This document shows, in pieces, positions 1 to 64,000 of a stretch of DNA of 64,000 nucleotides. Location: contig OZ024750.1 in assembly GCA_964016885.1 (NCBI GenBank), forward strand, positions 8,246,001 to 8,310,000, read 5' to 3'. The notes beneath the pieces are model-generated. The model did no database searches, had not been told where the DNA came from, and saw nothing but the letters and a program-made list of their open reading frames with translations. The translations under genes were made by a program, and so were the position numbers. The first letter of the stretch is position 1, and each line of letters begins with the position of its first letter. Source of the stretch: Eledone cirrhosa. Its lineage: Eukaryota.

Positions 1-245
1 TATATGTGCGTGCTACTGTACGTCTGTATACATATATGTATGTACGTATACATGCATACTTACATCTAAGTAAGTGCCATCCTAAGAGTGAGAAATGAAA
101 TTTCGTTTTCATTTTGTTTCAATTTATCATTTTCGGTATGCCTGACCGATTTAACTCACTCAATATGCAAATTAGGCTGCTCAGCCGTTAATTTTCATAA
201 GGAAAGTATATACTTTCGAACGTTCAACTATCTGGCAGATGGGTA

Positions 246-290
246 AACGGTGCTGATGATAGCTAACAAGCTTGAAACTAGTACATCGTT
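246..290 (+). ncRNA. Type I hammerhead ribozyme (minimal stem III), copy 1 of 466-bp unit
   Basis: aacggtg-CTGATGA-t-agc-taacaa-gct-t-GAA-actagt-A/catcgtt: stem I aacggtg/catcgtt, core CUGAUGA 253-259 and GAAA 274-277, palindromic stem III ACUAGU, predicted cleavage after GUA at 283. Confidence 0.88.
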
Positions 291-711
291 CCTGTGTCAG
301 TGTTGAACAAAAAGGTGACGTGGTTGCCTTAACACCGTATGGCATAAATTCAGGCTGTTCAGTTTGTTTACAAACGAACAAAGCGACGTTAGCGCCGCTA
401 AACTGATACGTGCATATATGTATGTGTACCTGTATGCATATGTATATATATATGTATATATATATATATATGTGCGTGCTACTGTACGTCTGTATACATA
501 TATGTATGTACGTATACATGCATACTTACATCTAAGTAAGTGCCATCCTAAGAGTGAGAAATGAAATTTCGTTTTCATTTTGTTTCAATTTATCATTTTC
601 GGTATGCCTGACCGATTTAACTCACTCAATATGCAAATTAGGCTGCTCAGCCGTTAATTTTCATAAGGAAAGTATATACTTTCGAACGTTCAACTATCTG
701 GCAGATGGGTA

Positions 712-756
712 AACGGTGCTGATGATAGCTAACAAGCTTGAAACTAGTACATCGTT
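712..756 (+). ncRNA. Type I hammerhead ribozyme, copy 2 of 466-bp unit
   Basis: Identical to 246-290 shifted by 466; predicted cleavage after 749. Confidence 0.88.
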
Positions 757-1001
757 CCTGTGTCAGTGTTGAACAAAAAGGTGACGTGGTTGCCTTAACA
801 CCGTATGGCATAAATTCAGGCTGTTCAGTTTGTTTACAAACGAACAAAGCGACGTTAGCGCCGCTAAACTGATACGTGCATATATGTATGTGTACCTGTA
901 TGCATATGTATATATATATGTATATATATATATATATGTGCGTGCTACTGTACGTCTGTATACATATATGTATGTACGTATACATGCATACTTATATATA
1001 T

Positions 1002-1090
<89 letters not shown>

Positions 1091-1093
<3 letters not shown>

Positions 1094-1287
1094 CGAAGGA
1101 AATGTGGTAAGGAACCAGGTGGACCATAACGCATCAAAGTACTCAATACTTAGGGTAGTAGAGTGGGTAATAGGAACGAGTAGGACCCCGACGGCTGAGC
1201 TCAAGCCGTTTCGACGGCTAATTCTGGACCAAGTCCAGAATTAGCCGTCGAAACGAGCTCAGCCGTCGGGGTCCTACTCGTTCCTAT
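1091..1287. mobile_element. Fold-back (palindromic) Penelope-like non-autonomous element in (TA)n, family P1
   Basis: Starts taacgaaggaaatgtggtaaggaaccaggtggacc; inverted arms 1170-1229 and 1233-1287; contains HHR 3' half (gtcGAAACGGCT..AGCCGTC on minus); related copies at 41918 and 53224. Confidence 0.7.
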
Positions 1288-1599
1288 ATATATATATATA
1301 TATATGTGTGTATATATATATATCAGTGCGGTCAAATTGAATGTGTAAGTGGTGAGTTAACGTGTAAGTGGTTGAGTATCTGAGTAACCATATATACGTG
1401 TACCTACAATGTAATTCCTTAGCTGAATCAGTGCAACACAATACGTTGTAAGACTGGATCTTTGCGTGACAGGTCGAATCCTTCCGAGTAGCTGTCACAT
1501 AGTTTTCGCCTCTCCAATTTCATTGTGTGACTTTAGCGATCTCCATTTCAAGTCAAATTTGAGGATTCCTTCTTCCTTCCATCCCTATCTCAAAACCCG

Positions 1600-1697
1600 C
1601 ACCACCACCACCACCACCACTTCTTCTTCTTCTTCTTCTCTTCTTTTCTTCTTCTCTTCTTTTCTTCTTTTCTTCTATTCTTCTTCTTCTTCTTCCT
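1600..1697. repeat. (CAC)n/(CTT)n microsatellite
   Basis: Direct reading. Confidence 0.9.
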
Positions 1698-2068
1698 GGA
1701 ACCTTGAAAAGGATTATGGCTTCTGTTCTTTCCTCGTGACTAAGTGTTAAAAGATGTTTTGTATTTATTAGGTTATCTCTGATCAAGTACGTTTATGGTC
1801 GGTAGATCTATAGCCATGTCTCTCCTGACTTTATCTCAAGCGTTAGTGCACGTGTCCAGTCTTTTGTTGTTGTTTTTTCCAATAGAAAGATGTAATTAGA
1901 GCAACAACTATTTCCCTTTCGTAGCAGGTCAAGAGTTTGTGTTGACGGTGGCTTTATTATTTTATTTTACGATCTATATTTTGTCTTTTGTGTGAGTTAG
2001 AAAGTAATAATAATGTTTTCTATGTGAGTTAAAAAGCCATAAAATAGTGCATCATGGTTGAACGGTGC

Positions 2069-2756
<688 letters not shown>

Positions 2757-3126
2757 AGAGAGTGAAATGAAGGAGTAGTATAGTAGAATATGTGGTTTAT
2801 TGAATGAGAAGATAGATGATTCTAGATAAATGGTGTATAGCGATATGGCAAGTGTTTGTCGACAGGAAGAAAGAAGCGTCGCATGGTGTACTAAAGGAAG
2901 ATAATTATATTGTTGTTGAACGCTGTGTCAGACGCCATTTCCTATAGTAATTGAAAAAACGTGTAGTTAATACCTTTTTTTCCATTTCGCTCGGTAAGTC
3001 AGGAGGAAGGGACAGTGCCCATGGCCTTTCTTCGCACGCTCTTCGAAGGTCGATGAAGCTGATGTTCTATTTAGATTGCTGCAGTTCGACTTCTTTTGAA
3101 AAAGACATGAACAAGGAAGGGGTTTT

Positions 3127-3530
3127 AGATGGCTGAGGGTCTAGCGCGATAGAAAGGACTGGAGTGGATGAGAGGATTGAATATAACATGGGTGATGTGA
3201 GATGAGGAGGGGAGACGAGTGAGACGGAAATTCTTGAAAGGTGGTTGCAAGAGTTCAACAAGCTCAAATATGTAGATACGCAAGGAAGAAGATTTAGATG
3301 GCTGAGGTTCTAGAGCGATAGAAAGGACTGGGGTTAAATCTTAGTGCAATATAACATGGGTGATGTGAGATGAGGGGAGACGAATGAGTAGGAAATGCTT
3401 GAAAGGTGGTTGAAGAAGATTTAGATGGCTGAGGTTCTAGACAGACAGAAAGCGACCGGAGTTAAGGTTTAATGCAAAACATAAGAGGACTGAAATATAA
3501 CATGGGTAATGTGAGATGGGGAGGGGATGA
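3127..3530. repeat. Diverged three-copy tandem repeat (~130-170 bp units)
   Basis: tagatggctgagg.tctag..cgatagaaaggactgg and atataacatgggtgatgtgagatg recur near 3127, 3295 and 3422. Confidence 0.75.
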
Positions 3531-3649
3531 GTGAGCTGGTTTAAGATCTCTCATGGTAGATAAAATAGCATGTCACCTATCAGGATGACATCAATAAATT
3601 ACATAGTGGTGGATGGAATATAAACAATTTCTGCAAGAAAATACTAGTT

Positions 3650-3764
<115 letters not shown>

Positions 3765-4314
3765 CGTGCGCGCGTATGTGGGTATGCGTGCGTGTGTGTC
3801 CGTGTACGTGTGTTTGTGTACGTTTGACGTTTATTTCTTCAGGTATAATTAATGAATCAACAAAATGTTTGCAAAAACAGCTATTTGACCTCTAAACCTA
3901 TTTTGCTTTACAGAATAAAACATTTAGCGTTTTATTTTTTTTCACTTTCTAGAGCTAAAAATTATCTCAGTCTTTCTTGCGGTGAAAAGTATTTGACAGA
4001 CGTGAACTGGACACCTAGTGTATTATTACATCTAAAAAAAATTCGATAAAGTACAATTGTTTTTACGTTTCTAACGATTCTAGCAATCTGAAAAAAAAAA
4101 AAAAATTCAAGTTAAATTTGATATTTTGCTGTCGTATAGAGATGCATATACATTAGCTATGTTTGGTTTTCGTCTCAGACATAGTTATGTTTTCAAAACA
4201 AACCACGAAATTCTGTAGATAACACTTAGCTGATGTATCCTCCTTAGTTTTCGACGATGAATCTTTTTAACTCAACTGAATTCTGACTCGAGAATTAACA
4301 TGTACGTGCTAGAG

Positions 4315-4498
4315 CATGCATGTCAAGCATGCGGCCCTTTAGAAACACACCTGCGGCCCGCGCAAAGGTTTTTACAGCGCGAGCGTAATATAAAATAAAA
4401 AAATATTAGTTGAAATATACATTAGTTGTCATGTGTGGCCCTCAGACAACACATATGTCACCCATGTGGCCCTCGGGACCCTCAGTTTGACATGCCTG
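4315..4498. mobile_element. hAT-superfamily MITE (184 bp)
   Basis: TIRs catgcatgtcaagc / gtttgacatgcctg; perfect 8-bp TSD tgctagag at 4307-4314 and 4499-4506; internal subterminal gcggccc/gtggccc motifs. Confidence 0.9.
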
Positions 4499-5178
4499 TG
4501 CTAGAGTGTTTTACTGACACCTGTACCCTTAACAGAATTTAGAAGCCAAATCAACGAAGTACCTTATGTGACCACTTTGGGTCTTTGAATTACAGGTACA
4601 ATCGACCTGACGGGATTAAATGGTCCGAGTAGACAGAACTGTAATTGTGCTACTCTGGCCGATAGCGAGGAACGTTCGTTAAAAAGCCAGGCTTTATTAA
4701 ATACCTACTTACAACGTCGACCAAAAACCTATTACACTATCGAAGTAACTATCACAGACCTAACCAGTTACCTGGGTAATAAATTCCTTTGAACAGCCTG
4801 AAGATAACTGGAGATTAGACCGACCGAATCATCATGTTAAGATGTAAAAACATGCAAGGTGATCTTTAGAGTTCGAACATTTAAAGAATTATCATAATAA
4901 TTTTTTCGATTGATCCGAAGCTTTATTTCTTAATAAAATAATCCTATTTGCTTGGCATCTGAATAATGCAAGTCTGCAGAGTTAATTTACTAACGAACGG
5001 AATCCTTTGGTCTATGTGTTTTGATGTTACAGTCAAATTCTATAATTTGACTATCCTTTCCATATTACACAAATGTTGCCAATTGTTATATCGCCATTCT
5101 TAAAACTAGTGGATTCTATGAATCAACTATGGAACCTCTCCAAGATTATTTGACCAGCTAGAAATAGCAGTAAAAAAT

Positions 5179-5370
5179 TTGTCGATCGACTTTCGTCAAA
5201 CTGGACCGAGGAAACAATGCTAATACTATCTATCGGTCGCAACTCCAGGTAGGAGCAACGTGAAATAAAATGTCTTGCTGAAGAACATAACGCGTGGCCC
5301 GGACCAGGATCGAACTGACAAGCTCACGATTGCGAACCCAGTTCTCTAACCAATCAGCCACACGCCTTCA
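5179..5370 (-). mobile_element. tRNA-derived CORE-type SINE (family B)
   Basis: Minus strand has box A (tggctgattggttag) and box B (gttcgatcc), then CORE-like gttcttcagcaagacattttatttcac; second copy at 28885-29103. Confidence 0.75.
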
Positions 5371-5623
5371 CTAGCAGTAAAACCCTTAAATGTTACCCGA
5401 TCCCCTAAAAGAAGCAACGCTTTCAGTAATGAAGTCCAAGATACAATATCTAGAAAACTAAACAAGGTGGTCACAGCTTGATCGAAAGTCTGCTTGTTTA
5501 ATGATAACTTTGGGTTAAGGAACAACAACAGCGACTTTAAATTTCCTGGATATATATACTAAGAAATAAATTTACTAGGAAGAAATTTATACTCAGCATC
5601 AACTGCATTAATTCCATTTTGTT

Positions 5624-5813
5624 GGCAGTGGATTGGCAGTATTGGTAGAGGGTCAGACGCCATGCTTTGCAACAAAGAGTTACGGCCCTTTATGGTCTGA
5701 GTTCAAATCCCGCCGAGGTTAACTTTGCCTTTCATCTTTACAGGGTCGATAAAATAAAGTGCCAGTAATGTACTGCGTAATGTACTGCTGGCCTTGTGCC
5801 AAAAGTAGAAACA
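5624..5813 (+). mobile_element. tRNA-derived SINE (family A), full length
   Basis: Box A tggcagtattggtagag, box B gagttcaaatccc, body ttgcctttcatc..gggtcgataaaataaagt; 17-bp TSD attaattccattttgtt. Confidence 0.92.
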
Positions 5814-6900
5814 ATTAATTCCATTTTGTTATCTTGATGTCTCATTATATATGGAGTTAATTTGGACAGCACAAATAACTGTTTTTACTAAATAATAAAT
5901 AAATACAAAATATAATGAGGTTAATGTTAGGGAAAGCTGACGATGGAAAGCAAATGGGATTAATGGGAAGACTAAAACAATAGAGAGCCGTTTGTAAAAC
6001 ATCACAGTTTTATTTCCTTTTTACAGATTTTTAGTTTAAATTTCTCGGTAAGTGCGTTTTACCTGAGCCACAAATCAACCCAAAACGTATGAGTGAAATT
6101 GGGTAGAGGGAAGGACGTCGAGTTGAGCGTACCTGTAATTCAAGTGGTCAACCTTGTCACACACTGTTATGCTGAATCTCCTTGGGAATTATGCTAATGG
6201 TGCACGTGTCTGTAAAATATTCAGCTGCTAACACGTTTTTTTTCTTCAAAGAGTAGGTCACCATTCCGTTGATCGAGTAAAAAGAATAGATATAGTCACA
6301 ACCGACGGAGAACCATTTATGTTTAACCTTAGTATCGATGCATACACAAGTGAATCAAACTAAACAGCATGTTGGGCCTATTTGCAAGCTAGTCTCACCG
6401 AATTCATTTGTAGAGAGATGCAAATGCTTTGCTTACTCTGGAGATTCCAGGGCTATGGAGAGCTATTTATATGAGATAAAATCATCCCTCTCCATATCTG
6501 CAAAACGTTGTGTGTCAGAGCGTGTGTTTGTGTGGTAAAAGTGGTTTATTGAACAAACCCAATAGCGCGTGTCTTGGAATTCCAAGGTATTACTTTGATC
6601 TTTCATGGCACATGAAATATGAAATGGGAGTGCAATGTGGAAGGAGAGTGAAAATAAATACGTACAACCAAATCACAATTACATTTGCTGATCGGTGGAC
6701 TGTTGAAGGAGAGGAAGAAGCGATTATTATATACTGGTATAAAAGTGTACTCATGGGAATTATTGCAGCAACTTCGTTTCGTTTGTTTTTTGTTGTTATT
6801 TTTCTGAAATTATTCGCCAGTCCAATGGGATTGCGTTACATGCGACATTAAATCAAATATCGGAATCAATGATTTAATCATAAACATAATATTGATAAGA

Positions 6901-6969
6901 CTCTCTCTCTCTCTCTCTCTATCTCTCTATATCTATCTCTCTCTCTCTCTCTATCTCTATCTCTCTATA

Positions 6970-7040
<71 letters not shown>
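6901..7040. repeat. (CT)n-(TA)n microsatellite
   Basis: Direct reading. Confidence 0.95.
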
Positions 7041-7042
<2 letters not shown>

Positions 7043-7300
7043 TTTTATCGAGAATCTAATTGTAATACGTGACGTATTCTATTCTATAGCGATTAGGTCT
7101 TCAAAATGTTTATTATAAACATACAGAATATTTTCGAATATTCTATGTCTATATTCACATATATATCGCTATTTCAGAGCATTTATTCCAATTTCTAATT
7201 TCTGCCGGACCGGCAACCGCTCTTTCAAACCAGTTCCTGTACACAGCTAAGTATTCTATAAGTCTCTAGCTGTGTCATTCTCGATAAAAGCACTGGATAT

Positions 7301-7343
7301 GTAGTCCTGATGATTTCTAACAAGAATGAAACGCGTAGATTAC
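7301..7343 (+). ncRNA. Type I hammerhead ribozyme, copy 1 of 310-bp unit
   Basis: gtagtc-CTGATGA-t-ttc-taacaa-gaa-t-GAA-acgcgt-A/gattac; stem I extends via gga/tcc and attctcgataaaagca/tgcttttatcgagaat (7277-7365); predicted cleavage after 7337. Confidence 0.9.
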
Positions 7344-7610
7344 TTCCCTTGCTTTTATCGAGAATCTAATTGTAATACGTGACGTATTCTATTCTATAGC
7401 GATTAGGTCTTCAAAATGTTTATTATAAACATACAGAATATTTTCGAATATTCTATGTCTATATTCACATATATATCGCTATTTCAGAGCATTTATTCCA
7501 ATTTCTAATTTCTGCCGGACCGGCAACCGCTCTTTCAAACCAGTTCCTGTACACAGCTAAGTATTCTATAAGTCTCTAGCTGTGTCATTCTCGATAAAAG
7601 CACTGGATAT

Positions 7611-7653
7611 GTAGTCCTGATGATTTCTAACAAGAATGAAACGCGTAGATTAC
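7611..7653 (+). ncRNA. Type I hammerhead ribozyme, copy 2 of 310-bp unit
   Basis: Identical to 7301-7343 shifted by 310; predicted cleavage after 7647. Confidence 0.9.
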
Positions 7654-7775
7654 TTCCCTTGCTTTTATCGAGAATCTAATTGTAATACGTGACGTATTCT
7701 ATTCTATAGCGATTAGGTCTTCAAAATGTTTATTATAAACATACAGAATATTTTCGAATATTCTATGTCTATATT

Positions 7776-7819
<44 letters not shown>

Positions 7820-7917
7820 GTGTGTGTGTATTTATATGATTATATATACACACACACATATATATATACAAATCCGTTGTTTTTATATATATATAATTAT
7901 ATGAATATATCTATGTA

Positions 7918-7970
<53 letters not shown>

Positions 7971-7995
7971 AGAGAGAGAGAGAGAGAGAGAGAGA

Positions 7996-8290
7996 ATCTG
8001 TGGAACTAAGACCGGAGAGACCATTAATCATAGGAGTACTCGATGCATGGGGAGATACAGAGTGGTTATAGAAATAGGTATAATCCCGATCGCAGTTCCA
8101 AGCGGTACACAAGCCGAAACCGCTTGGCAAAGCGGTCACGCGTCAGGATTTGACATCTTATATATATATAGGGGAGTACTTTCGCCGAAAAGAAGTGACA
8201 TAGTCACTACTTTAAAACTGATAGCGTATGGTCTTCTAAATGTTTTTAATTAAACATACAGTATATTGCCAAATATACTATACATACATT
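7996..8290. mobile_element. Penelope-like remnant with truncated hammerhead (3' half only)
   Basis: gccGAA-ACCGCTT-ggca-AAGCGGT-C at 8113-8137; left part resembles family P1 (agtactcgatgc); right part (8221-8290) resembles the 310-bp unit (atagcg..ggtcttc.aaatgttt..taaacatacag). Confidence 0.55.
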
Positions 8291-8345
8291 CATATATATA
8301 TAGAGAGAGAAATCACATGAATCAAAGTTCTGTTCAAACCATTTA

Positions 8346-8395
8346 TTAGCTTACAATTGTTTCGTCCAAACCGAGGTTTGGAGTCTTCGGAGCAA
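8346..8395 (-). ncRNA. Hammerhead ribozyme variant (CCGAAGA core)
   Basis: Minus strand: ttgct-CCGAAGA-c-tccaaac-ctcg-gtttgga-c-GAA-acaattgt-A/agctaa, followed by aataaa; 7-bp stem II, palindromic stem III. Confidence 0.7.
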
Positions 8396-9227
8396 TTTTT
8401 CCATGATTGTTTACATACATGACCTCCTTTCCAACACAAGAGACATACAGAAACATATGTATATATCGATATAACATATGTATATATCTATATAACTGCT
8501 CTGTAGAACAACTGATATTACATTGAGCTATTTATCTTACTGGTAATAAGGTAGTAATAAATTACTGTCTTTCACTGTTTAGGGTTTAAAATATATATAA
8601 CTATAAAAGTTTTAGTATATACATAACCATAAATAGTATCCTTAATACTATATATATATATATAATGTGTGTGTCGGATGATCCTGCGAGTGTGCAGGTG
8701 AAACTCCATAGCAACAAGACTCACTGTTGATGTGTGTGTGGGGGGGGGGGTGCAACGGAATACTTAACAGACATTTTAACTCTGTTAAAGAAACAACCTT
8801 CGACTTTTATATTTGTGTTCTATGAATTCTAAATAAAAATTTTATAACACTTTTGACAGCTCATTGCAAATGTGTCGCAGACGGATTTAAAGGCTGTCAG
8901 TTATTCTCATAAACATTAAGATTGTATAACAATACACCTGAAGCTAGCCACAACATGCGGTAATGCCCGTCGTGGAATGGTTCTTAATTAAGCTGTCGAA
9001 TTTTTAATACCTCAGAGAATCCCAGGTTTTCCCATGTTGCCAATCCTTTAAAGAGTTACATCAGATTTTAATTAGAGTTTCAGGAATTTCTAGCTGATTA
9101 ATTAATTCAGAAATCCTGTAAAAAATCACATTTGAAATATTTAAAATAACTCATAATTATTTCTACTATAAGCTCAAGGCCAGCATTTTTTTGTTGGGGG
9201 GGGGGATCAATTAAAATGGCCACAGTG

Positions 9228-9398
9228 CATAGAGTTGCGGTTCTTTACTTTCTGAGTTCAAATCCCACTGAGGTTAGCTTTGCCTTTCATCCTTACGGGG
9301 TTGATAAAATAAAGTACCAGTAACATACTGGGATCGATTTAATCGAATTTTCCCCTCCCAAAAAATTGCTTGCCTCGTACCTAAATTAGAAACAATTA
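9228..9398 (+). mobile_element. SINE family A, 5'-truncated (long variant)
   Basis: ctgagttcaaatccc..tttgcctttcatccttacggggttgataaaataaagtaccag..tagaaacaatta. Confidence 0.85.
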
Positions 9399-11040
9399 TT
9401 TTAATCATTTTGGCAAGTATGGCAGATAACAAATTCTTGCCATGTAGGACTTCGCCCTACATGCAAAATAATGATAAGAAAATCTCTAAGTAGGATTACA
9501 GTATTGCACACTAGATCTTGTTTAAGCAAGATTCCTTACATTAAAAAGCTCTTTACATAATTAGTATAATTTTGTCAGGGATTATATAACAAGGTATTTT
9601 ATCCTGAAATGAAATATTATCCTATCCATGTTTACGGTTAACTTCATTGCCAATCTACATTGAAACCTTAATTTCTGCGAAAGATGCTATATTCCTATTA
9701 ATTATAGTTCTTTATATTGTGTTCTCTTGCTAGATCCATTATTGGTTTTGATAATCTAAATAAATTAAACCTATTCAAAAAAATTCTAAGTTGATATCGT
9801 TTATTCAAACACATTAATGCATCTTGATGGGGTGACTTGGCAAAAATTACAAAAAAAAACGAAACGAAACCAACATATTTATATTTATTTTAATCTAGTT
9901 AACAGAATCGCAATTTACTAAGTCGACGTAGCTTTGGATACTGGTAGGAAGGCCAGCATTCTGTTACTACTTCCGTAATATATCCATGATGCGGACGCAG
10001 ACATGTTTGAATGGTTTAGAAATACGCTCCACAATACTGAGGTCCCGGGTTCTATCCTATTACGTAGCATTTTGAGTAAATGCCTTTACCATATAGTAGT
10101 CATTATCTAGATCAGGGATTTCCAATCTCTTTCATTAGATGTATTTGTCTAATAATTTAGGAGAGTGGAGAATAGAAAGCCTGGCATTCATACCTTTCCC
10201 CCAACGTATAAACCGTGTAAGTGGTATGGATAGCTTCAATGAGAAATCATAATAGCATTATAGTCTCTGCTCATAGAAAACTTTGCAAATGTCAGAACAT
10301 TGGTTTGCCGTCGGGGATGAGAATACCGAGGAGTAAAGTCCTTCGTCAGAGAAAGCAAATGCGTGTTTAATGTTTATGAGAGCACTGAGAATATACGTTT
10401 GGAGAATGTATGTGAAAAGAAGGTAAGAGTGAATTATAAAAGATATATAGAGTAACCAGTTGAAAAGAGTATTAATGTGAGTTCAGTGATCACAGTGCTG
10501 AAGCAAAGTATATGAGAAATGTGTGGGGAGAGTGGAACTGTAATGAGTTAAACAGAGACGAAAACAATAACAGAAATTTACCTTCTGCTCTAACGCGCAC
10601 TAGAAAATATTGAGTGAGAATGGTTGTGTTATTAACATATTTGAAAATCTTTGATTATACAATGAAATAGCTGTCAGTCTCATCAAATAAATTTATCGAG
10701 ACATTTTATTGTATAATATTTGATAGACACCTCAAATATTTTTTATACATATTGAGTTTTCAGTAAAGTCAGTGTCGTAGTCAGAAAGTTAGAAATTTTC
10801 ACGTACTTCATATATTTAAATATTTACTCATTCTGTAATAAAGACATCATGTTTCAACATGTGACTAAATCTAACTGAAGAGAGAAACTGTTAATAGAAT
10901 CGACATTGAGTTTAGACTTCTCGGCGTTGGATAGATGAAAGAAGTAGTCAAGCCAAATGGGATTTGAACTGAAACGATCTCTCTCTCTCTCTCTCCCTCT
11001 CCCTCCCTCTCTCTCTCACTCCCTCTCTCTCTCCCCCCTC

Positions 11041-11168
11041 TGCGTGACTGGTACTTTATTTTATCGACCTAGTAAGGATGAAAGGCAAAGTTGACCGTAA
11101 ATGGCCGTAACTCTATGCTGCAAAGCATGGCGTCCGACTCTCTACCGATACTGCCAACCCACCGCCAC
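11041..11168 (-). mobile_element. SINE family A with internal deletion
   Basis: actggtactttattttatcgacc..aaggatgaaaggcaaag..ctctaccgatactgcca. Confidence 0.85.
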
Positions 11169-11189
11169 CTAGTCATTTTTAATATAGTC

Positions 11190-11370
11190 ACAAAACTAGA
11201 ACTGTAACGGGGAGGACGGGAAGTTAAACAATTAAATCAACTCTAGTACTTGGCTGATACTTTATTTTATCAGCCCCAGAAGAATAAAGGGCAAAGGTTA
11301 CGTTGGCGAGATTTGAACTTGGAACATAAAGAGCTGGAATAAATAACTCTGCTCTAAAGATTCTGCCAGT
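11190..11370 (-). mobile_element. Diverged SINE family A relative
   Basis: tactttattttatcagcccc..gggcaaagg..gatttgaact. Confidence 0.65.
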
Positions 11371-13029
11371 CCTTATAACAATTTATCAAAGACGTCATAC
11401 AAATATATATATATTAAAATACAGTCGAAAATATTTGATGTTTAAACATAGAAATTATAATATACTATTTACAAGCTAGAGAGGAAACTAATGTAATACC
11501 AACACATAAAAACATGTTTCTATGTCCTTTTTCTTTTTATATTTTTGTGTCTGTTTTTCTTTTCTTGTTTTGCGAAATTAAAAAAAAAGGTTTATTCAGG
11601 ATTATTTTGTCATGTGACAATCTTTTTCATTGAAAGATTATAATGTTCCAGCATTGACCGAAATATGTCAATAAATTTTATATTAAATATGGTTAAATTA
11701 AATTTCGTTAGATTTATAATAAAATTGTAGCAACTTTACGTATTTAGAATTTACGTGTGGTAAATAATCTTTTTTTTTTTTAATATCTGCAGTCTCTCTC
11801 TCTAATAAATGCATATATGTATATATGTATGTATGTGTGCACGGTACAAACAGTTGTTTCCGTTAAATATACCGTTTCTAAGACTTATGCAAAAGTAGAC
11901 TTTGAAACTGTAGCTAGCAAGCAACTGTGTTAAACTTCATTATATATATTATATTAGTATACATCGCAGTTGAAGCTTCAATAGGGCAGACACCAATCGA
12001 ATTATTTGAGCCAGTCACAAAGCATTCAATGGTGCGAAACGTTAATAAATTTCTCGACCAAAGTTAACACAAAGTTATACAAGGGTGACACCATGAATAT
12101 GTCGACTAGGTGTATGTAGACATATAACTGCAACAATGACAACTACTAACAGGTAAAAGAATCAATATATATACGATTAATTGTGTTCTTGATATTAGTA
12201 TATTTTGTACAGAACTTTCAAAGACATATTTTTGTTTATTTTCCACAGAAGGTTCTGTATTTCTCTAGATCATTTTATTCGATTTTGATTCATTTAAAAA
12301 CCAGACTAAAACTTCAACCAAAGATTTAATTGACGTCGTTAAAAATGACGTACGTTTTTACTTTCGTCAATCTAGCTTCCTTTGAGAAGATAACTATTGA
12401 TTGAAGAATTTCACTCCGATCTCTGAAGAAAAAAATATATCATTCGATATGCCATGAAATGATGTAAAATCAAATTTACTGAATATGAGACAAAAAATAT
12501 TTTTCTTTCTTATAGCGTCACATTATTGCTATAATTTATAACGATGTCGTTAACTCCAAATCAAATTAGAAGAAAGCGAGAGAGAAAAGGAAGCTTAGTG
12601 AGGAATCCTTAAGTTACAAACCGACATATTGTTGTTACTGCTGTTATTTAACTTAAATCAGGGAAGCTTCTTATCTAAAGACATTCTGCTGTCCAGCTTT
12701 CCCAGGAGTTTCTTACTACTGATGTCCATGAGTTTGGGGGATCTCTAGAAAAGACTGGAAGACACTGGGAAGGATTCTGAGGGCTAGCATCCCAACGAAC
12801 TATAAACCCAGAACAAATGGAATGCCCATATACCTGTGGAATGACATTCCCTACAGTGAGCAGTGTGAAAGTCTGCAGTATGATAAAAAGGTATATGATG
12901 ACTTCGTTAAATGAGCAGCAGATAAAGCGTCGAAAAATCAAGGCCAGGATTAAAACCACAGTATAAGGACATCCACAAAGGAGGATTTTATACAAGCAAT
13001 TGATATCAGATTGATATCATGCAAGCTTA

Positions 13030-13235
13030 ACTTACCACCAGCAAGTACAAAAGTGATCCTGTCACAAGCAGCCACCCCAATTGATCCAGCTAGATCCTCA
13101 AGTGAGACCAACCGAACTCATTGATGTTATCCAACCATTTTGCTGACGAGTTTACCTCTGGGTCTCCTGTCAGTTTGGTTTTCCAGTAAAATGCCTCCAG
13201 TAATTCTTTCCTTGGGTATGTTAAACACATATTCA
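13030..13235 (-). mobile_element. RTE-clade LINE 3' fragment (degenerate)
   Basis: Translates to ..KWLDNINEFGWSHLRI, similar to the fragments at 38153 and 51120. Confidence 0.65.
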
Positions 13236-16200
13236 TAGTATCAGAGCCGTGATCTCTCAATTCAGAGAAGAATTTCACAAAGAACTGTATTAAGTAAACA
13301 ATAATAGAAATAAGCTGATGGCTAGAATTACTTTCTACAGAGGTTCAACTCTCTGTTTTAATAATTTCTTAAGTCACAAACTTCTTAGAAAAGGGATCAT
13401 GCTCTTCTCATATATCACACTCATCTGCTTTTGCTTTAAGGTAACATTTAAACCATTGAGTTACTTCACAAGGATATAGTGATACCTTTTGTTAAGATCG
13501 CTCTTCTCTCCTATTAAGTTCCATTCACTATTGAGTTTATCTCTGTCTCTTCTTTACTTTTGCTGATATCATATTATTATTTCGAATAAGATAGAACATT
13601 GGTCTATTTTGGTCACACACAGAAGGTTCTATATTTCATGTGGGAGAAATGAAAGTGAGAAGTATATGTTATTATTGTACATTAATAACTAATGTAGAAG
13701 AAAAGGATTGCACTGATTTAAATTCTGTTTATTGATGAACATAAACACCAGTTGTGAAATTTAATAAGTGGAGAAGTTAAGAATATTGAACTCTAGACAT
13801 TAAATATTTACAATGTCCCTATAAATCAAGAATAAAGACACTGCAGCAGTCGAGTTGAGTGAAATACCATCCAGCAGCTAAATTAAATACTCTCGAGTTC
13901 CTAATAAAGGTGCTGTGATGTTTACTAGCCTAACAACTGATCAATTTCTGAGCTAAATACCTGGCAGCGATGCCAATAAGAAAGTCAAGAAAATATGGCA
14001 GTAGTGGGTGGAAAACTGATTTGGCAGAAAACATGATTAAATCCACAAACTTTAGTGTCTAGTTACAATTTACAGCAGAGTTTGTGTGAAAGACATAAAG
14101 ATGGAAGAAAAGGAATTAGATTGTTTAGATTTTATGTACATATCAGTGCTGTATGAATAATGATTTCTTACATAGGCATGAAGCCACAAAATTTGTGAGG
14201 AAGGAATCAATCAATGATATCAACCTTAGTACTTGACTGGTTCTTATTTTATCAAGCCTTAAAGAATGAAAGTCAGCATCAATTGCTCCACAGAACATAA
14301 ACAGGGCCGAAATACCTCACTCTAGTGATTGTACCAAACACCAACCTTAGCACCATATTAACAATGGAATGAAATTCGATATGTGAAGTTCGACTTGTCA
14401 GGTGTAAACCATTTTCAATGAAATAACAAAGGGAACAATATATTGAATAAGGTAGTTCTAGATACACTGTTGTTGAAATGGAAGGAAAGTCGGGACTGTT
14501 ATTACTTAAATATGTTTGACCATGGGTTTGCTCATATGTAGCAGAAAACTGCACATAGATATGTGATGTGAAAGTTAAATGATAATTTAGTTGTAGACTC
14601 TTTAAGTTAACTATATGGCTCTGCTCAACATCAACAGATGAGGACGATACTCGTTTAACAATGTTAATTTCACACTTACAATGAAACTTTGAAGAGACCT
14701 GTAGACAATGTAATAAGGAAATTTGTGTTGTTTTGATAATCTTCCAATTCAAACTTTGAAACTTACAAAGCAAAAGCATTGATTTAATCAAAGAAATTGT
14801 TTGCAAAACAAAAACTGAAAGTATTTAAAAGGTTAATAGTTCTCCTACACAGTTAAAGGTCAATATTAATGAAATACATATCTAGAGTACTTCTAGTAAC
14901 TTGTTAACCTTTGGGAATTTATGGAAAACTCCAGTTTAGAAGACATAGGCTGAAAAATCTTACTCACCCTTTATGTTTGCAGCTTTTATATAATACTGAT
15001 GTTGTCATGAGATTTTCTTTATTAAGACACAGAGCATAAGTTTTTTCCTGGTTTTCACTGAGAAAAAAATTTCATTATTAAACAGAAAGCAAGGACATTA
15101 AGGTGTCCTGTTCATGAAAATGGCAAAACACCTGCATAGCAAAGGTACGAACAATGATGTTGTAACTCTTATGTTTATTCACTCAGCCATTGGTTTTATA
15201 GTAATACTATTCATCTTGGGGTCATTTTCGGGGTCAATGCTTTACAATTGAATGCCCTTTCTGGTGCAAGAACCTTTTAGTCACTTACTATGATATCCAG
15301 AGAAACGGCATACATAGAGAAAAACAATGAAATGCAGAAGATGATGGAAATAGTGTCAATAATGAGTGTTGTTAAGAGAAATATAATGAGAGAGCTGCAT
15401 CATGTGTTGGGGAAGAATTAAAGAAACTGGGTGGGAGAAGAGATGGAAATTAGTGTGGAAGAAATTAGAGAAAAAGAAAGGATAAGATAGACACAGTTAA
15501 ATTTGATGGAGAAGAAAATGAAAGAGAGAAAGTTAGTGAACAGAGGATGTAAACGATAGAGAAGCTAGTCACTGCTAATCCCTACTCTAGAAGAGAAGAT
15601 GGTCTTAAACGTTTCTTATGTTAGTTTTTCTTTAAAAACATTATGTATCAATCTTTAGATAATTGGACTGACATGACATATGCAGATTTATATCAGACAT
15701 ACATAACAGAAATATGTACATAGATACGTGACACAAAAGTTAAAATGGAATATCAATTTTGTTGTAGTCACTTTAAATTAACAACACTGGACTTTGAGTT
15801 TAGCTTTAATCACAATATTTTGTTAGCAAAATGTCGGAGTAGCAGAAAATCTAGAGTGCTTGAATAAATGAATTTCTTGCAATACTTTATTTAATTATAT
15901 ACCATTTATGTGATGATTTGAATATTACCTCAACTCATTTTCCCATTCAGTAATAATGATCTGAAATCCACTCATGCATAAAGGTTAAAAAAGTAGGAGC
16001 TTTGTCAGGTTAACCTTTCTTATATAATACACATGAAGATATTGTCTCTAATGTTTTGCCAGGCAACCAAGTTGTTTATACAAATCACTTCAGCACTATG
16101 TTATTGTCACATCCATTTTATGAAGAATTTGTTTTTTCTCTCTTCTTAATTTTATGTTTCAAAAATTATTTAGCTTCTTTCAATCGTTTGTATTGTATGA

Positions 16201-19200
16201 GAAAAAAATACCTGATTAAAACATGTAGTGATAAGATGCATCTTTTTACGGCTTGAGTTATAACTTTCTGTTCTAAAGTCTATAAGATATGGAAAGTAAC
16301 AGTAATAATGTAATACAAGACTGGACTGATACTGTCGACTTCATTAACTCTTTTATAAACATGTAGCTATATGCAATGTTAGGATATTTATTTTGCTAAT
16401 AGATTTTACTGATTCTAGTTCAGGAAAAAGTCACAACTACTGAATACCAAAGAATATTTATGTAGTTAATCAACACCATTTTAGTCCTTATACAACAAAC
16501 ATCCGATTAAATGTGTTCCAACTGTTACTACAAAATATCTAGTCATATTTTTTAAAGATATAGTGTCAACTTAACCTGTGTAGCAATGGTATTTTAATAT
16601 ATACAGAACATATATACACAGGAAATATTTCTTCAGTTCGGTTTTATTTAATAGTCTATAGAAGATTGATCATTTAAACAAAGAAAATATATCGGCTTTG
16701 TCAAATAGTTCAAAATCTCTCTATAGGATTAACAATATATATATAATAATTCTTCCAGATGGAAATATTATCTTAGAAAAGTATTCAACTTTAAATAAGT
16801 TTTATTCAAAACACATTTTCTTTGAAAGACACATGAGGAATTCTGTGTTAGGAATACCAAGACATTTTATTTTCATTTTATTCAGCATGCAATGAGAATA
16901 CTTACACTCAAATGTAAAACAACGGTTATCATTCATTTTAGTTTTAAGTTATTTATTATTAGATTCAACAACTTATTGAGAAATACAAGAAACCATATGT
17001 TGTTTTTGTTAAACACATTAGGATATTCCTTATCCATTCAATTACTGAATAGCAAGCAATACGATATATTTCTGCTGTTTATCAATAATAGATATACTTT
17101 TTTCTTCTCTGACAAGCAAGTTGGCGACTTGATCTTGTTGCTTTGTTTTTAACATTCTTTGGTAATTATGTTCTGTGACACAAACATAGGAGAAATGCAT
17201 CGTTAAAACTGTTGATGCACAATCTGTTAACGGAAAAACATTTCTCACACACTATAAGTATTTCTTATTCTTTAAAAAATAATCAGCAACAAAATTTGAA
17301 AAACATGAAGAAAGTAACCCTGCAATCATAGAAAATAAGCTCTCCATTTTTAATTTGAACTGTACCCAAAGTGTTACATAATCACTTTGTCAAACATATG
17401 CATACATACATATATTTACATGAATATGAGTACTTGCACACCCAATCTACTTGGAACATATATATGAAATGTGATATAGCATGCAATATTCTGTAGGAAG
17501 CTTGCTATTATATATTCGAAACCTCATGTCATCCATCAGCCACTAATTATTGTCTTTATCACTTCACTTCATTTTTTTTCACATGTATATTTTTTTATCA
17601 TTTACATTTATATTTACAAATGGTTCATTGCATGACTACTCAATATACCTTTGAAAACAAACACACTTTTTGAAAGCTCAAACACATTGCAAGTATCATT
17701 CTCCAAAAATCTGATGTTTAATATGATTTTATTATCATTAAGTCAGAAGAGGTGAAAGCACACCTATGAGGGTTCCAACCTCCCACACCAGTATAGCCAA
17801 TGTGGTTGATGTGCAGTTTGAATTTGAATTGGAGAAATCAATGCAAGAAGTGAATTCTGGATGGTTTTAATTAGACGTAGAAGAGCAAAACATTTTTTTT
17901 ATATATGAGTAGCAATGCTATTTTAATTCTGTTGAAGAGTACAATGTTTAGAGTGTTTTAGAAGATGTACATGAGGAACCTGAGGTGTCTGAATAGTATA
18001 TAAAAGATGACATTATGAAGTTTCAGTAGGTGTGTATACAGCTAGATGCAACAAGTAAGTAATATATCTACAGGGAAAAGGTGTGAAGTCATAACAGGAC
18101 TTTATATATAGCAGACTTGATAGATATTGGCCAAAGATATCTTTTTCAGAGATAAAAGAATGATAGAACACATAGTTAGCAATCTAGCTCTGAAATTCTT
18201 ATTATTATCATTGGATTTACTTATGAAAATGACAGAATCTTTGTTTTCGTTGAGGTTTTCAATTGTGAGAGTCCATCGATATCTATTGTAGGAAACAATA
18301 GTCTAAGGATGCAACAGTTTAAATATCTTTTAGATGTTGGATAGAATGGCAGTTGACAGAGTCAACAAGGTGTTCCTTCTTAAGAATGGAATGCACTGAG
18401 AATTAGAAATGTCAGTGGATTCAATGTGGGTAGCTCTAGTTATGGTGTGTATATTTTGACATCCTCAGAATTTGGCACCTTTTGGGTTTCATTGATCGGA
18501 GAAATTTTTGCACTTTGTCAATTGTGTATACATGAAGATGAAACAGGAATACATATGGAACGTTTAGAAGAATTATTGTTGAATGTGTACAGTTTGAAAC
18601 AAAGTGGCTAACAATACACAGTTATGTTATTTACACAGCCATTTATGAATGAAAAATGAAGAGTAGAAGAATTCTAAAATGAAACATAAAATAATATATA
18701 GAACATTTTGTGCATATAACGAAATAATTGCAGCCACACATGAAGCTTTAGTAATTTATAAGTAGAATATTAAAATATTTTATGAGTCAGAACAGTGGGA
18801 AGTATACAACATGTTACACTTAAATTCTATCATTTCCATACGTAGAATATGTGCTGCCAAAATTACTGTACAGCTGACTACAATAATTTTAGGAAATATA
18901 ATTGTTATAAATTATGCAGATATGTTAAGTTGTGTTCTTTTCATATGGAATAAATTGCCCATTATTGACACTATATTCTTATATCAAATGTTTTCTTTGC
19001 TATGCAATATTATTAAGTTTATAAACTATTTTAATAGGCAATTTCTCATGAAAACCGTGTTATAGCTATTACTACAAACTGCATGCAATTATTTCTTCAG
19101 TAAACTTATCTAATTAAATGTAAAATGAATTCTGGGTAGTATTGGCAAATAACGTAGAAATCTAGTCTGAGGTGCAGAGTCGATTCCTGATTAAATAGTT

Positions 19201-20545
19201 TTACTTCATTGATAGCTTCTATTCCCAGTTTTAGTCCAAGCTTGTCTTCCATTGGCTATGTCAGGTTTCTGCCTGTACAGGTACCATATAACACAATACA
19301 CCCAGCTTCATGGTCGAGTGGTCGGCGACCAAATCAGCTCCTCAACCAGACCCTGATCTGCTGAGGATGGTAATTTAAATCCCTACAGCACAAAAAAGAC
19401 AAGAGCTGTTAAATGGGCAGATGAAAATTTGTTGGAAGATTTTAATTTAATATAGAAAGCTTTAAAATGACTGATTTTATTTCATACAACCAGAACCGAT
19501 TTTGGTCTGGTTAGTCACAAAATGGTTAAAACGATGGAATATCTGAGGGTAACTTGACAGCTGTGTCTAGTAGATTGCTAAAACGTGTAGCTGATTCCTC
19601 ATGTTCTTTTTAACGGTTTTGTGACACTTTTATTTCAGTTTACCGAAGTGTAAACTGTTCATAATTATATTTCTACTTGTACAAACTTCTGTCATCGGAT
19701 CAAAGCAAGCTTCAGGAAATTTTCCAGAAACATAACGACAGCTTGTCACCGTACTTACTAATAAAGATTAAATTTTCCTCTTAAGCATATAAATATTTTT
19801 TTGGTAATTTCAAAAAATTATATCCCTTTTTCTTTAAGTGTCCTTAGCAATTATCAATTAGTTATTTTCTCTCCAGCCAAATTACAAATTCTATTCATAA
19901 ATTCTAGTGAATATCATTCTGTACTTCACAATCTATTTGAATTATATAAATTCATATCAATAGAATTGTTTCACTCTCTGTAAATAGGCAAATTATACAG
20001 GCCAGAAACTTCCGTACTGCATTCACTACTGATCAAAGACAATTTGGGTAGACAGTGCTATGCTGATAAAACTGAAACATGCCAGTAACTGTTACCTTAT
20101 CTACTAACAAAGCTCAGCTCCTGAGCCAATGAGGAAGCCTATTGTATTATCACTAGAAATAGCAGCCAAGTCTAATCCAGATCATACCCAACCATCTTTG
20201 AAAAAGGACATTTTTGATATTGTATCCCTGTGTTCCTGTGCGGGCTTGTGCTATAGTGATGAAGGTGATGAACTCATGGTTATACGGTCTTGGGTTTCAT
20301 TCCTAGACCAAGTGATGCATTGTATCCTTGAGCAAGGCACTTTCATGTTCATATTGCCCCAGTTCACTCAACTGAAAATGTGTAGTAACAGCAGCCCTGA
20401 GATTTCTTTCTTCACTTGTTCCTATATTCTAATGAAGCACTAGTGTCCAAGATGTTAAGAGATTCTTCCTGTTATTTCAAGTGTTCAACTAATATATTTC
20501 TTCCATGTACTGTGTCATTTGTTTTGTTATTTCTATTTACCTTTT

Positions 20546-20578
<33 letters not shown>

Positions 20579-20582
20579 CATA

Positions 20583-20648
<66 letters not shown>

Positions 20649-20758
20649 GTACAGATTAAAGTTTAAGCAAAGAATCGCTGCTTTCACCCTTTTACAGGAT
20701 TTTCAGAAACTGAGAAATCAATCTGTGAATGCAGAAGTAAATATTTCAAATGTTTCAA

Positions 20759-20795
<37 letters not shown>

Positions 20796-21457
20796 CACCA
20801 ATTCAAGTGACACATTCTATAGCCTGGTAAAGAAAGGTTGCAGTTAATTATGATTGCTAATTTATTTAATTATGGGACTTAATATTTTTAAGTAAGGCAT
20901 ATATAGCAACATATATTATAATTCATTAACTTTCAAATAAAAATGACACTAAATTTTAAAAAATCTATTTGTTGATTTAAGGTGATATATTTGCCTTCAA
21001 GTTAAAAGTAGCAGAGGAAGAAAACTACCTTGAAGAGAATGAAATGAGTAAATCACTATTTAGAAAATTCTAGAATATTTTCCAATAGGAAAAAAAAATT
21101 TAAATAACGAAATAGACAAATAAATATACATTTAACTTTAATATATCTCACTCTCAAAGGAATAACAACTAGTAAGATATTAAGATATAGAAATCTAATC
21201 AATATCCCTTAGGATTATTTTATATTATCATACTTAAAAGTTAAGAAAGAAATAACAAAGATATCCACGTACATACATGTGAATATATATATATGTGTGT
21301 TGAGTGAGTTTTTACAATACAATAAGTACAAGGCCACAAATTTAGTGATGAGATATATTAGCTTATTGAACAGATGGTAGTATAACACTTATACACATTT
21401 GATCAATCTCAGGGGAATAAATCTGAAGTGACAGTGAACAGTAATTGCTTGCTTTAC

Positions 21458-21558
<101 letters not shown>

Positions 21559-21580
21559 GCATATATATATGTGTGTGTGA

Positions 21581-21720
21581 GTCCTGGGTTCAATCAGGAT
21601 AATCGCAGTAAGGTACGCAATACATTAGTAGAGTGTAAAGATCATGTTTAATATAGAAATGGTTTCTACAGGACTAGAACTATTTCATTCAAAAGAAATT
21701 TTCAGGAAAGCTTACCTGAC
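21581..21720 (-). mobile_element. Penelope-like element family P2 with decayed hammerhead
   Basis: Homologous to 54537-54670; minus strand cCTGAAAAtttc..gaatGAAAtagttctagtcctGTAgaaacc. Confidence 0.65.
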
Positions 21721-21899
21721 ATTTTTGCTAGCACCTTTGTCCACATTTTTCTGTCTCTAGGGGTTTCATTTCCCAATTTTATCAACTATTATTTACAGTT
21801 GATTCTCCCACCATTCTCAAGACACTTCTTCTTGTCCTATGATATATGCTCAATGATTAGATAGAGAGTTAGAGATTGGTGAGCCAGACTAAGGCATTA

Positions 21900-22270
21900 T
21901 TTGTAGGATTATGCATTGCTGTCTGTGGCAGCAATCCCAAACAACATACAGCACTGCTTGGTCAGGGTCCCCACAGTCACATGCTGAGCTATCCTTAATT
22001 TTCCATCGATGAAGTTGATGTGCTGTCCTGTCATGCTGTGCATATCTGGGATAGCCATGTTGTGTAGATTAAGGGACACCCATTGTTTTGTAGGAAGGTC
22101 AAAGCTCGTTTACATGTGGGTTCCTAGAAAAATGTCTTGGTTGGCAAATATGGACTCATTCCACGATTTTCTCCACTCTTTCACCAGACACTGATGCACA
22201 ACTGCTCTAACATCCATTTGTATACTCTCAATCTATGGATTCCATAGATTTCCAGGGCATTTTCTATTAA
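21900..22270 (-). mobile_element. Ingi/Vingi-like (I-group) LINE ORF2 C-terminal fragment
   Basis: Minus-strand pieces FDLPTKQWVSLN and HDRTAHQLHRWKIKDSSACDCGDPDQAVLYVVWDC resemble the FDLPR..W..LNR / HKW..DSP.CDCG..QT..H..DCP zinc-knuckle end of these LINEs (from memory). Confidence 0.65.
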
Positions 22271-22614
22271 ATCATTAACCAGCTAATTCAAACCATGAGA
22301 CAAAGCAGAATGTTTTCCACAAAAAAATTTTGTTTCAACCTCTTCTTATGATTATCGTATTTTGTCTTTATTTCTTTTATCTTTAGTTACTACATTACCA
22401 TTTACAAGAAGAATACAAAATAATTATACGGTTTTAAAGATAGTTATGAAGTAGAATATTTTGTTAAAGTAAATATCATTCCATTACCTATGTATGTACT
22501 AAAAAAATAAATGGAAGAAAATAATAAGACAATAACATGTAGACATTGCCAATTTAGTTTTCAAAGCAGGTTTTTACATTACATCAAACATTTCACTTTA
22601 AAAACATGAAAACA

Positions 22615-22675
<61 letters not shown>

Positions 22676-22796
22676 AAAACAAAGAATATATATATATATA
22701 TATACAAATCTACACACATGCACACATAAACATGAGGTGCAATAATACAACTTGGCTTTGAAAACATATTTTGAGATCTGGAAGACAGCATGAAAC

Positions 22797-22980
22797 ATTG
22801 GCAGTATCGGTAGAGGGTCGGACGCCATGCTTTGAAGCATAGAGTTACCTCCCTTTATGATCTGAGTTCAAATCCTGCCGAGGATACCTTTGCCTTTCAC
22901 CCTTACTGGGTCGATAAAATAAAGTACCAGTAATACACTGGGATAATTGCTGGCCTTGTGCCAAAAGTAGAAACAATTAT
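22797..22980 (+). mobile_element. SINE family A (short variant)
   Basis: ttggcagtatcggtagagggtcggacgccatgc..agtagaaacaatta. Confidence 0.92.
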
Positions 22981-23263
22981 AAATATGTGGCCCCTTTCCA
23001 GCAGAAGGCTCTTGTTGCATTGCAGACACCAAAATAAATTCCATAGTATATACTTGATGATGTCACAACATTGCCATAGTACCATGTCTATGCTTCATCA
23101 TCATCAACATCATCATTATCATCACCATTTAATGCCCATTTTGCAAGCGTACATGGGTTAGATAGGTTGTCATGTCTGGTTAGCTGAGTATATCATGTTC
23201 ATATAAATCTGTTTTTGGCTTAGCTTCTATGGTTGAATAACCTTCCTAACACGAATCACATGG

Positions 23264-23294
<31 letters not shown>

Positions 23295-23804
23295 GGTAAG
23301 ATTCTATTGTTATCTTGACAATTTTAATTTTCTAATGCATTGTATGGTTTTCAAAATTATTTAAATTTATATTTCCTATTCAACAATGCTTCAAGCCAAA
23401 CTACAACACTCTGATGTATATATATTCCATGTGATTAGTGTTATATATATAATCATTTTACTGTAATGTTGGGAGACTAAATGTCTTTTCACCAGTTAGT
23501 GTTCCCCATGTTCATTTCATCTCACCCATATGGATAGTGGAGTTTTTTTGTCATAGCATATCACAGTATCACAAGTCAACAATGTGTATAGATATGCAAA
23601 ATGTGTGTGGTTATATCTTCAGCTATATACAAAATATAACTACATTCTTTTCTTCATACACTGAGATACATCCAATCCATGCTAAACGTAGGTTCATGGC
23701 AGTAGAAAATATATATAAATGTATATAAACTGCACTTTTCTCAAGCATGACTTCGACTGCTTTTTATTTTGGTAACATTTCATTTTTTTTATGTATATAT
23801 GCAT

Positions 23805-23862
<58 letters not shown>

Positions 23863-23872
23863 ATGATGATAT

Positions 23873-24037
23873 GTTTAATATAGAAATGGCTTCTGTAGGA
23901 CTAGAACTGTTTCATTCGAAGGAAATCATCAAATGAAACAGTTCTAGTCATGTAGAAGCCATTTCTATATTAAATATTTATACTCTGCTATGTATTGAGT
24001 ACCTTACTTACTGTGGTTACTCCCGATTGAACCCGAG

Positions 24038-24040
<3 letters not shown>
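23873..24040. mobile_element. Fold-back Penelope-like element family P2
   Basis: Inverted arms tttaatatagaaatggcttct..actagaactgtttcatt / aatgaaacagttctagt..agaagccatttctatattaaa, then gtattgagtacc..ttgaaccc tail; reverse orientation relative to 54537. Confidence 0.75.
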
Positions 24041-24067
<27 letters not shown>

Positions 24068-24068
<1 letters not shown>

Positions 24069-24145
24069 AGCCTGCTGGCTTCGTTCAGATCTAGCTGTCG
24101 AAATGGCTGGAGCTCAGCCGTCGAGGTGCCAACTCTTTTCCTACA
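24068..24145 (+). mobile_element. Fragment of family P1 in (TA)n
   Basis: tagctgtcgaaatggctggagctcagccgtcg..cttttcctac matches the P1 right arm. Confidence 0.6.
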
Positions 24146-25034
24146 TATATATATATATTTCTCTTACTGTTTCTAGTTTAGTTTTACAATCCAATGTGTT
24201 GTTGCATTAATAACGAAGGTATTCATCTGAGTATAACTTCCACCTGCATATTCTCAAGTGCCATCAAACAGCTATATAATTTCACTGTCGGATATCATGC
24301 ATTTATCATCAAGGACAATTTGGAATACATATTCATGACAGTTCTGATTTATCAATTAGAGTAATAGAGCTGCTGTCAGTATTGATTTCTTAAGTGAGCA
24401 TAATGCCAGAGATTATCTTGGAAAAAGTATGTGCTATACTCCATTAGACATTTTTCTTACATATACGACTTGTATTGCATATATTTTATCAACCACAGTG
24501 GTATAAAAAATAGTGTAAAACAGAATCCTATCCTGACAGACTCAATTGTGCCAAGCAATATTTAATTGCAGCCCTTGTGATTTTTGGTAATCATCTATGC
24601 CTTTAATTCTTCCAGTAGCCATAAAATAAAGTTCCAGCTAGGAACTAAGATATATATATTCTCTTCCAAAATATGTGGCATTGTGCCAATCTTTGAAATC
24701 TATATTTAAGTGCAAACATTTATATTTAATCTAGAGAGCCAAAAAAAAACTTTACCAATTAAATTTCCACTCTTAATAAAAAATTAAAAAAGTTATTTCT
24801 ATTAATGGCATTTCTTTTCAATGAAGGTAGAGGAAAGAATAACAAAGTTTATACTAAAATATGGACAGACACGCTGTGGGCTGTCAGTCTGATTTTTAGT
24901 AGCTATGATGACAACTCCCAAGTAGTATCTTTGCATATAGCAGCAAAAATGTTGCTTGATCTGGATTCATGTGCACTACTTAGTTTATCTCTGCCTTGAG
25001 AAATCAAAGGAAGAGTCAATCTAAACAGGATTAG

Positions 25035-25255
25035 CCTTTTAGCATTTAAACCAGCCATATCCGACCAGAATTCCCTCACCTCTTTATGTACAAACCGGCT
25101 GTAACCAGCTGATCATAGTGATGTTAAGGTATTGTTCTCAAAATAAATAATATCAAAATTTTGTAGATTCGATATTATATGAGATAATTATGTGAGATAA
25201 AGTGTTTACCATGAAAATACAATAGTATATATAGAGTAATGTAAATTCTAAAGGG
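25035..25255. mobile_element. piggyBac-type MITE
   Basis: Ends ttag|ccttttagcattta and taaattctaaaggg|ttaa; homologous to 47449-47666. Confidence 0.8.
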
Positions 25256-26015
25256 TTAAAGAAGCAAAACTAAATACTGTTTAACATTTAGTTTGGTATC
25301 CCACTGTTCCCGCTAATCCTCTGCCCTCAGAATATTCCAATAGTCATACTTTTTCTAAGTAGCATTCTGAATTTTTATCCCATTTCATGTCCTGTAAACC
25401 CTCTGTTCCCTTCCTTTCAGCTTCTACACTTCATCAGTTCAAAATTAAAAATGGTTTCCAATTTAGGCACACGACCAACAATATTTGGGGAGGGGAAAGT
25501 CAATTAAATCGATCACAGTGCATTAATATTAACCTTTATTAATGTTAGGTAAACCCTCACAGGTAATTTGGCTGATTTATATTTATGAGTTAGTAAAAGA
25601 AGGAATTTGTGACACGAAATTGCCTCTATGTTTGTATTAAAGTATTTATACTTATTTAAAACACCTTCCATCATAATTTTATCAATGTATCTCCCTCACC
25701 ATCCTCTGGGGAAACGCCTTTTCTATTGTCTGCATGTGGGCCCCCATTTGCTTATAATGGTGAGAGATGGGGAGAGCAAGAGAGATGAAGACAGTGATAA
25801 TGGAAATTTTATTATACTATTTTCAGTTCTTGTTAGGAATTTTTTATTTCAGTGTAGTAATGCAGTATATTTTATATAAGAATCTTTGTTAAGTTAGGCT
25901 TGAAAAAAACAGATAAATAATGAGAAGGTTATATTACAAAATTCCAACAAATATTTATATTATTTTCAAAATAATTTGAAAATTATACAGTGTATTTTGT
26001 TAGATGAAAGGGTTA

Positions 26016-26330
26016 AGGTTTCGATTTCCATGTGTCTAACACATGTGGACATGCCCACAAAGTAAGAAAACAGCACAATTCCCATGACTTTCGGAAACAT
26101 TTTTTCACGCTCAGAGTTGCTGAAGCATGGAACAAACTACCTGCATCAGTTCTTAGCTGTCGAGACACTGCATCCTTTAAGGCCTCCATGCTTCCCGAGA
26201 TCCGCCAACAGAACAGCTAACACATACACACATGTACTTCCCTGACATTTGTGTATTATTCTATGTACTATATTGACGAGTTGTAGTGCACCTGAGCACT
26301 TTACACAATAATTTCATTATTATTATTATT
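26016..26330 (+). mobile_element. CR1-clade LINE 3' end
   Basis: SNTCGHAHKVRKQHNSHDFRKHFFTLRVAEAWNKLPASVLSCRDTASFK matches the CR1 ORF2 terminus (TRGH..KL..R.FF..RV...WN.LP..V..FK); 3' UTR ends in (att)n; tail fragment repeated at ~61133-61175. Confidence 0.88.
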
Positions 26331-26360
26331 AAAATGAAAGAAAGATATCAGTAATATAAT

Positions 26361-26548
26361 TGTTTCTACTTTTGGCACAAGGCCAGCAATTACCCAGTGC
26401 ATTACTGGTACTTTATTTTATCGACCCCCGTAAGGACGAAAGGCAAAGTTAACCGTGACGGGATTTGAACTCAGAACATAAAGGGACATAACTATGCTGG
26501 AAAGCATGGTGTCCGACTCTCTACCAATATTGCCAATTCACTGCCCTT
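26361..26548 (-). mobile_element. SINE family A (short variant), full length
   Basis: Reverse complement of the family consensus; 16-bp TSD atatcagtaatataat. Confidence 0.93.
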
Positions 26549-27089
26549 ATATCAGTAATATAATGAATCTAACTCAAATGATTATATTTTCCTCCCCAAA
26601 ACAGTTTAGACCTCTAACCAGGCAAACAACAAATATTTATCACATCATGGTGTTAGTTTCTGTGTATTGATTTAATGGCTTAATGGAAAGAGACACAATT
26701 TGGTTTGAATGAGATACAAAATCAATAAAGAGATGGAATGATGTATTAAGAAAATATTTGATTAGTTGTGATACTTCAGTTGTCTTTAGTGCAGCATTGG
26801 AATAGTCACTCTACTGACAAATGATGATATTGCCCTACTAATTAGGATTTAGAGTATTTGGTGCTAGCGCCTAAGGTGACAAGAGGATATTATCAATCCA
26901 ACAAAGTTGTCTGAATGATAGTGGGGGGAAAAAACAGAGAAAGCTATGAATGAACAAAGAGAAAAAGGTAGACATATAATAAAGACAAAAGGCAAAAGGA
27001 ACAAGAAAAAATATAGGAAATAAAAAGACGGATTCCAAAAAGTTGATTAAACATCTTAAGTGATTTTGTAGCTACTTTTAATTAACAGT

Positions 27090-27450
27090 AATAATGGTTT
27101 CTGATTTAGGCACAAGGCCAGCAATTTTGGAGGAAGAGGAAGTTGATTAAATTGTAACTTATTTTATCAACCCCGTGAAGGATTTGAACTCAGAATGTAA
27201 AGGACCATAGTTTTATACCACAAAGCATGTTGTTTGATGCCTTTTAACTAATTATCATAACGGTTTCTGATTTAAGCAGATGACTAACAATTTTGTGGGA
27301 GAGGAAAGCCAATTAAATCGAGCCCAGTGCATTACTGGTACTTTATTTTACTAACCCTGTAAGGATGAAAGGCAAAGCTAACCTTGACAGGTTTTGAACT
27401 TAGAATGTAAAGAGCCATAATTATATATGACAAAGCATGTTATCTGATGT
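27090..27450 (-). mobile_element. Two adjacent diverged family A SINEs (long variant)
   Basis: taatggtttctgatttaggcacaaggccagc.. and ..gtaaggatgaaaggcaaagctaacc..ttgaact. Confidence 0.8.
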
Positions 27451-28884
27451 AAAGGCTTCCCTGCTGGATCAGTTTCAATAGTAGAATGGCATAAACAAGT
27501 ATTTGGTGACAACCAATGATTAGAGATACTGATGATTCATGATTCAAATAGATGTTGCTGTTTCATTGTAGGGCAGACCTAATTGGGCTTATTTATAATC
27601 AAAGGACATCTTAGCCATGATTTCTACTTTTGTTATATGTAGAACTACGTTATTTGATATGTCCTTTCTTTTTTTAAATGTTAGGCTGTGATTTGAGGGA
27701 GATTTGGCTGCTATTTCCAGCCTGTTGGATCAGTTCTAGTAGTAGTATGATATAAACATGATAATATTATTTGAATGACAACCAATGAGGTGGAGCACTG
27801 GATATTTACAATTAAGTTGTTCAGGCCTTGGTCAGGCTTAATTGAGCATATCTATGATGAAATTCATTCTAATAGTGTCCATGGCCTTTTAGTGTATATT
27901 GGACTACATTATTCAATGTCACCTTCCAACTTTCTATAATGGTAGGTGACCATTTGAAGACGATTTGGCTACTATTTCTAGCAGACTAATCAACTATATA
28001 GAGACTCCATTTCTCATTCAATGTCCATAAACAGAGTCCCCAAATATAATGAGAATGAAAATATTATGATCGTTAGAGCCTTAGAAAATAATGGTAAATA
28101 TAATGTTTAAAATTACTGCCGACATGGTTATAAGTTTGCATTATATAACTGTTGCATTGTATTTCTAAGGAAAAGCACGTTATTTTGTGTAGCTGGCTTG
28201 CAGCAAGTGTCACTGATTCTTCATAGTGAATGGTCGACAATAGTAAAAGCATTGAACAATATCTAAATTTGTAAAACCCAAATCAACTATGCTAACATAG
28301 AAAAATGAATGATAAAAAAACTGATGAAAAACAAAAGATACAGAAATACCGAGAGACTGAGATAGAGACAGTGGGAGATAGTGTTGTTGTTGAAGGAAAT
28401 GGTGTATCAGTGTTAATAGAATTTTCTGTTACTGAAAGAGTATTGTCAAACAGAAACATTCCTTTTAGCTATAGAAATAAATAGAAGCCAAAAATGTCTG
28501 ACGTGGGACTTGGGAAATGGATACAAAAATAAATGGATACAAAAATAAATAATATAAATAAAATTTTTTTTTAATGTTTAAATATTGATAGAAGATACAG
28601 TGTAAACTGGTTTAGAATGAAAGAAGACCCAAAATATTGTAGTAAAAAGTAACCAGTAAAAACAGTTTATCATACATATTGAAGCAAAAGACCAATTCTA
28701 AACAGTACTGGACATCCTTTACATACATATATTTACTGTATATGCTGGTATATAAACAGAGGAATTTGTGACAAAATTAAACATATCAAAATGAAGGTTG
28801 GCTTATATTCGAGGTCAATATTTTGCTGATTTTCACCAACTTCTTATTCTACGTAAATGAAATGCTGAAATATTTACGCTATCA

Positions 28885-29103
28885 ACAGTCGATCGACTTT
28901 TGTCACATCAGACCAAGGAAACAATGTTTCCATTGGTCATTTCAATTGCTTATACTATTTTATCAGTTGCAACTCCGGGTAGAAGGAGCAATGTGAAATA
29001 AAGTGTCTTGCTTAGGAACATAATGGATCGCCCGGTCCAGGAATCGAACTCACAACCTCACGATTGCGAATTAAATTCTCTAATCAGTTAGCCACGTGCC
29101 TTC
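28885..29103 (-). mobile_element. CORE-type SINE family B
   Basis: Colinear with 5179-5370 (gtcgatcgactt..ggagcaatgtgaaataaagtgtcttgct..atcgaact..agccacgtgcc). Confidence 0.8.
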
Positions 29104-29689
29104 ACCATTTACGCCATACAAGTACATATTATCCTGGTTTCACTTGGATGTGAATATTACACCAGTTTCACTGGTTTTCCTTATTGTTTTTTTTTTATGT
29201 GTTCTGATTGAATATGGCCTTCAAAATTGTCAGAAATTGGTAAACAATCATTATGTAAAAAAGCTAAACTTTCTAAATGACATTTAAAACATTTTGAATA
29301 TTAAAATATTAAAACTTCATAAATATATTCTTCACTCATGATAATTTCAAAACGATCTAAATGTAATGTTTTTATTAGCTGCCTTGGCTTATATATGGGG
29401 TTTGGATTTTTCCGATTTCTCAGATATAAAATTGGAGGTAGGCAATGGTCTGTCAAAGACTTGACAACCGCTCAATTGCTGTAAAAGGGTTGGCATTAAG
29501 AAAGTAATGCAGCCTTAGAAATGATGCCAAAATGAGAAATGTATGAAGCTATGGTTATGTGACTACTCTAGGTATGAGTCAGTGAGGACCTATCTAACCC
29601 ATAGCAGCATAGAAAGCAGATGTAAAATAATTTTGATGATAGGAATACTTACACAATATTATAAAGGAGAGGAATGACATAATTCTGTA

Positions 29690-29915
29690 TAATGGTTTCT
29701 TGTTTAGGCACAAGGCCAGCAATTTAAAAGGAAAGGGAGGAGAAGTCGATTAAATCGATCCCAGTACATTACTGGCGCTTTATTTATCAACCACCATAAG
29801 GATGAAATGTAAAGCTAACCATGGCGGGATTTGAACTCAGAACATAAAGACACATAACTATATGCCACAAAGCACGGTATCTGATGCTCTACCGATACTT
29901 CCAATCCACTTCCCT
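29690..29915 (-). mobile_element. SINE family A (long variant)
   Basis: taggcacaaggccagc..gtcgattaaatcgatcccagt..gggatttgaactcag..ctctaccgatact. Confidence 0.88.
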
Positions 29916-30438
29916 ACATGATTCTACATAATAAAATATACTTATTCTTTTTTCTTTTTTCAAAAGCGAAACTGTAATGCTTAATCTCATCGAGAGAGAG
30001 AGAGCATGTACAAGTAACAACTGACTAAGATTTGAACACCAGTGAATCTCATAAAACATCCCTATAGTTAACACTATAATTGGTTTCTAGTGAGATTGTG
30101 ATAATCTATCTAGATCTTATATATTAATCATCAAGTAATGTAAATTGATGAAAAATTATATAAAATACCAAAGAGCAAATTTATTAATGCTACATCATAT
30201 TTATGAGAATACATATTCTTATATTCTTATGTATATGTTCTAAGTATTATTTATATGTTAGTTCAAAGTATCTAAAATGTATATCATCCACCTGTCAGCT
30301 TTTTGTGGTTCCTGAAATTAAATGTTAAATACATACACATATGCAATCACATGCATACATATATACCCATGCAAATGTGCATGTGCATATGTGTGGGTGT
30401 TACTGTATATACATGTGTGTACATGCATATATGTTTGC

Positions 30439-30469
<31 letters not shown>

Positions 30470-31159
30470 CTAGTGTGGAAGATGGAATTTAAATAATGAT
30501 GATATATATGTATATATATATATATACATATATATATATGAATTTTTGTGTATATGTGTTGTTTGTATGTGCATATATGTATGTAAAAGTCAATGTGTGT
30601 GTGGTGTGTGTGGGTGTGTGTATGAATGTGTGGTGTGTATGAATGTGTGTGGTGTGTGTGTATCTGTATTCAGGTAAACCTACATATGTATACTTCCATG
30701 TCTAATATTGTTTTAGACTGTTGCAAGATATTAGAATTGATATTCCACTTATTGGCTTTACCATAATTCTTAGAGTACTTACATACTATCTTGCCATACG
30801 TGCACAAATTAAGCCCATGAATGATATGTTGATGGATTATCTCTCCTTAATCCATCAGCATGACAGCTAAATTTTAATTCAAAATGGCATATTCCCAGAC
30901 AGTAGCACATAAGTACACAATCTGGAATAGGTAAGGAGTGTAGTTTTGGTTGGTTTTAAAATCAGCAAAGATTTATCTTAGAGACTGTTCTTCATGGATA
31001 TTTGTGTACCAATCTTGTGTTTGATTGAGTTTTAGTTGTTTGCTTATTCCAGCTCTGTGTGAGACATAGAGAGAGAGAGGGGTGGGATAATAACTTTGGA
31101 AGTGGTATATAAGTGAGAGAGAGTAAGAGAATGATGGTAGGGAAATAGTAGGAGGATGG

Positions 31160-31362
31160 CATGAGAAACTTTGGCAGTGGTATAAGAGAGGGAGAGTGAG
31201 AGAGAGGAAAGTTAGAGAATGATGGAGGGAAAGAGAGAGAGAGAATGACATGAGAAACTTTGGCAGTGGTATAAGAGAGGGAGAGTGAGAGAGAGGAAAG
31301 TTAGAGAATGATGGAGGGAAAGAGAGAGAGAGAATGACATGAGAAACTTTGACAGTGGTATA
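31160..31362. repeat. ~89-bp purine-rich tandem repeat (2.3 copies)
   Basis: catgagaaactttggcagtggtata recurs at ~31160, 31249, 31338. Confidence 0.85.
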
Positions 31363-31524
31363 GCTGGGCTAATACATTGTTCAACCAATCACATCATATC
31401 CAAATGACAGAGATGTATAATTGCCACAATCATCATCATCATCATGGTCACCATCACCACCATCATGCCAACATATATACCATGTTATACCATGGCACAC
31501 CAACAAACATTCCAAGACAAACTA

Positions 31525-32110
31525 AGCAGAATAGAGTTACAGCCCTTTACATTCCACATTCAAATCTTGATAGGGTTAGCTTTGACTTTCATTCTTACGG
31601 AGTCAATAAAATAAAGTATCAGTAATGCACTGGGGTCAATTTAATCAACTTTCCCCCTCAAAAAAATTGCTGGCCTTGGACCTATATAAGAAATCATTAA
31701 ATTGGCAGTATCGGTAGAGGGTTGGACGCCATGCTTTCTAGCATAGTTACGTCCCTTTACAGTCTGAGTTCAAATCCCGCCGAGGTTAACTTTGCCTTTC
31801 ATCCTTATGGAGTCGATAAAATAAAGTACCAGTAATGTGCTGGGTAATTGCTGGCTTTGTGCCAAAAGTAGAAACAATTATTATTTCAACTTCTAGGCAG
31901 GGTTGTGGATTGGCAGTATCGGTTGAGAGTCGGACGCCATGCTTTGCAGCACAGAGTTACGGCCCTTTGCGGTCTGAGTTCAAATCCCGCCGAGGTTAAC
32001 TTTGCCTTTCATCCTTACGGGGTCGATAAAATAAAGTACCAGTCACGCACTGGGGTTGATTTAATCGACTTTCCCCTCTCCGAAAATTGTGCCTATATAA
32101 GAAACCATTA
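31525..32110 (+). mobile_element. Cluster of three head-to-tail family A SINEs
   Basis: Copies at ~31525-31698, 31700-31880, 31896-32110; the third is flanked by the direct repeat attatttcaacttctaggc. Confidence 0.9.
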
Positions 32111-33234
32111 TTTCAACTTCTAGGCTTTGTCTATTTAACTGCAAATAAAAAGACTAGGAAAGAACCTATAGAGTGGTAAAGAATGTATATATACAAATAA
32201 GTGGAGTGGGAGGTGGAATAGTTTGCAATTTCATGATTCAGTTCTGCTAAGTCAGTTATAACTCTGACAGTAAATTACAAGCTATTTGGAAATCTTACAT
32301 TTCATGATGCAACTCAGGTAAAGCTCAAATCAGTCTCTGACTGTAGATTAATATGTAATTAGATTTGCAGTTCTATGATTAAATTTTCATAAAATTGCCC
32401 TAACTCTTTGTCAGAAAATTACCCATTTTCTAATCCTATGATTAGCCTCTGCCAAAATTGTCTGCAAACTTTAATTTGCCTGAAGTTGGGAAGAGAGGAA
32501 GTCCAGAATTTAAACAACTCATAAGAGAAGTTCACTAATGATGCTATAATACCTGGGAAATGATGCAACACAGAATATTTATAGTTTGTTTTTTTTTGTA
32601 TATATATCAACAAGCATAATATGATTTTATGAGTATTTACCTCTGAATAAATTACCATTATTTTACAGTCATTGCACTTCCTGGTACAAAACATTTTAAT
32701 GTTTCTAGTTAAATAGCCTTACTATAGTAAGTAAAACATTTTCTCTTGAGGAAACCATAGTTTAATGTGGTTTCAGGAATAAATTCTTAATTTTAGAGAC
32801 TATGGTAGGTTAGTCATTACATTTTATAGTTCACGATTCAAATTAAGTTGTTGTACAATTCTAAAAAAGGGGTCCAAGACGAAAATATTGTATTATTTTT
32901 AAATATTTGATAAGCAGTGAATTGTTCATGAATATGTTATATAATAATCTACAGGCCACCTGCCTACTCACCACCATTGGCACGGAGTTGGCTACCTGCA
33001 GGTGTGAGCCTTGCAAGCTGGAATGGCGCTTCCAGCACGTCTCCTTCACTATCCTCTGAGGAAATGTCTTCTCTATTCTGTCTGTTGGGGCTGCAGAGTG
33101 GCCTGCCTGTTAGCCCACATTTGTTTATTATAGTGAAAGATGAAGAGAACAGGAGAGACCGAGGCAGTGGCAGTGGGAGTTTGGTTCCATTGTGTTCGAA
33201 CCTGTTGTATATATTTATTTACCACACCACGTAT

Positions 33235-33525
33235 TCATCATCATCATTTTACATCCACTTTTCCCTGCTTCCAAGGGTGGGACGGGTCCTTTTCAGCACA
33301 GCATCTCTCCACTTGTCACGGTCCTTTGCCATCTCCTCCGTGAGCTTCAGCAATATGAGGTCTGCTCTCACCATCTCTGCCCATGTTTTTCGTGGTCTTC
33401 CTCTACTGCATCTTCCTTCTACTGGGATTTCTTGGCACTTCTTTACTCAGCAGTCATCCTCCATGTGCATCACATGTCCATACCATTACAGTCTTCTCTC
33501 CCGCACACTACAACTTATCTCTCTT
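33235..33525 (-). mobile_element. RTE-clade LINE 3' end
   Basis: Minus strand RERRL*WYGHVMHMEDD..VEGRCSRGRPRKTWAEMVRADL..EEMAKDRDKWR, then (gat)n tail. Confidence 0.9.
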
Positions 33526-34219
33526 AAACACATTTTCTCTCTCAACATATTCATGCATATCTTTACATACATAAATATACATGTTTATACATCTACAGAC
33601 ATATATACAGACATATATACATACATATATATATACATGTGTATACATCTACAGACATATATACATATACATGTGTATACATCTACAGACATAGAAACTG
33701 CAAATAAAAACAAGATTATTTTCCACCCAAAAATATCAAATGTTAATTTTATTGATTATTTGAAAGAATGTTTTTTAGATGCTTCGAAAAAGGTCATAAA
33801 GGATTATTGAATTGCCGAAAAGGGTCACTGAGATAATAGATGTTAAATTCATTTATTTAATCATTTTTTTATTTATTTCATATTTATTTCCACTCTAACA
33901 GAGAAAGTATTTTATGAATGAATGAATTTAAATGGCAATTTCAAGAGGCAATATGTACTTTGTTTACTCTTATAAGGCAGCCCAGTTTTTATGATGCATT
34001 AAAAATATGTTTCCCATGAGAAATCATCAGTGATGTTGTGGCATAGCATTTGTAACTTTTATAATTCCCTTGCAGTCATGAAAAAACTTGTTTCATTTGT
34101 ATGAATTTTGTTGAATAAACTTTTAATAATATTGAATATTTTCTTTGGATTTCATATTCTTTTGTAAGATACTCCAATTTATCTAACACACACATATCTT
34201 CCTTTTAATATCTTAACAG

Positions 34220-34505
34220 GTATCCAGACTATTGGGTATAACACATGAAAAGATCATTCTACTTGATCACAAGAGCAAGACTTTGGTAAAGTCAGAATAC
34301 ATCGGTGATTTGCAAGAATGGTACACTGGAGAAGATCGAGCCCATGGTGGACTAGTACTGGAGTTTCGTGGTGCTAAACCATGGATACTGACAACACCTT
34401 CGGTTGAAAATCTGAAGTATGTAGCTGCAGCTCTTTGGGAAGCCATGGATATTGAAGGTCGTTTCCTTACATCTAGTGGTTTACGAAGAAACAGTTTAGA
34501 TTTTG
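34220..34505 (+). CDS. Internal coding exon, talin F3/PTB(PH)-like segment of a PLC-epsilon-like RasGEF gene
   Basis: Acceptor ttaacag|, donor g|gtaagt; reads VSRLLGITHEKIILLDHKSKTLVKSEYIGDLQEWYTG..LKYVAAALWEAMDIEGRFLTSSGLRRNSLDF; the phase-1 end joins 42369 in frame (g+at=Asp). Confidence 0.85.
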
Positions 34506-34904
34506 GTAAGTTTCTTTATTGCTCTTCTTGAGAATAAAACCAAATAACTTCTTGTCAACACGTAAAGATCAAATATTTCCTCTCTCGTTCAAAAGAGTCA
34601 TATTATATTTTTTTTTATTAGTTTTTACTGGATGCGTGATATTTATTTTTCGCAGTACTCCAATTCATAAGAACAAAATATATGATAAGTTTAATAAATA
34701 TTTCTTTAATATCACTATGAAGATATAACCTATGGGTAGACCACACAGGCTTTAGTACCTCATAATGAGAACCTTCAATTAATTTCACCTTTCTTAACCC
34801 TATTATACCTGGAGATAATGGTAACTATGTGGCAACAATTTTTTTTTTATTTTTCCAAAGTTCTTAACATTACATTGCTGTTCTTTCATTATTAGCAAAC
34901 ATGT

Positions 34905-35065
34905 TAGGCCCTTTATGTTCTGAGTTCAAATCCTGCCAAGGTTAGCTTTGCCTTTCATCCTTATGGGGTCAATAAAATAAAATACCAGTAACACACTGAG
35001 GCTGATTTAATTGACTTTCCTCTCCCCAAACGTTGCTGGCTTTATGCCTAAATCTTTAATCATTA
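34905..35065 (+). mobile_element. SINE family A, 5'-truncated
   Basis: ctgagttcaaatcctgcc..tttgcctttcatccttatggggtcaataaaataa. Confidence 0.85.
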
Positions 35066-36198
35066 TTAGCAAACATGACAAAGAGAAGGTGCATGACACA
35101 CCTATGTGCAGTACTTATATGACCTTGGGCTAAACATGAACAACCTAATCATGAAGATATGAAACTCACCTTTTTTCTAGTAGTTTATCCATTCAATTAT
35201 TTTATTTCAATTACATCACTGTAATTCAAAACCTTTCATTAAGAAATGATAAAATGAAAACATATATTTATTAATTTAATTAAGACAAAAAACTAATAAT
35301 TATTTAATTAGGTTTTGTTTTGTTGTATTCTTTTTTTTTGTCATGAGTGTTTGGCACCAAACTTTCTTCCTCTATTGATTTATAGTTTCAATGTTCAACG
35401 GGTTTTACAATTTGTAGGTGTAAATTAAATGATATATTTCTAATATTGATTTGTTCCTTCTGTTAGGTCCACTTTGTTCAGTTTGTCCTTTACTACACAC
35501 ACACACACACATACACACACACACACACAAGAAGCTTGGGAGACAAGTTAGAAATTTATATAGAATGTCTAGCTATATTTGTTCAAGCTCTTTCAGTTCA
35601 ACTCATACCACAGTCAGTTTTGCCTTTCATCTTTCTAGAGCTGATGCATAATAAAGTACTAGTCAAGTACTAATGTTGACTCTTTTCGCTCTTATCCCTC
35701 CTCTCTCTCCCTCCACTCCCCCCTCTCATCGTCCACTCCCCCCTCTCCATCCCACTCCCCCTACACCCCCATCCACCCCACCCCTCCCATTCTGCTCCCT
35801 TCCTCCACTCCCCCTCTCCCTTCCTCCACTCCCCCTCTCACTCCTTCTCTCACTCCATCTCTCTCCCCTCTCTCACTCCCTCTCTCTCCCCTCACTCACT
35901 CCCTCTCTCTCCCCTATCTCACTCCCTCTCTCTCCCCTCTCTCTTTCTGTTTCATGGAATCACTACATTGCACATGAGAAGGAACATTGGCGATCACTTC
36001 TAAAAACTCAGAAGGATTGCATAAGGAATTAACAATCTCCTCTGATGCAAAAGCTGACATGTTACTGAAACAACCTGATGATAGGTCAATGTCTAGCTCA
36101 GCATGACAGATATGGAAATATCAGAGATTTGTGAGGCAAGATGATTTAGTGTACATGTTCTGGACCTTAGTGTTCTACATTAAATTTATATACCTTGG

Positions 36199-36385
36199 GC
36201 GGTGGATTGGCAGTATTGGTAGAGGGTCGGACGCCATGCTTTCCAGCATAGTTATGTCCCTTTAAAATCTGAGTTCAAATCCCGCCGAGGTTGACTTTGC
36301 CTTTCATCCTTACGGGGTCGATAAAATAAAGTACCAGTAATGCACTGACTGGGTAATTGGTGGCCTTGTGCTTAAAGTAGAAACA
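36199..36385 (+). mobile_element. SINE family A (short variant), full length
   Basis: Consensus-like; flanking direct repeat attaaatttatataccttgg. Confidence 0.93.
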
Positions 36386-36494
36386 ATTAAATTTATATAC
36401 CTTGGTTAGCATGAACTGGCAGCGTTAAACCCAACAAAGCTACATAGTTACAGCTTTATATATATAAGTGTTTGTGTAGGTGTGTTACAACAAA

Positions 36495-36675
36495 AGGCAC
36501 CCAGTACACATTGTAAATGTAGTTGGTGTTATGAAGGGCAACCAACTGTAGAAACCAAGCCAGAATCAGTTCTGTATAAACAAAACATGGTTACCTGACT
36601 TGGCCTATCTCACAATGGGACAACTTGTCTAACCCATGCTAATGTGGAAAATGGACATTAAACAGTGATGATGAT
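36495..36675 (+). mobile_element. SINE family C 3' part (RTE-like tail)
   Basis: gttggtgttatgaagggca..tgtagaaacc..aacccatgct..ggaaaatggacattaaacagtgatgatga. Confidence 0.7.
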
Positions 36676-37343
36676 ATATATATATATTATTTCTTATTGG
36701 CTAATTAGTAGGTTCTGTCTCAGCTTGTCTGTCGCATAATCTCAAACTGTTTAGCTATAGTAGATTATTTGCTTATTGTTCATTTTTGGATTGGTTCATT
36801 AGTCATTATATGAATACCTCTTGATTACAGCATTCATATCCTGTTTTGTTAAAGTTGTTCTATAGACATAAATAGTTATAAATGAAATGACAATTTATGT
36901 CGATACAGAAACAAATAAACAACTTGTGCAGAACACAACACAGCTTAGAAAAGTAAGATGTATTATGGAATGGACAAGCTGAGACAGAACAACTGCTGTA
37001 TTGAGCAAAAGGAAATAATATAAAGATAAACAATTTCAGAAAAAATAACTTCAGGATATGAAAAACAATATGCAAATAAACAACAGAGAAGCTGACCAAA
37101 GAATAAATAGAACTAAATATAAAATAAACAGCCTTAAAAATATCTAAAAAGAATATGTTAAGTTAATTTAAATTTACCACGTTTCCCCTCAATCTTTCAA
37201 ATCAGAAATGAACTAAAAACCATATTAACTCTTTGCCTGTGTATACCTATGTTTAGCTCCCACTCACAAACTTTATTCCTCCTTTCAACCAAGGGTAAAC
37301 TTAATTTAGTAAATATAACATGAATTTCATGAACTCTGTTTAT

Positions 37344-37392
37344 TTTGTACTGATGAAGCTAAATAAAGCAGAGACAGCAAGCTGTATGTGAA
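37344..37392 (+). ncRNA. Degenerate hammerhead ribozyme (probably inactive)
   Basis: CTGATGA-a-gct-aaataa-agc-a-GAG-acagc-aa-gctgt-A; GAAA mutated to GAGA and stem I weak. Confidence 0.55.
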
Positions 37393-37887
37393 TATTAAAG
37401 AAATATATAAATATAACAGTTTCCAATCTAGCACCTTTCCCTTTACATTACATTTACAGTTTCCAATCTAGCACCTTTCCTTTTACATTACATTTTTTTT
37501 CTGAATTCATTGCTAACTCTAAACTTTTGCATGGCAGTTTTATACATATTGTGGCCCATTCTAGCCAGTTAGCTTTCTCTTTGAAACTTTCTCGGCACTC
37601 AATGGACTACACAGATCCTAGGCCTGGGTATATGCCATTTCTAGGGCAACACACGCAAAGTAGAATTGTTTGTTCTTAACTAGGAAAATGTTTTATAATT
37701 GTCTCAGTAGAAATTTAGATTCTGTTATTATTCCACGTCATTTTTACAACCCATATATATTTTTCATTTGTTTCTTTCTTTGATGGACAAAGGGAACAGA
37801 ACTCATTACATTTGCAGGCTCTGTAAGATCGATGTCTCTTCTCCAAACTCATTTTATTTTATATTAATAGCTAACTTTATGTTGATA

Positions 37888-37965
37888 CAGGGCATCCATA
37901 ACATCCTTGTGCAATTCAAATAGTTGTAGCATTTTAAATTGCATGCAGACTTTATGGACACCCTG
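37888..37965. mobile_element. Tc1/mariner-type mini MITE (78 bp)
   Basis: ta|cagggcatccataa ... ttatggacaccctg|ta: TIRs with TA TSD. Confidence 0.8.
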
Positions 37966-38152
37966 TATCTTTAATGTATGGAGTATAAAAATCTAACTAG
38001 AAATAATTATGCAATGCTGAAAACGTAATACTAGTCATTGATCAATTATATTTTAGATATATTCACAAGTATAGGAGACATCTTTGGACAGGTTTCGCTA
38101 TTATCCGACCACATCTCTGAGATCACCTCTAAGTAAATGTACAGTATTGTAA

Positions 38153-38365
38153 TCTTCTTCTCCTTTGTCCACTTATTCCTGAGAGGGTTCTACAGGGGGA
38201 AGAGTCCTCAAACACTCCTTCCAACCAGTCCTGTCAGAAGCAACCATCTCCAACTGATTCTACTAGATCCCCAAGCATGACCAGCCAAGCTCATGGATAT
38301 TATCCAAACATCTTGCCCGGGGTCGGCCCCAGGCCCTCCTACTGGTTGGTTTTAGCCCATAAAAT
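38153..38365 (-). mobile_element. RTE (Rex3/Expander-like) LINE 3' fragment
   Basis: Minus strand ..RRAWGRPRARCLDNIHELGWSCLGI**NQLEMVASDRTGWKECLRTLP. Confidence 0.8.
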
Positions 38366-38967
38366 CTGCCCAGCGATATTTTCCTGAGACATATTGTAAA
38401 CTTTTTGGTGTAAAAGTATAGAAATGTTAGAGAATAACTTGCATTTAGATACCATTGGTATGAAACACTGATAGTTAAACTAGTATCAACATTTTAATGT
38501 AATTTCAAAAAGCTTTGTCCAAAGGAAATGAAAAACAACATTAGTCATAGCCTAATAGAGTTTTAGCTCTATAGAAGATCACCTGTAATTTGTGATTTGG
38601 AATACATTTGGCAACTCAGGTGCACCTTTATTATTGGCTTCCTAAAATTATTTATTCATATATAATGTGCTTGCAGCAGTTCATAATTATTTGATCATTA
38701 TTACTTGATAGCAACAGGGGTAGGTTTGGGGGAGGGGGGGGGGGGGGGGGCAGAAACAAGAATTGGTAAAGCTCTTTACAGAATACCTTGTGGTGTTTAA
38801 TCAACTGTACTGTACTCTCATCTCCTCTCATATTTTATAGTTTGGTAGTTTGTGTCTATGTTATAAATCATTACCATGCCATGCTGATGTTGTGAGGAGA
38901 GGAGAATGCTTCAAGCTGCTTATCCTGCACAGCTAATTGCATTGAAGCAGAATGAGAACACAAAAGG

Positions 38968-39113
38968 GATGATGATGATGATGATGGGGATGGTGATGAT
39001 GATGATGGTGGTGATGATGATGGTGGTGATGATGGTGGTGATGATGATGATGATGATGATGGTGGTGGTGATGATGATGTCGGTGGTGATGATGATGTTG
39101 GTGGTGATGATGG

Positions 39114-39147
<34 letters not shown>

Positions 39148-39945
39148 GGTGGTAATGATGATGATGATGGTGGTGATGATGGTGGTGATGATGATGTCGG
39201 TGGTGATGATGATGGTGGTGGTGGTGGTGATGATAATGATGATGATGGTGGTGGTGGTGATGATGGTGGTGGTGATGATGGTGATGGTGATGGTGGTGAT
39301 GATGATGGTGATGGTGTGGGTGGTGTGAGTGGTAGCCAGGGGAATGATGATGATGGTGATGGAGGTAGATGGAGTGGTAGGATGAGAAGGGTGGCAAGGA
39401 TACAGAAGAAGGAAGATCCCACAAAGGAAATGATGGTGATGATTATGGAGGTGGAGGGAGTGGGGGTGAGAGTGGTAGCAAGGGTACAGAAAAGGGGGAC
39501 CCCAATAGGAATAATCATGTTCTTAATCCTAATCATCAGATAATGTAATGCTGTCACTGATGATGTCTATGATGGTGATGGTGATGATGATGTCTGTGAT
39601 GGTGATGGTGATGATGTCTGTGATCGTGATGATGTCTGTGATGGTGATAATGATGATGATGATGATGTCCATGATGATGATGATGTCTGTGATGGTGATG
39701 ATGGTGATGTCCATGATGGTGATGATGATGATGAGTGATGGTGATGATGATGATGATGTCTGTGATGGTGATGATGTCTGTGATGGTGATGATGATGTCT
39801 GTGATGGTGATGATGATGTCCATGGTGATGATGGTGATGATGACTGTGATGGTGATGGTGATGATGTCTGTGATGGTGATGATGTATGTGATGGTGATGA
39901 TGATGTCCATGGTGATGATGATGTCCATGATGGTGATGGTGATGA
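38968..39945. repeat. (GAT/GGT)n compound trinucleotide tracts
   Basis: Direct reading; yields poly-H/poly-M/poly-D pseudo-ORFs. Confidence 0.95.
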
Positions 39946-40009
39946 CTGTGGTTGCAGTTATGAATACAATAAAAATGACAATAGGAACAATGACGGCGAT
40001 GACATAATT

Positions 40010-40995
40010 TCTGATGACGGTGCTGATGAAGATGACGGCAATGGTGAAGATGATGACAGCGATGATGAAGATGATGACGGTGCTGATGAAGATGACGGCA
40101 ATGGTGAAGATGATGACGGCGATGATGAAGATGATGACGGCGATGATGAAGATGATGACGGCAATGATGAAGAAGATGACGGCGATGATGAAGATGATAA
40201 CGGCGATGATGAAGATGATGACGGCGATAATGAAGATGATGACGGCGATGATGAAGAAGATGACGGCGATGATGAAGATGATAACGGCGATGATGAAGAT
40301 GATGACGGCGATGATGAAGAAGATGACGGCAATGATGAAGAAGATGACGGCGATGATGAAGAAGATGACGGCGATGATGAAGATGATAACGGCGATGATG
40401 AAGATGATGACGGCGATGATGAAGATGATAACGGCGATGATGAAGATGATGACGGCAATGATGAAGATGATGACGGCGATGATGAAGATGATGACGGCAA
40501 TGATGAAGATGATGACGGCGGCGATGATGAAGATGATGACGGCAATGATGAAGATGATGACGGTGATGATGAAGATGATGACGGCGATGATGAAGATGAT
40601 GACGGCGATGATGAAGATGATGACGGCGATGATGAAGATGATGACGGCGATGATGAAGATGATGACGGCGATGATGAAGATGATGACGGCGATGATGAAG
40701 ATGATGACGGCAATGATGAAGATGATGACGGCGATGATGAAGATGATGACGGCGATAATGAAGATGATGACGGCGATGATGAAGAAGATGACAGCGATGA
40801 TGAAGATGATGACGGCAATGATGAAGATGATGACGGCGATGATGAAGATGATGACGGCAATGATGAAGATGATGACGGCGATGATGAAGATGATGACGGC
40901 GATGATGAAGATGATGACGGCAATGATGAAGATGATGGTGACGGCGATGATGAAGATGATGACGGTGATGATGAAGATGACGGTGATGATGATGA
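40010..40995. repeat. 21-bp minisatellite (gacggcgatgatgaagatgat)n
   Basis: About 45 near-identical units derived from (GAT)n; intronic. Confidence 0.95.
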
Positions 40996-41126
40996 CAACC
41001 TCAATGACTGGGATTTGCAAAATAATATTAATAATGTTTTCTATTCATAAAACAAATAAATTAAAAAAACAATATATATCATCATCATCATTTTACGTCT
41101 GCTTTGATAATGATGATGATAATGAT

Positions 41127-41127
41127 G

Positions 41128-41158
<31 letters not shown>

Positions 41159-41375
41159 GTATATATATACACCCACACACACTCACATATATATATGTAT
41201 GTATGTGGATATATATATATATATGTGTGGATGTATGTATGTATGTGGATATATGTATATATATATATATTTATGTGGATGTATGTATGTATGTGGATAT
41301 ATATATATATATATATATATGTATGTGGATATATATATATATATATGCGTGGATATATATATATATATATATATG

Positions 41376-41406
<31 letters not shown>

Positions 41407-41771
41407 GTGGATATATATATGTATATGTATGTGGATATGTATATGTATGTGGATATATATGTATATATATATATATGTGGATATATATGTATATGTATAT
41501 ATATGTGGATATATATGTATATGTATATATATGTGGATATATATGTATATATATATATATGTGGATATATATGGATACATATATATGTGGATATATATAT
41601 GGATATGTATATTTATATGTAGATATATATGTATATGTATTTATATGTAGATATATATGTATATGTATATATATGTGGATATATATATGTATATATATGT
41701 GGATATATATATGTACATGTATGTGGATATATATATGTATATGTATGTCGATATATATATGTATATGTATG

Positions 41772-41814
<43 letters not shown>

Positions 41815-41886
41815 ATGTATGTCGATATATATGTATATATGTATATATGTATATATGTATCTGGATATATATATATGTATGTATAA

Positions 41887-41917
<31 letters not shown>
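41127..41917. repeat. TA-rich microsatellite with recurring gtggat/gtcgat motifs
   Basis: Direct reading. Confidence 0.92.
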
Positions 41918-41919
<2 letters not shown>

Positions 41920-42083
41920 ACGAAGGAAATGTGGTAAGGAACCAGGTGGACCATAACGCACCAAAGTACTCAATACTTGAGGTAGTAGAGTGGGTAATAG
42001 GAACCAGTAAGACCCCGACAGCTGAGCTCAAGCCGTTTCGACGGCTAATTCTGGACTAATTCTGTCGGGGTCTTACTGGTTCC

Positions 42084-42086
<3 letters not shown>
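41918..42086. mobile_element. Fold-back Penelope-like element family P1
   Basis: Close to 1091-1287; right arm ctgtcggggtcttactggttcctat complements the left arm; in (TA)n. Confidence 0.75.
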
Positions 42087-42114
<28 letters not shown>

Positions 42115-42368
42115 ATATGAGAGAGAGAGAGGGGGGCAGGGGTGAGTAGCATACTATTGGCAAGGCATTTGTTTGTAGCAACAATAACAACAGACAATGT
42201 AATAACCCTGATTACATTTCATGCTTCAAGAATCCTTTAAGGATAACAATCGTTATTGAAACATAGCTTTTATTGCTACTCTCTTATTCCTTTATATTCT
42301 GCTTCTTATTTCCTATTTCATTATTTCTGTCACACAACAGCTAACTTTCATTTCATTCACTTCTATAG

Positions 42369-42622
42369 ATTACAGCCGACGGCACTTTGTAAGGCAATCT
42401 GAAATAGGAACAAATTATATATATACCGAAGAACTTATATTAATCCAAAAAATTCTTCATTTTCCTGAAGAAGTAGCTTTATCATTAACAGAGACGGAAT
42501 ATGAGTTATTCAATCGAATACCTCCTGCACAATATATACGGCAAGTTAGCCTTGACCTTATCAGACCAATAACAAATAAAAAGCAAGTATCAGTTGAGGA
42601 TCTTCTTCAAAGGTTTGGTGAG
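42369..42622 (+). CDS. PLCE1: Internal coding exon, start of PLC-epsilon-type CDC25/RasGEF domain
   Basis: ctatag| ... gag|gtaagt; (D)YSRRHFVRQSEIGTNYIYTEELILIQKILHFPEEVALSLTETEYELFNRIPPAQYIRQVSLDL..SVEDLLQRFGE resembles PLC-epsilon [32 protein letters not shown] (from memory). Symbol tentative: could be a paralogous GEF. Confidence 0.85.
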
Positions 42623-42715
42623 GTAAGTTCAACTGTTTAACATAGAATTCTTTAAATTTTAAGATTATCAACTAAATCTTTTATCTTGTGGGTTTTATTG
42701 ATTTTATTTGATTGA

Positions 42716-42748
<33 letters not shown>

Positions 42749-43404
42749 GTTAACTTTTTATCTTGAAACTAACTAGAAATAACCAGCATGAAACTATCCT
42801 TATCATTCCCCTTCTTCTATCTCCTTATTGTGTTGCTTGTCCCCATTAAACTGACTCTCATACTTTCCCCTCATTTAAACACTTTACCCTTACTGAGGAC
42901 ATGACAAACTCTCTGATGCTGGGTACCACAGTGAAATGCACCCAACACATTCTATAAAAGGGATAATGTTAGGAAAGTTATCCAGCAGTAGAAACTATAC
43001 CAAAATTGAAATATATGATTGCGACACGGCCCCTCAATCTATCTAGAACTGTACTAATTCTGAATAATTTATAGATTTCTATTGTTATGACTCAACCTCA
43101 GCGGGTTATTTTCTTATGAATAGTTAACTATTCAAAGATACCATCATGAAGTATGTTATTGTTAAACATACTTTATGATTACTTATGTGGTAAAGAAAAC
43201 AAACTATCTTAATGACTAAAGTTATATTAATCATACTCGTGTTAATCAGTAAAGAAATATTTTCTTAGACTTTTGATGTTCAGTATTTTGAAGTCCTGGG
43301 TCCTGGTGTATTTTAACAGAAACTTTTCGCGATAGAAAATATCATACTACATTTTTTTTTTTTATCTATGTATAATTTTTCTTTCCCCACATCACACCTT
43401 AGAC

Positions 43405-43568
43405 CAGTCATGGACAAACTGCAGCCCATGGGCCACATGCAGCTCATTTGGCTTTCTGAATGGCACGCCTAATTTCAAAACTGCCTTGGATCGTTTAGTA
43501 GTGTGGCCTGCCTTATGATCAGCCATATTCTATTTGGTCGACTGTTCACAAAAGGTTGCCCATGCCAA
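43405..43568 (+). mobile_element. hAT-type MITE copy 1
   Basis: cagtcatggacaaact...ggttgcccatgc; inverted homologue at 43667-44475. Confidence 0.75.
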
Positions 43569-43666
43569 GAATTTTGGCACCATCCACTAACATAATTTTG
43601 CTCTCTCCAGTGTGGTTCAACAACATTGATGGCATCAAGGAATGTCCAGATTCTGTTAGCCTATAT

Positions 43667-44475
43667 CAAGCATGGGCAACCTTTGTTGAGCACTGGGCCA
43701 CAGAGGATGTGGCTCATCATAAGGTGGGCCACATAGGATGTCACTCATCATAAAGTGGGCCACATAGGATGTCACTCATCATATGGTGGGCCACATAGGA
43801 TGTCACTCATCATAAAGTGGGCCACATAGGATGTCACTCATCATAAGGGGGGGCACATAGGATGTGGCTCATCATAAGGTGGGCCACATAGGATGTGGCT
43901 CATCATAAGGTGGGCCACATAGGATGTGGCTCATCATAAGGTGGGCCACATAGGATGTGGCTCATCATAAAGTGGGCCACATAGGATGTCACTCATCATA
44001 AGGTGGGCCACATAGGATGTCACTCATCATAAAGTGGGCCACATAGGATGTCACTCATCATAAGGTGGGCCACATAGGATGTCACTCATCATAAAGTGGG
44101 CCACATAGGATGTCACTCATCATAAGGTGGGCCACATAGGATGTCACTCATCATAAGGTGGGCCACATAGGATGTCACTCATCATATGGTGGGCCACATA
44201 GGATGTCACTCATCATAAAGTGGGCCACATAGGATGTCACTCATCATAAAGTGGGCCACATAGGATGTCACTCATCATAAAGTGGGCCACATAGGATGTC
44301 ACTCATCATATGGTGGGCCACATAGGATGTCACTCATCATAAGGGGGGGGGGAACATAGGATGTAACTCATCATAAGGCAGGCTGCATTACTAAAATATT
44401 CAAAGCAATTTTGAAATTAGGCTTGTAATTCAGAGAGCCAAACAAGCCACATGGGCCTTAGTTTGTCCATGACTG
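43667..44475 (-). mobile_element. hAT-type MITE copy 2 (inverted) carrying an expanded minisatellite
   Basis: caagcatgggcaacc...agtttgtccatgactg; colinear with the reverse complement of 43405-43568 apart from the array. Confidence 0.75.
43694..44378. repeat. 31-bp minisatellite (tgggccacataggatgtcactcatcataagg), ~22 copies
   Basis: Period 31 (occasionally 32); variant blocks gtcactc/gtggctc; no unique spacers. Confidence 0.97.
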
Positions 44476-45228
44476 GTCAATGTTGTAGTATGTTTTTTTC
44501 TCTTCCTGTTATCTCAGGCATGTGGCATAGAATTCCAAGTCAACACATTTTATAGTTACAGATTCTTCTAGTTCAGTGTTATTAATTATTATCATTAACC
44601 TTCCTTTGTTGAACTATATTACATGAAATGCATTAGTGGTTCCCTTGGGAAAGACATTTATTCATTTCATAATATATTGTAATTGATGAACAATGGTGTT
44701 ATTGGTTACAGGTTCCCAATAGAGCTATCACTGATTCACTATATTCTCCATGTTGAGTGTGATAAGGGTGTATTTGTGTAAATCAGTGCAGAACAAATAT
44801 CACAAGGAACTCTATTTTTTTAAGTAGCAAGTCTCAGTTGCATTGATGTTAATGTTATGTAAGGCAAGAATGTCACAATGCTCCATTTAACTGCAGTGGT
44901 TCTAAAACTAATGGTAAACAAAATGTTAATCCATTGCCCTCATGAAATCCATTACCAGATACTGCAGTGAATTAGAAGAATCGGTAAAAAAGCAGAGCAA
45001 AATATCTTTGAATATTTAGTCTTCTACCATTAAATTCTGGGTGAAATTTCTCCTGGGTTTCATAAGATAAGTATCAGTGAGGTTCTTGGCTTTATACAAT
45101 TGACTATACTCAACCTTTATTTATGAGCCAATGTGTGAGTCTCATGCAACCAGCCTTCCATCAAGAAATATTAGTTAAATCTACCTGTGAAGAAAAGACA
45201 AGATGGTCATATTAAAATATCATATAAT

Positions 45229-45413
45229 TGTTTCTACTTTTTGGCACAAGGCCAGCAATTATCCCAGTACATTACTGGTACTTTATTTTATCGACCCCGT
45301 AAGGATGAAAGGCAAAGTTATCCTCGGCGGGAATTGAACTCAGATCGTAAAGGGACGTAACTATGCTGGAAAGCATAATCCGACCCTCTACCGATACTGC
45401 CAATTCACCGCCC
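45229..45413 (-). mobile_element. SINE family A (short variant), full length
   Basis: Reverse complement of consensus; flanking tattaaaatat..taatt direct repeat. Confidence 0.92.
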
Positions 45414-45774
45414 TATTAAAATATATAATTATATGATATTAAAATATCATATAATTAAAACTAGACAGTCACTACATTGTCACTGTCACCATCATAGATG
45501 CTGTGAACCAGTATCTGAATGTTTAAACACTATGCCTGAAGAAAAGACAGGACGGTCAAACTACAACATCATATAACTAACAGTAGACAGTCACTCAAAG
45601 CTCCACATTCTGTCATATACTATTTTATGATAGATTTGCCTGAGAATTATATAAAAGGATATATATGTTTATAGAACATTCACCTCCTTATACATTAATT
45701 CATGAGTTGGGTACTCAATTGAATAGCTGATCAACCATCATTGAATAAGACAGAGGATCTGTTATTATTATAAT

Positions 45775-45889
45775 TGTTTCTAGTTTAGGCACAAGGCCAG
45801 CAATTACCCAGTGCATTACTGGTACTTTATTTTATCGACCCCGTAAGGATGAAAGGCAAAGTCAACCTCGGCGTTGCCTTTCATCCTTA
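45775..45889 (-). mobile_element. 5'-truncated family A SINE with terminal inverted duplication
   Basis: taaggatgaaaggcaa (45844-45859) / ttgcctttcatcctta (45874-45889); TSD ttattattataat. Confidence 0.85.
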
Positions 45890-45907
45890 TTATTATAATA
45901 TTAACTG

Positions 45908-46125
45908 CAGAGTGGTGGATTGACAGTGTCGGTAGAGCATTGGAGAATATGCTTGCAGCATAGAGTTACAGTTCTTTATGCTCTGAGTTCAAATCCCACT
46001 GAGATTAGCTTTGTCTTTCATCCTTACAGGTCAATAAAATAAAGCAACAGTAATGAATTGTGGTCAATTTAATCGACTTTCCCCTCCCCGAAATTGTTGG
46101 CCTTGTACCTCAATCAGAAGCAATT
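45908..46125 (+). mobile_element. SINE family A (long variant, diverged)
   Basis: ggtggattgacagtgtcggtagag..ctgagttcaaatccc..aatcgactttcccctcccc. Confidence 0.85.
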
Positions 46126-47174
46126 ATGATAATATTAAGTGCCGTTTTTTTTTTTGCTGTTTTTGTGGAGGGGTGGGCTGTTTTACGTGGGTTTTTTTGT
46201 AAATAAATAATATATTTCTTTATATTTCTCCAATAAACGAGTTATAAAAGCAACCATTACTCTAATATAATTATATTTGAAACACTTCTCGAGTTGTCAA
46301 CATTCTGCTAAAGATCAAACTCAATCCCCACTACAGTCTAAATTTAATTAATTTTATCAAATTAAAATTTCACGGTTGTCTCCCCTAGAGTTTATAAAAA
46401 AATTAATCAATTTGATAATGATTGTTCTCATTACTGAATATGTAATTTTAATTAAATTATCTTGGCTTACTACCTAGTACCACCAACTTTACTATTAAGT
46501 TTTCATGCAGCAGGTGTCCCTGGTTACCTTGCTCTTTAGTCACACTACATTTATCTACTATGGCAACAATGTGTTTCAGCAACATTTATCATTTTATACA
46601 TTTTTCAGGTTTACACACTTGATAGTGTTGATCATGTCACACTATGAAATATTAATAGAACTTCTATCAATACTATATGAAAACAGTTGAGATCAGTTTC
46701 CTACTTTGACATTACAATATAGAACTTATCAACTCCAGCAACAGCAATAATTCTGCTGGGAATTCAGATTCAACAATGAAATACCATGTAAACAGCTCTT
46801 AGATACCATCTTATCTACAGAAATGTTGAAAATCCCATGAAGCACTTTGACTTTATATTAAAATCATTGACAAATCTTTTAATTCCCAATGAAATCATTT
46901 CAAATTTGATTTGACAAGTTGATTAAAATTAATAAAAAACCAAAAAATATTTTCAAGAGCCACATTCACATTACTTTTCACTTATATTTATAAACACAAA
47001 ATGAATTTCTACGTGAGCACTGAGAAATATCATAAACTGCTAAAAAGCAAAATCTAACACAATAAGTTCAGTTTTGGGCTGAAGTGTTTCATTGCTTAGT
47101 AACCTAGTAAACTTGAGCCTTGCTATAATTTCCAGGTTGTGGTAAACAGTAAGAGAGAGAGATGAGAATTATGC

Positions 47175-47213
<39 letters not shown>

Positions 47214-47448
47214 GCCTCTCTCTCTCTATCTATCTTTCTCTCTACTACACACACTACACATACACACTACACACCTAATGCAATATATATCTGTCATGGA
47301 AGCAGTATAAGATTTAGGCATAAGCTAAAGAAGCTTAAGACATGACAATCTACAGGGACCCCAAAATAATTAAAGGACCTTAGATGTTTTCAATTTGTAT
47401 GAGACATTTTATGTTCAACTGGAGGCTTTCAAGCTTTATATAGCTTAA

Positions 47449-47666
47449 CTCTTTAGCATTTAAACCAGCCGTATCTGGCCAGAATTCTCTCACCTTTTTC
47501 TGTTCAAACTGGCTGTAACTGGCCGCTCATACTGATGTTAAGGTATTGTTCTCAAAATAAATCATATCAAAACCTCATAGATTTGATATTATGTGAGATA
47601 ATTATTTGAGGTAAAACCTTTACCATGAAAATAGAGTAAATATAAAATAATGTAAATGCTAAAGGG
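47449..47666. mobile_element. piggyBac-type MITE
   Basis: ttaa|ctctttagcattta ... taaatgctaaaggg|ttaa: TIRs with TTAA TSD. Confidence 0.88.
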
Positions 47667-48564
47667 TTAAGGCTTCACCATCTTTAAATCTATACTGCAT
47701 AAAATTATATAGTATGAAAGTCAACTGAACAAAGCTTTTGTATGTATGCAACAAGTAGACTATTATATTAAACCACCAAATAAATAAAATATTTGAAATG
47801 GAGTTGATCTAAGATTTAGGAATTGATATATAATTTGGGATTTGCTCCTAGAAAGTTTCCCCTCCAAGGCACAAGTCTGTGCATTATGTCCTTGACCAAG
47901 ACAATTTATTTCATGTTGTTCCTTCTGCCAGAAATTACAACTTGGTAATCAAATGAGATCTGTGATCTTGTCGATCGATTCCCTTTGCTTTAGAGATAAC
48001 TACATATTTACCTACTGAATGCTTTATATTACACCTGGATAGACTACCTGTTTATATATATGTTTTTGACTGAACACCTTCAGCATTTTCCAATCTCTGT
48101 AGAGCAGCATCAGTATTTCTCTAATACATCAATATTCCAAGTCTTGTTTATATTAATGGAAAATCCCAAATAATGTTTCTCTGATAGATATTTGAAAGTT
48201 GTTTACAATTTTAATTTGTAACATTCTCTAATGGAATGTAAAAACGTTTTGTCTCTTTAAATTAAAAAACAATATTTGTGAGTTTGTTATATTGGCTTAA
48301 AGATCTACATATTATATAATGGTTTTGTTTATAAATGTTGTCATATAATCAATGGTGGATACAAGAATAGTTGAGTTTTACATATTCAATAATTTCCAGT
48401 GGTTTCACATCTAACTCCTTTAGATGCAGGAGAGGTTTATTTCCCAATCATGAAGTGCCTGGTTCAATCCCACTTCATGGCATTTTGAGTTAATGTTTTG
48501 GATTTTCCCAAGTTTTACATACATACATTCATACTTACACACTTACATAGATGCATACATATAT

Positions 48565-48865
48565 ACATGATGGCTGCAAACTCTGCTGAGAGTACTGCAA
48601 TCACTTGTCAGTTTACAGAAAATGGTGCACTTTTTAGGCTATGGCCAGCCACATGAACCTGTAACATAACCAGAACAAGCAATGCCTGTGTTGTGAAGGT
48701 TTTTTAAGTGGGGAAAGGCCTTGCACTTGACCAATCCTACTCTCTGAGCATCGAAAACACTACCCGAAAAGGAGAACTGGTCAACATCATTGGATGCTTT
48801 TGAAGCTGCAGGTTTTTTTCAGAGTTTCCCTCTCCTAGAAAGGTGTTGTGACAACAACTGGGGAC
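48565..48865 (-). mobile_element. Non-autonomous element with RTE-like 5' motif (family D)
   Basis: Minus strand tctaggagagggaaactctga; colinear inverted copy at 62575-62880; adjoins (tatg)n. Confidence 0.7.
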
Positions 48866-49174
48866 CTTTCACTCTGAGGTAAAAAAAAGAAAAGAAAAAA
48901 GTGCTATTTGGATGGCCGTTGACTCTGCTGAGTTCCTCCACCCTTTGCAGGATCTTGTATTTCCTCCCGCAGGGTGTCCAAATATCACCCTCCTCACCAA
49001 GCAAGCTTGGTGGGTTTGCCGGTTTAGTCGCCGACGACTTGACCATGAGACAGGTTGTACTGGGTTACATGTTACCAGTAGTAAGTACTCAAGAGTGACC
49101 TGACATGCATACATACATTCATACATACATACATACATTCATACATGCATGCATGCATGCATGCATACATACAT

Positions 49175-49558
49175 TGTGGCTGCCAACTCGTTTTCGAGTA
49201 TGGCCACTACTTTATATCCATGTAGGAGAACCCCTACCAATGCGCTGAACAAGTGTGACTTTTTAGTCCAGCCAGCGACTTGAAAACTCTGGTACAAACA
49301 CTACACTTGTGACAATTATTGACACATGGTGCTGGGCCCATGGTACCATGTGATGACAAGTGCAGAGAGATCTCCAGATATAAAGCAATGCCTGTGCTGT
49401 GAAGCTTTTATAGTGAGCAAAGGCACTACACAAAGCCAGTCCCACTCTCTTAACCAAGATGATATTTACCAAAAAGAAGAACAAGTCAACATCATTGGAT
49501 ACCATCAGGGTTGCAGGTGTTATATCAGAGTTTTCCTTCTCCTAGAATTCTGCCTTGA
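49175..49558 (-). mobile_element. Diverged family D relative
   Basis: Shares aagcaatgcctgtg.tgtgaag, gtcaacatcattggat and cagagtttt.cttctcctaga with 48565-48865; flanked by (taca)n. Confidence 0.6.
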
Positions 49559-50102
49559 CATACATACATACATACATACATACATACATACATACATACA
49601 TACATACATACATACATACATACATACATACATACATACATACATACATGCATGCATATGCTGGTACAATTGAATGAAAAGAGCAACCTACACATAATGT
49701 GTAAGTTGAGAATGTTTATATTAAGAGTTTGACATATTCAATAATTTCCAGTGGTTTCACATCTAACTCCTTTAGATGCAGCAGTTAGATAAAACTTATA
49801 AATAGAGATGCGATTATGAAACAGGTTACAGAGAGCCTCCATTGGCTGGTTCCATTGGTTGGTTTCAGTCGCATGCACATTGTGATGTTGGATTGTGAGC
49901 AACACCAGTTATTCTTAGACACTGATTACATGGATATTTAGGCAGATTGATAGCATAAGTGAGTCTATAAAACGTGTGTAGCAGGTATGTTTATGTCTAT
50001 GAAATTACTGGTAATACATGACTAAGTCAAACTCTTAATATATATATATACATCTGTCTGTATTTATTTTTTGAAATGGTAACAAGAAAAAGTATAGTTA
50101 TT

Positions 50103-50270
50103 CATCATCATCATCATCATCATTTAATGTCTATTTTTCCATGATAGCATGGGTTAGATGGGTTCTCCTGTTGTGAGAAATGCTAGGTCAAGTGACTATA
50201 ACTTGCTCATACAGATCTGATTTTGACTTGGTTTCTACAGCTGGATGCCCTTCCTAATGCCAACCACATT
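50103..50270 (-). mobile_element. SINE family C 3' part
   Basis: (cat)n-ttaatgtctatttttccatg..gcatgggttag..ggtttctacagctggatgcccttcctaatgccaacc. Confidence 0.75.
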
Positions 50271-50416
50271 TACAATTAATATATATATATAGTATTGTGT
50301 AACATTGACGATTCATTCCATAGCCACATGGTGATTCATGTGTTAATCATTCTTACTGTATTAGAATGAATCCAATACATTAACAAGTTTAGCCCCAACA
50401 CATATATAAATTATCT

Positions 50417-50462
<46 letters not shown>

Positions 50463-51119
50463 ATATATTGTGACAACTTGAAGATTAATCATATCCTTTG
50501 CTTTTTTTAAATAGATTTAAATGAAACTAAATAACTTTTTAATTTCTGATAAATATTTTTGTGATGATAGAAAATGCAAATAATCAGTTATTTTGTGAAA
50601 GATGAGATAAAAAATCGATAGATTCAATTTTAATATCAGCCTTTGGGATTTAGGATAGATATATCAGTAGATACACATTAAAAGCAATGTGAATATAATA
50701 AAGATAAGTTCAGATGGCGTATTTGAAGCAGAAGTAGTAAATACTATGATAGTAAGAAAATTAAGGTGTTTAGTCATTTATTGAAGTTTGAAATTGAGAA
50801 GAAAGTGAGTAAGTTGCCATATAATTTAGTTAATTAGAGACAGTAAATTGCTGTGTGAGAAACATATTGATTAAAGTAGAATGAGAATTTGAGCTGTAAT
50901 TGAAGAAGCAGACAGCTAGAAATGAACAGTACGACAATGTGTTAGTAAGAATGAATGATGCCTTAAAATGATAAGCTACATATCAAGTGAACAACTTTCA
51001 AATGCAATGAAGAATACCTGCAACTGACAAAAAAAATGACAGACCTGATGATTGGCCAGGTTAATAAGTTGCTGGGCTTACCGACCAAAGGTTCCATATT
51101 TTGTATCATGGCACTAATT

Positions 51120-51302
51120 AGATGTTATGGACAAAACCAACTGGCAGGAGACACACAGAGCAAGATGGTTGGATAACATCCATGAGCTTGGCTCTTTATT
51201 TTTTGGGGATCTAGCCAGATCAATTGGAGATGTTGCTTCTGACAAGACCCACTGAAGACTCTGCCCCCATGACTCTCTCCGGAATAAGTGGGTGAAGAAG
51301 AA
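51120..51302 (+). mobile_element. RTE LINE 3' fragment
   Basis: Homologous to the reverse complement of 38153-38365 (gcaagatggttggataacatccatgagcttggct). Confidence 0.75.
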
Positions 51303-52679
51303 TGTGTAGAGGGTTGATAAATAAAGTTCCAGTTTGGGGTTGTCAAATAGCAGAGTTGTTAGAACATCAGACATGATACATTGTAATGTCTATTCTAGCT
51401 CTGTGCATGAAGTGTTGAAATCTTACCTCCTGTCACCAGAAAAATGGTGACATGATAAAACTGGTTTTCTTATCATTAAAGAACTTATGAAACCTCATAT
51501 AAGATACAATCTCATGCAAGGCTGATTATACAATGGTGATGTGAACCATAACAACTCACACTGATTCAGCAATCAGCTTTAAAATAATACTATAGTGTAG
51601 GTATTGTTTTCTGTTGTAAGAAGTGGGAGCACTGTATAATTGACGGTTTCTTTAACTTAGTGTACTGAGTTCAAGTAAGGTGAAGATTACAGGATCCCAC
51701 TCTGAATGTATGCTTTCGTCAGTATCCTGTAAGTATTTCCTCAATAACTAGGAGTCAACTACTCAGTCACCAGAATTCAAATATTTGTGGAAGAAAAGCA
51801 GCATAAAACGAGAGCAATATCGAGAGCTTTAGAATGGTAGGAATAGAATCCTAGTAAATAGAATCAATGACCTGGTTTGTATTCCTGATCCATATGTCTC
51901 TGAAAGGCATTAGTAATGTAATCAAAATAAAATAGCAACAATTAAGAATAATATATATCTTGTAGACTTAGCTTGCTAGCAGCTTACTTTTCTACTCTAC
52001 TTTGAGTGGCAGGAAAATATTTAGATTAAAAAAAAATAGAAAGTAAAGTTGATGTGATCATAAAAGATATATCTGATATACATATATATAGATAGGCAGT
52101 GCTTGGAAGCAGTGTATGTTGGACACCTACGCAGAATTTCTTTTGAAATGGAAAAGATTGCTGCATATTGAATGAACAGGCAAAGAACATGTATTCAGGG
52201 TGTGTTATTTATATGCTTCTGCTCTGTTTCTCTAAACCATATTTTCTGCACTCTTTATAAACATATTAAATAGTTTTATCTTTTCTAAAAGTACAGTCAG
52301 AATTATGTTTAATTCTAAATGCTTTAAATCTGTTTAATGTATATAACTGTTTATCATATATAACTATTCATGTTACATAACTCTTCAGCTTATGTGTTAG
52401 TTTATTTTGTATAACAATTCATTTATATATATATATATTTGATAAATTCCGACCTCACACACTTACACCTCTCCAAGACAATGTCACTGGACCGAGATCT
52501 TTGGCGCTACACAGTAATACAGAAGACCCGCCTTGCCTAAATGCAAAGCAAAACCTACAGTCAGTAGGCACCTCTAACAAAAATACACCCCTGTCCCACT
52601 ACCCCCACACCACCCACACCACCCCCTTCAATGTGAAGTTATGTTGGTACCACAACATCTAGTCCGAAACAAATGAGGT

Positions 52680-52910
52680 CATGTAGGTGTCATGACAAAA
52701 AAACACACAGTCCACGCTGTAATGTGGCCATGAGGCAACACGGTAAAAACTTCCCAGTCCACACTGTAAACGTGGTTGGTGTTAGGAAGGGCATCCAGCC
52801 GTAGAAAACCCGCCAAACAGTCCTATACGAGCAAGACAACCAATCTTGCTTGAAGTGGGAAAACTCCCGTCCAAACCCATGCAACGTTAAACGGTGATGA
52901 TGATGATGAT
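52680..52910 (+). mobile_element. SINE family C
   Basis: gtggttggtgttaggaagggcatccagccgtagaaaacc..aacccatgcaacgttaaacggtgatgatgatg. Confidence 0.8.
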
Positions 52911-53187
52911 TATATATATATATATATATACAACCAACATATACTCAAAATTTATATATATATATATATATTGATTCTTTTGTTTGACCTGTTTAGCTTG
53001 CTTCGGTTTTTTTTTTGGCTTAGGTGGCTGATGGCTTCTTGACCGCCATTCTCAGTTTGTTTGGAGGCTATAACCTATGTTTATTGCTCTGGTCTTTTTT
53101 TAGTCCATGCAGCGCTTGCCGCATAACTCAGAAATTGCGTTTCACTTTGTTTTCGACCACTGCTGAAATTCGATCTCGCTGAAATTA

Positions 53188-53223
<36 letters not shown>

Positions 53224-53226
<3 letters not shown>

Positions 53227-53450
53227 CGAAGGAGTTGTGGTAAGGAACCAGGTGGACCATAACGCACCAGAGTACTCAATACTTAGGGTAATACAGTGGG
53301 TAATAGGAGAAAGTATGACCCCGCCAGCAGAGCTCAAGCCATTTCGACGGCTATTTCTGGACTAAAGTAATATTTTTTTTTTTTTTTCTCCTTTAGTCCA
53401 GAAATAGCCGTCGAAACGGCTTGAGCTCTGCCGTCGGGCTCATACTTTCT

Positions 53451-53455
<5 letters not shown>
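53224..53455. mobile_element. Fold-back Penelope-like element family P1
   Basis: taacgaagg..; arms aggagaaagtatga..ggactaaag / ctttagtcc..tcatactttctcct with a T-rich spacer; in (TA)n. Confidence 0.78.
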
Positions 53456-53488
<33 letters not shown>

Positions 53489-54359
53489 AACCCATGCAAG
53501 CATGGAAGATGGACGTTAAACGATGATGATGATATATATATATATATATATTTATACAGAGAGAGAGAAAGAGTGTGTGTGTTTCTGCAGTGCTGAGACT
53601 GGGAAGACCACACATCAGAGGTGTTAATTTGACTGGTAATGATTCTCTTTAGACAAAAACTGACCAGGTGTTTAGTTAAAAAATATTAAGATTAATTATT
53701 GTGTATATTGAATTATTTCTATAAATTATAAATATCAATAGTTTAATTAAAACATTCCTGACAGTTTAGTTTGGAACAAATATAGAAATAAAAACTGAAG
53801 AAACAATAGATGCAATTATAACTAATTTAGATTGAAAGAAAGTGAAATGAATTCTAATAATGTTGATTTATCCCTTTCATGACCATATCTCTATTTGAAT
53901 TAATTAATGAAGAATTTTGAGAGATTTACTAAAATTATTTCAGAGCACCAATTCTAATTTTAAAATTATTAATTATTTCGTTAGTAATTTAAGGTTCTTA
54001 TATAAAAATTATTAATTATTTTGTTAGTAATGTAAGGTTCTTATATAAAAATATGCTGGAAGATTTTAATTTAAATTGGAACCAGGACCGGTTTTGGTCT
54101 GGTTGGTAACTAAAGGGTTAATAAATAAACTAATGAAGAATGTATAAAGGAACCACATTATACAGTTCTTAGTTTCATCTAACTAGATTCTGAATTTAAA
54201 TTTATACAGAAATCTTATATTAAATTAATTAACAGATTTAGGTAAACATATTCTCACTTATATAAGTGTGGTAATGTTTCTATATATATTTTAAATTTTA
54301 TATCACACTTGTATATGTTAGTTGGGTGTGTAAATCACATCTTTCGCACATATAACTCA

Positions 54360-54446
54360 CATATCTGACGAGATGTCGAAAAAGAGTCAGGCCCCAACAT
54401 TTTGATTGTATCCTGAGCTGTTCGATATGAAAACAATTGTAATATG
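54360..54446 (+). ncRNA. Hammerhead-like motif with long stem II
   Basis: catat-CTGACGA-g-atgtcgaa..tcagg..cctga..ttcgatat-gaaa-acaattgt-A/atatg, then aataaa; the GAAA junction has one irregularity. Confidence 0.6.
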
Positions 54447-54617
54447 CCAATAAAGTTAGTACATACGCTGCAACACTAGCTCTTATTCTTCTTAATCTCT
54501 GTCTCTCTCTCTATATATATATATACATATATATAAGTTTATCCTGGGTTCAATCGGGAGTAACCACAGTAAGTAAGGTACTCAATACAACGCAAGTTAT
54601 AAATATTTAATATAGAA

Positions 54618-54670
54618 AAGCTTCTAAAGGACTAGAACTGTTTCATTCGTAAGAAATCATCAGGAAGCTT
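54618..54670 (-). ncRNA. Hammerhead ribozyme, minus arm of palindrome
   Basis: aagcttc-CTGATGA-t-ttc-ttac-gaa-t-GAA-acag-ttctagtc-cttt-A/gaagctt; one stem III mismatch. Confidence 0.65.
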
Positions 54671-54717
54671 CCTGATGATTTCTCATAAATGAAACAGTTC
54701 TAGTCCTGTAGAAGCTT
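54665..54717 (+). ncRNA. Hammerhead ribozyme, plus arm of palindrome
   Basis: aagcttc-CTGATGA-tttctcataaat-GAA-acag-ttctagtc-ctgt-A/gaagctt; stem II weakened; predicted cleavage after 54710. Confidence 0.7.
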
Positions 54718-55338
54718 TTCTATATTAAATATATATATATACACATATATATAATTTAAATCCTATATATATCCCAATACAATCTACTTCATGGTCGCGT
54801 GGTCAGTGACTACACCATCTCTCTCACCAGTAGCTTTAGTTAAGTATTGTTTTGGTCTGTGCCAACCCATCCAACTCTTGCCAGTATAGAAATACAGATG
54901 TTAAATGATGATGATGAAAATGATAACAATGATGATGATGATGATATTTAAGTAAAAACAATCCAGAGAGACTAGTAAAGTTTTGTATAGGCAAAGTTTT
55001 GGCTTAGCAGCAAAGTTTAAAATATCTTAAGTTTATATACCATTGGGAGAACAGGTTTCCAATGTTTCAGACAAAATCTTTCTTAACTGAGAGAAAGTCA
55101 AGTAAACTTAATCATTGATTATGGCTAGCACCTACATATGTGTATAACTCTATATATGTAATCTTCAGGTTGAATTATATGATATATTATTGCATAACAT
55201 TGAGTTAGTAGTAACAAAGGTTTAAAATGTTTAAAGTGATAACATGATACTTAGAATAATGTTGGTGAAAAATCTGGGAAAAAAATGATGTAGATATTAA
55301 TAACAAGATTAAGAAGATTTGAAATTAAGGTATGCATG

Positions 55339-55660
55339 ATTTCACAGCTCTAGCATCACTTCTTCATAGGCTTGCCAAGATACTCTCATGGAATGACCAA
55401 ATGAGATTTATTTTTCAACATAGTCCCTGGAAAGAAATAATACACTATAATTAATAAGAGTTGAAATTAATGCTTACAAGATTTCACAGCTCTAGCATCA
55501 CTCCTTCATAGGCTGACCAAGGTACTCTCATGGAATGACTAATAAGGTTTATTTTTCAACATATTCCCTGGAAAAAAACTAATGCAGTGTAATTAATAAA
55601 AAAAAGTTGAAATTAATACATGCAAGATTTCACAGCTCTAACATCACTTCTTCATAGCTG
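55339..55660. repeat. ~141-146-bp tandem repeat (2.3 copies) just upstream of the third exon
   Basis: gatttcacagctctagcatcact.cttcatag at ~55339, 55480, 55626. Confidence 0.85.
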
Positions 55661-55738
55661 ACCCTCATATGTTTTAATATTTGTCTTAAAGCTTAAGGTT
55701 ACCACCTCAATGAAATACCATTCCGTTCTGTGTTACAG

Positions 55739-55884
55739 GTGAGCAGTTGGATTACCCATTTAATCATTACCCAACCAACACATGATGACAGAAAAGCTAT
55801 ATTATCCTGTATCCTCAGATTAGCTTCATATTGTCTTATTATTGGAAACTTTAACTCTGCCATTGAAATTGTAACTGGCCTTAA
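55739..55884 (+). CDS. PLCE1: Internal coding exon, CDC25/RasGEF catalytic domain (PLC-epsilon-like)
   Basis: gttacag| ... aa|gtgagt; VSSWITHLIITQPTHDDRKAILSCILRLASYCLIIGNFNSAIEIVTGL carries the RasGEF N(F/Y)NS..I..GL motif and parallels PLC-epsilon VSSWVTWLIL..GNYNAVMEFLAGL; the phase-0 start matches the previous exon. Symbol tentative. Confidence 0.88.
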
Positions 55885-57984
55885 GTGAGTATTCTGCTTT
55901 TATTTATATATTTATTTATGATTTTGATTTATTTTCTATTTATTTGCTCACCCTAAGCCAGGTAATCTATACATGTATGGTCCTGTAACGCTTGACAGAG
56001 TTTTAGGGGCACCATATTGACATACAGCTTTTCTAGGGCATTTTAAACCTGCCGGAACCAATTTCATTTCCAGGTCTGAGCACAACAGATTTCTTCCAGT
56101 GAAGGATAAAGATTGAGAGAGTGTGTGAGTGAGAGAATGGAAGTGAGAAAGAGATATAGAGGAAGGATCAACCCCAGTACTATACTGGTACTGTTTTTAT
56201 TGACCTCAAAAAGATGAAAGGCAAAGTTGACTTCGGAAGCAAGGCAATAAAGCCACTAAAATGTAAGTGGTTGTTGAGAAGAGAGAAGAACAAGACAGAG
56301 AGAAAAACATTCAAGGAGAGAGATGACGATTGATATTGCTTTGGGATTTTTTAAGCTAATAATAGCCCTATTCTATCCAAAAGCATCATGTATTTGTTTG
56401 AAAGAAATTATGATTAATTAATAGGATGTGGGAGGGAAGTAGGGCAGAAGAGTTGACGGATATGATAGAGTACTCATATCAAATGTCTTACAGTATATTG
56501 TAGTGTTCAACTTCTACAACGAGTTAAAATTCCATCAGAATTTATACTGTCTTTCATCTGTCTGCTTGCAGTCTTAGAGGCATCACCTAAACAATGTCCG
56601 TGTGTGTGTGTCTGTGTGTATATATATATATATATATAATAGTAATAATAAATGGAAAATATATCACTATAGCATCACAATTTATTTCGTTATATATATT
56701 TCAGGGATACTAAGTTATAGGATGCCTTCTTTAGACAAAATACAATATTAGATGTATAAAATGTCACATACTCATAAAATAGCGATTACATATCAACAAA
56801 GTCTCTAACTCATTGTTTTTATATATAATATATAGTTCAAGGAAATGACAAAACAGAAATACGAAAAGTTTTATTAGTTTCACAATAAATTTGCAGAACA
56901 TCTTTGGCACATCAGGATCAGCAACTCATCTTCAGTTTCCAGACATTTCTGATCTGCCAGCCATTCCACACACCACTTCACTGTATTGAGTGCATTTTAT
57001 TATGATGTTAGAGGTTGTCTCATCCACAGCAGATTAAAGGGATCTCTTCACATAGTCTCCTATTTTTTGTCACATTTATGTTTAAAATAAAATATAAGTT
57101 TGTGTCAGGAAAGGTAACCTGCTGTAAAAGTCTCATCCCACACAGTCCATCGTGGAAAAGCAGACATCAGACCTGTCAACTCTCTCCATCCAACGAGGGT
57201 GAGAGATGTCTTCTCTTTTGAAAATGGGTATAGCTTTCATTATGAAAATCTCACCATTTTGCCTCATTTCTCCCCCATTTTAGGGCACTTTTTTTCATGG
57301 TACTCCCTCTTTGGGCTTTTAGAGGTTGGCAGGTCTGAGATATAAAAATGATAATGATGTTTATGATGATGTTTTTAGTTGGTTCCTTTGTGTTCTAAGT
57401 TCATGTCCAACTAATGTCAACTTTACCTCTAATCAGATCAATAATATCAATAACAGTAACATAGTATGGTAGATTCAATCACTTCACCAGCATGACTAAT
57501 TTCCTACAATATTTTGACGTTGTTCTTAACCAAATGAAATCAATATTTTTTCATTTAAAATCTGCCAATCTTATCTTTGCTTTACATTTTTTACAATATT
57601 TTTGTTCATATTAAATTTTAAAGATCTCTAGTCTAGCAAACAACTCCACCAGCTTTTGTAAATATTTCCTTTATAGATCATAAGGCAATGTTGTATTTTT
57701 AATCTCTACACATGAATGATATCTAGAAGAAAGGTTTACATTTACTACAGGGACCATACTAAGTTTGATATGGTTATGAGAGATGAGTAGATGGTGTTTT
57801 TTTTTAGGTATATTATATTGATAAATGAAGAATTGTTCTTGTTTAACCCCAGAGCCACCCTGTTTTAACAAACCTATGAGACAGTACATTAGTTGTTAAT
57901 GAGTATGAAGTAGGAGTTTAGTAGAATTCATTCTTACAACTTTTGACCTGGTTCTACAATACAAAGCAGTTTGTTTTAAAATAT

Positions 57985-58167
57985 ACACTGTAAATGTGGT
58001 TGGTGTTAGGAAGGCCATCCAACTGTAAAAATCTTAATCAAATTTCACAGTTCCGTCTGAGCAATGTACAGCATGGTCAATCTGGTCAGACTTGTCTCAT
58101 GTCATGGACAACCTGTCTAACCCATGCAAGCATGGGAAATGGACATTAAATGGTGATGATGATGATG
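57985..58167 (+). mobile_element. SINE family C 3' part
   Basis: gtggttggtgttaggaaggccatcc..aacccatgcaagcatgggaaatggacattaaatggtgatgatgatg. Confidence 0.78.
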
Positions 58168-58199
58168 CAGTTGACATAAGAGACATTGGAAAAATGTGT

Positions 58200-58354
58200 A
58201 ATGTAGTCATTCCAAATACAAATGACTATAGTAATATAGTCTATAAAAGGTAGTTGAAAAAATGGACAGACAGGAGTGCTACATCCAATCTTTCAACTAT
58301 TATTTACAGTGTTCAACTATTATTATAGCCATTTGTATTTGGGATGACTACATT
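58200..58354. mobile_element. Hairpin MITE-like element
   Basis: ~35-bp imperfect inverted repeats aatgtagtcattccaaatacaaatgactata / tatagccatttgtatttgggatgactacatt. Confidence 0.65.
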
Positions 58355-61300
58355 TCAAATTTATATATTTATATTTATCTAAAAACCTGCCATTATAATT
58401 TAATGTGAGAATATTTGTTAAGTTATGTTTCAAACATCAACTTGATAATAAGAAAGTTATTGATTTTTAAAATTATTTGGAAACCATAGGCAGTGTCTTT
58501 CATTAGAAATATTGTAATGAAAGGGTTAAATTAATGAACTCGCTGGTTTAGATGATTGACACCTCAAGCATCTTGTGCATAATATATTAAGACAATCTAC
58601 AATGCATAACTACAATTTATGGAAAACCTGAATGGGAATTAAGATATTACTACTAGATATCTGGTACAAATGAATCCAAAGACCAAGTCTTTGGCAGCAT
58701 AGCAGTGTTAATAATGAACTGCCAAAAGGTCAGAAATCTATGGATGACTTGGAAGAAAAGTATTGTTGATTGTGTGGCCTCCAGTGTATGCCTCATGCTC
58801 CTTTCACAGATCACTGATGGATGAAAACAAAGCTAACTTCAGCTGAATTTGAACACAGAGAACTATGAAACGAAATATAGCTTGGCAGTTAGTCTAATTT
58901 TTTACTGCTATAAGGAGTATGTATGTATGGTCCCATACCTCCTGGTGGAGTTGTAGGGGCATCATATTGGCATATGGCATTTGTTGGACTATTTTAAGCC
59001 TGGCAGAGCCCAACCCTCTCCAGGCCTGAGTACAGCAGATTTCTTCAGAGAAGGAAAGAAAGTGTGAGAGAGAGAGGAAGTAGAAAGGGATATCGATCTA
59101 CACTGGTGCTTTTTTTATCGACCTTGAAGGGATGAAAGGCAAAGTTGACCTTTGTGGGATCTGAACTCAGAGAGCAGAAAGCTGGACCCGATATGTATAT
59201 GTTCAGAGTGACCCAATATATCATATATTTGCCTAATATATCACATGCGGGTAACAAACCTGAAAGCACATTATTGCAAGGCCAACTTCTTAACCCTTCT
59301 GCCATAATTATATCCTGCTCAGACAAAATACAGAATGATTGAAAGAGAAGACAGGGAAGATTTTTAGTTAAGAGAAGGATCAGTTTTATTGGCAAAGCTA
59401 AATCAAGTTAAGTAACAATGAACAAGGCTTCATTACATTTGCTAGTATATAGCATCTATTTGACATCACCATTGATTTACTCTCATAACCTTGCCTGTAG
59501 TGTGTCTGTATGTTACTGTTGTCTGTAGCGTGTGTATGTGTGTTACTGTTGTCTATAGTGCGTATGTGTGTGTATGTCAGTGTGTGTTTGTGTTACAGTT
59601 GTCTGTAGTGTGTGTATGTGTCTGTGTGTTACTGTTGTCTATAGTGCGTATGTGTGTGTATGTCAGTGTGTGTGTAACTGTTGTATGTAGTGTGTGTGTG
59701 TTACTGTTGTCTCTAATGTGTATGTATCTATGTTTATGTAATGTTTGTGGTAAAGTCATCTGTTGCTATATGTTTATGTAATGTATGTGGTAGAGTTATC
59801 TGTCCATGTATGTCGATGTATGTGTAGGTAGGTGGCAGTGTTGTCTAATAATGTGTGTGTGTGTGTGTGTCAGTGTTGTCTGTTTATGTGTGTGTGTGTG
59901 TGTGCCACTGTTATCTGTAATACATTAGTATATATGTGTATGTCGCTGACATCTATCATGTAAGAATACATATATATATATGTGTGTGTGTGTATTTGTG
60001 TCTGTAGATGTGTTTGTGTGCATGTCTGTGTATATGTATGTGTTTATATGATTTGGGCTAAATATTTAATAGTGTGTATGTATGTGTATATCTATACAAA
60101 CATCTATAGCTACAGCTTGTTTACACAACTAGAGTCTGTCTTTCTGTTTGTCTATCTTTACTTGTATGCCTGTGTGTTTAGGTGGTTGTTGTTCTTGTTG
60201 TTGTCAGCCATGATTGATTAGACCTATGATCAAAAGAGTTCCTACTGTAGACATCCTATAATATATTTCAGGAATTAAATATCTGATACTATATTATTCA
60301 ATGTAGACTTAGATGTCATTGTTTTGTTTTGTTTAAATGGTAGGGTATAATTTAAGGGAGATTTGGCTCCTATTTATAACAGGTCAAGCAACAATATGGA
60401 AGCTACCTTGATAGCTTATGCTTAAGTGATTATATTTGTGTGTGTTGTGCATACCCAGTTGGGAGTCTATATATGAGGATTAATAGACACAAGATGTTTC
60501 GGTGAATAAAATATATATAATTCCTTATTGATAGGGCTAAAGTATTTGAGAGAAACTCAAATGCTGAGAGCCCAGAAGGTGACAAAAGTCCAAGCAATGG
60601 TGGGAAGAGATAGCTTTATAATAAGACAGTTGCTGTAGAATCTTAGTGAGTCTCACAGCATTATTTTAGGATGGTGGTTTAGAATATACTAGTATTGTGA
60701 CTGCTCTATCTCATTTACAAGGTGATAAACATTTGTAATTCAAAGAATCACCTTATGAATTATTTTAACCAATTTGATACTAACCTGGCTAAAACCAGTT
60801 TTCATTTATGAAGCAAAACCATCAATTTTAAAGGTTTCCTATTTGAATTAAAATCTTCGAACATGATTTTATATAAGATCCTTAAGTTAAGTTATTATCT
60901 TAGTAATGAAATAATTAAAAATTTTAGTAATCCCTCAAAATTCATAATTAATTAATTGGAATTAATTTCATGAGAAATATGGTCAGCAAAGGGTTATGGC
61001 TACACGTGTCTGTGGCATACTCAGCCCTAGAGACATTAATTTTATGCTTAGCCTGTTCCATTATCCGAACAATTGCATGAAGATTAACATATATGTTAAA
61101 CATTTGTAGTGCACAATGAAGATTGTCCATTTATAGTGCACCTGAGCACTACACAATTTTCATTATTGTTATTATTTATTTATTTAGCTTCTTATCTACC
61201 ATAAACTGGTTTAAGGTTGGTTATATTTGCTGCCATGTGTAGCCATGAATACAGAAACATCTAAAAGATCAAATGATAGTAATTCTGTTAGCAATTATTA

Positions 61301-62165
61301 GAGAGAGAATGAATGTTTTATCATAAAACTGATTGCAGTAAAACACTTTGATTAAAGTATAACATGGAAGTTTAAAGGAACAGATGCTATTGTAGTTTTA
61401 ATGGAGACAGCTAGGAAAGCACACAACCTTGTATTATATTTTAGATTTTATAGAAGCATGAATAATATATTGATGATATAACAAGAGTTATATACCATAA
61501 ATACATTTTGATCAATATTAAATAATATACATTTATTGAAGCAATTATACTAATAGATTTTCTACAGGCATCATGACTGATGTCCAACTTAGAAACTGAC
61601 AGATTATATGCATATTCGAAGATTAATTTGCTGTCAAATGCCACTGTATTATTTAGAAATGATATTTCTAACTTACTTTTATATATTTACTAGTTTTGTA
61701 TTACCAAATCAAAAGGAATGACTGTGGAATTATAATCACAACTGATCTATTTAAATTTTATATCAAATGTGAAGAATAAAAAGAATTTATCACTAGTAAA
61801 AATAAAATTGATGTAAAAATGTAAATCCTGCTTGATATTAATCCTTCGAACATATATCAATACTCATCAACAGTATTGGTAAAATGTCAATTATTTCCTG
61901 ATAGATATTGATTGAGTAAAGAAATGTAATGTAATTGTGACTAAACATGAAAGCACAATCACTCCAAAAGATGGTAACTTAGAAGAGGTATGATTTGAAT
62001 CTACTTTAGTTAGAGTGTGAGTATCATTAAATTTGGTTGATATAATCACATCTGTTGACATCATAAGTAGGTTAATATTATCACCTCTGTTGGTATCACC
62101 ATGTATACTAATAGCATCACATCTGTTAATATCATCACATATATTGACATCAATTGTATGCTGGT

Positions 62166-62425
62166 ATCACATCTGTTGACATCATAAGTATGTTGATATT
62201 ATCACATCTGTTGACATCATAAGTATGTTGATATGATCACATCTGTTGACATCATAAGTATGTTGATATTATCACATCTGTTGACATCATAAGTATGTTG
62301 ATATGATCACATCTGTTGACATCATAAGTATGTTGATATGATCACATCTGTTGACATCATAAGTATGTTGATATTATCACATCTGTTGACATCATGCGTA
62401 TGTTGATATTATCACATCTGTTGGT
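62166..62425. repeat. 35-bp minisatellite (atcacatctgttgacatcataagtatgttgatatt), ~7.5 copies with diverged flanks 62030-62525
   Basis: Period 35 from 62166 to 62411. Confidence 0.95.
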
Positions 62426-62574
62426 ATCACCATGTATATTAATTGCATCATGTATGTTAATATCATAACATCTGTTATAATTACATCAGTTGATATCAAA
62501 TACAATGATATCACATATGTTGAGAATTGGTTTCTAACATAGGCACATAACTCTTTCATTAGAATTTAATAAAA

Positions 62575-62880
62575 TATGTGAAAAGCCCCAGTTGTCACAA
62601 CACCTTTCTAGGAGAGGAAAACTCAGAAAAAAACCCTGTGGTTTCGGAAGCATCCGATGATGTTGACCAGTTCTCCTTTTTGGGTAGTGTTTTCAATGCT
62701 CAGAGAGTAAGATTGGTCGAGTGCAAGGCCTGTCCCCACTTAGAAAACCTTCAAAGCACAGGCATTGCTTGTTCAGGATATGTTACAGGTTTGTGTGGCT
62801 GGCCGTAGCCTAAAAGTACACCAAACTCTATAATCTGACAAGCGATTGCAATACTCCTAGCAGAGTTTGCAGCCATCATA
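62575..62880 (+). mobile_element. Family D element (RTE-like 5' motif)
   Basis: Reverse-complement homologue of 48565-48865. Confidence 0.72.
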
Positions 62881-63273
62881 TATATATATTTATATGTGTG
62901 TGTGTATAAAACAGTCTTATGAAACAATTGTATAAATATTCCAAGGAAATTGTGCAAATAATTTTTTGCTGACACTTTCATGCATTTTATTTTAATAAAG
63001 TGTTGTTCTGTGAACAGACTCGGAACCAAATTTGGTAATACTGAAAGAGTTACTGTTTTTAAAATTTCCATTATATATTCATATTGAATGAGTATAATTG
63101 ATTGGAATTTTCCAATAAAATCCCACTTGTCACAAATGTCAGTCAATTATTGTGATTAAACAACTTTTAAACCTCTTAATTGCAATTGTTTGCATTTCTA
63201 ATAATATTTGTTTGAACATGTCAAAAAGTGGAAAATATGGTGAAATATTCACATTCTCTGTATAGCAAATCTA

Positions 63274-63522
63274 CATCATCAAAGTCATCATCATCACCAT
63301 CACCATCATCACCATCACCATCATTGTTGTCATCATCATCAGCATCCTCTTAAATATCATCATCAAAGCCATCATCATCATTGTTATCATAATCATCATA
63401 ATCATCACCATCATCATCGTCATCATCATCATCCTCGTCGTCATTGTAATGACCATCATCATCATCACTGTCATCATCATCATCATTGTCATCATCAACT
63501 TCATCATCATTATTATCATCAT
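63274..63522. repeat. Imperfect (CAT)n microsatellite
   Basis: Direct reading. Confidence 0.92.
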
Positions 63523-63744
63523 CTTTTTATGTCAGCTTACCATAATATCATGTGTTAGAAGGTTGTCATGGTGTAAAACTAGACATGTTCTCCTCATACA
63601 TTTCATATTTGGCATAGTTTCTATGACTGGATTATTTTTCCTAATTCTGACCACCTTACAGAGTATGCTCGGTGCATTAAAATTACATTCAAAATTATCT
63701 TCTAGATCATGAATATCTTAGAATGTATACTTAATATAGATAAT

Positions 63745-63929
63745 TGTTTCTACTTTAGGCACAAGGCCAGCAATTACCCAGTGCATTACTGGTACTTTAT
63801 TTTATCGACCCCGTAAGGATGAAAGGCAAAGTCAACCTCGGCGGGATTTGAACTCAGATCGTAAAGGGACGTAACTATGCCGGAAAGCATGGCATCCGAC
63901 TCTCTACCGATACTGCCAATCGACCGCCC
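63745..63929 (-). mobile_element. SINE family A (short variant), full length
   Basis: Reverse complement of consensus; 15-bp TSD cttaatatagataat. Confidence 0.93.
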
Positions 63930-64000
63930 TTAATATAGATAATGACCTGTATATACATACAAAAACACTTACATACACATAAATACATGCATACAGACAT

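Follow-up and report, generated by a model that had tools for sequence, protein, structure and literature searches.

Insertions of a 310-nt hammerhead retrozyme in Eledone cirrhosa point to probable repeated reverse transcription of a single monomer RNA by a borrowed Penelope-type enzyme

Introduction

What kind of template leaves identical ribozyme-bearing units, in non-integer number, between two runs of TA? The question is raised by a stretch of 64,000 nucleotides of Eledone cirrhosa DNA (assembly GCA_964016885.1, contig OZ024750.1, positions 8,246,001 to 8,310,000; hereafter the window), in which positions 7040-7786 repeat a 310-bp unit 2.41 times, with perfect period and 100% identity. 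The original prediction had seen here a tandem hammerhead repeat flanked by (TA)n, as we did, and had taken its 2.4 copies to be consistent with reverse transcription around a circle. The copy number does fit a circular template, but alone it cannot separate a circle from an uncleaved chain of units, so that support for a circle has to be sought in the other insertions of the genome.

What the hammerhead does in Penelope-like elements (PLEs), and how retrozymes move, is a matter of debate: proposals of a circle date from 2014 and 2020, whilst cleavage proved dispensable in the one in vitro study. The non-coding 310-nt hammerhead retrozyme of the window, which we call family A, is young, abundant and short, and each of its insertions logs many laps of copying, thereby offering insertion-level evidence on both the template and the sites at which its copying starts.

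Results

The copy in the window

The window copy is a one-armed insertion on the forward strand, lying between the left (6994-7039) and the right (7787-7818) parts of its (TA)n target, and its end bases are common to these flanking runs. Its two type I hammerheads were found where they had been predicted, one per unit, at 7301-7343 and 7611-7653 (both +), with predicted cuts (GUA^) after 7337 and after 7647; the monomer, and putative RNA template, is thus 7338-7647 (+), and monomer positions are numbered here from window position 7338. In this numbering the 5′ end of the insertion is at position 13 and its 3′ end is at a short site, positions 130-139, which may be the first start of reverse transcription; this site lies at 7467-7476 (+) within the complete monomer and serves as the 3′ end at 7777-7786. 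The ‘tail’ (positions 140-165, at 7477-7502, +), leading up to a long 3′-end site that may be the second start, is absent from this copy's 3′ end. The 16-bp clamp described for stem I is also present (7277-7365, +, with 7277-7292 paired to 7350-7365); it prolongs that stem and, in the computed fold, brings the monomer ends together. All five hairpins listed in the original prediction exist, but the one-base loops as written would become three-base loops. As stated there, the unit has no open reading frame worth the name, its longest ATG frame being of 30 codons only; it holds no frame for a reverse transcriptase (RT) plus GIY-YIG, unlike an autonomous PLE, and its G+C is 106/310. Further along, at about 8171-8301 (+), lies a shortened copy of an older sister family, B, that ends at the same short site.

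The hammerhead of family A consists of a 6-bp stem I (GUAGUC/GAUUAC), the core CUGAUGA (7307-7313) plus GAAA, a helix II of 4 bp closed by a U.U mismatch, and a helix III of 1-2 bp on the palindrome ACGCGU. No Rfam family was matched at gathering score; a weak match to the HH9 hammerhead (19.2 bits, E 0.12) spans both ribozymes, and the microRNA matches of the same search were discarded as TA/TG repeats. That the monomer is a compact structured RNA is borne out by computation, with a circular minimum free energy (MFE) of -67.8 compared to -46.8 ± 4.6 kcal/mol for 200 dinucleotide shuffles (z -4.5, 0/200 as low) and a similar outcome for the linear fold (z -4.4, 0/100 shuffles as low). Helices II and III are absent from this MFE structure, i.e., the hammerhead is weak as a monomer. 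Between neighbouring units helix III forms through ACGCGU with predicted pair probabilities of 0.89-0.98, and two adjacent units are predicted to make up a double hammerhead, the mode of pairing known for ribozymes with palindromic helix III (PMC4209133).

Number, arms and ends of family A in the genome

A 44-nt hammerhead stretch of family A has 4,175 exact matches in the 3.0-Gb genome (control 0), and exact patterns for the end junctions return 1,188 short and 1,056 long ends. Counted in this way, family A is a set of over 1,000 young insertions. We read 93 of them, chosen by the hammerhead pattern or by the end-junction patterns and not randomly, and all of them, except for the window copy, on contig 1; L073, which has an internal duplication, and L167, truncated by the edge of the region, were left out of part of the counts, and the two insertions of L098 may be one duplicated.

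Two inverted arms, joined by their heads and with their tails outward into (TA)n, make up 79 of the 93 insertions. Both ends are visible in 78 of the two-armed insertions, and every one of these combines a short end with a long one; 54 of the 78 had been chosen regardless of the partner end. The same long-plus-short pairing is seen in 54/54 neighbouring tails-outward pairs within 16 kb, among the junctions listed over the initial 220 Mb of contig 1. Short ends fall at positions 130-139 and long ends at 165, with variants to 172, the long end carrying 26 nt more than the short one. Fourteen of the 93 rows looked one-armed, of which L033 and L172 stop at assembly gaps, L087 retains an 11-nt remnant of its long arm, and the window copy is one of the remainder.

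Start points and copy numbers vary freely among the insertions, the pattern for which the original prediction had proposed a survey of further loci. Arms are 0.2 to 45 laps long, and their 160 junction ends spread over the unit from position 3 to position 308 (an apparent surplus at position 1 was an artefact of short BLAST pieces, gone on exact mapping). The joins between heads are blunt in 13/80 cases and share 1-5 bases in 38/80. In one insertion (L036:3599-3870), 272 nt of unrelated, GC-richer sequence are caught between both arms. The target seems to need little homology with the RNA, since 43 short ends show TTCATA where the unit has TTCACA (31 are unchanged) and in family B, where the end site is the same, no more than AU is present; for this latter reason the idea that the short site requires its internal (AU)4 was dropped. 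Given that a PLE protein uses two internal starts (PMC11167929), the two fixed ends are read here as starts of reverse transcription, and at the DNA level the ends and inverted arms of family A are a PLE signature. That family A was mobilised in the PLE fashion is, in our judgement, highly likely.

Haplotypes, laps and the cleavage site

Thirty-five haplotypes occur in 83 family A insertions, and usually a single haplotype is found in all laps of both arms. Twenty-one variants, private among the sampled insertions only, are each fixed in all laps of their insertion, 18 of them in both arms; in the first sample, 56/58 arm-fixed variants were common to the other arm. Variants of a single lap, at 4 per 10,000 bases, mostly lack a mirror in the other arm; of the minority variants that could be compared between arms, 8, from three loci, are mirrored and 65 are not. 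The fixation of a new variant in all laps needs a one-unit bottleneck, and so an insertion most likely derives from one monomer read repeatedly, a conclusion in which we have good confidence. Even so, the rule is not exclusive: in L105, L149 and L173 (3/78 two-armed insertions) a minority variant of one arm recurs at the corresponding lap of the other, and the arms of L101 and L174 differ from each other in haplotype, which implies that some templates were mixed or multi-unit. At L173 the haplotype switches in both arms after two laps, as if both enzymes had changed template together.

Passage through the cleavage site was clean. None of 813 junctions at this site gains or loses bases at the cut, and arm 5′ ends within about 10 nt of it are fewer than expected (5/160 against 10.8). 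A change of G1 to U at the cut is seen in three laps and represents two independent events (p about 0.03), and at six loci all laps have one extra base, inserted two or three bases downstream of the cut. Passage of this sort, clean and unpaused, speaks for a closed rather than a nicked circle, and we consider a covalently closed template probable. In arms of up to 12 laps the non-fixed variants of the first sample are 67 in a single lap and 2 shared, a pattern that looks burst-like, whilst the longest arms (L107-L108, L036, L034-L035 and L085) have variants common to non-adjacent laps. Of four sequence runs of unspecified kind, three gave one 340-nt contig (310 + 30) and the fourth many variant contigs; the 340-nt contig is expected from a tandem array and from a circle alike, and is therefore silent on circularity, nor do the runs bear on expression.

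Constraint on the RNA and sister families

Fixed variants tend to respect the RNA fold. In junction-selected loci, a predicted pair or the core is broken by 6/33 fixed compared to 38/70 single-lap substitutions (Fisher p 0.0006), in a test based on the MFE structure, to which helices II and III had been added manually. None of the 33 fixed changes hits the catalytic core, where about 1.2 are expected, a difference not significant alone; the common hammerhead variants are those at N7 or within loop II, those that replace U.U by A-U, and those that leave stem I paired. Family B (unit of about 314 nt, 68% identical to A, 339 exact matches to one probe) and another family, E, are collinear with A and have the same end sites, and B is also two-armed; both are older than A. 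Across 13 selected copies of the three families, 18/46 predicted pairs have both partners changed, most of them in stem I and the clamp, and 0/500 shuffles score as high, although this alignment had also served to derive the structure and relatedness among the copies inflates the shuffle test. In several copies of family E, core position 3 is U and core position 8 is A, so that the pair is kept; a C3-G8 pairing at the core is backed by a rescue mutant (PMC11167929). A more distant two-armed relative with a common 3′ end module, family F, was seen at L054:about 650-1060.

Changes from A to G make up 11/33 fixed and 5/83 single-lap variants, and the ratio of A>G to T>C is 11:3 in the former and 5:14 in the latter, with polarity taken from the window copy. 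Selection for G.U pairs accounts for part of this excess; A-to-I editing of the template may be another part of it, and we mention it as a lead only.

Coding PLEs and the search for the mobiliser

An intact coding PLE (L084:214-3504) adjoins one of the family A insertions. Its 4,117-nt unit is bounded by a hammerhead and contains a frame of 1,217 codons with RT and C-terminal GIY-YIG-type motifs and an asparagine-rich insert near the N terminus; a Pfam search of this frame returned no match, and Atlas neighbours of the protein at 0.96-0.97 bear RT, HTH_animal and GIY-YIG families. At least 150 copies are identical over a 152-aa probe, and the element is young. It obeys the rule of family A: in eleven insertions (among L203-L222, chosen mostly as opposite-strand pairs) a short end (220) is paired with a long one (263-278), inside the frame start, 11/11 times, and of 16 fixed private variants 15 extend over both arms; in one insertion, private variants are common to three full 4.1-kb laps. 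Its ends are unlike family A sequence, making it a mechanistic parallel and a candidate mobiliser by age only.

Six coding PLE families were met in the loci read (types L086, L106/L179, L084, L090/L152, L153 and L265), and among them no mobiliser with ends matching family A was found. A profile of A and B, or of A, B and E, had no match at the ends of these families, four coding-PLE end regions were no closer to family A than shuffles (p 0.35-0.90), and a pattern search excluding A and B returned only point variants of these two and the older, non-coding family E. A second young PLE-like family, with open frames of 808 codons, was noted at L265-L272, also in opposite-strand pairs. Older coding families at L113-L142 and L179 have short and long end sites about 40 nt apart, with a TGCATTGT/ACAATGC helix across the short site, where family A has ATAGCGAT/ATCGCTAT.

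Other repeats of the window

At 1-994 the window has a 466-bp tandem unit with a type I hammerhead of its own (core at 253 and 719) and a palindromic helix III; it is common in the loci read. The original prediction called the two repeats unrelated, which is right except for a 29-nt match over the hammerhead core and for TA-repeat matches. A short two-armed hammerhead family, D, with a helix II nearly matching that of A, occurs at about 54536-54730 and also in L086, L087, L103 and L137; its arms start a few bases upstream of the core, i.e., upstream of the cut, and its template thus seems to be uncleaved. A long inverted repeat flanked by TA runs (1175-1285), with similar sequences inside L049 and L050, is probably the ends of another two-armed element. 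Tandem arrays are found at 43694-44378 (31-bp x22), 40012-40980 (21-bp x46) and 62124-62423 (35-bp x7), in all of which a motif scan detected no hammerhead.

Discussion

The interpretation that we favour, with a probability of roughly 0.65, is that family A insertions are young and arose by multi-lap copying, by a borrowed Penelope-type RT, round one monomer RNA that was probably a closed circle. A tandem copy would be transcribed, its adjoining hammerheads would pair via ACGCGU and cut after GUA, and the 310-nt monomers so released would be closed by a host ligase. By analogy to the anole PLE, a PLE protein would then nick both target strands, each 3′ end priming a cDNA at one of the two sites. 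What follows can be read from the DNA itself: insertion into (TA)n with ends at position 130-139 or about 165, arms whose laps pass the cleavage site with neither stop nor indel and usually on one haplotype, and a head-to-head joining of the arms at scattered points, mostly blunt or over 1-5 common bases. The one-armed window copy is the less common outcome, and in a few long arms later duplication at the DNA level has added laps.

The same evidence has to be weighed against other templates. An uncleaved linear transcript of several units, both arms being copied from its last unit backwards and the hammerhead being incidental, was proposed for the anole PLE, whose ribozyme mutants still insert in vitro (PMC11167929). 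It too predicts neither stop nor scar at the cleavage site, it suits a ribozyme that is weak as a monomer, and it would explain the lap-matched variants in both arms of 3/78 insertions. Yet from such a chain no new variant could become fixed in all laps, and 35 haplotypes are fixed in the 83 insertions; the 18 private variants spanning both arms, the predominance of unmirrored over mirrored minority variants and the respect of fixed variants for the RNA fold speak against it as well, and we regard it as rather unlikely. A cleaved linear monomer, its ends clamped and its nick jumped by the enzyme at each lap, sometimes onto another monomer, would profit from the clamp that unites the monomer ends in the fold, from the joint haplotype switch of L173 and from the change of G1 to U that arose twice at the cut; jumps, however, leave the junctions free of added or lost bases and the depletion of arm ends near the cut to be explained, and this reading appears distinctly unlikely.

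Three further explanations fare worse. Short insertions of about one lap per arm might have been expanded later, satellite-like, by unequal crossover or slippage, and local amplification is indeed discussed in bioRxiv 10.64898/2026.07.22.740005. This would suit the distant laps with common variants in the longest arms, but hardly the excess of single-lap over shared non-fixed variants in arms of up to 12 laps (first sample), the multi-lap state of both arms with scattered phases, or the private variants of three full laps of the coding PLE, and it is very unlikely as the general origin of the laps. The inverted arm could have been copied from the other by fold-back self-priming, as proposed for PLEs on an antisense template (PMC3846280). 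Haplotypes common to both arms are what this predicts, and 7/80 joins have both arm ends within 10 nt of the same position, against which 5.4 are expected by chance; either arm may be the longer one (the short-end arm in 34 and the long-end arm in 43 of 77), most single-lap variants are unmirrored and each arm has its own fixed end, all of which renders fold-back highly improbable. Least credible, to the point of being negligible, is that family A is merely the pseudo-LTR of a coding PLE, the ordinary reading that the original prediction had set against its own. The ends are of PLE type and coding PLEs lie near the insertions at L084 and L086, but these are separate insertions with their own ends, and in none of the 93 insertions read does the 5′ end of an arm run into a PLE coding frame.

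Returning to the circle, it is tempting to speculate further that one circle is read simultaneously by both halves of a Penelope-type dimer, each with one target strand and one start site, and that the A-to-G excess stems from A-to-I editing of this circle, carried over into the genome on reverse transcription. We put this forward tentatively, as somewhat less probable than not. If true, such a dimer-on-circle model would account in one stroke for three features of PLEs, including those that code for protein, namely their tandem pseudo-LTRs, their inverted copy and a tail on one side only, and it would supply the function that their hammerhead has lacked. The intact coding PLE of the same genome, obeying the same rule, would be a natural enzyme for a test of circular against linear templates.

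Comparison with known systems

On every count that sequence can test, family A is a new family of animal non-LTR retrozymes. Like those described in PMC7229834, PMC7761336 and bioRxiv 10.64898/2026.07.22.740005, it has a non-coding, low-GC tandem unit in the range of 150-450 bp, with one type I hammerhead per unit and a highly paired fold, and both its palindromic minimal helix III and the U.U at the base of its helix II are each found in axolotl families. The retrozymes of these papers, however, are described as tandem arrays, whereas family A has a pair of inverted arms, one ending short and the other with the tail. In the text consulted, the papers present repeats with no motif indicating their mobiliser, and propose PLE mobilisation and reverse transcription of circles with no insertion-level evidence. 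RNA circles were shown for coral, mussel and axolotl retrozymes (PMC7229834), whilst that of family A is putative. In the literature consulted, the supplements of which may hold examples, there is no description of two-armed retrozyme insertions, of strict short-plus-long pairing or of haplotypes common to the arms.

The closest likeness is to endonuclease-bearing PLEs such as the anole Poseidon PAc, which have head-to-head inverted copies, a one-ended tail, two internal starts downstream of the hammerhead and AT-rich or (TA)n targets (PMC11167929, 10.1101/2021.04.23.441226, PMC3846280). Craig et al. described PLEs with inverted 5′-truncated copies and a tail of 30-40 bp on one end (10.1101/2021.04.23.441226), and Frangieh et al. 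showed both strands of the target to be nicked and then extended by a PLE protein, the two internal starts bounding the tail (PMC11167929). Family A differs from PAc in having no coding frame, a tail of 26 nt as opposed to 30-40, and up to 45 laps. It also takes strictly one of each start per insertion, whereas in vitro the two start sites of PAc showed no strand preference and hammerhead cleavage was dispensable, and its haplotypes suggest a monomer template where PAc was modelled on uncleaved multi-copy RNA (PMC11167929). A circular intermediate for PLEs was hypothesized by Cervera and de la Peña in 2014 as a tentative model, which, as presented in the article (PMC4209133), includes neither insertion-level evidence nor the inverted second arm that family A has.

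The retrozyme architecture suggested in the original prediction thus stands, but ‘viroid-like’ overstated the case, since the mobility pattern is that of a non-autonomous PLE: viroids replicate from RNA to RNA with no DNA stage, whereas family A exists as thousands of genomic DNA copies with retrotransposon ends. In the twin priming of L1, too, the second nick of the target serves as a primer on the RNA already in use, and the resulting inverted segment is joined by microhomology; there, however, the segments are free of overlap and the position of the second start varies. Family A, by contrast, has two fixed starts, and the whole unit is repeated in each arm.
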